32,000 bases of DNA, taken from assembly GCA_024275415.1 (NCBI GenBank), contig JAJRZD010000112.1:1-32000 (forward strand), written 5' to 3'. Positions 1 through 32,000 of the stretch are shown here, piece by piece (within the stretch, counting starts at the first letter, position 1; every line of letters starts with the position of its first letter). A program made the position numbers and the translations under genes. This DNA comes from an archaeon. GTDB taxonomy: Archaea; Asgardarchaeota; Thorarchaeia; Thorarchaeales; Thorarchaeaceae. The notes under the pieces are model-generated. The model ran no database searches. It was not told the origin of the DNA and saw only the letters and a program-made list of their open reading frames with translations.

Positions 1-241
1 CGTTTTTCATTCGGTCACAGCCTATCGTCAACTATTGGATATAAGAACGTGAAAAACAAAATAAAGTCATCTGAGAAGGGATTATTCATGACCGGACATT
101 CTGTCATCCATCTAGACAAAGTCACATAGATGCTAATCTCGTATTCTCACATTTTTGTTTGCAATGAATCTGTCAACACATGTTTAGATATGTATTCAGG
201 CATTGCTTTACCAAATAGCACATTGATATAACTTTGGACTT

Positions 242-649
242 TCACAAAGACCCAGCACTTCTCGTGCCTTCATCAAATAGAGTTGTCATATCAAGGATCT
301 TGTTGAGCAACTCAGCAATATTAAATGGTTTTTTAAGGAACTGAACGTTCCTGTGTTCTGAAACATTGATTTGGATGCTTGTATCCGCAGAAACAATGAT
401 TATTTTTTGATTGGGGTTTATTCCCAGTATCTCTTTGCTTGCAGTTAATCCGTCTTTCAATGGCATCCGATAATCCATCAGAATAATACCTGGATATTCA
501 GAAATAGACTTGTAAAATTCGATGGCATCTTCCCCGTTCTCACTAAAATTAAGAATAACATATCCCTTTGACGCAAGGATCCTTCCATAGAGTTGCCTGA
601 GTGCAAGGTTATCTTCCACAATCATTATTGTGGGAGATGTTGTACTCAT
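242..649 (-). CDS. Stand-alone response regulator receiver (CheY-like)
   Basis: IMIVEDN acidic pocket, ILMDYRMP phosphoacceptor Asp, IVSAD and KKPF motifs; directly downstream of a histidine kinase (2-nt gap). Confidence 0.92.
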   Translation of the reverse strand: MSTTSPTIMIVEDNLALRQLYGRILASKGYVILNFSENGEDAIEFYKSISEYPGIILMDYRMPLKDGLTASKEILGINPNQKIIIVSADTSIQINVSEHRNVQFLKKPFNIAELLNKILDMTTLFDEGTRSAGSL

Positions 650-651
650 CT

Positions 652-1665
652 CTACATCACACTCTTAAGCCGGATAATGAAAGATACTCCGGCTGAGAAA
701 TCATTTGGCGACTCTTTTCGATTTGTTACCCGAATATCCCCGCCTAAAGCTTCTACTATCCTTTTGGAAATGGACAGACCAAGACCGGATCCCTTACGTT
801 CATGGGGCGCCACCGAAAAACGGTCAAAGATTCGCTCCTTCAATTTGTCTGGAATGCCAATTCCGTGATCACTATAGGTGACGCAAGTAAAGGATTCTTC
901 TCGGTGGATTTCAATATCAATAGAAACGACGTCTTGCTCAGGTTCTCTATATCTGACTGAATTTGTGAACAGGTTGATGAATACATTTTCTAAAATCGCG
1001 TGTCCTGCAACTACAAAATCCTGAGTGGTCGGAGAGAAACTGAGTTCTAAGGGTATCGCTGGATAAATCCCTTGGGTTTTTTCTTTAGCGGACTCGATGA
1101 CCGATATCAAACGAATAGGTTCAAGTTGGAAATCTTCTCTCATCTCAAGTAACTGGTGTAGGATTCTCACGTTGCCTATCAACAGTGAACTTCCCCTAAT
1201 CGAGTGGATGCCTTCAGATACTAACTTGGACAGTTCTGCGTCTTGTTCGACCAATTCCAATAGAAGTTCCATATTTCCTAGAGCCACAGTATTGTAGTTG
1301 ATCAAATCATGAGTCATCAGATCGAGAAGAAGCTCGCTGACTTTCTTTTCTTCAATCAAACAACTTTGACTTTCTCGTAGTTCCTGTTGTTTGAATCCTT
1401 GAATAAAACTGTAAAATAGAAAGCCCCAAAATAAAGGTTCCATTACTTGGATTACATCTTCATACTGGTCAAGGACATTGGTTACATCAGACCATTCTAG
1501 CATGTTGCTGAAGCTGAAGAAGAGCACAAGAGAGAGTATGGTCAGAAGGATAATCCTGCTGGACGCTTTTGTCGAATAGTTTCGATATCTGATTAGAATA
1601 AAGATAGCACACAAACCAAAGATGAATGTGATACCATCTACAATAGGGACAAGCTCTACAATCAT
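652..1665 (-). CDS. Membrane-bound sensor histidine kinase (about 3 TM + HisKA + HATPase_c)
   Basis: H-box LMTHDLIN, N-box NLFTNSVRY, G1 DHGIGI, F-box FDRF, G2 GSGLGL. Start moved to ATG 1665 (MIVELVP), which overlaps the upstream stop (ATGA) and follows GGGAG. Confidence 0.9.
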   Translation of the reverse strand: MIVELVPIVDGITFIFGLCAIFILIRYRNYSTKASSRIILLTILSLVLFFSFSNMLEWSDVTNVLDQYEDVIQVMEPLFWGFLFYSFIQGFKQQELRESQSCLIEEKKVSELLLDLMTHDLINYNTVALGNMELLLELVEQDAELSKLVSEGIHSIRGSSLLIGNVRILHQLLEMREDFQLEPIRLISVIESAKEKTQGIYPAIPLELSFSPTTQDFVVAGHAILENVFINLFTNSVRYREPEQDVVSIDIEIHREESFTCVTYSDHGIGIPDKLKERIFDRFSVAPHERKGSGLGLSISKRIVEALGGDIRVTNRKESPNDFSAGVSFIIRLKSVM

Positions 1666-1946
1666 TGAATTTCTCCCTCTTGGGCTGTGAACTCTCTCCA
1701 ACACCAGATTAAAAGTAGAAATGCACTTGCTGCGAAAGATGTATGTTCAAAGAAGTTGAGAAGTTCTTCAAAATAGTATTCTTCAAGAATAGTGAGGGTC
1801 CAACCCACTATCAGAGCGCAAAAAGAAAGCAGGAGGATATTTCTAGTAGCCAATGGCTTTAGGTTTTTCCAGTTTAAAATGATGAATGCCAATACGCCTA
1901 TTCCTATCAGCAAGACCATGAATTCGCTTTCATGAATGGTTTGCAT
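1662..1946 (-). CDS. Small 3-TM membrane protein, probable sensor accessory
   Basis: Three hydrophobic segments; stop overlaps the kinase start; TILE...NFFEH pattern resembles the kinase N-terminus. Confidence 0.7.
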   Translation of the reverse strand: MQTIHESEFMVLLIGIGVLAFIILNWKNLKPLATRNILLLSFCALIVGWTLTILEEYYFEELLNFFEHTSFAASAFLLLIWCWREFTAQEGEIQ

Positions 1947-2437
1947 TATCCACTCCGTCCATACTCAAATATACATTCCACTTTTTCAATGTTGTTTAAT
2001 GGTATCGAAAAGCACTAGCAAGTTTCCAAAGATGTCATAGAACTCTTCGCTGGCGCAGGAAACACTGACCTCGATATCACTTGGCGGATAACTCATTCCA
2101 GTTGACTTTGGATCGAAAAGGTGGATGCTGTCAAGATCCTCTCCACGAACCTATTTCTGGCAATTTCCTCGATGCCTACGCCATTTTTCATCCGGCCACG
2201 ACATTGGAACAGAGAAGTGCGAAGGACAGAATTAAGGTCATCTGAGAACAGACAAACAATGTTATTTGTGACACTCCGATATACTGCTAGGAATGGTATG
2301 GAAACATAAATCTTGTATTCTAGTATGTTCTTCTTCGCAATGAATCAGCCAACACCTAGTTTCTGGATTGGGCATCTATCTGCCACCGACATAAGAAGAC
2401 AAAGGATAATAAGAGCCGAGTTGTATTGAGGTAAATC

Positions 2438-3259
2438 ATGGATATCACCCAATTACGTTCAGAGTTTTCCGACCCGCACCATTTAATTCAATCTCTAGAC
2501 GGACAGACATTGTTTTTGAGGGAGTGGCCCACTGAAGAAAAATCTGATATCTGCGCGCTCATCCTCCATGGAATCACAGCATATAGTGGTCCTTATTCAA
2601 TACTTGGGAAACCAATTTCGCAGGCAGGTTACCACTGCTATGGATTGGACTTACGGGGTCACGGCCTGTCAGACGGAATTAGAGGCGACTATCCCAGCAG
2701 GGAAACTCTAGTCGAAGATCTACGAGCCACACTTGACTTTCTGAAGAAACGGCATACAAAAGTAATCATCATTGGACATAGTCTTGGTGTCGTGACGGGT
2801 TCCATAATGCTAATACATATGCAAGATGATATTGATGGAGTCGTGTTCCTAAGTGCAGCTAGGACTTTCAAAAACACCTTCAGGAAACGTTCGATAGTTT
2901 CAACATTGAAGATTCTCTGGTCATCAATCACAAATCCATCTCGTCCAGTCATTCATTACTACCGTGATGGCATGGTCGGACTTGATGACCCGTTGTTTAA
3001 CTTCTACTACACCCTCAGGTTCATGAGGACTTTGGATCCGAAAAAGCTCAGGCTTCCGGACAAGCTCGATGTGCCTGTGTACATCGCTGTGGGGGATGAA
3101 GACGAATTATTCGATGTGAATGCCGTTGAAGCCTTTGCAGATGAGATAAACGCGGCTGATAAGGAGATGTATGTCATCCCAGGCGCAAAACATGCAATCT
3201 TCCCCGATGGGTCTTGGAACCACTTGATTCAGTGGATGGAACAGAAATTCCCCAGATGA
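2438..3259 (+). CDS. Alpha/beta hydrolase (lysophospholipase/monoglyceride lipase-like)
   Basis: LHG oxyanion motif, DLRGHGLS, nucleophile GHSLG, GDED acid and GAKH His; GAGGT upstream of ATG. Confidence 0.9.
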   Translation: MDITQLRSEFSDPHHLIQSLDGQTLFLREWPTEEKSDICALILHGITAYSGPYSILGKPISQAGYHCYGLDLRGHGLSDGIRGDYPSRETLVEDLRATLDFLKKRHTKVIIIGHSLGVVTGSIMLIHMQDDIDGVVFLSAARTFKNTFRKRSIVSTLKILWSSITNPSRPVIHYYRDGMVGLDDPLFNFYYTLRFMRTLDPKKLRLPDKLDVPVYIAVGDEDELFDVNAVEAFADEINAADKEMYVIPGAKHAIFPDGSWNHLIQWMEQKFPR

Positions 3260-3426
3260 GATAGTTCCAGATTAGGGGATGAACAGAAGACAGAATACCT
3301 ACACGTAGTAGAACATCTTTCGTATTACTAGATGGATACCTCGCAGCCAGTTCCTAGCAACAATCTTCATAGAGAAACAATTGATTCGTGTGCAGGAAGT
3401 GGTAGCACAGTCTTGGAGTTCGGTCG

Positions 3427-3747
3427 TTATATCTGTAACCTGATTTTGATGTGGGAGGTGTCATTCACCTCGTACGAGATTCTACCTCCGTGTTTTTCAA
3501 TAAGAAGCCTGATTGTGAACAAATCAAGATTCAAAACGGTATTCTGGGGGGAGCCACAGTGGATATCTCCCACAAGCAATTTCTCAAGATTGTAGGGCAC
3601 CTTAATCCCAGACAGGAAAGAATCAATCTGTTTCATTGTCGTACAAAGAAGCACAAGACTAGAATCGAGTAATTGCCAACAACATCTCAAGTTATTGGTC
3701 ATGCCAGTGCGAGATATTGTAAGATGTAGAGCAATATTTGGTATCAT
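3427..3747 (-). pseudogene. Possible degenerate HATPase_c C-terminal remnant
   Basis: C-terminal LDLFTIRLLIEKHGGRISYEV resembles the GLGLxIVxxIVExHGG kinase tail, but the G-box glycines, H-box and N-box are absent. Confidence 0.25.
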
Positions 3748-3798
3748 TCACACTAGGAATCAAAGATAGGGGCATCGCTCCTCTCGGACACTGACAAT

Positions 3799-3805
3799 AA
3801 AAAAA
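3799..3805 (-). terminator. Oligo-T tract (T7) after the hdr-mvh operon
   Basis: Pyrimidine-rich TTTCCTTCAATCCTTTTTTT on the minus strand, just after the SECIS-like structure; typical archaeal termination signal. Confidence 0.45.
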
Positions 3806-3842
3806 GGATTGAAGGAAAGTGCGGGGCGACCCTTGCGAGGTC

Positions 3843-3877
3843 GTCCAGCTCAACCCGAGTTTCAGTTGAGCCTTCAT
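3843..3877 (-). promoter_or_regulatory. Eukaryote/Asgard-type SECIS element (3' cis-acting RNA)
   Basis: Minus-strand RNA AUGAA-GGCUCAACU-GAAACUCG-GGUUGAGCU-GGAC: UGAN/NGAN tandem G.A core, about 9-bp upper stem, AAA in the apical region; about 93 nt 3' of an in-frame TGA at a conserved Cys/Sec position. Confidence 0.75.
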
Positions 3878-4038
3878 CCACCGCCCAGCACTAGATCCTT
3901 CCGGGCTATCTCGTGCAGCTCTCCGTCGTCGTCTTCACGAACGATGACCATGTGGGCCGCACATGATAGTCAGCAGTCATAGCAGCGCACGACCATCTCA
4001 AGGAGATTCAGCACGCCTTCAGGTATCTCTTCTGTCAT
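3874..4038 (-). CDS. vhuU: Selenocysteine-containing small subunit of the F420-non-reducing [NiFe(Se)] hydrogenase (VhuU/MvhU)
   Basis: Hand translation: MTEEIPEGVLNLLEMVVRCYDC-U-LSCAAHMVIVREDDDGELHEIARKDLVLGGG*. TGA codon 23 (3972..3970) occupies the first Cys position of the L2 motif (normally RAYDPCxxCxxH). GGAG RBS upstream; the adjacent MvhA lacks this motif. Confidence 0.9.
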
Positions 4039-4049
4039 CTTGATTTCTC

Positions 4050-5366
4050 CTATGTTTTTACAAGCGGATCCGGCAGCTTCAAACTGTCCAGAGCCTTATC
4101 CTCAAAGATCTGCTTTGCAGCAGTCATAAGGGATTTTTCGATTCCTGCGATATTATTGTTGGTTGCCACAATCAGGTTGGCATGTACCAGCATCCCTTCC
4201 TCATCGCTCGTGTAATTATGCAGAAGGGTTCCTCGTGGAGCTTCAACGATTCCAACTCCATCGCCAGCCTTTGGCTCGACATCGGTGAGCTTGATATCAT
4301 CACTGACAATCAGTGGGTCCTCTAAGAGAATCTTGATCCATTCGGCAGCCTGCACAAGTTCGACAATTCTGGCATAGTGGTAGACGAAGGTGTGGTGTGA
4401 TGGTCTACCTACGAGGTCTCTCATCTCCTTGAGAGCTTCCTGTGCAAGAGGAGTTGCCATCTTCTCTGCGACATTGCACCTTGCCAATGTGTTGGCTCGC
4501 CATATGCCATCCGGATAGCCTGCTGGCTTGTAGTAGATGTGTGTTGCATACGAGTGGTCAGGGATGTGCTCACCATAGTACTTGGTATAATCCTTTGGCT
4601 CGAAGTCTGCAACAACCTTGCCATCAGGACCCATAACCCGGACATTGCCCTCGTAGATGTCCAAAACACCATTGTTTGTCAGTCCGATATAGTATGTGGG
4701 AGTGACTGCAAGCTTTGTGATGACATCGATGTAGGCATTCACAACTGTCTTTGCCAGCTCGACGGTCTTATTCACATTCTCAAACAGCTCGGGGATTTGC
4801 TTTAGCCATTTGTCACGGTCTTCCTCTGTCAGTGCATTTAGCATCCCTCCGGGTATCGCGGTAACTGGATGTATTGCCTTTGCACCGACATCTCGGATAA
4901 GCTCCTGTCCGAATTGCATGATCTTGATTGCCTGTACTGTGACATCAGGAAGGTGCTTTAGCACGGCAGCGACGTTTCTCACAGCTGGATCCGCAAAGGG
5001 ACCGAACACGAAGTCGGGTGCAGCAAGTGCGTAGAAGTGGATTGCATGCGACGAGAGCTGCTTCGCCTCTATCATCAACCTGCGAAGCTTTACCGCGGCA
5101 GGTGGTGGTGTTACATCCCATGCAGCCTCTACTGCCTTGACCGACGCAAGGTGGTGAGGTATCGGACAAATCCCACAGATACGAGGCGCAATCCGTGGAG
5201 CCTCTTCCATTGGTCGTCCTGTAAGGAACTTCTCAAAGAACCTTGTGGAACCAACATTGTATTGGATGTCTTTGACCTTGTTGTCCTTCCCGAGCTTGAT
5301 TGTCAGAGCACCGTGCCCTTCAAGTCGTGTGACTGGGTCTATCCTAATTGTCTTTTCTTCGCCCAT
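4050..5366 (-). CDS. mvhA: F420-non-reducing [NiFe] hydrogenase large subunit (group 3c, VhuA-type, C-terminally split)
   Basis: N-terminal IDPVTRLEGH, L1 motif RICGICP, EAPRGTLLH; ends LVKT* with no C-terminal DPCxxC. Confidence 0.95.
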   Translation of the reverse strand: MGEEKTIRIDPVTRLEGHGALTIKLGKDNKVKDIQYNVGSTRFFEKFLTGRPMEEAPRIAPRICGICPIPHHLASVKAVEAAWDVTPPPAAVKLRRLMIEAKQLSSHAIHFYALAAPDFVFGPFADPAVRNVAAVLKHLPDVTVQAIKIMQFGQELIRDVGAKAIHPVTAIPGGMLNALTEEDRDKWLKQIPELFENVNKTVELAKTVVNAYIDVITKLAVTPTYYIGLTNNGVLDIYEGNVRVMGPDGKVVADFEPKDYTKYYGEHIPDHSYATHIYYKPAGYPDGIWRANTLARCNVAEKMATPLAQEALKEMRDLVGRPSHHTFVYHYARIVELVQAAEWIKILLEDPLIVSDDIKLTDVEPKAGDGVGIVEAPRGTLLHNYTSDEEGMLVHANLIVATNNNIAGIEKSLMTAAKQIFEDKALDSLKLPDPLVKT

Positions 5367-6302
5367 TTAGGCTTCCTCCTGTGCTTGCTTCATATCCTCG
5401 CGTCGAACCCGCATCCTATTGAGATGGCTTGTACCATACGTAAACCTATAGAATGTCCCAAGAGGGTCTTTGACCTGCTCAACAAGCTTGTCTGGTTCTA
5501 TGGGTGCATATGTGCCTAACATCGACATGGCAGCAGCACCATAGTCTGACATGATTGGTGGAGGTGGTCCAAAACATCCACGGCAAGTCACACCCTTGTT
5601 GACACACTGACCTTCGCAGAGACCCCATGTACTAGATCCTAGGCATATGTATCCTTGCTCAAGTAAACATCTCTCAGGGTCAGCCTTTCCTGTGAACGGC
5701 CTAAGAATCTCCGTGATTGGAGTTTCCTTTTTCTCTCTCGAGCAATAATGACAGACCGTGTGAGGCGGGAGGTCAAGAGTTTCGCCTGCAAGGAGCGCGT
5801 TGATGGCTGTTGCGATTAACTTGGAAGTCGGAGGGCAACCTGGAAGATAGATGTCAAAGTCCACGTATTCTGAATTTGGCCTGACAACAGGCTCAATCCG
5901 TGGCAAGTTCTCTGAGGGAACCTTTCCATCTTTGAATGTCTTGTTCTCCCTGAATTTCACATCATAGCACTCTTCAATGTCGGACTGGTTTGCCAATGTT
6001 GGGATGCCCCCAAAACACGAACAAGAACCAAATGCTATCAGGATCTGGCATTTCTCACGCATGACTTTCAGGAGATGGATGTCCTCCTCTGTTCGGGCCA
6101 TGCCTTCATAGAACCCGACGACTATTGATTTGTCTTCGTAGTTCTCAAGATGGTGGAGCTTGAAATCAGCCACCGCCTGCCAGTATTTGATTTCCAGTTT
6201 CGGTAAGATATCTGCTAGTCCAAGATGAATATCGATCAGGCTCTGAAAGCATCCCCAACAAGAGGAGCCTTGCCCCATCGCTACAGGTACCGGGTCACTC
6301 AT
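5367..6302 (-). CDS. mvhG: F420-non-reducing hydrogenase small subunit
   Basis: SCWGC, FYEG, FGSCSCFGG, LPGCPP, TVCHYC, CLLEQGYICLG, CRGCFGP Fe-S motifs. Confidence 0.93.
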   Translation of the reverse strand: MSDPVPVAMGQGSSCWGCFQSLIDIHLGLADILPKLEIKYWQAVADFKLHHLENYEDKSIVVGFYEGMARTEEDIHLLKVMREKCQILIAFGSCSCFGGIPTLANQSDIEECYDVKFRENKTFKDGKVPSENLPRIEPVVRPNSEYVDFDIYLPGCPPTSKLIATAINALLAGETLDLPPHTVCHYCSREKKETPITEILRPFTGKADPERCLLEQGYICLGSSTWGLCEGQCVNKGVTCRGCFGPPPPIMSDYGAAAMSMLGTYAPIEPDKLVEQVKDPLGTFYRFTYGTSHLNRMRVRREDMKQAQEEA

Positions 6303-6304
6303 TC

Positions 6305-6538
6305 TTAGGCCTCCTTCATGGAATAGACAAGTTCATGGTTCTCTTCACCAGCAACCTCGATATCGCCCCACTTGAGCATCCCCAGCAGATTCCAGACTAC
6401 CAATTCGGTTGCCAGTCCAGTCTTCTGAGATATCACGGTCACGGTGTTTGCGCCGCCACTCAACGCCTCTTTTATCATTTTGCGTTGCTGACGTACATTG
6501 CTATGCTTTTGCTTGAAGTACAACGAGAATTGTTTCAT
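6305..6538 (-). CDS. Small (77 aa) winged helix-turn-helix-like protein inside the hdr-mvh operon
   Basis: Start moved to ATG 6538 (MKQFSL), overlapping the mvhD stop (ATGA). IKEALSGGANTVTVISQKTGLATELVVWNLLGMLKWGDIE has a wHTH pattern; stop is 2 nt from the mvhG start. Confidence 0.7.
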   Translation of the reverse strand: MKQFSLYFKQKHSNVRQQRKMIKEALSGGANTVTVISQKTGLATELVVWNLLGMLKWGDIEVAGEENHELVYSMKEA

Positions 6539-6978
6539 CGCCACTCCCTCTTGATTGGTCCAAGTTCCTTCACTTGGTCGATAAGTGTCCTCACTCCATC
6601 GGCAAATATCTGGGCTTCTGAAGCACTGGCCCACTGTAAGCGGACTCTCTTTGGGTTCACACCTGACTGCTCGATGACTTTCTCCATCAGTGCCCATCGT
6701 GCACGAGCCTTCAAGTTTCCACTCGTATAATGGCAGTCGCCAGGATGGCATCCGCTTACCAACACTCCGTCAGCTCCCATGTCAAGTGCTGCAAGGATGA
6801 ACTCCACATCGATTCGCCCTGTGCAGTTCACGCGCAAGATACGAGCGTTCGGAGGATATTGTATCCTCGAAGTGCCAGCAAGGTCTGCACCTGCGTAAGA
6901 GCACCAGTTGCAACAATATGCGATGATTCGTGGTTCCCAGTCAGGGTCCATCTTGCTTGTTGTGGCGATTGCTACCAT
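6535..6978 (-). CDS. mvhD: Hydrogenase delta subunit ([2Fe-2S]), all-Cys form
   Basis: YCCNWCSYAGADLAG, RVNCTGR, GCHPGDCHY, WASASE. Start moved to ATG 6978, which overlaps the hdrA' stop (TGATG). Confidence 0.93.
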   Translation of the reverse strand: MVAIATTSKMDPDWEPRIIAYCCNWCSYAGADLAGTSRIQYPPNARILRVNCTGRIDVEFILAALDMGADGVLVSGCHPGDCHYTSGNLKARARWALMEKVIEQSGVNPKRVRLQWASASEAQIFADGVRTLIDQVKELGPIKREWR

Positions 6979-8756
6979 CACGCACCACCCCCTGGAGTTG
7001 CGACTGGGACACACAGATATGCTTCTACCATTGCCATGATCTGCTCATTCGTTGAATGCAACATGATTATCGCGTTGCTTGGGCATGCCGCTGCACAGGT
7101 ACCGCATCCATGGCATTTGGCCTCGGTCACGTACGCAATATGGGGGTCTCGTGACATGTCCCAGCTTATCGCTCCGTAAGGACATGCTGTGATACAGGTG
7201 GCACAGGATGAGCACAGGTCTGGGATGACACGCGACACTGTTGATTCAATCTCGACTGCACCTTTTGCCATCAGTCCCACTGCTTTGGCTGCAGCCCCGC
7301 TCGCATCGATAACTGATTCCGAAGCGTTCTTGGCAGCCTGTGCAGCACCCGCAATCATGATTCCCGCGGTGTGCGTTGTGACAGGGTTCAGCTTCACATG
7401 TTCGGGATTGAAGAAGCCATCCGAGCTTCTCGTGAGGCTAAAGGTATGGCTCACTTCCTCTATCCCTTCTGGAGGCACCATTGCCGTGGCAAGAACGATG
7501 ATGTCTGGGTTGAATTCCATATCTGTGTCTGCGAGGACATCTTTCCAACGCATGGTGATCTTACCATCATTCACCTCTACTTCAGGTTTGGCGTCCGGAG
7601 GATACTTTGTGTAGATGACATGCTTCTGCCGAGCAACTCTCTGAAAGTCCTCGTGCTCCTTGCCGTAGGTCCGGATGTCCTGATAGAGAATGACTACCTC
7701 ATCAAGTCGATCCGCCATGATGCCCGCTGTCTTTGCCAGTGCTGAACAGCAATACCGCGAGCAATGCTCGTGTCCTTTCCAGCCCGGCTCGCGAGAGCCG
7801 ACGCATCCGATAAAGGCGACCTTCCTGACTGGCTTCCCGTCACTCGGTCTGATGAACTGCTGCTCATCAGGTCTTCCTTGCAGGTCTCCCAGAGTCATGA
7901 TATCTAATGATTTGTCATAATTATAGAGACCCACTGGGACGTATGGTTGGAATCCTGTAGCCACTATCACGGCTCCGACCTCATACTTCTTGTGTTTCTT
8001 CAAGCCTTCTACTGAAACCTCCACCTCGAAATTGCCTATGTACCCTTCGAAGTTCACAATGACTGCGCCGGTTCGAATCTCTATGTTCTTGTGCTTTCGA
8101 ACACGATGAATCATGGGTTCCAATACCTCATGACCTGGCTTGTCACCAGGAAACATATGGGCCCACTTCCGGACATTGCCGCCAAGCTCCCTTTCTCGCT
8201 CGATGAGCACTACCTCAAACCCTCTGTCTGCGATATCAAGGGCCGCCCTGAGCCCTGCAATCCCTCCACCCACGACAAGTGTGCGAGGAGTGATCTCAAC
8301 CTTTTTGATTGGCAATGGCTCAAGATTTGCAGCCCGTGCCACCGCCATCCGAACTAGGTCATTGGCTTTGGCTGTAGCAGCTTCAGGTTCTCTCATATGA
8401 CACCAAGAAACGTGCTCGCGTAGATTCACCTGCTCGAATAGATAACGGTTTAATCCGGCTTCTTCAACCACTCTCCGGAATGTAGGTTCGTGCATCCGCG
8501 GTGAGCAGCTGGCTACGATAACTCTGTTGAGGTTATGTTCATGTATCATGGTTCTGATGGTTTCCTGACCTGCATCACTACAGGTGAACATCTCATGAGT
8601 TGTAAATACAACATTTGGTAGAGTGGCTGCTGTTTTTGCCACATCCTCGACATCCACAACTCCTGCAATGTTATGGCCACAATGGCACACGAACACACCA
8701 ATCCGTAGCTCTTCCTTTGATTCCATGGCGTTCATTCCTACACTGTCTTCTGTCAT
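6978..8756 (-). CDS. hdrA: Heterodisulfide reductase subunit A paralog (HdrA'): has N-terminal and C-terminal ferredoxin domains, lacks the central ferredoxin insert
   Basis: IGVFVCHCG, SCSPRMHEPTF, NLREHVSW, VVGGGIAG FAD motif, GCVGSR...CSRYCC, C-terminal CSSCATCITACP/CHGCGTCAAACP. Start ATG 8756 overlaps the hdrB stop. Confidence 0.92.
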   Translation of the reverse strand: MTEDSVGMNAMESKEELRIGVFVCHCGHNIAGVVDVEDVAKTAATLPNVVFTTHEMFTCSDAGQETIRTMIHEHNLNRVIVASCSPRMHEPTFRRVVEEAGLNRYLFEQVNLREHVSWCHMREPEAATAKANDLVRMAVARAANLEPLPIKKVEITPRTLVVGGGIAGLRAALDIADRGFEVVLIERERELGGNVRKWAHMFPGDKPGHEVLEPMIHRVRKHKNIEIRTGAVIVNFEGYIGNFEVEVSVEGLKKHKKYEVGAVIVATGFQPYVPVGLYNYDKSLDIMTLGDLQGRPDEQQFIRPSDGKPVRKVAFIGCVGSREPGWKGHEHCSRYCCSALAKTAGIMADRLDEVVILYQDIRTYGKEHEDFQRVARQKHVIYTKYPPDAKPEVEVNDGKITMRWKDVLADTDMEFNPDIIVLATAMVPPEGIEEVSHTFSLTRSSDGFFNPEHVKLNPVTTHTAGIMIAGAAQAAKNASESVIDASGAAAKAVGLMAKGAVEIESTVSRVIPDLCSSCATCITACPYGAISWDMSRDPHIAYVTEAKCHGCGTCAAACPSNAIIMLHSTNEQIMAMVEAYLCVPVATPGGGA

Positions 8757-9628
8757 TGGCTCACCCCACAACAGTCAATTACCGAATGAGGGTCAATCTT
8801 GTTCAGCTCGACACCCAACATGTCCTCGTCCAAGCCCAATGCTGGCCCTAGAAACTGGGTGATGGGTAGCACTGGTATCTTCTGTCGATCACTGGTTCCC
8901 CCTCCGAACTGTACCTGGGTCAGCTGGATATCACAGAACACACAAGCTGTCACAATCCCGTCTGCTCCAGCTTTGGTAACGTTATCGATCTTGTCCAGTC
9001 CAATGGTCGTAGCGACATCCTCATCCATTGCGAGCATCGGACCCCCACAGCAACGTGTCTTTCCAGGATAGTCCACTGCTTGTCCGCCCACAGCTTCAAC
9101 CAGTCTATCCAGGATAGTGGGGTTCTCGGGGTCGTCAACATGGACTATCTCGTAGGGACGTGTCACATGGCATCCATAGTGCGCCGCCATTTTGATGCCA
9201 TTATAGGGCTTGACAACAGCCCGTTCTATCTTGTCGAATCCAATATCCTCTGCCAAGACCTGTAAGAGGTGACGCACACGGACTTTACCACTGTACTTCA
9301 AACCCTCTTCTGCAAGTAAGGAATTCACCTCATCTCTAGCACGGATATCATGGTCAAGAAAGTGCTTGTTCGTCTTGAGAGACCCTGAACATGCACCACA
9401 AATTGCAAGGATGTCCTTTTCCTCGCGCTCAGCCAGTGCCAGTATTCTTCCACTCATAGACGCAAAAGCCATCCTGTCCATGGATTCGACGTATTGAGCG
9501 CCACAACAATTTGTATCTTTCAGCTCGATGACATTTACTCCGAGCTTCTCAAGGACCGCGATAGTGGCAGCCTCGTATGCTGGAAGTCTGACTGGGGTGG
9601 TACAGCCTCTATAGAGCAGCATATCCAT
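8753..9628 (-). CDS. hdrB: Heterodisulfide reductase subunit B
   Basis: Two CCG domains (YRGC...CCG...CGAC; HYGCH...CCGG...CVFC). Confidence 0.93.
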   Translation of the reverse strand: MDMLLYRGCTTPVRLPAYEAATIAVLEKLGVNVIELKDTNCCGAQYVESMDRMAFASMSGRILALAEREEKDILAICGACSGSLKTNKHFLDHDIRARDEVNSLLAEEGLKYSGKVRVRHLLQVLAEDIGFDKIERAVVKPYNGIKMAAHYGCHVTRPYEIVHVDDPENPTILDRLVEAVGGQAVDYPGKTRCCGGPMLAMDEDVATTIGLDKIDNVTKAGADGIVTACVFCDIQLTQVQFGGGTSDRQKIPVLPITQFLGPALGLDEDMLGVELNKIDPHSVIDCCGVSQ

Positions 9629-10179
9629 TAGCTCCCACTCTCCTCAGCAGCTTTCTTTCGTTCGAAATACCTTTTTCTCAACTTTCCAACGAACTCGTTG
9701 TTCATGTGTAGCTCAGGGTTCAGTCCAAGGTCCTCGCGTTCGTCCTCTTGAAAATCAGTGTATGCATCTTTCAGCATCCAACCATCCTCCAACACAGTCT
9801 TCACAGCCTCTTTGAAGACCCGCGGGACATGTCCTTCTCGTGCTGCAATCGTTCGAACAGCAAGGAATATCTCGGCAGGCGACACTCCCTCTTGGCAGCG
9901 TTCCTCACACATCCTGCAATTAAGACAGAGCCACGATTGGTCGCTCGAAAGAACTTCCTCTCGAAGTCCAAGGATGATTTTTTGGATCATTCGTCTTGGC
10001 CTGTATAGATCGGTCGCATTGGCCACAACACAGCTAGCAGTACATATGCCACATTGGATACACTTGTTGATGGCTTCACCGCCTTCTACCTTCTCAACCT
10101 CTTTGGCAAAAGCTGAGGTTGGAACATGAATAGATTTCTCTTGACCTTTTGTTGTACAAGTATGCATTATATTCGTCAC
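9628..10179 (-). CDS. hdrC: Heterodisulfide reductase subunit C
   Basis: CIQCGICTASC and WLCLNCRMCEERC 2x[4Fe-4S] motifs; GTG start overlaps the upstream stop. Confidence 0.92.
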   Translation of the reverse strand: MTNIMHTCTTKGQEKSIHVPTSAFAKEVEKVEGGEAINKCIQCGICTASCVVANATDLYRPRRMIQKIILGLREEVLSSDQSWLCLNCRMCEERCQEGVSPAEIFLAVRTIAAREGHVPRVFKEAVKTVLEDGWMLKDAYTDFQEDEREDLGLNPELHMNNEFVGKLRKRYFERKKAAEESGS

Positions 10180-12986
10180 CTCGATTTGGTTGTTTCAAGC
10201 TCAGCCTCTGGAGCCAGACTTTCTATAGTATGTTCGGAATCCTGGCCTGCAATCATTCCCCCCAGTACAATTGATGCTCTCATGGCGGCCGCACTTCCCG
10301 CAGTCACTGAATCGGGTATGTCCTTCGGCCCATCAGCACAACCACAGACGAAGATACCCATCTTGCTGGTATCGACAGGAGAAGTGAGCTCGTTCCGTAC
10401 ATCGATGTAGCCTTCATCTGAGAGGGCGATTCCAAGCTCCTCTGCTAGTATATTGACATCATCTGCAGGAAGCAGACCTGGGCTTATCACCAAAAGGTCA
10501 TGCTCAACCTTCTCAACGGAGCCAGTTTCTGTGTTCTCTACTTGGATCATGAGGTTGTCATTCTCAGGGTTCTCGTCTACTTCACCAACACGCCCTCGGA
10601 CAAAGTTGACGCCAAATCGGGTCTTTGACATCTCGAAGAACTCCTCGAACCCTTTGCCAAACGCTCGAATATCCGCATAGTATATAGAAACCTTCGCCTC
10701 TGGGTCATGTTCTCTAGCCATCACAGCATTCTTGATGCCATACATACAACAGACCCTGCTACAATGGGGAACATTCTTCTGAGTATCTCGCGCTCCGACG
10801 CATTGCACGAACCCGATGTTCTTCGGCATTTTTCCGTCGCTCAGGCGTATCAGATGACCTTGAGTAGGACCCGCTGCATTGATGAGTCGCTCGAATTCCA
10901 TGGCTGTTATGACATTCTTGAACTTACCATATCCAAGCCGTTTGTATTTGCTGACCTCAAAGAGCTTGTATCCAGTGGCAACTACAATGGCTCCCACGTT
11001 CAGGCTCAACCGTTCCTCCTTCATCGAGTGATCGATGGCATCTCTATCACATGCTTCCACACAGTTCATGCACTCACAACATATCGTGCAGTTCAGACAG
11101 CGCCCTGATTCATCGAGGGCAGTATCTTCATCAAATCCAAGCTCGACCTCTGAGAAATCGCCTTTACGACTTGCGATGCTCTGATGGGGCATCTCAGCTC
11201 TGGCTTGTGGTATGAATGTCGATTGGTCTATCTTTGGTCTTGCAATCCTGTAGACCTCAGGGTCTCGCCCTGCTCGAATATCCAGTCCGTTAAGGTATCT
11301 ATCGATAGATATTGCAGCCTCCTCACCCTGCCCAACAGCCTGCACTACTGTGGCTGGGCCAAGAACACAGTCACCACCAGCGAAGACTCCCTCATTACTC
11401 GTTTGCAATGTGACTTGATCTGTGATAATGGTACCCCACTCGGTAGTATCCAAATCGTTGTGGAGTGGAATTGGTTCTACAGACTGACCAACTGCGATAA
11501 TCATAGTGTCTGCAACGACAGTGAACTCCGAATCAGGTATTGGGATAGGTCTCCTTCGCCCTGAGTGGTCAGGTTCACCCAGACGCATTCGGATGCACTT
11601 GACACCTTGCACAGTACCTTTCTGGGTCAGAACCTCTACTGGATTCGTGAGGAACATGAAGCGGATCCCCTCCTGACGGGCCATCTCTACCTCTGATGGG
11701 ATGGCTGGGAGTTCGACCTGTGAGCGCCGGTATATCATTGTGACTTCGGACGCACCCAGACGAAGAGCTGTCCTACACGAATCCACGGCTGCATCGCCAC
11801 CCCCGATGACCACTACGCGTTCACCTAATTCTACAGGCTTGTGAGACGCGACTCTATCGAGAAAATCAATTGCATGGTATACACCTTTCGAGTCTTCACC
11901 TGCAATCATCAGTTTGTTACTGTGACTGGCGCCTGTAGCTATGAAGACTGCCTTGAATCCTTCATCTTTGAGCTCATCGATTGATTGTATCTCTCTGTCA
12001 CAGACGAACTCGACGCCGTGCTTTGCGACCCATTGGATCTCTTCCTGAAGGATGTCCCTTGGCAGTCGGTATTCAGGTATCGCATATTTCAGCAGTCCTC
12101 CCTCTTCTGATCTCTTCTCAAAAACAGTCACAGGATACCCTTTACGGGCAAGATGATATGCACATGAGATTCCTGCTGGTCCGGCACCCACAACGGCAAC
12201 CCGTTCACTCCTCTTGATTTGAGGTTCCACCGTGACCTGTGTGTTGTGTTCTCTCTCGTAGTCTGAGAGGAAACGGTGGAGATTCCTGATGCTAACGCTC
12301 TCGTCATACTCTCCTCGTTGACACTGCCCTTCACACCAGCTTACACAGACCCTTCCGAGAGTGCCCGGGAATGGTATTGCATCCCGCACAATTCTGATGG
12401 CTTCTGCATATTTCTTTTGATTCATCAAAGTGACGAATGCCTGAGCATTCACGCCTGCTGGACAATTAATCCTGCAGGCTGGGTGGTCTCGTTTATCAAT
12501 CGTGTACACATTAGGTGTAGCCTGTGGGAACGGTAAATAGGTCGCTTTCCTGAAGCCCAATCCCTCATCAAATTCATTTGCAACCTCGATAGGGCAGACC
12601 TCAGAGCAGTCGCCACATCCCGAGCATTTGTCTTCCAGAATGTATCGAGGTTTCCTGATGACTTCCACATGAAAATTGCCAGCTTTGCCAGTCACTCGCT
12701 TGACTTCAGAATACGTCAGAAGCTCGATATTTGGATGTCGTGCAACCTCACTCAATCGTGGCGTCAGTATGCATGCTGAACAATCAAGGGTAGGGAAGGT
12801 CTTGTCTATTGCTGCCATATGTCCGCCAATGCTAGGCGTCTTCTCGACAAGATGGACTTTGAAACCTTGGTTTGCGATGTCCAATGCGGCTTGCATTCCA
12901 GCAACACCACCACCTATCACGAGTGCACTGGGTTCCTGGGTGTCCTTATTTGCAGGATTTGTTTGCGTAGGATGATCAACAGTCAT
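10176..12986 (-). CDS. hdrA: Large HdrA-like protein (HdrL type): HdrA FAD core with an inserted GltD/NfnB-like NAD(P)H:flavin oxidoreductase
   Basis: VIGGGVAG, DKTFPTLDCSACIL, CSGCGDCSEVCP; then PACRINCP...GRVC (GltD Fe-S), VGAGPAG, IGGGDAAVD, IYRRS; returns to HdrA at CCECMNCVEAC, TAMEFER, QCVGAR...CSRVCCMYGIK. AAGGAG RBS. Confidence 0.93.
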   Translation of the reverse strand: MTVDHPTQTNPANKDTQEPSALVIGGGVAGMQAALDIANQGFKVHLVEKTPSIGGHMAAIDKTFPTLDCSACILTPRLSEVARHPNIELLTYSEVKRVTGKAGNFHVEVIRKPRYILEDKCSGCGDCSEVCPIEVANEFDEGLGFRKATYLPFPQATPNVYTIDKRDHPACRINCPAGVNAQAFVTLMNQKKYAEAIRIVRDAIPFPGTLGRVCVSWCEGQCQRGEYDESVSIRNLHRFLSDYEREHNTQVTVEPQIKRSERVAVVGAGPAGISCAYHLARKGYPVTVFEKRSEEGGLLKYAIPEYRLPRDILQEEIQWVAKHGVEFVCDREIQSIDELKDEGFKAVFIATGASHSNKLMIAGEDSKGVYHAIDFLDRVASHKPVELGERVVVIGGGDAAVDSCRTALRLGASEVTMIYRRSQVELPAIPSEVEMARQEGIRFMFLTNPVEVLTQKGTVQGVKCIRMRLGEPDHSGRRRPIPIPDSEFTVVADTMIIAVGQSVEPIPLHNDLDTTEWGTIITDQVTLQTSNEGVFAGGDCVLGPATVVQAVGQGEEAAISIDRYLNGLDIRAGRDPEVYRIARPKIDQSTFIPQARAEMPHQSIASRKGDFSEVELGFDEDTALDESGRCLNCTICCECMNCVEACDRDAIDHSMKEERLSLNVGAIVVATGYKLFEVSKYKRLGYGKFKNVITAMEFERLINAAGPTQGHLIRLSDGKMPKNIGFVQCVGARDTQKNVPHCSRVCCMYGIKNAVMAREHDPEAKVSIYYADIRAFGKGFEEFFEMSKTRFGVNFVRGRVGEVDENPENDNLMIQVENTETGSVEKVEHDLLVISPGLLPADDVNILAEELGIALSDEGYIDVRNELTSPVDTSKMGIFVCGCADGPKDIPDSVTAGSAAAMRASIVLGGMIAGQDSEHTIESLAPEAELETTKSR

Positions 12987-13295
12987 TATTTAAACTCCTT
13001 AATCCAGAAATATTCTCTAACCTAACAAAGCAGTGCAAAGTGTGACTTTCTCTGAGATAGGCCCGAAATGATTCATTGTTCAAATACTCAGACCATCGCA
13101 TAGATGTGCACACTCATTGGTCTTGGATAATCTTTGATCGCCATCAGAGTACAGTCACAGATGTTTGATGTCCATCAGAAGGTTAGTTAACCTGCTATAC
13201 TAATTGGAAAAGAATGAAATAAGTTTGCGCAGTTTGGAAACGTGCAAAGAATAATTGTTTATGTTTTGAAATGAGCTTATTATGATGTTGAAATG

Positions 13296-13318
13296 TCCGA
13301 AATGTGACATATTTCGGA
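13296..13318. repeat. 8-bp inverted repeat TCCGAAAT-N7-ATTTCGGA upstream of the hdr-mvh operon
   Basis: Read directly from the sequence; lies in the 564-bp intergenic region between the pckG stop and the hdrL start. Confidence 0.55.
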
Positions 13319-13550
13319 TGGCCGTGAAACACATGTCTGGAACGTGGTATTCCTGTTTAATGCCTGCCTTGGGGATAAAAGCCATTTCCAAAATGAATGT
13401 TTCTATAGAAGAAACCGAACATGGTGGTGTGTGGCTATATGGAAGACACAAGTGCTCATACTAAGTCACCATTGATGCCACTCTAGACGAGTTAATCTAT
13501 CTCTGAACAAATCTTGAATATCAGGTCGGACAGTTGGTTAGTATCAACTA

Positions 13551-15425
13551 TCATGCCAACACAGAAGGAACAATGCAATCACCAAGTCGATGCTTGATGG
13601 CTTCCAGTTTTGCTCGTTGTTCAGATAGAATCCTGTAGAGCAATTCAGGGGCATCTGGCACCGTTTCACGGTATACTTTCTCGATCCTCTCAATCTTGGC
13701 GAGGTGGTCTGGCACCCTGAGCTTGAACTGCTCCTCATATTCGGCTTCCGAATATTCCTTGTCCAGATGCTTCTCAAACAATGATTTGAGGTCTTCGTAA
13801 TGGGGGATATGTCCTGTTGGTGTTGCGATTGCATCGACCTCGTCATGCACCCTTAGTTCCATCCATTTCAACCAGACACGCTTGTCTGACTTATCAGTTA
13901 TGAAATTACCTTCCTTATCTCTCAGGAAATAGTTCACAGCAAAGATGAGAGGGGGTGAGTCGATATCCACAACGAAATCTAGGTGGTTCTGGATATACCT
14001 GCCCAGTGGGATTGAGATGAAATCTAGATTTGAGAAAGGCTGAAACTTTCTCACACCACTTGGTCCCAATGTTGCTGCGGTGGTTTCTGACTCAAGGCTT
14101 GCACCCATTGTGATGACGCCATGTTCCCAGTTCAATGACTGCTGAACAGGCACCCAGGTATCGCGGTCTCTTCCACCATAAATGATGCCTCCTACCTCCA
14201 CACCGCGGGGGTCATCTAGAGCATCGTCCAAGTTCGAGAGACCGTCCAGACCAATGGTGTATCTTGCGTTTTTGTGAGCATACGGGATGACCTCACCGTT
14301 TCGATCAACCTTTCCTTCAAACCATTCGCCCGAGAAATTGATTCCAGCCTTTGGAGGCGGGAGTCCGTCATCCAACCAGCGAGGCTCAGCATCCTCCGTC
14401 ACAAGTACATTTGAAAAGATAGCGGGCTGTTTTGAATGGAGGACATCCCAGATTATTGGGTCATCCTTTTCAGTCACAGAACGGATGATTCCGAAGATAC
14501 CTCGTTCGACATTCACAGCCCTGACCTTTCCATCTATCTTTCTGAGATATGCAAGATCATCTCCCACGATGGAATTGCCGCGGGTCATTGATGTGCTCGT
14601 CTTTCCACATCCGGATGGGAATGCCCCTGTGAAGTATGTTTTCCGTCCGGTGGGTCCATGTACGGCCATAAGGAACATATGTTCGGCAAGCCACCCCTCT
14701 TTGTCAGCTTTCCGAATCGCAAGGCGAAGTGCAAGCTTCTTCAGTCCGATAGTGTTCCCCGCATATTGAGTGTTCATACTGTAGACGGTATTTGTCTTGT
14801 AGTCAATCATGACACCTCGTTTCTTCCAGTCCGTGCTCACTGAATGGATGAGCTTGCCAGAAGAATGCAGCATCCAGAAGATCTCGTGATCCTCCGGCAT
14901 CCTTCTGAAGTAATCATACCCGCGTCGATAGAGTAGATCCTCACTGTGTGCCACATAGAACGAGTCAGTTATCTGTACGGCGGGAATGGAGAACGGCGAG
15001 TCCAGAGGACCGAGAACGAAGAAGCGAACGACCATCTTCTTATTTTCCATGGTTCCAGACAGTCGATCCCGGGCCAATTGCAGACCGTAGTCGCGGTCTA
15101 TCTGAGATAGATGCTCACCTAAAACTTCACCTTTTGGTACTAAATAGACCGTACGTTCTTTATCTCGTGCCTGATCAAAATAACCATCGAAATGGACTGT
15201 GTGGTATGGGTTGGCAAGTGGTGCTTCCTCTCCCCGTGCTATCGCTGTGCGTCGGATGTACTCGGTGTCCTCTCTCGAATCATTGCATACGAACACCTTC
15301 ATCGGCTTGCAGAGCCTTATTGCATCTGCTACGAACTTATGCACTCGCCTGTTAGGAATCGCAAGCAGTTTCCTAAAATTAGCATCAGTCAATGACTGTT
15401 CGAGAACCGACATTATCTCGTTCAA
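13551..15425 (-). CDS. pckG: Phosphoenolpyruvate carboxykinase (GTP)
   Basis: YAGNTIGLKKLALR, WLAEHM, AFPSGCGKTS, IVGDDLAY, VNVERGIFG, HKNARY, IIYGGRD, FAVNYF. Confidence 0.95.
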   Translation of the reverse strand: MNEIMSVLEQSLTDANFRKLLAIPNRRVHKFVADAIRLCKPMKVFVCNDSREDTEYIRRTAIARGEEAPLANPYHTVHFDGYFDQARDKERTVYLVPKGEVLGEHLSQIDRDYGLQLARDRLSGTMENKKMVVRFFVLGPLDSPFSIPAVQITDSFYVAHSEDLLYRRGYDYFRRMPEDHEIFWMLHSSGKLIHSVSTDWKKRGVMIDYKTNTVYSMNTQYAGNTIGLKKLALRLAIRKADKEGWLAEHMFLMAVHGPTGRKTYFTGAFPSGCGKTSTSMTRGNSIVGDDLAYLRKIDGKVRAVNVERGIFGIIRSVTEKDDPIIWDVLHSKQPAIFSNVLVTEDAEPRWLDDGLPPPKAGINFSGEWFEGKVDRNGEVIPYAHKNARYTIGLDGLSNLDDALDDPRGVEVGGIIYGGRDRDTWVPVQQSLNWEHGVITMGASLESETTAATLGPSGVRKFQPFSNLDFISIPLGRYIQNHLDFVVDIDSPPLIFAVNYFLRDKEGNFITDKSDKRVWLKWMELRVHDEVDAIATPTGHIPHYEDLKSLFEKHLDKEYSEAEYEEQFKLRVPDHLAKIERIEKVYRETVPDAPELLYRILSEQRAKLEAIKHRLGDCIVPSVLA

Positions 15426-15679
15426 TGTTCTATTCCCCTGATTTCACGGAGCACACATGTCCGGTTGATTCATCTCCAACATGACACACACGCCTGCTGC
15501 AACCTGACCCTTAAAACAGTTTTTCCATGAAACACGCAGTTGTTCAATCCCAAAAATAGATTGTCCAATAGGAACACATGTTCATGTCGTCTATGACAAC
15601 ACTCAAATGTTGAGGGCAGCCGATAACGGCTCATGCCTTGAAGGAGAGCAAGGTAGAAGAATGGATGATGGTGAGTCTG

Positions 15680-17860
15680 ATGCTGAAGGAGTTCACCTAT
15701 GACGTACCAAAGATAGAGCGCGGCTATGCCAATCAGACGCTCTACGTGAATTTGAGCACCAACGAGATCAAGGTCAAGCCTGTTGATGAGAAGATGAAAG
15801 AAACCTTCACTGGAGGAAAAGGCTTCGACCTGTGGCTTATGTGGAACGGGCTACCTAAAGACAAGGTTGTCAAATGGGATGATCCCGAGAATGAGATCTG
15901 TATCGCCTCAGGACCATTGGGAGGCGTGACCCAGTACCCGGGAGCTGGAAAATCAATCGTGACGACAATCTCGCCTATGACTGGTATCCCGATTGACTCT
16001 AATGTGGGAGGGTATTTTGGGCCCCACCTGAAGTTCAGTGGATTTGATGCCATGGAAATCCAGGGAAAGGCAAATTCTGATATCTATATCTTCATTGATG
16101 GAGATCACGGCAAGGTTCAGATATATGATGCCTCTGACCTTCCTGACACGGCCTACGAGATCACGCGGGTTCTTAGCGAAAGGCATACTGAAAAGGACGG
16201 TAAGGATCTGTCGGTGGTGTCAGCGGGACCTGGTGCTGAACATGCATGGATGGGGTGCCTGAACTTTAGCTGGTGGGATATGAGACGGAATATGCCTAGA
16301 TACAAGCAAGCAGGCCGTGGAGGAGTTGGTACTGTATTCCGTAACAAAAGAATCAAGGCTTTAGTCTGCAAGATTCAGAAAATCACACTAGATATGAACA
16401 ATCCTGCGGATCCGGATGGAGTAAAGAAGGTCGGTCGTGAGCATTCCAGCGAGATCCTCGAACTCGATTCAAAGCAGAACAGGATGCGTGTTGTTGGAAC
16501 TGGACACCTGCCCAGCATCATGGACGAGTTCGACCTACTGCCAACACGCAACTTTAGGACTGGAAGTGATCCTGAAGCGAAGAACCTGTTTGGCGATGTC
16601 TGGGAAAAGATATTCACGAATCCCGGAAAGGGCTGGGATGGATGTTGGAGACCCTGTGCCATCAATTGTTCACACTGCATTGAGGGCTTTGTCCCTAAAA
16701 CAGGGCCATTCAAAGGCAAGACTGTTCTGGTCGATGGGCCCGAGTACGAAACCATCGCTGGGTGTGGTTCTAATATTGGTGTGTTCGACCCTCACTATGT
16801 TGCAGAGATGAACTTTTACTGTGACGCCTATGGGATCGACACGATATCTTTTGGCACAACAATGGCATTCGTGATGGAACTCTTTGAAGAGGGATATATC
16901 GACGAGAAGGCTACTGGGGGACACAAGCTCACATGGGGCGCAGGAGAAGAGGCGTTAGCTGTCCTTCACGAGATTGCTGAGGGTAAGGGCTTTGGCGGTG
17001 AGCACTTTGGCAAGGGGACGCACTATCTCAAAGGCTACTTCAGAAAATTCGGTGTCGATGAACAGATCATGCAGGACATAGGGATGGAACATAAGGGTCT
17101 TGAATACTCCGAATACATGACCAAGGAAAGCCTTGCTCAACAGGGGGGTTACGGACTCGCCTTAAAAGGTCCACAGCATGATGAGGCATGGTTGATATTC
17201 CTTGACATGGTTCACAACTATATGCCAACTTTTGACCAGAAAGCAGAGGCACTTCACTGGTTCCCAATGTGGCGAACATGGTTCGGGTTGAACGGACTGT
17301 GTAAGCTACCGTGGAATGATGTCGTTCCTGCTGACAATGCTCAGACTGATGAGCCTGCAAAGGTTCCCAAGCATATTGAGTTCTATGCACGGTTCTTCGA
17401 AGCGATGACAGGACGTCCAACTAAGGGTGATGACCTCGTAGGCATGTCTGAGAAAGTCTACAACTTCCAGAGGATATTCAACATTCGCCAAGGCAAAGGG
17501 CTGCGAATAAATGACTCTTTCATCCCATACAGGAGCGCTGGACCTGTCACTGATTGGGAATATAAGTCACGACAGGAACGTTATGATACCCAACTCAAGG
17601 AGTCAGGAATCGATATTGATGGTATGACAACCACTGAGAAGAAAGACAAGCTACGAGAAATCCGGGAGGAACGTTACAGGCTCCTTACTGATGCGGCATA
17701 CAAACGGCGAGGCTGGACACGGAATGGCGTGCCCACATTGGACAAGGTAAAGGCACTTGGACTTGACTGGATCCCCGGACTTGTTGATATCGTGAAGAAG
17801 CATACAGAGTCACAGCCACCCAATGAAACACTTCCTGCTAGTGATGAGGCTTGGATGTGA
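15680..17860 (+). CDS. aor: Tungsten-dependent aldehyde:ferredoxin oxidoreductase superfamily enzyme
   Basis: GYANQTLYVNLS, SPMTG...SNVGG...LKFSGFDA, AGRGGVG, CWRPCAINC, PEYET, CDAYGIDTIS, GLCK. Start uncertain (ORF open from 15638); ATG 15680 follows GGTGA. Confidence 0.88.
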   Translation: MLKEFTYDVPKIERGYANQTLYVNLSTNEIKVKPVDEKMKETFTGGKGFDLWLMWNGLPKDKVVKWDDPENEICIASGPLGGVTQYPGAGKSIVTTISPMTGIPIDSNVGGYFGPHLKFSGFDAMEIQGKANSDIYIFIDGDHGKVQIYDASDLPDTAYEITRVLSERHTEKDGKDLSVVSAGPGAEHAWMGCLNFSWWDMRRNMPRYKQAGRGGVGTVFRNKRIKALVCKIQKITLDMNNPADPDGVKKVGREHSSEILELDSKQNRMRVVGTGHLPSIMDEFDLLPTRNFRTGSDPEAKNLFGDVWEKIFTNPGKGWDGCWRPCAINCSHCIEGFVPKTGPFKGKTVLVDGPEYETIAGCGSNIGVFDPHYVAEMNFYCDAYGIDTISFGTTMAFVMELFEEGYIDEKATGGHKLTWGAGEEALAVLHEIAEGKGFGGEHFGKGTHYLKGYFRKFGVDEQIMQDIGMEHKGLEYSEYMTKESLAQQGGYGLALKGPQHDEAWLIFLDMVHNYMPTFDQKAEALHWFPMWRTWFGLNGLCKLPWNDVVPADNAQTDEPAKVPKHIEFYARFFEAMTGRPTKGDDLVGMSEKVYNFQRIFNIRQGKGLRINDSFIPYRSAGPVTDWEYKSRQERYDTQLKESGIDIDGMTTTEKKDKLREIREERYRLLTDAAYKRRGWTRNGVPTLDKVKALGLDWIPGLVDIVKKHTESQPPNETLPASDEAWM

Positions 17861-17869
17861 GCTGAGAAC

Positions 17870-17904
17870 GGAGGTGATGGTATTCTATCCCCTCCTGTTT
17901 CTTT
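17870..17904 (+). terminator. Stem-loop plus U-rich tail after aor
   Basis: GGAGG-T-GATGG-TATT-CTATC-C-CCTCC hairpin followed by TGTTTCTTT, 9 nt after the aor stop. Confidence 0.55.
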
Positions 17905-18036
17905 ATTGCAGGCTAGAATGCAATGGACACTCTAGTGATATCATCTCAACTATCGGATTAGGAATGATTCGAGGTTTCATATCCTTCCTCAACGCAATCC
18001 CCGCAGTATATGAAGTAGTGGGCTTGACCTTCTTAT

Positions 18037-18399
18037 TCAATCTTCAACATACTTGTTTATGATGCTAATGAATTCGTCATAGCTGAATGGTTTCAAGAGA
18101 AAGTGCACTGAGCCTGCTTGTAGCGCTTCCTCTTGGACGGTTTCGTCCGCGCTGATGAAGAGCACTTTTGTGTCGTGCTTTATCTCAAGAATCTTCTTGG
18201 TAGCATTTACACCATCAATGACTGTCATCCTGTGATCCATGATGACCAAGTCAATCTCGTCCAAATGCTTCAAAAATAGCTCAACCGCTTCTAGTCCATT
18301 TATCGCCTGCGCGATTACCTTATGGTCTGTCATCTCCACGACATATTTCAGAAGGTTGTTCAGGTCTTTGTCATCATCAACAAGCAGGATCCGTGCCAT
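18037..18399 (-). CDS. Stand-alone response regulator receiver
   Basis: ILLVDDD, VIMDHRM, FISAD, LLKPF. Confidence 0.92.
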   Translation of the reverse strand: MARILLVDDDKDLNNLLKYVVEMTDHKVIAQAINGLEAVELFLKHLDEIDLVIMDHRMTVIDGVNATKKILEIKHDTKVLFISADETVQEEALQAGSVHFLLKPFSYDEFISIINKYVED

Positions 18400-18599
18400 T
18401 CTCTATAAACCTAAGCCATTCATTTAATGAACATTGTGGTTGTTACAGAGTTGGAAGGAGTCCAATCAGATGTCATACGACTGATAGTGTTAGAGATTCA
18501 GGTGTTAAAATTTCAGGCACATATCTATTTTTGTTTGTTTCAAACGGGAACTTCCTGCTGATTTTTCGCAGAGTCAGTTATTGTCTAAAACTCCAAGAG

Positions 18600-19070
18600 T
18601 CACAGAGTCAATCGCGCATGGCTATCTTGAGCGCTTTTCTTTAGCTCCTTTAACATCTTTACAATAAAAGGTGCGTCATCGCTATACAACTCAATAAGGG
18701 AGTCTATGTTAACCACGATTTCTTTCAGCTGATCCACCATCTTCTTGACCCCTATGGAGATGAGCGAGCTGGCTTCTTCATCAATTGAATATAGAATCCT
18801 TCTTCTGCCTCGACCAGTCTGTTTGTAATCCGCAGCACCATAGACTAGTCCTAGAGCCTCAAGCTGCGAAATGATGAGTCCTACATTACTTCGGGAGTAG
18901 TTTGTAAATTCGCAGATGTCGTCCACACTTAATCGTTCATTGGATTCATACTTGGCCACATAAAGGGAGGCAAGTACAGGTCCTGTATTCCTCGGCAGTC
19001 CCAACCAGTCTGATTGCTTTTCAAAGAACCTGACTAAGTCAGGATAATCATCTGTTGTTGATTGTTTCAT
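18600..19070 (-). CDS. GbsR/MarR-like winged-helix transcriptional regulator
   Basis: WLGLPRNTGPVLASLY, LSVDDICEFTNYSRSNVGLIISQLEALGLV HTH, wing GRGRRRILY. Confidence 0.8.
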   Translation of the reverse strand: MKQSTTDDYPDLVRFFEKQSDWLGLPRNTGPVLASLYVAKYESNERLSVDDICEFTNYSRSNVGLIISQLEALGLVYGAADYKQTGRGRRRILYSIDEEASSLISIGVKKMVDQLKEIVVNIDSLIELYSDDAPFIVKMLKELKKSAQDSHARLTL

Positions 19071-19140
19071 AAGAGAGTCCTCTCAATTTCCTTTTTTGAT
19101 TATTATCATATAAAACTGTCGTATTTGTGTTATTTATAAT

Positions 19141-22100
19141 CTAATTGGCAAGCACATCCTCATCTGGAATTATAATCTCGAACGTGGTTTGCTTGTCTTT
19201 GCCAAGTTGGATGGACCAGCCGTGAGATTCGATGATTTTTCGGACAATTTGTAATCCGAATCCCCGACGTGGATCTATTGTTGATATTCTTCTTGTGAAT
19301 ATATCATCACGGATATCATCAGGTATCTCTCGTCCATCATTGGCTATTGACAATATATACGAGGAGTCCTGCTTTTCACATCGGAAAAATATCTTCTGCG
19401 GTTTGCCATGCTGGAGTGCATTCTCCACAATATTTGTCAATGCTTGGGAAAGTTTACTTCTATCGCCAGTGATACGCAACTTGCAAGTGTTCTCAAAAGA
19501 AGTGCCTTCCGGGATTAGTGTTGATGCCATATTGTCTATCAGCAAATGCAAATCAATGTCTTGTTGCTTATCAACAGTAAGACCCGCGTCAGCTAGCATA
19601 ACAGAATGCTTGACCATCTCACTCATTTCGACAAGAATATTGTTCATCTTGTCGATTTGCTCTTTATTCTCAGATGATTCAATGAGTTTGGTCATCATCC
19701 TCAATTTCAGAACGAAGTTATTGATATCATGACCCATTGTATGAGCGAACTGACTCAGTTCTTCTCGTTGGTGCATCAACTCTCTTGTTGCCATAACCTG
19801 CTCAGTGATATCTCGCGAAACAGATACGAAGCCCTTGCCGTTCTCATGCAAAGATATCTTTGATGAAAACCAATGTTCACGACCTCGGATAACTACCGAA
19901 TACTCGACAAATTGGGGTTTCCCAGTCACTCTAACTCTCTCGAACGCCACATTGAATCTCTTCCCAACTTCCGGCCCTAGCACATCTGAAGGAGTTTTTC
20001 CTATGAATTCATCAGGAAACCTTGGTAAATCTACCTTGTCTGCATTGATAAGTTCGACATATCGATTGTTTTCATCAAATACGAATACGAGATCCGACAT
20101 TGAGTTCAGTATCATTTTATAACGCTCTTTTGATTCCTGTAATTTCCTCAATACCTCTTTCCTTTCAGTGATGTCAACAACACTAGCATTGATATGTTTC
20201 TGTCCTTCATATTCTAACAATGTTGTCGTAATCTCAACGTCAATGATACTACCATCATGTTTTTTCAATCTCGATTCGAATGTTAATGACTTCGCATTGT
20301 CGAGCTCCTTCTTTAACTTGGCCCATCGCTTATGATCGTATAAGATATCAATATCGTGGACGGTCATCTTCATTAGGTCATCTATCGAATATCCCAGCAT
20401 ATCCGCTGCGGCTTTGTTCACATACATGAAGCTAGCATTTGGACGCACCCAGTAAATAGGGATAGGCGATGTGTCCACGCTAAACTGTGTTAGCCTTAGC
20501 CTGTGTTCATGCCTCTTGATGTCAGACATGTCCTTGTTTACAATGACATATCCTATTGGCTTGCCATTATCATCCTTTATTTGGGATACAGAACCGGCAA
20601 TGTGTATCGTCCGTCCATCCTTTGTCTTCTGGATAGCCTCTCCCCGCCAGCCACCATTTTTCTTAATCTCTGACTTGACATCACTATCGGTCGTACCAGT
20701 TGGATATCGTAATGGACGAAGAACATCACCGGCAACTTTCCCAATGACCTCTTTAGATTTCCAGCCATACATGTTTTCAGCTGCTCTGTTCCATGTTTTG
20801 ATTATGAAATTCTCATCAGTAGAGATGACCGCGTCGCTTGCATTCTCCAGTAATGCTGCCTGCTCAAGGAGTTTCTGCTCTTGTTGCTTTTCAAACGTGA
20901 TATCTTGTAGATGGATTAGATTGCCAAAAGTGAGTCCTGTTGTAGGGTCTTTTAGCGGTGTGACTCTTGCATCCACAAACATCTTTCCGGTTTTTGAGGT
21001 CTGATATAATCCCTCTTTGTGAATGATGTCAAAATCAAAGATGTTGGTGAATCTTGATGGCTTCCCCTCTGTCAATGCTTCTTTTACATTGTCAGGCGTA
21101 TTTGGGTCTTTATGTAGATCGAACCCTATAAGTTCCTCTTTCTGACTAACCCCAAACATTTTCAGACCAGCAGGATTGATGTCAATGATTTTTCCCTTCT
21201 CGTCAACCAGTTCTATAGCGATAGGAGACTCCATGAACATCCTTGCGAATTTCTCCTTGGACTCGTGGAGATCCATCTCATACTTCTTCCTCTCAGTCGT
21301 ATTAATGAGGATGACCTGATATAGCGTGGAGCCGCCAATCTGAATTCGGGATATGGTGCATTGAACCCAAAGTTCTCTTTGCTTAGGATCAATAATCACG
21401 AACTCTATATTCGATTCCGCATCAGACCCCGTCAAGAACCGGTCTAGAAACGCTCTGACACGTTTTGAGTCCTTTGGATGGATATAATCCAGAAGCTGAC
21501 GGGTTGCGAGCTTGGTGCATTCCTCCAGGGGTTTCTCAAGAACTCTGCACACAAGAGGGTTCGCGTATGATATCCTGAGAGGGTTGCCTTCCAGCAGGAT
21601 GATTCCCATTGATGCCTGATCCACTAACGCCCGATACTTTTCTTCACTCTTGCTCAATTCTTCTTGAACTTGCCGTTGCTCACTTATGTCCTGTATCATT
21701 CCATATAGAATCTCAGGATCACCATCCGGAGAATATTGGATTGATATGTTCACATTTGTCCATATGATCTCGCCATTTTTCGAAAAAAACCTGTGTGGGG
21801 CATTAAAGACAGAGCCACCTGCGGCGATTACACTCATATATTTTTCATAGCTTGCTTTGAAATCTTCGCGATGGACAAGATCCTTCGGCATCATGGCCAG
21901 TATCTCTGTCCGTGAATAGCCCAGCATTGAGCAAAGAGCAGGGTTGGCATCTAGTATCAAACCATCGGGGCGATAGACCAAGATCCCTAAACCACTGTTC
22001 TCGAAAATCGTTCTGAATCGTTCCTCACTTTCCATGAGTGCATATCGATCTCGCTTCGATTCTGTGATATCCTCGACCATGTAAATGGTGAAGACAGGCT

Positions 22101-22824
22101 CTCCTTTTGAGTTCAGGACGGCCGATACACTGACTCGTCCCCAGATACGTTCATTATCCTTTTTCATAAGCTGCTTTTCCAGCTGGTAACTATCTCTTAT
22201 CCCCTGAACCATCTCTCTTGTTAACCTGCTCTCAAGTTCCTTCTCATCCCCTGTTGAGAACTCCAATATGTTCATGCCAGAGAGCTCTTCAAGCTCGAAA
22301 CCAAGCATTTGCGCTAATGCAAAGTTTGCCTCAAGGATATAGCCATCAATTGTCACTCGGGCAATCCCAACTGATGCCCACTCAAAGATTGCTCTGAAAC
22401 GAGATTCGCTTTCTTGTAACGCCTCCTCAATCTCCTTTTTTTCTACGGCATTCTTGATGTGATGGGCTAGCTCTTCGAATAGGTTCTCAAAATCCTCTAC
22501 ATCCTTCTTCAAGTAGAAGCTTGCTCCAAGATTCAAAGCACGAATTGCCACTTCCTCACGACTGCGTCCAGTAAACATTATGAATGGGATATCGCTGCCT
22601 GCACCGCGCAACCATTCCAAGAGCTCAAGGCCGTTCATTTCCCCTTCTCCTAAATGAAAGTCACAGACAATGGCATCAAAGCCTTCTGACTCGATCCGTC
22701 TAAGAGCGTCCTGTGCAGACACGGATAAGAAGGTCTTGAACTCCGGATGCTCCCGTGTCAAGAACCTCTCAATCAGTACGAGAAGATCCCTGTCGTCATC
22801 GACTATGAGTATCTGTATTGTCAT
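19141..22824 (-). CDS. Hybrid sensor kinase: REC + about 7 PAS/PAC + HisKA + HATPase_c
   Basis: ILIVDDD/IVCDF/MFTGR/YLKK receiver; seven PAS starts (RFRAIFE, RFRTIFE, KYRALVD, KFARMFM, LLENASD, FSVDTSP, RYKMILN); MGHDINN H-box; NIVENALQH; NDGREI; GFGL. Confidence 0.92.
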   Translation of the reverse strand: MTIQILIVDDDRDLLVLIERFLTREHPEFKTFLSVSAQDALRRIESEGFDAIVCDFHLGEGEMNGLELLEWLRGAGSDIPFIMFTGRSREEVAIRALNLGASFYLKKDVEDFENLFEELAHHIKNAVEKKEIEEALQESESRFRAIFEWASVGIARVTIDGYILEANFALAQMLGFELEELSGMNILEFSTGDEKELESRLTREMVQGIRDSYQLEKQLMKKDNERIWGRVSVSAVLNSKGEPVFTIYMVEDITESKRDRYALMESEERFRTIFENSGLGILVYRPDGLILDANPALCSMLGYSRTEILAMMPKDLVHREDFKASYEKYMSVIAAGGSVFNAPHRFFSKNGEIIWTNVNISIQYSPDGDPEILYGMIQDISEQRQVQEELSKSEEKYRALVDQASMGIILLEGNPLRISYANPLVCRVLEKPLEECTKLATRQLLDYIHPKDSKRVRAFLDRFLTGSDAESNIEFVIIDPKQRELWVQCTISRIQIGGSTLYQVILINTTERKKYEMDLHESKEKFARMFMESPIAIELVDEKGKIIDINPAGLKMFGVSQKEELIGFDLHKDPNTPDNVKEALTEGKPSRFTNIFDFDIIHKEGLYQTSKTGKMFVDARVTPLKDPTTGLTFGNLIHLQDITFEKQQEQKLLEQAALLENASDAVISTDENFIIKTWNRAAENMYGWKSKEVIGKVAGDVLRPLRYPTGTTDSDVKSEIKKNGGWRGEAIQKTKDGRTIHIAGSVSQIKDDNGKPIGYVIVNKDMSDIKRHEHRLRLTQFSVDTSPIPIYWVRPNASFMYVNKAAADMLGYSIDDLMKMTVHDIDILYDHKRWAKLKKELDNAKSLTFESRLKKHDGSIIDVEITTTLLEYEGQKHINASVVDITERKEVLRKLQESKERYKMILNSMSDLVFVFDENNRYVELINADKVDLPRFPDEFIGKTPSDVLGPEVGKRFNVAFERVRVTGKPQFVEYSVVIRGREHWFSSKISLHENGKGFVSVSRDITEQVMATRELMHQREELSQFAHTMGHDINNFVLKLRMMTKLIESSENKEQIDKMNNILVEMSEMVKHSVMLADAGLTVDKQQDIDLHLLIDNMASTLIPEGTSFENTCKLRITGDRSKLSQALTNIVENALQHGKPQKIFFRCEKQDSSYILSIANDGREIPDDIRDDIFTRRISTIDPRRGFGLQIVRKIIESHGWSIQLGKDKQTTFEIIIPDEDVLAN

Positions 22825-23043
22825 GCAACCACCTCTTACCGGAAGTTGAATCAGCTGAGGTTGAGGAAACGTATCAAGTACTGCTGATGGCGTAGTACCC
22901 TAATCTCACTTTCACATCGCCCTCCCTTTAATAAAATAATTCCGTCTAGGATATTTGAGAAAATATTATACCGGAAATTAGGAACCGTTTTCGCTTAATA
23001 TGAACAAAAAACAAGTCCATCAACAAAGGTTTTTTATTTTCTT

Positions 23044-23064
23044 TATGTAATGATTTATTACATA
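23044..23064. promoter_or_regulatory. 8-bp inverted repeat TATGTAAT-N5-ATTACATA in the divergent promoter of two kinases
   Basis: Read directly; AT-rich intergenic region between head-to-head genes. Confidence 0.45.
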
Positions 23065-23156
23065 TAATATTGTAAAAAATGGTGATAATAAGACTTGTAA
23101 TGAGGCTTACTTGTGCATCGCAATGACATTATGAACAATGATCAGCCATCGCGAGT

Positions 23157-26132
23157 GTGCGAACATTGGTGAGTAGTACAGATAATCCGAAGATTCTGAT
23201 TGCAGGTGAGGACAAGACGGCTTGCGGAGTTTTGAAATCCGCTTTAGAATCACGAGGTTATAGCGTTCATGTTGCATCTAGTGAGAGGGAACTCACAGAG
23301 TTGGTTGGTGAAAGGTTCTATGATGCTGTGCTTCTTAGCTTAGGGATGTCCTCATTATCGAGGCTTGTTTCGTTGCTATCAGTCAATAGTGGTACGACAA
23401 TCCTATTCTATGAGTCTGGTGACAGTGATTCTCAAGGAGAAAGTATGCCATTCGGATTGTTTGTTGAGCCAGTAGATCTTGCTGAGGTTGCCCATAGATT
23501 AGAAGAAAGACTGGATGGAAGGACGGGTGTGAGAGGATTAAACAGCATACTTCAGGGTGTTAGGACTGATGAACGAAAAATAGAACGGATTGCACGATTC
23601 CTTCAAGAGGCTGTATGGATTGCAAAATGGGATTCCCTGGAGATCGAGTATATCAACCCTTCTTTCGAACGAATATACGGGGTCAACTCCAAGAATGTTA
23701 TCGAACATAAAAGACGTTGGCTGGATTTCATTCATCCTGATGATAAGGCAACTGCTAGAAAATACCTAGAATCTGTACGAAGAAGGTTGACTTTTCACCC
23801 AATCGAATTGAGAATTATAACCCAAGATGGTAGGACTCGCTGGATTAGAACCAAAGTGTTTGCATTCCTTAATGAAGATGAGAAACTGAACTCATTCATT
23901 GGATTGGACATTGACATAACAGACCAGAAAAACCTTCAATTTGCAATCCGTGAGAATGAGGCGCTATTCAAGAGCATCTTTGAGAAATCCCCTATCGCCA
24001 TCAACATATTCAATACTGATGGAACGCTCATAGCCGTCAATGAGGCAAGTATCAGTCAGTTGGGAGTGGAGAATAGTCGAGACCTAAGGGATATCAACTT
24101 ATTCGATTTCTACAAGGTCGATAGGTCTCAGCTACTGAGTGATAGTGATGTCTTCATCGAAAGCACATTGGACTTTGATGACCTAAGAAGGAATCGAACA
24201 ATCCCTACTCATCGTAAAGGACAAGCATACCTAGAGTTGGCCATTTCCAGGCTCGGCCCGGATGACCCTGAAGGTTTTATTGTCCAGGTTTCTGATGTAA
24301 CTGATAAGAAACTCGCAAACAGAAGAATCGCTGAAGAACAGGATAAGGCGAAGCTCTATCTTGATTCGGCCCGGGCAATAATCGTGGCGACCGATACATC
24401 GGGGAGAGTCACGCTGATTAACGAGTACGGATCCGAACTACTAGGTATCTCAGACTCCCGCTCTGATAAATATGTTTCATTCCTAGATTTTGTACCTAAC
24501 GAGCATAAGAACTTGGCACATGAGCATTTCATCGCATCCTTAATGAACACAGACATGAATTCAATTGCTGAGATCCCACTACTGATGCCAGATGGAACTC
24601 AAAGAGTGTTTAGATGGAAAAGTACAGTGTTGCATGAATATGGGGAAAATCCCGTAGGTCTCATTTCATATGGAGAGGATATTACTGAATTAAAAAATGC
24701 GATTCAAAACCTTGAAGAAAGCGAGAAGCTATTGAACCGTGTCTTTGAACGTAGCCCAATAGGAATTGCCATCGTCAATCCTCAGGGGACGATTCTAAGG
24801 ATGAACTCGTCACTCCTGAATATTCTGGGGATATCCCGTCCTGATGAAGTGGTTGGAAAATCATTATCCGATGATCCAAATTTATCAACCTTTGTGAGAG
24901 ATATCTTAAGGGACGATAGACCATTTCAAACAGATGTGAGATACGATTTCAGTCGCACTATAGACAAAGGTATCTTCCGTACATCAAGGCGAGGAATTGC
25001 GTATCTGAGGTTGATTACTGCACCGCTGAAGACCGATGGAAATGGCCCTGCTAAGGACATTGTTATGATTCTACAAGATATAACAGAATCCAAGGAGTCT
25101 GAGCAGAGAACCCAGTATCTTGTCAAGATCCTCGAGAACATCTCTGAGGCAGTCATATCAACTGATCGGAAACTCAAGATTCTGTCATGGAATAGAACAG
25201 CAGAGAACATTTACGGATATGAAGAATCTGAAGTAATCGGGAAGCTTTTGTTTGACGTCATCCCTACCGAGTATAACGAGCCAGATGACGAGGATTCCAT
25301 AAAGCAGGTATTTTTGGATGGGAAGTGGACCGGTGAAGCGTATCAGTTGACAAGACTGGGCGAGAGGTTGCTTGTGCGATTATCTATCTCCACCCTGCGT
25401 GACAAGAACGATATGATCGAGGGGTTAATATTTGTCATCCAAGACATCACAGAAGAAAAGGAAACAAAGAGAAAGCTCAAAGCAGAAAAAGATAGAGCGA
25501 TGCTCTACCTTGATATCATGGGGCATGATATCAGGAACAAACTTCAAGCGATGATGATGGGTTATGACATCATCAGTCGTCTGGTTGACAAAGATGAGAT
25601 TGTTGAAGAACTTATAGAACAGATACAGCAGTCAGCCGAGGCCTGTACCGAATTGATATCCAAGGTCAAGAGGACTGAGCGATTAACCAGTGTACCATTG
25701 GAGATTCATGACCTTAACTCTGTCGTACAAAGGAGTGTTTCACTTTTCAGTGCTCGGAACCCAGCGATTGACATCCAGCTTGAGTCATCAGTAAAACAGG
25801 CGAACATTGTTGCTGACGAGTTCATCGATGATCTAGTCCTCACCTTTCTTGAGAATGCTATCCACCACAACGACCGGGAGAGGAAGCGTATTTGGGTCAG
25901 TTTAGATTACACGAATGGTAAGTACTTGTTGACAATTGCCGATAATGGACCCGGCATCTCAGATGAACGCAAAAAATGGCTATTTGATAAGGAGAGACGA
26001 TTCGGAGGGCTCGGATTGCACCAAGCAAAACAAATCGCTGACAAATATGGCGCATCCATCACAGTGAAGGATCGTGTGCCTCACGAGTACACTAGTGGTG
26101 CACGCTTTGATATTGTATTTCCAAGGATTTGA
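23157..26132 (+). CDS. Sensor kinase: pseudo-REC + about 5 PAS/PAC + HisKA + HATPase_c
   Basis: Receiver-like KILIAGED...DAVLLSL (phospho-Asp replaced); five PAS blocks; MGHDIRNKLQ H-box; FLENAIHHN; DNGPGI; GGLGL. Exact start uncertain. Confidence 0.9.
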   Translation: MRTLVSSTDNPKILIAGEDKTACGVLKSALESRGYSVHVASSERELTELVGERFYDAVLLSLGMSSLSRLVSLLSVNSGTTILFYESGDSDSQGESMPFGLFVEPVDLAEVAHRLEERLDGRTGVRGLNSILQGVRTDERKIERIARFLQEAVWIAKWDSLEIEYINPSFERIYGVNSKNVIEHKRRWLDFIHPDDKATARKYLESVRRRLTFHPIELRIITQDGRTRWIRTKVFAFLNEDEKLNSFIGLDIDITDQKNLQFAIRENEALFKSIFEKSPIAINIFNTDGTLIAVNEASISQLGVENSRDLRDINLFDFYKVDRSQLLSDSDVFIESTLDFDDLRRNRTIPTHRKGQAYLELAISRLGPDDPEGFIVQVSDVTDKKLANRRIAEEQDKAKLYLDSARAIIVATDTSGRVTLINEYGSELLGISDSRSDKYVSFLDFVPNEHKNLAHEHFIASLMNTDMNSIAEIPLLMPDGTQRVFRWKSTVLHEYGENPVGLISYGEDITELKNAIQNLEESEKLLNRVFERSPIGIAIVNPQGTILRMNSSLLNILGISRPDEVVGKSLSDDPNLSTFVRDILRDDRPFQTDVRYDFSRTIDKGIFRTSRRGIAYLRLITAPLKTDGNGPAKDIVMILQDITESKESEQRTQYLVKILENISEAVISTDRKLKILSWNRTAENIYGYEESEVIGKLLFDVIPTEYNEPDDEDSIKQVFLDGKWTGEAYQLTRLGERLLVRLSISTLRDKNDMIEGLIFVIQDITEEKETKRKLKAEKDRAMLYLDIMGHDIRNKLQAMMMGYDIISRLVDKDEIVEELIEQIQQSAEACTELISKVKRTERLTSVPLEIHDLNSVVQRSVSLFSARNPAIDIQLESSVKQANIVADEFIDDLVLTFLENAIHHNDRERKRIWVSLDYTNGKYLLTIADNGPGISDERKKWLFDKERRFGGLGLHQAKQIADKYGASITVKDRVPHEYTSGARFDIVFPRI

Positions 26133-26302
26133 GTCTCCACCAAAAAACGTCTCTCCGTTAAGGGGAAAATTCATACTTGTTGCTGAATCGTCAAGAAGAA
26201 ATCATGTTCAAGAAGTGAGGAGGATACACAGAGTTCGGATCGCGGAAGGGAGATGAGAAAAGGGATTGTTTATCAGGTATCTGGTATCCTCCTCTGCCCG
26301 TT

Positions 26303-26482
26303 TCAGTCTTGTTTGGTCTTCATGGTCCCCATTGGTTCTATGCATTTTTCGCAAACGATGAACAAACCATCTCGGCATCGATTGAGAAACCGGAGATAGT
26401 ATTTCAGAGAATCATCGTCTGCCTCAAGCTCTACAAGAGGAATATTCTGCATATTGTTGGTCCCACGAATTGTTATTGCCAC
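26303..26482 (-). CDS. Possible small protein (59 aa from GTG, 49 aa from ATG 26452) with a CxxC motif
   Basis: Hand translation: (V/M)AITIRGTNNMQNIPLVELEADDDSLKYYLRFLNRCRDGLFIVCEKCIEPMGTMKTKQD*; GAGAGG upstream and an AT-rich promoter-like region; below the apparent 60-aa cutoff of the ORF track. Confidence 0.3.
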   Translation of the reverse strand: MAITIRGTNNMQNIPLVELEADDDSLKYYLRFLNRCRDGLFIVCEKCIEPMGTMKTKQD

Positions 26483-26740
26483 AACAGGTTCCTCTCTTTC
26501 TTTATTATTTTTTATAGTGTAATAATTATTTTATATATGTTTTTTGTATTAATTTTTATTTTAGCCTAGGTATTAATCTGACGAAGTCACGATAAGTCAT
26601 ATCCCCACAAGGCGATTGAAAAGAAAAATATTGTATTTATTACAGATAAAATTATTACAAGAACACAGATATACTCGCATGCTAAGGAAGTTGTATCCTC
26701 AGCTTATTCCCTAATCGACCTTCCTCAATGGTGTTCTATA

Positions 26741-28629
26741 ATGAGGGACAATGGCTCGAATCAATCATCTCATGCTAACCAGCTGACTCCAATTGCATAT
26801 CTCAATTTAATCTCTGTTCCAGTATGTATCTTCGACAATGTTGGTCGTATATGTGGGGCAAATGAAGAATTCATACGGATAATAACAGGCAAAAAACAAT
26901 CATTCGAATCAGCAAGAGAGGAGATTGGGTCGCACGAAGTGGTTTCTCAGATTAAAGAGGCTAGCACGGATGATACGGTTGAACAGATTGACATTGACAT
27001 AAATCATGAGTCATATATTGCTCGTTTCACCAAGGATGAAAACTACTCGTCTGTTGTCCTTAACAAAAAATCTCATCAAAGAGCCATGGAGGTTGAGTTG
27101 GGAAAGAAGCTTGAGATGGAGCAGGTGAATGCAAGTATCGCATTCAGACTCTCCAAGACAACCGACTTCAAGCGCGCACTTGAAGAAACAATTACTGAGA
27201 TTGGTTTTCTCCTTGGTGCAAATCAAGTCGAGTTATTCTGTCTTGATCCCAATTCAGGCCAGTTAAAACTCAATCTGAGTTGGTGTGCCTTGGACAACAA
27301 ACACCCAATTCAAGCAGAACGCATACTTGACATGCTCGACATCCAGAAAGTCAAATCCAACAAGGGGAGTGAGAGGGCCTTTGACATCGAACAATGCATG
27401 AAGCCAGTTGAAAATCAGATTGGAGTCAAGGGTGAGGTCATCTTCATTCCTATCGATGCCACTCAGGAGATTCTGATTGTAGCAATAGGGTCAGAATGTT
27501 TTGTTTGTGATAGAGAGAGATATAGACCTACTCTAGAGATCATTGCAAACATAATCCTAAATGCATTGCGTGTTCATCTGGCAGAAAGGAAGCTCCGACA
27601 GAGCGAAGAAAGGTACAGAAAAGTAGTGGAAGAATCACTTCAGGGCGTCATCGTGTTTCATGCAGATTCTGCTGAGATTGCCTATTCCAATCCCACTGCG
27701 TGCAAGATGCTTGGCTATTCGCTTGATGAACTCACATCCATGACCGCGAAAGATGTTGAAACAATGGTTCATTGGACTGATAGAAGCGAATTTAGAACAC
27801 TGTTTACAGCAATCAGAGAGGGAAAGAATGACAAGACCAAGACAGACATCAGGGTCACAAAGAAAGATGGGAAGATTGTTTGGTTCGAGCTATTACTAAG
27901 CAGGATTGAATTCGAAAATGAGCCGCATATCCTTGCGGCATTGATCGATATTTCTGAGAAACGACAGTCTATTGCGGACCTTCAGAACAGCAACCGCGAC
28001 TTGGAACTATATGCATCACTTCTTCGCCACGACATGAAGAATGATTTGCAGGCAATCTTTAGCAATACAGAAGCAATCAATCTATTAATCCAGGATGACG
28101 AACTTGTCGAAGAGTTCACATCATCCACAATTGCTGCTGTTGAGCGGATGCTAGATGTTCTCAATATATTTGGTCGCCCAGATGATATGCAGGCTAAGGA
28201 AATTGCACCATTCCTTGAGAGTATCGCAGTGGAGGCTGCACGATCATATGTCGGTATGAGGTGTTCTCTAAAGATTGATCCTGATGTGTTTATGATTCGG
28301 GTGATAGGCGGCAGACTTCTCCCAATGGTCTTCACAACATACTGCGAAATGCAGCAAAATATGCTGGACCCAATCCAACAATTACAATAACAGCCAAAAG
28401 AGATGGAGAGTTCATAGAGGTTCGAATGGCTGACAATGGACCCGGAATCGCCTCTGAAATCAAAGACAACCTTTTCGAAAAGGGCGTCACGACCGGAGGT
28501 ACAGGTTTGGGTCTCTATCTCTCGAGAAAGGTAATGAATGCCTATGGGGGAACCATCAACTGCATCCCAGCAGGGCATGAAGGCGAGGGAGCAGTCTTCG
28601 TGATCAGATTGAGAATTTCGTCCGGATGA
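26741..28629 (+). pseudogene. PAS-like/GAF/PAS histidine kinase split by a 1-nt frameshift near 28334
   Basis: H-box LRHDMKN in ORF 26741..28390. The shifted frame from 28336 reads NILRNAAKYAGPNPTITITAKRDGEFIEVRMADNGPGI...GTGLGL and runs into ORF 28426..28629. Confidence 0.85.
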
Positions 28630-28632
28630 ATC

Positions 28633-29016
28633 TCATTCCAACTCATCAATGAGTTTCTGAATGGAAGCACGGAGTCGGTCGGATGAGAGAGCACCCTTAA
28701 TCATATAATCCTTGATTCCCATATCGAAACACTTGCTAAGGGTTTCTTCCTCATCAATGGCTGTTAGTGCCACTACGACAATATCGGGAAATTTCTCCCG
28801 TACTTGTTTGATGACCTCCAAGCCACTCATTTTTGGCATGACAAGATCTACGATGAGGATATCGGGAGGTGATGTTTCGATCTTCTCAAGAGCCTCAAGT
28901 CCATTCATCGCAAAATCTATGTTGAACCCTCTAAGCAGAACTCTAGCGGCCCGTATGAAATCTTCTGAGTCATCGACCAGTAAAATTGTCCCTCTAGTTG
29001 ATTTCTTGGAATTCAA
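28633..29016 (-). CDS. Stand-alone response regulator receiver
   Basis: ILLVDDS, LIVDLVMP, ALTA, MIKG; TTG start after GGAGG, overlapping the 3' end of the GvpD-like gene. Confidence 0.9.
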   Translation of the reverse strand: MNSKKSTRGTILLVDDSEDFIRAARVLLRGFNIDFAMNGLEALEKIETSPPDILIVDLVMPKMSGLEVIKQVREKFPDIVVVALTAIDEEETLSKCFDMGIKDYMIKGALSSDRLRASIQKLIDELE

Positions 29017-30427
29017 TCCTTACGCCTCCATCCTTTTTCATTGTGTACATGCAATACTGCGATGTTCGAGGCCGAATACCCCTGACCAATGTTGCTGAAG
29101 CTCGTGTGCTGAACCCAATGTGCATGTCAGCTAAATCGGCTAGCATCTCATTGACCTTTGGTGTGCTATTGTAGCCAATCGCAATACAAAGACCACTTTC
29201 CTGTGCGGATATCTCTGTTATATTCATTGCCCATCTGGACAAATCGCCGTAATCAAGCATTGATTGAAGGAATCCAAACCCTATGATAAGTAGGATCTCA
29301 CCACACCCATTAGCGCGAAGCTCCTTCAGGGCGGTATCGAACGATAGTCGCATATCCTCAGCTCTTCCGCGTGTGAATATGACATATGGCTCACGTGCAA
29401 TAATTGGGTCGTGATCTGCTTCGTCTGAGAATCGCAATGATACCATTCGTACATTTGTGTTGAGTCTATCAAAGAATTCGTATTTCAAAGCCGCAGATTT
29501 TATCCTTCTAAATGTGAGCTTGTTTGGAGGGATAATGACAACTCCTCCACCTTGATTGGTGAAATTCGAGATTGTCGTGAGAAGTAATGTGATTATGACT
29601 TCGTTGTCCACATCAGCACCAATCTCCCAGAAACTAGTACTACCCAACCTGAATCCTTTGAAAATCTCGTCAAACGGTTGAAGTCCTAAATAATACCGCG
29701 TTCCTGAATGTGATGTTGGTTCAGTTATCGAGAATTTCCGTAAGTCGTCACCATCTGCGTTCCACAACTGCGAGAATCCATCATCTGAAATCGTAAAACC
29801 CCTCGTCCGTGTTTCAATTCGTGTCCCACGGAGCTTCTTTAGAGTGATGTCTCTCCAGATCCCTCCATTTTCCTCTTCATAGGCTTGCAGAATCAAAACA
29901 CCATCTACTGCGGAGCTGATATGTGATCCCGTTTCATGCTCAGAAATGATAACCACTTTAGCAAACGTGTCCTTGCTCAATTTGGAAAGTGAAGATACCA
30001 ATGATTTGACATCTGCATTGAGCACTTCGGCAAGTGCTTCTATCGTGTCGATAACACAGAATGGGAAACGAGTTTGCCGGATTTTCTCGTCTATCACGCT
30101 AAGAAAGGTCAGCTCATCTGATATTACTGTAGTCGGGTCTTGAGGGTCCGCTATGCTGCTAGGTGAGGATAGGTCAAGAACAAGATCCGGTTGAATGACT
30201 TGATCCATCCACTCGAACTGGATGCGCATTGTATATGACGGGACTCTGGATGTGACATAGACGTAGTTTTTACTTTCATAGTGCTCATTTAGCAATTCTT
30301 TGAGAAGCGATAATGCGAAGACTGTCTTGCCAGACCCTGAAGGGCCAGCGACAAGCACCGTCTGGCCATATTGTCGTCTCAGGAACTCGTGGAACTCTTG
30401 TGGGATTGAATAATGTTCTATTTCCAT
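28994..30427 (-). CDS. GvpD-like two-domain KaiC/RAD55-family ATPase (intact N-terminal P-loop, degenerate second domain)
   Basis: AGPSGSGKT, YVTSRV, VIDTIE, AVDGVLIL, KKLRG; second domain LGLQPFDEIFKGF...EIGADVD has no Walker A. Confidence 0.78.
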   Translation of the reverse strand: MEIEHYSIPQEFHEFLRRQYGQTVLVAGPSGSGKTVFALSLLKELLNEHYESKNYVYVTSRVPSYTMRIQFEWMDQVIQPDLVLDLSSPSSIADPQDPTTVISDELTFLSVIDEKIRQTRFPFCVIDTIEALAEVLNADVKSLVSSLSKLSKDTFAKVVIISEHETGSHISSAVDGVLILQAYEEENGGIWRDITLKKLRGTRIETRTRGFTISDDGFSQLWNADGDDLRKFSITEPTSHSGTRYYLGLQPFDEIFKGFRLGSTSFWEIGADVDNEVIITLLLTTISNFTNQGGGVVIIPPNKLTFRRIKSAALKYEFFDRLNTNVRMVSLRFSDEADHDPIIAREPYVIFTRGRAEDMRLSFDTALKELRANGCGEILLIIGFGFLQSMLDYGDLSRWAMNITEISAQESGLCIAIGYNSTPKVNEMLADLADMHIGFSTRASATLVRGIRPRTSQYCMYTMKKDGGVRIEFQEIN

Positions 30428-30449
30428 TTAGATACCAAACTCCCGTCTA

Positions 30450-31196
30450 TTAATCGATAGGAGGCATATCAGACACCTGAATGCCTTCGGAGCCAATGAC
30501 CAGGAGTAATGGGTTCATCACATGCTGAATCCCTCTCATCTTAGAAATCTCAATTGTGCGGGTTCTTGTTGTTCCACGAGATAGGATCTTCATTTCCAAC
30601 ACGCCATCACTCATGAAACCTTCAACACCGAACCGACCAATCTCATCCTCTTTTGGGCTCTCGCATGAGATGAGTGTCGTTATGTTATGCGCTTTCAATG
30701 CACGAACAAGGTTCAGCAGATCCTGCCTTATCGCAAAGATATTCTCTTTGAAGAGAGTCAGCGTCGTGATGGAGTCAACGACTATCCGCTTTGCATTGAC
30801 CGATTTCACTGCCTTGAAGATGAGGTCAACAAGGGCGTTGATTGAGAACTCTTGACGGCCATGAATAGGATGATCAGGACGCATCTCTAGCCGGTCGTCC
30901 CTGAGCATCGGTGAGGCATCGATTATGCTTAGCTTGTTCTCGTTCTCAAATTCCTCAAGATCCCAACCGAATGCAGCCATGTTACGTATTGTCGAGCTTC
31001 TCGCTTCTTCAAGAGAAACTAGCACCCCGGGCTCATCATACATCCGAATCCCATTCACGAGAAATTGATTGAGAAGGATGCTCTTGCCGGTTCCGGGTCC
31101 ACCACTTACAAGTACGACATTTCCTCGCGGGATGCCTCCATTCAATGCATCATCCAATCCTGAAATTCCCGTGAGAGTTCTTTCTTTAACGCCCAT
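30450..31196 (-). CDS. Single-domain KaiC-like/RAD55 ATPase
   Basis: TGISGLD, GGPGTGKS, SLEE, RIVVDSIT, FGVE, KMRG. Start moved to ATG 31196 (MGVKE) after AAGGAG. Confidence 0.9.
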   Translation of the reverse strand: MGVKERTLTGISGLDDALNGGIPRGNVVLVSGGPGTGKSILLNQFLVNGIRMYDEPGVLVSLEEARSSTIRNMAAFGWDLEEFENENKLSIIDASPMLRDDRLEMRPDHPIHGRQEFSINALVDLIFKAVKSVNAKRIVVDSITTLTLFKENIFAIRQDLLNLVRALKAHNITTLISCESPKEDEIGRFGVEGFMSDGVLEMKILSRGTTRTRTIEISKMRGIQHVMNPLLLVIGSEGIQVSDMPPID

Positions 31197-31221
31197 TTTA
31201 TTTGCTCCTTTCCTGTTGTAT

Positions 31222-31249
31222 GAACAATATTCATTAATGAATATTATTC
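31222..31249. promoter_or_regulatory. Near-perfect 28-bp palindrome (perfect 20-bp core AATATTCATTAATGAATATT)
   Basis: GAAC-AATATTCATT|AATGAATATT-ATTC with one mismatched pair; lies in the 95-bp gap between divergent ATPase genes. Confidence 0.65.
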
Positions 31250-31291
31250 TTGTTATATTAAGAAAATCTGTATTTATTTGAGAGGTCTTAC

Positions 31292-31984
31292 ATGCTGCTA
31301 AAGAAGTTGTTGAACCAAGAAATCCCTGATGGGACGACACTAGCTTGTATTGGTAAACCTGGTAGTGGTAAGACCTTGCTTTGTATCAAACTTGCATATG
31401 AGTACACTCAAAGAAAAAAGAATGTGGTATATCTTACAACCGAAAACACACCCACAAGACTGCTTTCTCTTCATGAGCATCTCGGAATCCGTTTCGATAT
31501 AGCGAACGATTTGCAGTACTTGAGGTTCATTGATGCCCATAGTTGGAAGGTTGGAGCAAAAGGAGAAGGACTTTCAACGACAATGATCTCGAACCCTGGG
31601 AATTTTTCCGAGGTGTCATTGGCAATTAACTCGGCTTCAAAGGATCTTCCAGAAGGGACACTTGTCATAATAGACTCGCTATCTGGACTGATGTTGGGTG
31701 CTCCAGACGAAACACGAATCAAGAATTTCTTCCACGTACTCTCTCAGCGACTCAATCAAAAAGGGTACACCCTTATCGCTATCGTCGAGGATGGGTGTCA
31801 TGACCCCAAACTTACGTTGGGTCTTCGAGCGTTAGCTCATAGCTCGCTCCTTATGAGAGTGACAGAAGATGGCATGGGCATGATGAATCGTGAGATACGC
31901 ATAGCAGAGCTGTTGGGATGCGATGTCAATACGAAATGGCATCGAATTAGGGTGACAGACACTGGACCAGAGATTGGAGGGTAG
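31292..31984 (+). CDS. RAD55/KaiC-like ATPase, divergent
   Basis: GKPGSGKT, YLTTE, FIDAHSW, VIIDSLS; ELLG in place of KMRG. Confidence 0.82.
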   Translation: MLLKKLLNQEIPDGTTLACIGKPGSGKTLLCIKLAYEYTQRKKNVVYLTTENTPTRLLSLHEHLGIRFDIANDLQYLRFIDAHSWKVGAKGEGLSTTMISNPGNFSEVSLAINSASKDLPEGTLVIIDSLSGLMLGAPDETRIKNFFHVLSQRLNQKGYTLIAIVEDGCHDPKLTLGLRALAHSSLLMRVTEDGMGMMNREIRIAELLGCDVNTKWHRIRVTDTGPEIGG

Positions 31985-32000
31985 TGATTGAATCAGGTAT
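31984..32000 (+). CDS. Probable 5' end of a further gene (possibly another KaiC-like ATPase), truncated by the window edge
   Basis: GGAGG RBS, then a GTG overlapping the previous TAG; reads MIESG(I/M), similar to the xSTGIxxLD start of KaiC-like proteins. Only 5 complete codons visible. Confidence 0.3.

Follow-up and report, generated by a model that had tools for sequence, protein, structure and literature searches.

Introduction

A hydrogenase whose large subunit is divided into two polypeptides is known in structural detail from Methanococcus maripaludis, where the split VhuADGU has been resolved by cryo-EM as part of the Hdr-Vhu-Fwd complex (PDB 9sfi and 9t1s; PMC13518236). The small partner of the divided subunit, VhuU, has also been described in Asgard archaea. 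The main text of one study lists VhuU among five selenoprotein families of Lokiarchaeota and presents VhuU.1 with a eukaryote-like SECIS (Mariotti 2016, PMC4989117). The main text of a later survey catalogues FrhA/MvhA/VhuU in 68% of the selenocysteine (Sec)-using Asgard archaea, places VhuU in Loki-, Thor- and Sifarchaeia, and describes features of the SECIS loop that are specific to Thorarchaeia (Huang 2024, PMC11227280).

Here we describe a vhuA-vhuU locus in a 32,000-nucleotide stretch of a Thorarchaeota genome, called the window below. An earlier note on this DNA had proposed that a hidden selenoprotein gene completes the active site of a hydrogenase, and protein alignment, conservation of the TGA, the SECIS and the Sec machinery of the genome all support that reading. 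The open reading frame (ORF) in question is almost certainly vhuU, in which a cytoplasmic, Hdr-linked [NiFeSe] hydrogenase of group 3c has the C-terminal end of its large subunit encoded separately. Because VhuU selenoproteins have been published from Lokiarchaeota in 2016 (PMC4989117) and from Asgard archaea, including Thorarchaeia, in 2024 (PMC11227280), the vhuU gene, the split architecture and the eukaryote-like SECIS of this lineage are a re-discovery. Two details may be previously undescribed: a Cys-Sec dyad at the Ni site, and a second hairpin beside the SECIS core that is common to vhuU and selD.

Results

Every feature of vhuA and vhuU is on the minus strand, a point left unstated in the earlier note. 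The vhuA gene (4050-5366) encodes a C-terminally truncated large subunit of a group 3c [NiFe(Se)] hydrogenase, 438 residues long (Pfam NiFeSe_Hases, 93.5 bits), which carries the N-terminal Ni/Fe ligand motif RICGIC with Cys64 and Cys67. As the earlier note had claimed, the translation stops short of the C-terminal Ni motif: the ORF, running from 5366 to 4050, terminates as ...LPDPLVKT-TAG, and D-P-C-x-x-C-x-x-H is absent from all 438 residues scanned. An 11-nt spacer (4049-4039) follows, and vhuU starts in a different frame with an ATG at 4038. A GGAG motif (4047-4050), which reads as Shine-Dalgarno-like and presumably functions as such, stands 8 nt before this ATG and has one base in common with the TAG stop of vhuA.

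The vhuU gene (3874-4038) consists of 54 sense codons and a TGA stop (3876-3874), and its ligand residues, by translation and alignment, would be Sec23, Cys26 and His29. Codon 23 is an in-frame TGA (3970-3972), preceded by ...LNLLEMVVRCYDC and followed by LSCAAH; alignment and conservation predict that it is read as selenocysteine at the position of a terminal Ni ligand. With the TGA taken as Sec the product is MTEEIPEGVLNLLEMVVRCYDC-U-LSCAAH plus 25 residues. The Ni-binding motif R-C-Y-D-C-U-L-S-C-A-A-H, recognised from translation, alignment and homologues, takes up codons 18-29 (3952-3987), and the 25-residue C-terminal extension after His29 (3877-3951) is presumably cleaved by a maturation endopeptidase. 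Removal of such a tail by an endopeptidase is an established part of [NiFe] hydrogenase maturation, and at another place the genome encodes a HycI-family protease (C117:30144-30485, 59.8 bits). The translation thus agrees throughout with what the earlier note had read from the letters, namely an 11-nt gap, another frame with its own GGAG, a 54-codon ORF with TGA-LSCAAH, and a 25-residue tail.

The two products align with the two parts of known large subunits. Among solved structures, VhuA is most similar to its naturally split counterpart from M. maripaludis (9sfi_g, E 2e-131, 441.9 bits, residues 7-421 of 438), and both proteins end at homologous positions. The next match, the unsplit MvhA 5odc_F (1.5e-109), is covered only over its residues 4-412 of 473. 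VhuU aligns to the missing segment, residues ~424-453 of MvhA, which are the last ~30 before the cleavage site. In phmmer comparisons it matched MvhA C-termini (7t2r_D, 1.5e-5; 5odc_F, 3.1e-5) and the 27-residue VhuU chain 9sfi_M (...LRAYDPXYSCAAHM; 1.6e-4). In 7t2r_D, 5odc_F and 9sw2_F the TGA column holds the first Cys of D-P-C-x-x-C-x-x-H, and in 9sfi_M it holds X (Sec), so that the alignment with VhuU and MvhA C-termini, proposed as a check in the earlier note, puts the TGA on a Ni-ligand position.

Upstream of vhuA, on the same strand, lie the remaining genes of an Hdr-linked hydrogenase. The small subunit gene mvhG/vhuG (5367-6302; Pfam Oxidored_q6, 73.8 bits) is preceded by an ORF of 77 residues (6305-6538), which has no Pfam family and overlaps the mvhD stop; we know of no canonical mvhDGA operon with a gene between mvhD and mvhG. 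The mvhD gene itself (6535-6978; Pfam FlpD, 168 bits) is of the Cys form, its start overlaps the hdrA stop, and its product matches Cys-type MvhD chains (4e-44) better than VhuD of M. maripaludis (2e-28). Then come hdrA, also of the Cys form (6978-8771), hdrB (8753-9628) and hdrC (9628-10167), all three identified with Pfam, and the hdr-vhu operon is headed by a gene for a 936-residue HdrA/GltD-like fusion (10176-12986). Since the VhuA and VhuU alignments are accompanied by mvhG, mvhD, hdrA, hdrB and hdrC upstream, with vhuA and these five genes on one strand between 3874 and 10167 as in a group 3c module, the predicted hydrogenase is assigned to group 3c, Hdr-linked and of the Vhu type. Two further features of the operon were observed. 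The 936-residue HdrA-like protein contains an inserted GltD/NfnB-like NAD(P)H module (Pyr_redox_2, 185.8 bits; Fer4_20). Neither hdrA nor mvhD (6535-8771) has an in-frame TGA, and vhuU is the sole Sec gene of the hdr-vhu operon.

Immediately at the end of vhuU we found a eukaryote-like SECIS of type I (3844-3877, minus strand), delineated by covariation and located ~93 nt downstream of Sec codon 23. Its AUGA core (3877-3874) includes the UGA stop codon of vhuU itself; the upper stem pairs 3872-3865 with 3854-3847 (8 bp), the 10-nt apical loop UGAAACUCGG (3864-3855) starts with UGAAAC, and the 3' side of the core is GA (3845-3844). Across 44 aligned homologous 3' regions, each of the eight stem pairs has compensatory changes on both sides, 93% of the cells are paired, compared with 21-53% when the partners are slid, and none of 500 shuffles reached the covariation score. 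A covariance model of the element (R1) scores 72.4 bits at vhuU, the next match in the window scoring 11.6 bits, and in the whole 3.5-Mb genome it matches only the two vhuU loci. According to the main text of the Asgard survey (PMC11227280), type I eSECIS-like elements (lokiSECIS) have AUGA, an upper stem of 7-15 bp, an A-rich apical loop of 8-20 nt and (G/A)A, and the element at 3877-3844 has every one of these features. No Rfam family was matched at gathering thresholds anywhere in the window.

Directly 3' of the SECIS core is a second hairpin (3826-3843, minus strand; stem CGACCU/GGGUCG, loop CGCAA). It is present in vhuU of all Asgard lineages sampled and is conserved mainly in sequence, one of its four scored pairs showing covariation. 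An analogous arrangement exists at selD: in 22 genomes of the family (loci L131-L155) the selD SECIS is followed by a tetraloop-capped hairpin, in which three of five pairs covary, and the UGA stop codon of selD likewise falls within the SECIS core, (A/G/C)UGA. The cap common to the vhuU and selD hairpins is a loop of the GCAA/GCGA type. When the whole genome was scanned with a strict regular expression for TGA, stem, GAC and YGCAA hairpin, only the two vhuU loci were returned; the selD element was missed because its spacing differs. A candidate lower stem of three bases, which would close a three-way junction around the second hairpin (columns 3-5/65-67), is 66% paired in a gappy region of the alignment. 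The main texts of PMC4989117 and PMC11227280 make no mention of the second hairpin that we could find. As a separate observation, most Thorarchaeota vhuU genes have in their 3' regions, ~10-20 nt past the second hairpin, a conserved pyrimidine-rich motif with the consensus CUCCUUC, which in the window lies at 3807-3822 (minus strand) and is followed by a run of seven U. The motif and the U7 run may be a transcription termination signal.

The earlier note had proposed a search of the genome for Sec machinery, and tRNA-Sec, a PSTK-like gene, SepSecS, SelB and SelD were all found in this assembly (3.5 Mb, 92.9% complete). Four of them are adjacent on one contig (C69): tRNA-Sec (57.9 bits, anticodon TCA), SepSecS (448.7 bits), SelB (269.7 bits) and the PSTK-like gene, which at 152.7 bits scores below the NCBIfam cut-off of 290.5 and adjoins the other three. 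SelD (211.7 bits), itself a Sec-containing protein, is encoded on another contig (C127).

The in-frame TGA is a shared property of the gene. In a search of 60 related genomes, the ORF with exactly one in-frame TGA recurred in 34 of the 36 other members of the family and, beyond it, in further families of the phylum, and loci fetched via VhuA added Jord-, Frey-, Atabey-, Hel- and Loki-like metagenome-assembled genomes (MAGs) with the TGA ORF. Codon 23 is TGA in 76 of 76 distinct homologous genes, and the six codons after it keep L-S-C-(A/G)-A-H, spelled with six different codons for Ser, four for Ala and two each for Cys and His. These genes were chosen by a pattern (a stop, then L-[SA]-C-x-x-H), so the invariance of the residues is partly by construction, but the pattern explains neither the synonymous variation nor the fact that the stop is always TGA. 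Because the residues after the TGA are kept while their codons vary synonymously, the frame beyond it is, as judged from these sequences, under purifying selection, though under translation table 11 it would be untranslated. Recurrence across the family and this protein-level conservation place the ORF and its TGA beyond chance. Two other explanations of the TGA were rejected: a general reassignment, since TGA, which ends 7 of the 15 long ORFs of the window, is used there as an ordinary stop more often than any other codon, and a sequencing error, such as the miscall of TGC or TGT that the earlier note had raised, since all 76 distinct homologues carry TGA.

Three side observations concern vhuU and its relatives. 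First, CUA (Leu) comes directly after the Sec UGA in 64 of the 76 distinct vhuU genes (window 3967-3972, minus strand), although a Leu codon conserved 13 positions before Sec is mostly CUG or CUC; the UGA-CUA context may weaken termination at the Sec codon. Second, the genome has another vhuA-vhuU pair (G000:C46:3727-5270, locus L129), with a VhuA of 436 residues that is 69% identical to that of the window, a VhuU tail of 21 residues instead of 25, and a SECIS scoring 72.2 bits with R1. Third, one relative (G018) has a split but Cys-coded VhuU-like ORF (L130, G018:C63, 1504-1665, plus strand; ...RCYDCCLSCSAF..., ...DCCLSCSAF), in which the conserved His has become Phe. This may be a reversion from Sec to Cys with an altered cleavage site.

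The last of these genes bears on how the UGA is decoded. Readthrough mostly as Cys or Trp, by a near-cognate tRNA or by Cys-tRNA(Sec), would yield an ordinary [NiFe] site, and the G018 gene indicates that a Cys version of the split peptide can be encoded. However, the dedicated SECIS is kept, as is a complete Sec pathway, and that none of the 76 SECIS-retaining genes has TGC or TGT at codon 23 speaks for selection of Sec itself; we therefore give decoding as Cys or Trp very little credence. Least credible of all is that the TGA is a true stop and the locus a decayed or truncated hydrogenase, a pseudogene remnant with its C-terminal motif untranslated: table 11 does cut the ORF short at 22 codons, and TGA often serves as an ordinary stop in the window, but against this stand the purifying selection on the post-TGA frame, where the L-S-C-x-A-H codons vary only synonymously, the retention of the arrangement in 76 distinct genes from several Asgard classes, the covarying SECIS with a full set of Sec machinery, and the two vhuA-vhuU loci, 69% identical in VhuA, that the genome keeps.

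The residue before Sec distinguishes Asgard VhuU from its known relatives. It is Cys22 (D-C-U; 3970-3975, minus strand) and is invariant in the 76 distinct Asgard vhuU genes (homologues L020-L126), in contrast to D-P-U in VhuU of M. maripaludis (9sfi_M) and D-P-C in unsplit Cys-type MvhA. VhuU of Thorarchaeota has a further Cys at -4 (R-C-Y-D-C-U). We found no mention of the invariant Cys in the main texts of PMC4989117 or PMC11227280.

Discussion

Taken as vhuU, the ORF turns an apparently broken Thorarchaeota hydrogenase into one predicted to be complete and selenium-dependent. This bears on metabolic reconstruction of Asgard archaea, that is, on H2 cycling and Hdr-linked electron bifurcation, and on the annotation of MAGs.

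For the insertion of Sec, the cleavage of the tail, the roles of the ligands and the assembly of the complex we infer the following. The operon, with the order hdrA-like, hdrC, hdrB, hdrA, mvhD, small ORF, mvhG, vhuA and vhuU, would be transcribed from the minus strand, and translation of vhuU would start at its own GGAG-ATG. The UGA of codon 23 would be decoded by Sec-tRNA(Sec) delivered by archaeal SelB, under the direction of the eukaryote-like kink-turn SECIS downstream. After insertion of NiFe(CN)2CO, an endopeptidase of the HycI type would cut off the 25-residue tail following His29, and the mature peptide of 29 residues would remain on VhuA. VhuU would then contribute Sec23 as a terminal Ni ligand and Cys26 as a bridging ligand, with Cys64 and Cys67 coming from VhuA. 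The steps of SelB/Sec-tRNA(Sec) decoding and tail cleavage are drawn from established knowledge of [NiFe(Se)] maturation and of Vhu. The stop codon of vhuU, which is also a UGA, would be too near the SECIS for recoding, as has been argued for VhuU of Lokiarchaeota (Mariotti 2016, PMC4989117).

A match to the coordination chemistry of Methanococcus Vhu is not guaranteed, because the near-invariant Pro that precedes Sec has given way to Cys. At the GCUG end of thioredoxin reductase a Cys-Sec selenenylsulfide forms, which offers an analogue for Cys22-Sec23. By that analogy, a speculative and rather unlikely possibility is that the Cys is functional, forming with Sec a vicinal pair at the Ni site whose reversible selenenylsulfide might gate or protect the site during maturation or oxidative stress. 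If this were true, the Cys-Sec bond would define a distinct, Asgard-type [NiFeSe] centre.

The locus can be set against three kinds of known systems. With unsplit MvhA (Methanothermococcus thermolithotrophicus, 5odc; Asgard and Bathyarchaeia loci L120-L122 and L126) it shares the hydrogenase group, the C-terminal helix, the Ni motif and a cleavable tail, but unsplit MvhA is one polypeptide of 470-481 residues with D-P-C and has neither TGA nor SECIS. VhuA and VhuU of Methanococcus are closer: they are split at the homologous place, have Sec-x-x-Cys-x-x-His, and are associated with VhuG, VhuD and HdrABC. They differ in the motif, which is D-P-U-Y-S-C in M. maripaludis and D-C-U-L-S-C in the VhuU of the window, and in the host, M. 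maripaludis being a methanogen and the host of the window a non-methanogen. The SECIS differs too, being of the kink-turn, eukaryote-like kind in the window and of the GAA_A type in methanogens, as the main text of PMC4989117 describes the latter.

Closest of all are the Asgard VhuU genes already described. In Lokiarchaeota HdrA and VhuD are selenoproteins, whereas hdrA and mvhD of the window operon are Cys forms. In the other respects compared they are alike: an ORF of ~50 codons after vhuA with a single Sec, and a SECIS of type I whose AUGA core holds the UGA stop, with a stem of 8-9 bp and an apical loop rich in A. On its 3' side the core has the GA that is reported for Thorarchaeia, and the lineage, Thorarchaeota, is the same.

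Follow-up and report, generated by a model that had tools for sequence, protein, structure and literature searches.

A probable eukaryote-like SECIS sharing the stop codon of vhuU in a Thorarchaeota genome

The 3' end of the gene vhuU, in the 32,000-nucleotide stretch of Thorarchaeota DNA analysed here (the window), carries an RNA element that we take, with a probability of about 85%, to be the SECIS of this gene, of the Asgard "eukaryote-like" type. The identification draws on sequence comparison and predicted folding. On the minus strand, the AUGA of its core consists of A3877, U3876, G3875 and A3874, and the last three of these bases are also the in-frame stop codon of vhuU. The AUGA hairpin is, as far as covariation and predicted folds indicate, one arm of a three-way junction of about 91 nt (3901..3811). 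Table 1 gives the positions of the features discussed below.

Table 1. Genes and RNA features in the window (MFE: minimum free energy).
Feature	Positions	Strand	Description
vhuU	4038..3874	minus	54-codon ORF from ATG 4038, ends in UGA (translation)
Sec codon UGA	3972..3970	minus	in-frame TGA, kept in 78 ortholog loci
vhuA	5366..4050	minus	large-subunit N-terminal 438 residues, stop UAG; Pfam NiFeSe_Hases, E 1.9e-26
vhuG	6302..5367	minus	operon gene directly before vhuA
77-residue ORF	6305-6538	minus	between mvhD and vhuG; helix-turn-helix-like sequence
mvhD, Cys-type	7014..6535	minus	operon gene
hdrA, Cys-type	8771..6978	minus	operon gene
HdrA/GltD-like fusion	12986..10176	minus	operon gene; hdrC and hdrB come next
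helix I, 5' strand	3883..3901	minus	in coding sequence, codons K-D-L-V-L-G; pairs with 3827..3811 (MFE)
K-turn-like 5' side	3874..3879	minus	sequence and conservation; includes stop U3876-A3874
helix II (SECIS upper stem)	3847..3872	minus	3872..3864 pairs with 3855..3847, 9 bp including two G.U
core 3' side	3843..3846	minus	G3846, G3845-A3844 (the GA), C3843
hairpin 2	3828..3842	minus	5-bp G-C-rich stem (3842..3838/3832..3828), CGCAA loop, right after GA-C
helix I, 3' strand	3811..3827	minus	in 3' UTR; MFE fold and covariation
seven-T run	3799..3805	minus	5 nt after the element

Judged by its translation, vhuU encodes a separate C-terminal piece of the large subunit of a [NiFeSe] hydrogenase, the small subunit of a split enzyme that carries the selenocysteine. 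When the internal TGA is read as selenocysteine (Sec), the product contains the motif R-C-Y-D-C-U-L-S-C-A-A-H followed by a tail of 25 residues; it has the traits that define VhuU, the selenocysteine subunit of F420-non-reducing [NiFeSe] hydrogenase, namely an ORF of about 50 residues that follows vhuA and has Sec in place of the first Cys of the C-terminal nickel motif C-x-x-C-x-x-H. The gene starts 11 nt downstream of vhuA, in an operon with the order hdrCBA-mvhD-vhuG-vhuA-vhuU. The mvhD and hdrA genes of this operon are Cys forms, so that the window offers no second SECIS for comparison, and the 77-residue ORF of Table 1 has no Pfam match. In the maturation of [NiFe] hydrogenases, an endopeptidase removes the tail after the conserved His; the codons of a VhuU tail cleaved in this way would be left free to serve as spacer and helix strand.

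One objection to this reading of the gene is that the UGA at 3972..3970 could be a true stop, or a codon that does not specify Sec, in which case vhuU would be a truncated or dead remnant and the structure at its end would be unrelated to recoding. Three observations speak against it. In tblastn comparisons, the U of VhuU falls on the catalytic Cys of Cys-type homologs, which is the first and Ni-binding Cys of D-P-C-x-x-C-x-x-H. Both the frame and the motif C-x-x-C-x-x-H continue beyond the UGA in all 78 ortholog loci. Finally, the genome, a MAG of 127 contigs that is 93% complete, has a complete Sec pathway, clustered on about 4.3 kb of contig C69 (8094-12333; loci L001, L002, L185 and L187): the cluster holds a tRNA-Sec (57.9 bits), SepSecS (E 1e-118), SelB/EFSec (269.7 bits) and a PSTK-like gene that scores below the curated cut-off. 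A true stop is thus very improbable, and we read the codon as Sec in what follows.

The motif at the Ni site, D-C-U-L-S-C (3961-3987, minus strand), has a Cys where Cys-type enzymes carry a Pro (D-P-C). The same D-C-U is present in every Asgard Sec-vhuU ortholog seen, from Thorarchaeota and from Loki-like, Hel, Jord and Frey genomes, which makes it a family trait and not a local oddity.

A preliminary description, made from the sequence alone, had read the terminal TGA (3876..3874) as the UGA of an AUGA...GA core, followed by a stem and an apical AAA, at about 93 nt from the Sec codon. All the bases that it named are in place, RNAfold gives the same 9-bp hairpin with an AAA-containing loop, and exactly 93 nt, or 31 codons, separate the two UGAs. 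The apical loop is GAAACUCG (3863..3856), with the conserved AAA, and two of its adenines are invariant among 49 Thorarchaeota sequences. A3873 stands between the UGA and the stem, opposite G3846; the GAC on the 3' side of the core shows no variation among 17 orthologs and very little among 49. Measured against shuffled sequences, the 35-nt hairpin has z = -3.8, with none of 200 shuffles folding as well, and the full 95-nt element has z = -3.2. A fold of 121 nt with extra flanks is not significant (z = -0.78), and is superseded by the folds of the exact element.

The sequence also suggests a geometry for the core. Tandem sheared G.A pairs, G3875.A3844 and A3874.G3845, would form a kink-turn-like core below the 9-bp helix, closed by the pair G3879-C3843 and carrying a 3-nt bulge made of G3878, A3877 and U3876. 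The sequence fits this closing pair, the G-A-U bulge and both G.A pairs, and the elements of a K-turn (the G, the C and the two GA) are all conserved; the core may adopt K-turn geometry.

The preliminary description had remarked that ribosomes must melt the base of the element. They must melt more than that: the 5' strand of the lower helix, helix I, is coding sequence (3901..3883). Its paired segments are 3901..3896 with 3816..3811, 3892..3888 with 3822..3818, and 3886..3883 with 3827..3824. In the MFE folds of almost all orthologs, the last coding nucleotides pair with the 3' UTR, and a small second hairpin is present.

Covariation across orthologs, proposed at the outset as a check on the hairpin, was computed on a MAFFT alignment of 49 Thorarchaeota sequences, with a four-helix structure written by hand. 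Overall, 89.3% of the cells are paired, compared with 33-50% when the partner is slid by 1-3 columns; 21 of the 33 pairs change on both sides, and none of 500 shuffles reaches any of the observed measures. Helices 1 and 2 of this structure are paired at 89% and 91% (again 33-50% with the partner slid), and both sides change in 8 of the 10 pairs of helix 2, the helix that uses the codons L/T-G-G. The AUGA hairpin comes out of the check well, with 8 of its 10 pairs changing on both sides. Hairpin 2 is paired at 95% in the same set; in the classes other than Thorarchaeota, it is paired at 98% and three of its four pairs covary.

These properties of hairpin 2 lend themselves to another reading, in which the AUGA hairpin is a 3'-end, terminator or stability structure, and the recoding signal lies elsewhere, for example in hairpin 2 and the lower helix. 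Three G-C pairs stand in a row in hairpin 2, whose loop is short and whose conservation equals that of the AUGA hairpin. Together with the long G-C-rich lower helix on which it sits, it superficially resembles the SECIS of methanogens; moreover, a T run begins 5 nt past the element. However, the GAA_A bulge that such a signal should contain is absent. The pattern of conservation, with AUGA, GA and the AAA of the loop invariant and the sequence of the stem free, suits a recognition motif better than a terminator, and the same motifs recur in every selenoprotein family examined. As for termination, oligo-T alone suffices in archaea. The seven-T run of Table 1 is likely to be such an oligo-T terminator, and T-rich tracts lie downstream of the element in most orthologs. 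All things considered, a terminator or stability role for the AUGA hairpin is improbable, and we retain its identification as a SECIS.

A methanogen-type SECIS formed by hairpin 2 and helix I was also considered as a candidate. That type has two stems, a GAA_A bulge and three G-C pairs in the upper stem; hairpin 2 shares the three G-C pairs, and the candidate was rejected for want of a GAA_A bulge in 3901..3811.

The preliminary description had assigned the element to the eukaryotic or Lokiarchaeal type, as opposed to that of methanogens. The assignment stands with respect to methanogens and to the published Asgard type I model, but it does not extend to the covariance models of eukaryotic SECIS: a cmscan of positions 3500..4300 against Rfam, at E <= 10, returns three chance matches and no SECIS family. 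The term "eukaryote-like" thus expresses a resemblance, not a membership. According to the texts of PMC4989117 and PMC11227280, SECISearch3 likewise gives no match for Asgard elements, and SBP2 is absent from Asgard genomes.

The type I model, to which frhA/vhuU belong, is one of two eSECIS-like models, types I and II, described in the text of Huang, Xiao and Zhang (2024, PMC11227280) from more than 400 Asgard genomes. It has a core GA_[G/A]A, here G3875-A3874 and G3845-A3844, invariant in 17 orthologs and nearly so in 49. The stem, for which it allows 7-15 bp and up to 2 mismatches, is here 9 bp with no mismatch, and the loop, for which it allows 8-20 nt, is here 8 nt. The model also places the element from -30 to +600 nt relative to the 3' end of a selenoprotein gene, where the genome possesses Sec machinery; here, the element overlaps the vhuU stop.

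The lokiSECIS of Mariotti et al. (2016, PMC4989117), as described in the text of that paper, consists of AUGA, a 9-bp stem, an 11-nt A-rich loop, and GA, or AA in VhuU. The element of the window belongs to the same gene family as the lokiSECIS of VhuU.1, and shares with it an AUGA placed before a stem of about 9 bp, an A-rich start of the loop, and a G as last base of the loop, here G3856. The two differ in the A.G position 3873/3846, which here comes between the UGA and the first Watson-Crick or G.U pair, in the 3' dinucleotide, GA here and AA in Loki VhuU, and in the size of the loop, which has 8 nt here, or 10 with the terminal U.G opened, compared with 11; among Thorarchaeota orthologs, apical loops range from 8 to about 12 nt.

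Set beside the type I SECIS of eukaryotes, the element has the same AUGA...GA non-Watson-Crick core, the adenines of the apical loop, a lower helix below the internal loop, and a position on the 3' side from which it would act at a distance. Contrary to the eukaryotic element, its upper helix is shorter, its 3' strand carries an extra hairpin, and part of it lies in coding sequence. Such comparisons matter because Asgard SECIS have been proposed as a link between archaeal and eukaryotic selenocysteine insertion.

The extra hairpin gives the element the layout of a k-junction (Wang, Daldrop, Huang and Lilley 2014, PMC4005666): hairpin 2 (3842..3828) follows GA-C and precedes the 3' strand of helix I. 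The unpaired stretch on the 5' side is longer here, with 5-6 nt before GA, and the likeness is one of secondary-structure topology, as read from the sequence, rather than of a demonstrated fold. We propose tentatively, and at slightly less than even odds, that the Asgard SECIS is in general a k-junction-like three-way junction and not a single hairpin. It would consist of a lower helix, in many cases formed with the final codons of the gene, of the arm that carries AUGA and GA, and of a short conserved G-C hairpin, and this third hairpin could be the missing recognition surface. The evidence is the presence, directly behind the GA, of a hairpin whose loop is of (Y)GNRA type; it occurs in the genes vhuU, selD and vhuD, and across Thorarchaeota, Loki-like, Hel, Jord and Frey lineages.

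For vhuU, a covariance model built from the Thorarchaeota alignment, R1, matches only two sites in the 3.5-Mb genome. One is the window, with 112 bits; the other, with 105 bits, belongs to a second vhuA-vhuU pair on contig C46 (about 3716-5265, locus L196), whose vhuA is 69% identical to that of the window, and whose vhuU has an almost identical AUGA hairpin and junction. The model also detects the elements of vhuU genes on Hel, Jord, Frey, Atabey and Loki-like contigs, with E-values from 1.6e-12 to 0.011, and finds no element at the Cys-type loci searched. In the alignment of these elements outside Thorarchaeota, 27 of 32 pairs covary, a count that fitting to the model biases towards structure. 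R1 misses the elements of selD and vhuD: it includes vhuU coding sequence, and is therefore not a general SECIS detector.

The selD gene of the same genome (contig C127, stop at 35278, loci L110 and L125) has one in-frame TGA and is Sec-containing. It ends in ...E-F-P-UGA, and this UGA is both the stop and the first UGA of the SECIS core, preceded by C and not by A or G. The element has an upper arm of type II, a 5-bp hairpin with a GCAA-containing loop after the GA, and a lower-helix strand that pairs with the codons E-T-E. This layout is kept in 19 Thorarchaeota genomes, this one and 18 relatives, where 98.6% of the structure is paired: the lower helix at 100%, with three covarying pairs, and the hairpin at 96%, with four of its five pairs covarying. 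Forms of vhuD with two in-frame TGA, Sec-vhuD, came out of a protein search in five Loki-like genomes, and the MFE folds of six of the seven 3' ends inspected have the order of the junction: lower helix, AUGA, upper stem, GAC or AAC, small hairpin, lower helix.

This architecture may be new; the comparison with PMC4989117 and PMC11227280 bears on their texts. Neither text mentions a three-way junction, the third hairpin or a tetraloop. That of PMC4989117 has no mention of a lower helix or a second hairpin; that of PMC11227280 does not contain the words "three-way", "hairpin" or "tetraloop", cites the k-junction paper solely for the GA_AA pairing, and describes a model that covers the core, the upper stem and the loop. 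The same text reports family-specific [U/C]GG_C[C/U][A/G] pairs in the lower stems of frhA, whose counterpart here is the GGC/GCC of helix I. The extended architecture seems the part worth following up. If the proposal is true, the third hairpin might stack on the lower helix, or bind EFSec or L7Ae, and it might let Asgard archaea use a eukaryote-like SECIS without SBP2. With three covarying helices, a fixed G-N-N UGA and an extra hairpin, the 91-nt junction is a defined RNA to probe or to crystallise, and may also be used as bait for a binding factor.

We now turn to the overlap between stop codon and core. Among 64 distinct Sec-vhuU 3' regions, the stop is the UGA of the core in 61, which span at least five Asgard classes, although kinship makes these cases less independent than their number suggests. 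The base before this UGA is A in 56 of them, U in 3 (Jord/Frey), C in 1 and G in 1. The last codon is always G-N-N (GGA 46, GAA 6, GCA 3, GGU 2, and GUA, GAU, GGC and GGG once each), and its residue may be Gly, Glu, Ala, Val or Asp: a first base that is fixed while the amino acid is free indicates a constraint at the level of the RNA. The stop, for its part, would be fixed as UGA because the same three bases form part of the core. The spacing from Sec to stop takes two values, 81 nt in 49 cases and 93 nt in 12. The other three orthologs stop at UAA or UAG, and their AUGA hairpin lies 1 to about 41 nt further downstream; the overlap is thus not obligatory.

The arrangement as such is already published. 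It was stated explicitly for Loki VhuU.1, whose AUGA doubles as the UGA stop, in the text of Mariotti et al. (2016, PMC4989117), and generalised in 2024 in that of PMC11227280, where UGA stops are said often to overlap AUGA in Asgard selenoprotein genes. The window is a Thorarchaeota example of it, and alone changes little.

In one Loki-like genome (G032), a vhuU (L026, 2899-3025) has an in-frame UAA early in its tail. It still keeps the downstream codons N-V-G-L-G and an AUGA hairpin, about 41 nt on. The early UAA could be a tolerated truncation of a cleaved tail, a recent pseudogene, or an assembly error.

By burying the stop in the core, the element may discriminate between the two UGAs of vhuU, the first being recoded and the second read as a stop, as the preliminary description had suggested. 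In a rival view, the SECIS is real and the overlap is a by-product of compaction, without any discriminating role: the frame would run to the first stop, which happens to be the UGA of the core, and any UGA so near would terminate anyway. This view accommodates the three orthologs that stop earlier and keep the hairpin downstream, and it agrees with a VhuU tail that is cleaved, so that protein function would put little constraint on where the tail ends and how long it is. It also finds a precedent in Methanococcus maripaludis, where a SECIS directly following the coding region keeps its function (PMC9622424). However, compaction has to account for an overlap present throughout the five or more classes mentioned above, and for the same overlap in 19 of 19 Thorarchaeota selD genes, whose C-terminus is not a cleaved tail. 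The two fixed spacings from Sec to stop also argue that the arrangement is maintained, though maybe for compactness alone. We regard compaction without a discriminating role as rather unlikely.

Indirect support for discrimination comes from the stop of vhuA, located 163-210 nt upstream of the core. In 65 distinct Sec-vhuU loci, which are related and do not count as independent trials, this stop is TAA 33 times, TAG 32 times, and never TGA. Yet TGA is the commonest stop of the long ORFs of the genome (42%), and mvhD, hdrA, hdrB and the hdrA-gltD fusion, further upstream, end in TGA. Swaps between TAA and TAG at the end of vhuA are repeatedly seen among close relatives. The lack of UGA at this stop fits an action of the SECIS at a distance, and offers a natural gauge of its upstream reach; the SECIS of Methanococcus acts over 88-679 nt (PMC9622424).

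A plausible mechanism in which the stop is discriminated would run as follows. While the A site holds the Sec UGA, the start of the junction lies about 69 nt further downstream, and the structure would still be folded, ready to recruit the archaeal EFSec/Sec-tRNA complex, its presumed binding partner. Once the terminal UGA reaches the A site, the lower helix would have come apart and the upper helix would have its 5' arm in the mRNA channel; at that moment there would be no SECIS, and hence the release factor would terminate. Each ribosome would destroy the signal, which would have to refold before the next one arrives. The bacterial SECIS similarly overlaps coding sequence, is unfolded by each ribosome and must refold for the next. 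However, it directly follows the Sec codon on the 3' side and lacks a G.A core, and its binding protein is SelB, through the C-terminal domain.

With the queries used, the selenoproteins found in the genome are the two VhuU and SelD. A PF00578 query yields no peroxiredoxin with an in-frame TGA in this genome, and none of its eight or nine genes with an MvhD domain has one; when PF02662 is searched in 61 genomes of the phylum, the top matches listed are only Cys-type MvhD. A permissive motif search of the genome (NUGA, stem, AAA loop, GA/AA) was also tried in the search for other SECIS, and set aside: its 255 matches are mostly noise, perfect 9-bp stems occurring only at the two vhuU sites. Elsewhere in the genome, contig C6 contains a regular 31-nt repeat resembling a CRISPR array, in about 20 copies spaced by about 75 nt (10004-11438 in reverse-strand numbering).

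Follow-up and report, generated by a model that had tools for sequence, protein, structure and literature searches.

Within a 32,000-nucleotide stretch of Thorarchaeota DNA (the window), an operon encodes two HdrA paralogues, HdrL and HdrA', whose domain losses are complementary, and the two proteins are probably the halves of a split HdrL-type enzyme, associating as a pseudo-symmetric heterodimer that replaces the HdrA homodimer of methanogens. The complementarity is conserved across homologues, the two genes are linked, and both halves occur naturally fused in one chain. The genes lie on the minus strand in the order hdrL(936 aa)-hdrC-hdrB-hdrA'(592 aa)-mvhD-orf77-vhuG-vhuA-vhuU, and start/stop codon overlaps run from hdrL to vhuG, giving a tight operon with the following features:

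10176..12986 (-), hdrL, 936 aa; HdrA core of the A type, its inserted ferredoxin interrupted by a GltD/NfnB-like module
12771..12785 (-), DCSAC of HdrL, residues 68-72; Cys69/Cys72 equal Cys194/Cys197 of M. thermolithotrophicus HdrA (alignment numbering)
11112..12491 (-), GltD/NfnB-like insert of HdrL, approximately residues 166-625
9628..10179 (-), hdrC, two-cluster ferredoxin-like subunit; start overlaps the hdrL stop
8753..9628 (-), hdrB, two CCG domains
6978..8756 (-), hdrA', encoding a B-type HdrA; 592 aa when started at the ATG
8322..8720 (-), N-terminal cluster domain of HdrA' with Cys29, Cys31, Cys64, Cys89 and the extra Cys124, all invariant
8130..8156 (-), MFPGDKPGH of HdrA', standing at the place of TFPTLDCxxC; no cysteine
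7062..7229 (-), C-terminal ferredoxin of HdrA', two CxxCxxCxxxCP motifs
6535..6978 (-), mvhD/vhuD, 147 aa, FlpD family; start overlaps the hdrA' stop (TGATG)
6305..6538 (-), orf77, conserved small gene between mvhD and vhuG
5367..6302 (-), vhuG/mvhG, [NiFe]-hydrogenase small subunit
4050..5366 (-), vhuA, [NiFe]-hydrogenase large subunit lacking the C-terminal nickel-binding tail
3874..4038 (-), vhuU, 54 codons; in-frame TGA read as selenocysteine (…YDCULSCAAH…)

The hdrA' open reading frame (6978-8771, minus strand) encodes 597 aa from a TTG codon; if translation starts instead at the ATG of position 8756, which forms ATGA with the overlapping hdrB stop codon, the product has 592 aa. MvhD and both hydrogenase subunits are encoded together with the hdr genes, as is characteristic of Mvh/Vhu-type (group 3c) [NiFe]-hydrogenases (Pfam: FlpD 7e-51, Oxidored_q6 1e-20, NiFeSe_Hases 2e-26), and VhuU supplies the large-subunit tail missing from VhuA. 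Comparison of orf77 with Pfam at E values up to 5 returned no family, and a scan of the operon for sigma-70 promoters and terminators gave counts close to the shuffled expectation, the sigma-70 model being uninformative for an archaeon.

The domain maps of HdrL and HdrA' were derived from alignment to solved HdrA (PDB 8rvu/8rvv/5odc). Residues 12-165 of HdrL align to HdrA 134-287 and residues 635-908 to HdrA 289-561, and no part of the protein matches the N-terminal cluster domain or the C-terminal ferredoxin. The chain opens with the FAD motif, and the thioredoxin-reductase-like domain is its last; a separate gene 1.4 kb downstream encodes the B-type half, which in bacterial HdrL is part of the same chain. 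An insert divides the inserted ferredoxin into two halves; within it, HdrL residues 168-566 match NfnB/GltD-type proteins (e.g. 5jca_L at 1e-88), with Pfam matches to Fer4_20 and Pyr_redox_2 and an NCBIfam PRK12771 score of 518 against a cut-off of 516. Besides its Fer4_20 iron-sulfur part, the insert has the FAD-site motif GAGPAG and, as a second Rossmann motif, GGGDAA followed by YRR. All 18 HdrL-type sequences share GAGPAG and GGGDAA...YRR without change, and the latter combination points to a preference for NADPH. Cys69 and Cys72 are likewise invariant in the 18 sequences, as are E699 and K752, so that the equivalents of Glu356 and Lys409 are both kept.

HdrA' presents the converse pattern. 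Residues 16-253 align to HdrA 6-243 and residues 262-590 to HdrA 326-657, the inserted ferredoxin of ~82 residues is absent, and TFPTLDCSMC of solved HdrA aligns with MFPGDKPGHE, so that the thioredoxin-reductase-like FAD domain has neither Cys194 nor Cys197; in all 25 B-type neighbours the DCxxC place is free of cysteine. Cys29, Cys31, Cys64, Cys89 and the eight cysteines of the C-terminal ferredoxin are invariant in 21 HdrA' sequences, and the HdrA' consensus has Gln at the Glu356 position while K347 is retained. Both HdrL and HdrA' retain the CxnCxxxCC cluster and the FAD site. Neither is a canonical methanogen HdrA, two domains being missing from each, and with the NCBIfam HdrA models NF041778, NF041891 and NF040770 the best scores, 578 and 544 bits, fell far short of the cut-offs of 1100-1400. 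The differences between the two proteins are not due to chance, since they are conserved across homologues. A first-pass annotation made from the translations had described a 936-aa protein that keeps DCSAC but lacks the N-terminal domain and C-terminal ferredoxin, and a partner that has both of these domains, carries MFPGDKPGH and lacks the central ferredoxin; the alignment to solved HdrA confirms both descriptions. Its statement that a cysteine of the DCxxC segment (Cys197) is a ligand to the partner subunit's N-terminal cluster agrees with Wagner 2017 as summarized in PMC9012536.

The genome holds five complementary A/B sets, three of them split (C97, C21 and C47) and two fused (C73), the fusions of 1173 and 1041 aa running from A-half to B-half. 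No stand-alone A-type or B-type gene was found in the genome. A separate gene for the N-terminal domain was also looked for and is missing from this 92.9% complete genome, where the domain occurs only inside B-type or full-type HdrAs. Among the 120 best HdrL homologues, 29 are fusions of 1460-1605 aa in the order HdrL then HdrA' (TRXa-iFd-GltD-iFd-TRXb, then NTD-TRX(no Cys197)-cFd, some ending in MvhD), with 45-50% identity to HdrL, and genome G032 carries a fused form of 1648 aa. Co-occurrence across genomes, proposed earlier as a check, bears out the pairing: 13/13 related loci with enough contig have a B-type HdrA' within the cluster. On one unrelated contig hdrL(898) and hdrA'(566) are directly adjacent, and on a second the record stops just past the start of an N-terminal-domain open reading frame downstream of hdrL. 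Every B-type gene is directly followed by mvhD, and B-MvhD fusions exist, backing the earlier proposal that MvhD docks on HdrA'. A related-locus search of the genome contigs with HdrL alone gave 50 pattern matches, none of which was confirmed. An in-frame TGA near the A6 gene of C21 was considered as a selenocysteine codon and rejected: it is the stop codon of the A6 gene itself, seen because the alignment ran past the end of the gene, and the B-type gene that follows is read in a different frame.

A structural model of the HdrL/HdrA' complex scored 0.91, compared with 0.69 for the best of three controls, and passed a mark reached by 58/80 solved complexes and 2/110 mismatched pairs, although the model was built with custom alignments and a split chain and the pass may reflect memory of solved HdrA homodimers. 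Runs agreed in at least 87% of contacts, with partner pLDDT of at least 89. In the predicted interface, HdrL 63-77 contacts HdrA' 31-34, 64-67 and 89-90, placing DCSAC against the N-terminal cysteines. The suggestion that the two proteins complement each other in trans thus draws support from the same-order fusions, the co-location of the genes, the lack of a separate N-terminal-domain gene and the passing model.

Based on this arrangement, HdrA' would contribute the N-terminal [4Fe-4S] domain, the fourth ligand of which would be provided in trans by Cys72 of HdrL, and its C-terminal ferredoxin would be the docking place for MvhD and the Vhu [NiFeSe] hydrogenase. HdrL would contribute the one fully wired flavin, having the equivalents of both Glu356 and Lys409, the former being Gln in HdrA', and from its inserted ferredoxin the path would go to the NfnB/GltD-like FAD/NADPH module within the same chain rather than to free ferredoxin. 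HdrBC would form the high-potential branch, leading to a disulfide, and might dock on HdrL, as the first-pass annotation proposed, or on HdrA', since the CxnCxxxCC cluster is kept in both. Asgard archaea are not known to make CoM/CoB, and the disulfide is accordingly written as R-S-S-R. The most likely net reaction would be H2 + NADP+ + R-S-S-R -> NADPH + thiols, or its reverse. Electron transfer from H2 to NADP+ and from H2 to a disulfide are both downhill, so that bifurcation may not be needed.

How exclusive the partnership is, and whether it depends on the shared cluster, are the points on which other readings diverge. The earlier view of an obligate pair agrees with the linkage seen in the 13 loci, but the pair may not be exclusive: in six related genomes (Form 2; completeness 91-98% in five and ~88% in G024) a single close HdrA' per whole genome has HdrL as well as a plain A6-type HdrA for neighbours, in the order hdrL, then hdrCB-A6-hdrA'-mvhD-vhuGA, so that HdrL is probably not the only, and perhaps not the primary, partner of the HdrA' family. 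In five of the six loci hdrL is set off by a non-coding gap of 230-350 nt, and the hdrL-hdrC gaps of these loci contain no conserved small open reading frame. It is accordingly a real, if lesser, possibility that HdrA' is a shared docking subunit, pairing with either HdrL (NADPH-linked) or plain A6 (ferredoxin-linked) on one HdrA'/MvhD/Vhu/HdrBC platform, and HdrA' paralogues, of which the genome under study has two with 67% identity, might cross-pair. Consistent with sharing, hdrCB-A6-B-mvhD is present in every family genome examined, including two without HdrL, and the HdrL core is 66-80% identical to A6. In a tree of 25 B-type proteins, HdrA' from HdrL operons do not form a clade apart from A6-adjacent copies, but this tree has an unresolved backbone on which the labels require two or more changes, and we claim no order of events from it. 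A dedicated pair is favored, on the other hand, by the presence of one B-type gene per A-type gene in the genome under study and at least six others, and by the translational coupling of hdrL to hdrC-hdrB-hdrA' in the present operon. More speculatively, B-type HdrA'/MvhD/Vhu/HdrBC may be a common Thorarchaeota platform with interchangeable A-type subunits, A6 directing electrons to ferredoxin and HdrL to NADP+, the two states having become fixed as separate operons after duplication in genomes like this one; if so, one hydrogenase/disulfide-reductase core would be switchable between ferredoxin and NADPH coupling by subunit exchange.

The identity of the fourth cluster ligand bears on a heterodimer that forms but is not obligatory through cluster sharing, in which Cys124 of HdrA' would be a cis ligand and DCSAC would serve otherwise near the flavin of HdrL. 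Cys124 is invariant in the 21 HdrA' sequences and absent from full-type HdrAs (SWCH vs SWVH), and many other B-type modules have a cysteine three residues before this place, as HCSWVH or QCSWVH. Two B-type modules, however, lack any such extra cysteine, one full-type HdrA with DCGIC has it, and in the model residue 124 falls outside the confidently predicted interface, where 31-34, 64-67 and 89-90 face HdrL 68-77. Moreover, all B-type modules have lost DCxxC, and these are precisely the cases without a partner N-terminal domain, which argues that the main role of DCxxC is that of a trans ligand. We regard the cis arrangement as improbable. Still harder to sustain is the proposal that the two proteins act apart, HdrL as a homodimer that with HdrBC constitutes an NADPH:disulfide reductase and HdrA' as a homodimer that with MvhD/Vhu constitutes a hydrogenase-linked module, their losses being independent simplifications. 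Both proteins do have an FAD site and a CxnCxxxCC cluster of their own, and a minimal HdrA-like protein without the N-terminal domain (6tjr, 349 aa) is represented by two identical chains in its entry. Yet fusions that unite these two patterns of loss in a single polypeptide recur, with the order unchanged, the genome has neither half as a lone gene, Cys69/Cys72 are invariant although HdrL proteins own no N-terminal domain, and the model docks these cysteines onto those of HdrA', so that we regard separate action as highly improbable.

The split heterodimer, which we continue to prefer, may be compared with several known systems. Two unlike HdrA-like flavoproteins, one short and one longer, occur in one complex as QmoA/QmoB of sulfate reducers, to which the first-pass annotation had likened the pair. 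Qmo has a membrane haem-b subunit, QmoC, and is the partner of APS reductase, whereas the Thorarchaeota operon has HdrBC and a hydrogenase instead, and no membrane subunit or apr genes were found among the window open reading frames scanned. Elsewhere in the genome, the C47 pair (416 aa and 721 aa, the latter with fused MvhD) looks more Qmo-like than HdrL/HdrA'. With MvhAGD-HdrABC (PDB 5ODC, 8RVU, 7BKB) the operon shares the subunits HdrA, B, C, MvhD, G and A, and HdrL and HdrA' summed have all cluster-binding motifs of one methanogen HdrA protomer pair. In the methanogen complex, complete HdrA forms a homodimer, and free ferredoxin and CoM-S-S-CoB are the electron acceptors; the HdrL/HdrA' dimer, in contrast, would have a single copy each of the N-terminal cluster, the inserted ferredoxin and the C-terminal ferredoxin, together with an NADPH module.

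The closest precedents are the tandem HdrA5/HdrA6 and HdrA12/HdrA13 and the fused HdrA3/HdrA4 of the methane-oxidising ANME archaea, for which a heterodimer breaking the two-fold symmetry of methanogen HdrA was proposed (Chadwick et al. 2022, PMC9012536). As in those pairs, tandem or fused, a paralogue with the N-terminal domain but without Cys197 (here HdrA') is combined in one cluster with a Cys197-bearing paralogue without the N-terminal domain (here HdrL). Unlike the ANME pairs, the Cys197-bearing HdrL carries a GltD/NfnB insert, the two genes are separated by hdrC and hdrB, the cluster extends into a selenium-type Vhu hydrogenase, and the host belongs to the Thorarchaeota and is without methane metabolism. 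HdrL itself resembles type III HdrA, also designated A9 (A6 plus GltD; HdrA9-11 of ANME-1) (Chadwick 2022, PMC9012536; Lyu et al. 2025, PMC12054007), of which only nine sequences were described, from ANME-1 and Bathyarchaeota, with NAD+ inferred from GXGXXG (Lyu et al. 2025, PMC12054007). Common to both are the lack of the N-terminal domain and C-terminal ferredoxin, an NfnB/GltD-like insert of ~450-500 aa splitting the inserted ferredoxin, the retained Glu356 and Lys409 equivalents, and clustering with other hdrA genes. HdrL differs in having GGGDAA then YRR, of the NADPH type, and a B-type partner, HdrBC and a hydrogenase in the same operon. Single-chain HdrL is known from Desulfobacterium autotrophicum HRM2 and other anaerobic bacteria (Strittmatter et al. 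2009, PMC2702500), the Thorarchaeota form being divided into two genes parted by hdrCB.

The idea of a heterodimer of complementary HdrAs has thus already been published (Chadwick 2022, PMC9012536; Lyu 2025, PMC12054007), and the HdrL/HdrA' operon reveals no new principle. Flavin-based electron bifurcation of the HdrA type has a central place in the energy conservation of anaerobes, and many uncharacterised HdrA paralogues occur in Asgard archaea. The operon provides a compact, complete and conserved parts list (HdrL, HdrC, HdrB, HdrA', MvhD, VhuGAU) of an asymmetric HdrA enzyme with a predicted single wired flavin, and it is suited to expression and cryo-EM tests of the published but unproven heterodimer hypothesis, which could show H2/NADPH/disulfide coupling in the closest prokaryotic relatives of eukaryotes.

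The HdrA paralogs HdrL and HdrA' are encoded on the reverse strand in one operon, in which adjacent stops and starts from hdrL to vhuA overlap by 1-4 bases or abut, with a 2-base gap before vhuG, and vhuU is preceded by an 11-base gap. Among the homologues listed, those nearest to HdrL (up to 83% identity) carry the NCBI name Candidatus Thorarchaeota archaeon.

Genes of the operon (positions, strand, product)
12986-10176, -, hdrL, 936 aa
10179-9628, -, hdrC
9628-8753, -, hdrB
8756-6978, -, hdrA', 592 aa counted from the ATG overlapping the hdrB stop
6978-6535, -, mvhD
6538-6305, -, conserved 77-codon ORF; start codon overlapping the mvhD stop, 2 bases between its stop and the vhuG start
6302-5367, -, vhuG
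5366-4050, -, vhuA
4038-3874, -, vhuU, selenocysteine mini-gene

The 77-codon ORF has no match in Pfam. Related loci have it too (77-82 aa, motif ...VVWNLLGMLKWG.VEV.GE...): in most of ten Thorarchaeota-family loci it fills a gap of ~233 nt, a few of them having a wider gap, and one more distant Asgard genome has a shorter version.

Domains were mapped by aligning both proteins with the solved methanogen HdrA (8rvu, 8rvv, 5odc). HdrL 12-165 covers HdrA 134-287, comprising the start of the thioredoxin-reductase-like domain and the first half of the inserted ferredoxin, and HdrL 635-908 covers HdrA 289-561; in this alignment the N-terminal domain and the C-terminal ferredoxin of HdrA have no counterpart anywhere in HdrL. 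HdrL 168-566 matches NfnB/GltD-type proteins over nearly their full length (e.g., 5jca_L, 1e-88). HdrA' 16-253 and 262-590 cover HdrA 6-243 and 326-657, respectively, the inserted ferredoxin (~82 residues) being absent and MFPGDKPGHE standing where the solved HdrA has TFPTLDCSMC. The complementary domain losses described in the first-pass annotation are thus confirmed by alignment to the solved protein, and they are conserved in relatives. The DCxxC cysteines Cys194 and Cys197 (5ODC numbering) correspond, by alignment offsets, to Cys69 and Cys72 of HdrL, which are invariant among 18 HdrL-type sequences; none of 25 B-type neighbors has a cysteine at this place. Likewise, the N-terminal cysteines and the eight C-terminal ferredoxin cysteines of HdrA' are invariant among 21 HdrA' sequences. 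Both proteins retain the CxnCxxxCC cluster. HdrL keeps E699 and K752, corresponding to Glu356 and Lys409, the residues said to mark bifurcating HdrA flavins, and the Glu356 equivalent is lost in HdrA' (Gln298) and in most other B-type modules.

Two cysteine features lie beside these motifs. HdrL 630-646 (window about 11049-11099, -), where the GltD module meets the second half of the inserted ferredoxin, has seven cysteines (C630, C633, C636, C637, C639, C642 and C646), of which six are invariant, against the four that a canonical ferredoxin motif requires. The Fer4_20 match in Pfam begins only at profile position 29, and cluster ligation may differ here from both parents. HdrA' residue 124 (window about 8400-8402, -) is an extra N-terminal-domain cysteine (SWCH versus SWVH), invariant in the 21 HdrA' sequences, and might serve as an alternative ligand of the cluster; in many of the other B-type modules, the B-halves of bacterial HdrL among them, a cysteine stands three positions before this one (HCSWVH/QCSWVH).

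According to the summary of the Wagner 2017 structure in PMC9012536, Cys197 of one HdrA protomer is a ligand of the N-terminal cluster of the other, which agrees with the first-pass statement that a DCxxC cysteine ligates the partner's cluster; the low-potential path to the inserted ferredoxin runs through this cluster. We modeled HdrL 1-166 and 625-936 as two chains, with the insert omitted, together with HdrA' 14-512. The pair passed the complex test, scoring 0.91 versus 0.69 for the best of three controls, a result to be read knowing that HdrA homodimers are solved, so that the pass may reflect likeness, and that our own alignments and the split chain differ from the calibration of the test, whose mark is reached by 58 of 80 solved complexes as against 2 of 110 mismatched pairs. 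Agreement between model runs covers at least 87% of contacts, with partner pLDDT of at least 89. The confident interface includes HdrL 63-77 (TFPTLDCSACILTP), with the DCSAC region, facing HdrA' 31-34, 64-67 and 89-90, i.e., the N-terminal cluster cysteines and their neighbors; this predicted interface is the arrangement expected of a ligand supplied in trans.

The window genome (a 3.5-Mb assembly, 92.9% complete) was scanned for further HdrA modules, scored as A-type (no N-terminal domain, DCxxC kept, inserted ferredoxin present, no C-terminal ferredoxin), B-type (the exact complement) or complete. Thirteen were found: five A-type, five B-type and three complete. Each of the five A-type modules is adjoined by a B-type module, in split pairs on C97 (the contig of the window operon), C21 (444 + 583 aa) and C47 (416 + 721 aa; inserted ferredoxin of the A-type copy degenerate) and in two C73 fusions of 1173 and 1041 aa, A then B in one chain.

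Further hdr loci of the window genome (A6, plain short A-type HdrA without the GltD insert)
C21 75708-80178, hdrCB-A6-B-mvhD, second operon
C47 5910-10752, hdrCB with 416-aa A-type and 721-aa B-MvhD, looks Qmo-like
C73 50840-59461, one hdrCB pair flanked by two fused A-B proteins in divergent orientation

A genome search with the N-terminal domain alone found it confined to B-type or complete HdrAs, with no separate gene for this domain to serve HdrL.

Among the 120 best HdrL homologues, 89 are of the split form (about 900-935 aa), the ones with a named source being almost all labeled as Asgard lineages, and 29 are fused forms of 1460-1605 aa, HdrL followed by HdrA', which represent bacterial HdrL. 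In the fused B-half the N-terminal domain and the C-terminal ferredoxin are present, the Cys197 place is without a cysteine, and the inserted ferredoxin is lacking in 24 of 29 cases; MvhD is fused as well in one. The name HdrL was introduced for a protein of Desulfobacterium autotrophicum, a fusion of heterodisulfide reductase and glutamate synthase whose gene is followed by mvhD (PMC2702500). Two unrelated contigs likewise carry a split hdrL (898 aa): in one case a B-type hdrA' (566 aa) comes immediately after it, next to a hydrogenase, and in the other the record stops just past the start of an N-terminal-domain ORF. The HdrL-HdrA' fusions are independent evidence for the pair. Since mvhD immediately follows each B-type gene or is fused to its C-terminus, the proposed docking of MvhD on HdrA' is supported.

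Full-length HdrL orthologues (59-83% identity) were found in 15 of 24 same-family genomes, and all 13 loci on long enough contigs have a B-type HdrA' in the HdrL cluster, bearing out the expected co-occurrence. The window genome and seven others have the order hdrL-hdrC-hdrB-hdrA'-mvhD-orf-vhuG-vhuA (Form 1), one of these eight, G016, with hdrC-hdrB-hdrL-hdrA'. Six genomes have hdrL, then hdrC-hdrB-A6-hdrA'-mvhD-vhuGA (Form 2), the A6-type HdrA of 432-448 aa sitting between hdrB and hdrA', and a non-coding gap of 230-350 nt following hdrL in five of the six loci.

Form 2 loci (locus, genome)
L016, G010
L018, G019
L023, G012
L024, G017
L025, G015
L026, G024

The hdrCB-A6-B-mvhD module occurs in nearly every family genome looked at, including two without HdrL, and the tree of B-type proteins does not separate HdrL-operon copies from A6-adjacent ones. 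Thus, these gene neighborhoods indicate that a B-type partner is always near HdrL and that the HdrA' family is, more generally, also the partner of plain A6. Because only a single close HdrA' was found in each of the five Form 2 genomes searched (all but G024), one B-type subunit appears to serve two A-type subunits there.

At L016 8898-8901 (G010:C24), the A6 stop TGA is immediately followed, in frame, by the start ATG of hdrA', so that the two genes make up an open frame of 1038 aa with a single TGA; read-through to a fused type II HdrA in this selenocysteine-using lineage is conceivable, and the arrangement may be coincidence. Several Thorarchaeota and two other contigs encode another HdrA with a GltD insert, about 1120 aa long and corresponding to the A10-like form of Lyu 2025. 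Its gene is accompanied by mvhD and by hdrCB or an HdrD-like gene, and often adjoins split HdrL. This second protein could form a homodimer, since the N-terminal domain, DCxxC and C-terminal ferredoxin are all kept.

Loci of the ~1120-aa GltD-inserted HdrA
L019 3316-6687
L021 482-3844
L027 1123-4488
L045 3064-6429
L046 3011-6397

Comparative and modeling evidence together support the first-pass reading of HdrL and HdrA' as a heterodimer rebuilding one domain set in trans. The idea is not original: Cys197/N-terminal-domain complementarity led to a heterodimer hypothesis for HdrAs that occur in tandem or fused in ANME archaea, published along with NfnB-inserted HdrA9-11 (PMC9012536), and multiple and duplicated-fused HdrAs of Thorarchaeota appear in an archaeal-fusion survey (PMC11237513). 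Lyu et al. class the inserted form as type III, with A9 equal to A6 plus GltD, and argue for NAD+ from a GXGXXG motif (PMC12054007); in contrast, the second Rossmann site in the NfnB-like module of the window HdrL has GGGDAA then YRR, an NADPH-type signature. Our literature search found no paper describing the HdrL-HdrA' operon in Thorarchaeota, and the PDB sequence matches of the two proteins include no A/B-type HdrA.

The electron route and NADPH use are inferred. The heterodimer would have one fully wired flavin, because HdrL keeps E699 and K752 and HdrA' has Gln298, and the shared N-terminal cluster would lie next to the FAD of HdrL, as Cys72 sits in HdrL's own flavin domain. Three branches would meet there: an input or output branch through the HdrA' C-terminal ferredoxin, MvhD and the Vhu hydrogenase; a high-potential branch through a CxnCxxxCC cluster, of either HdrL or HdrA', to HdrC/HdrB; and a low-potential branch from the shared N-terminal cluster through the HdrL inserted ferredoxin to the NfnB-like module. 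With the heterodimer idea and inserted HdrAs already published, the window operon belongs to a known kind, and its predicted identity is that of an Asgard HdrL in split form, connected to a Vhu hydrogenase of the selenium type. Lastly, some relatives have both HdrL and plain A6 next to only one HdrA', a hint, possibly going beyond the literature, that A-type subunits might be exchanged on a common platform.
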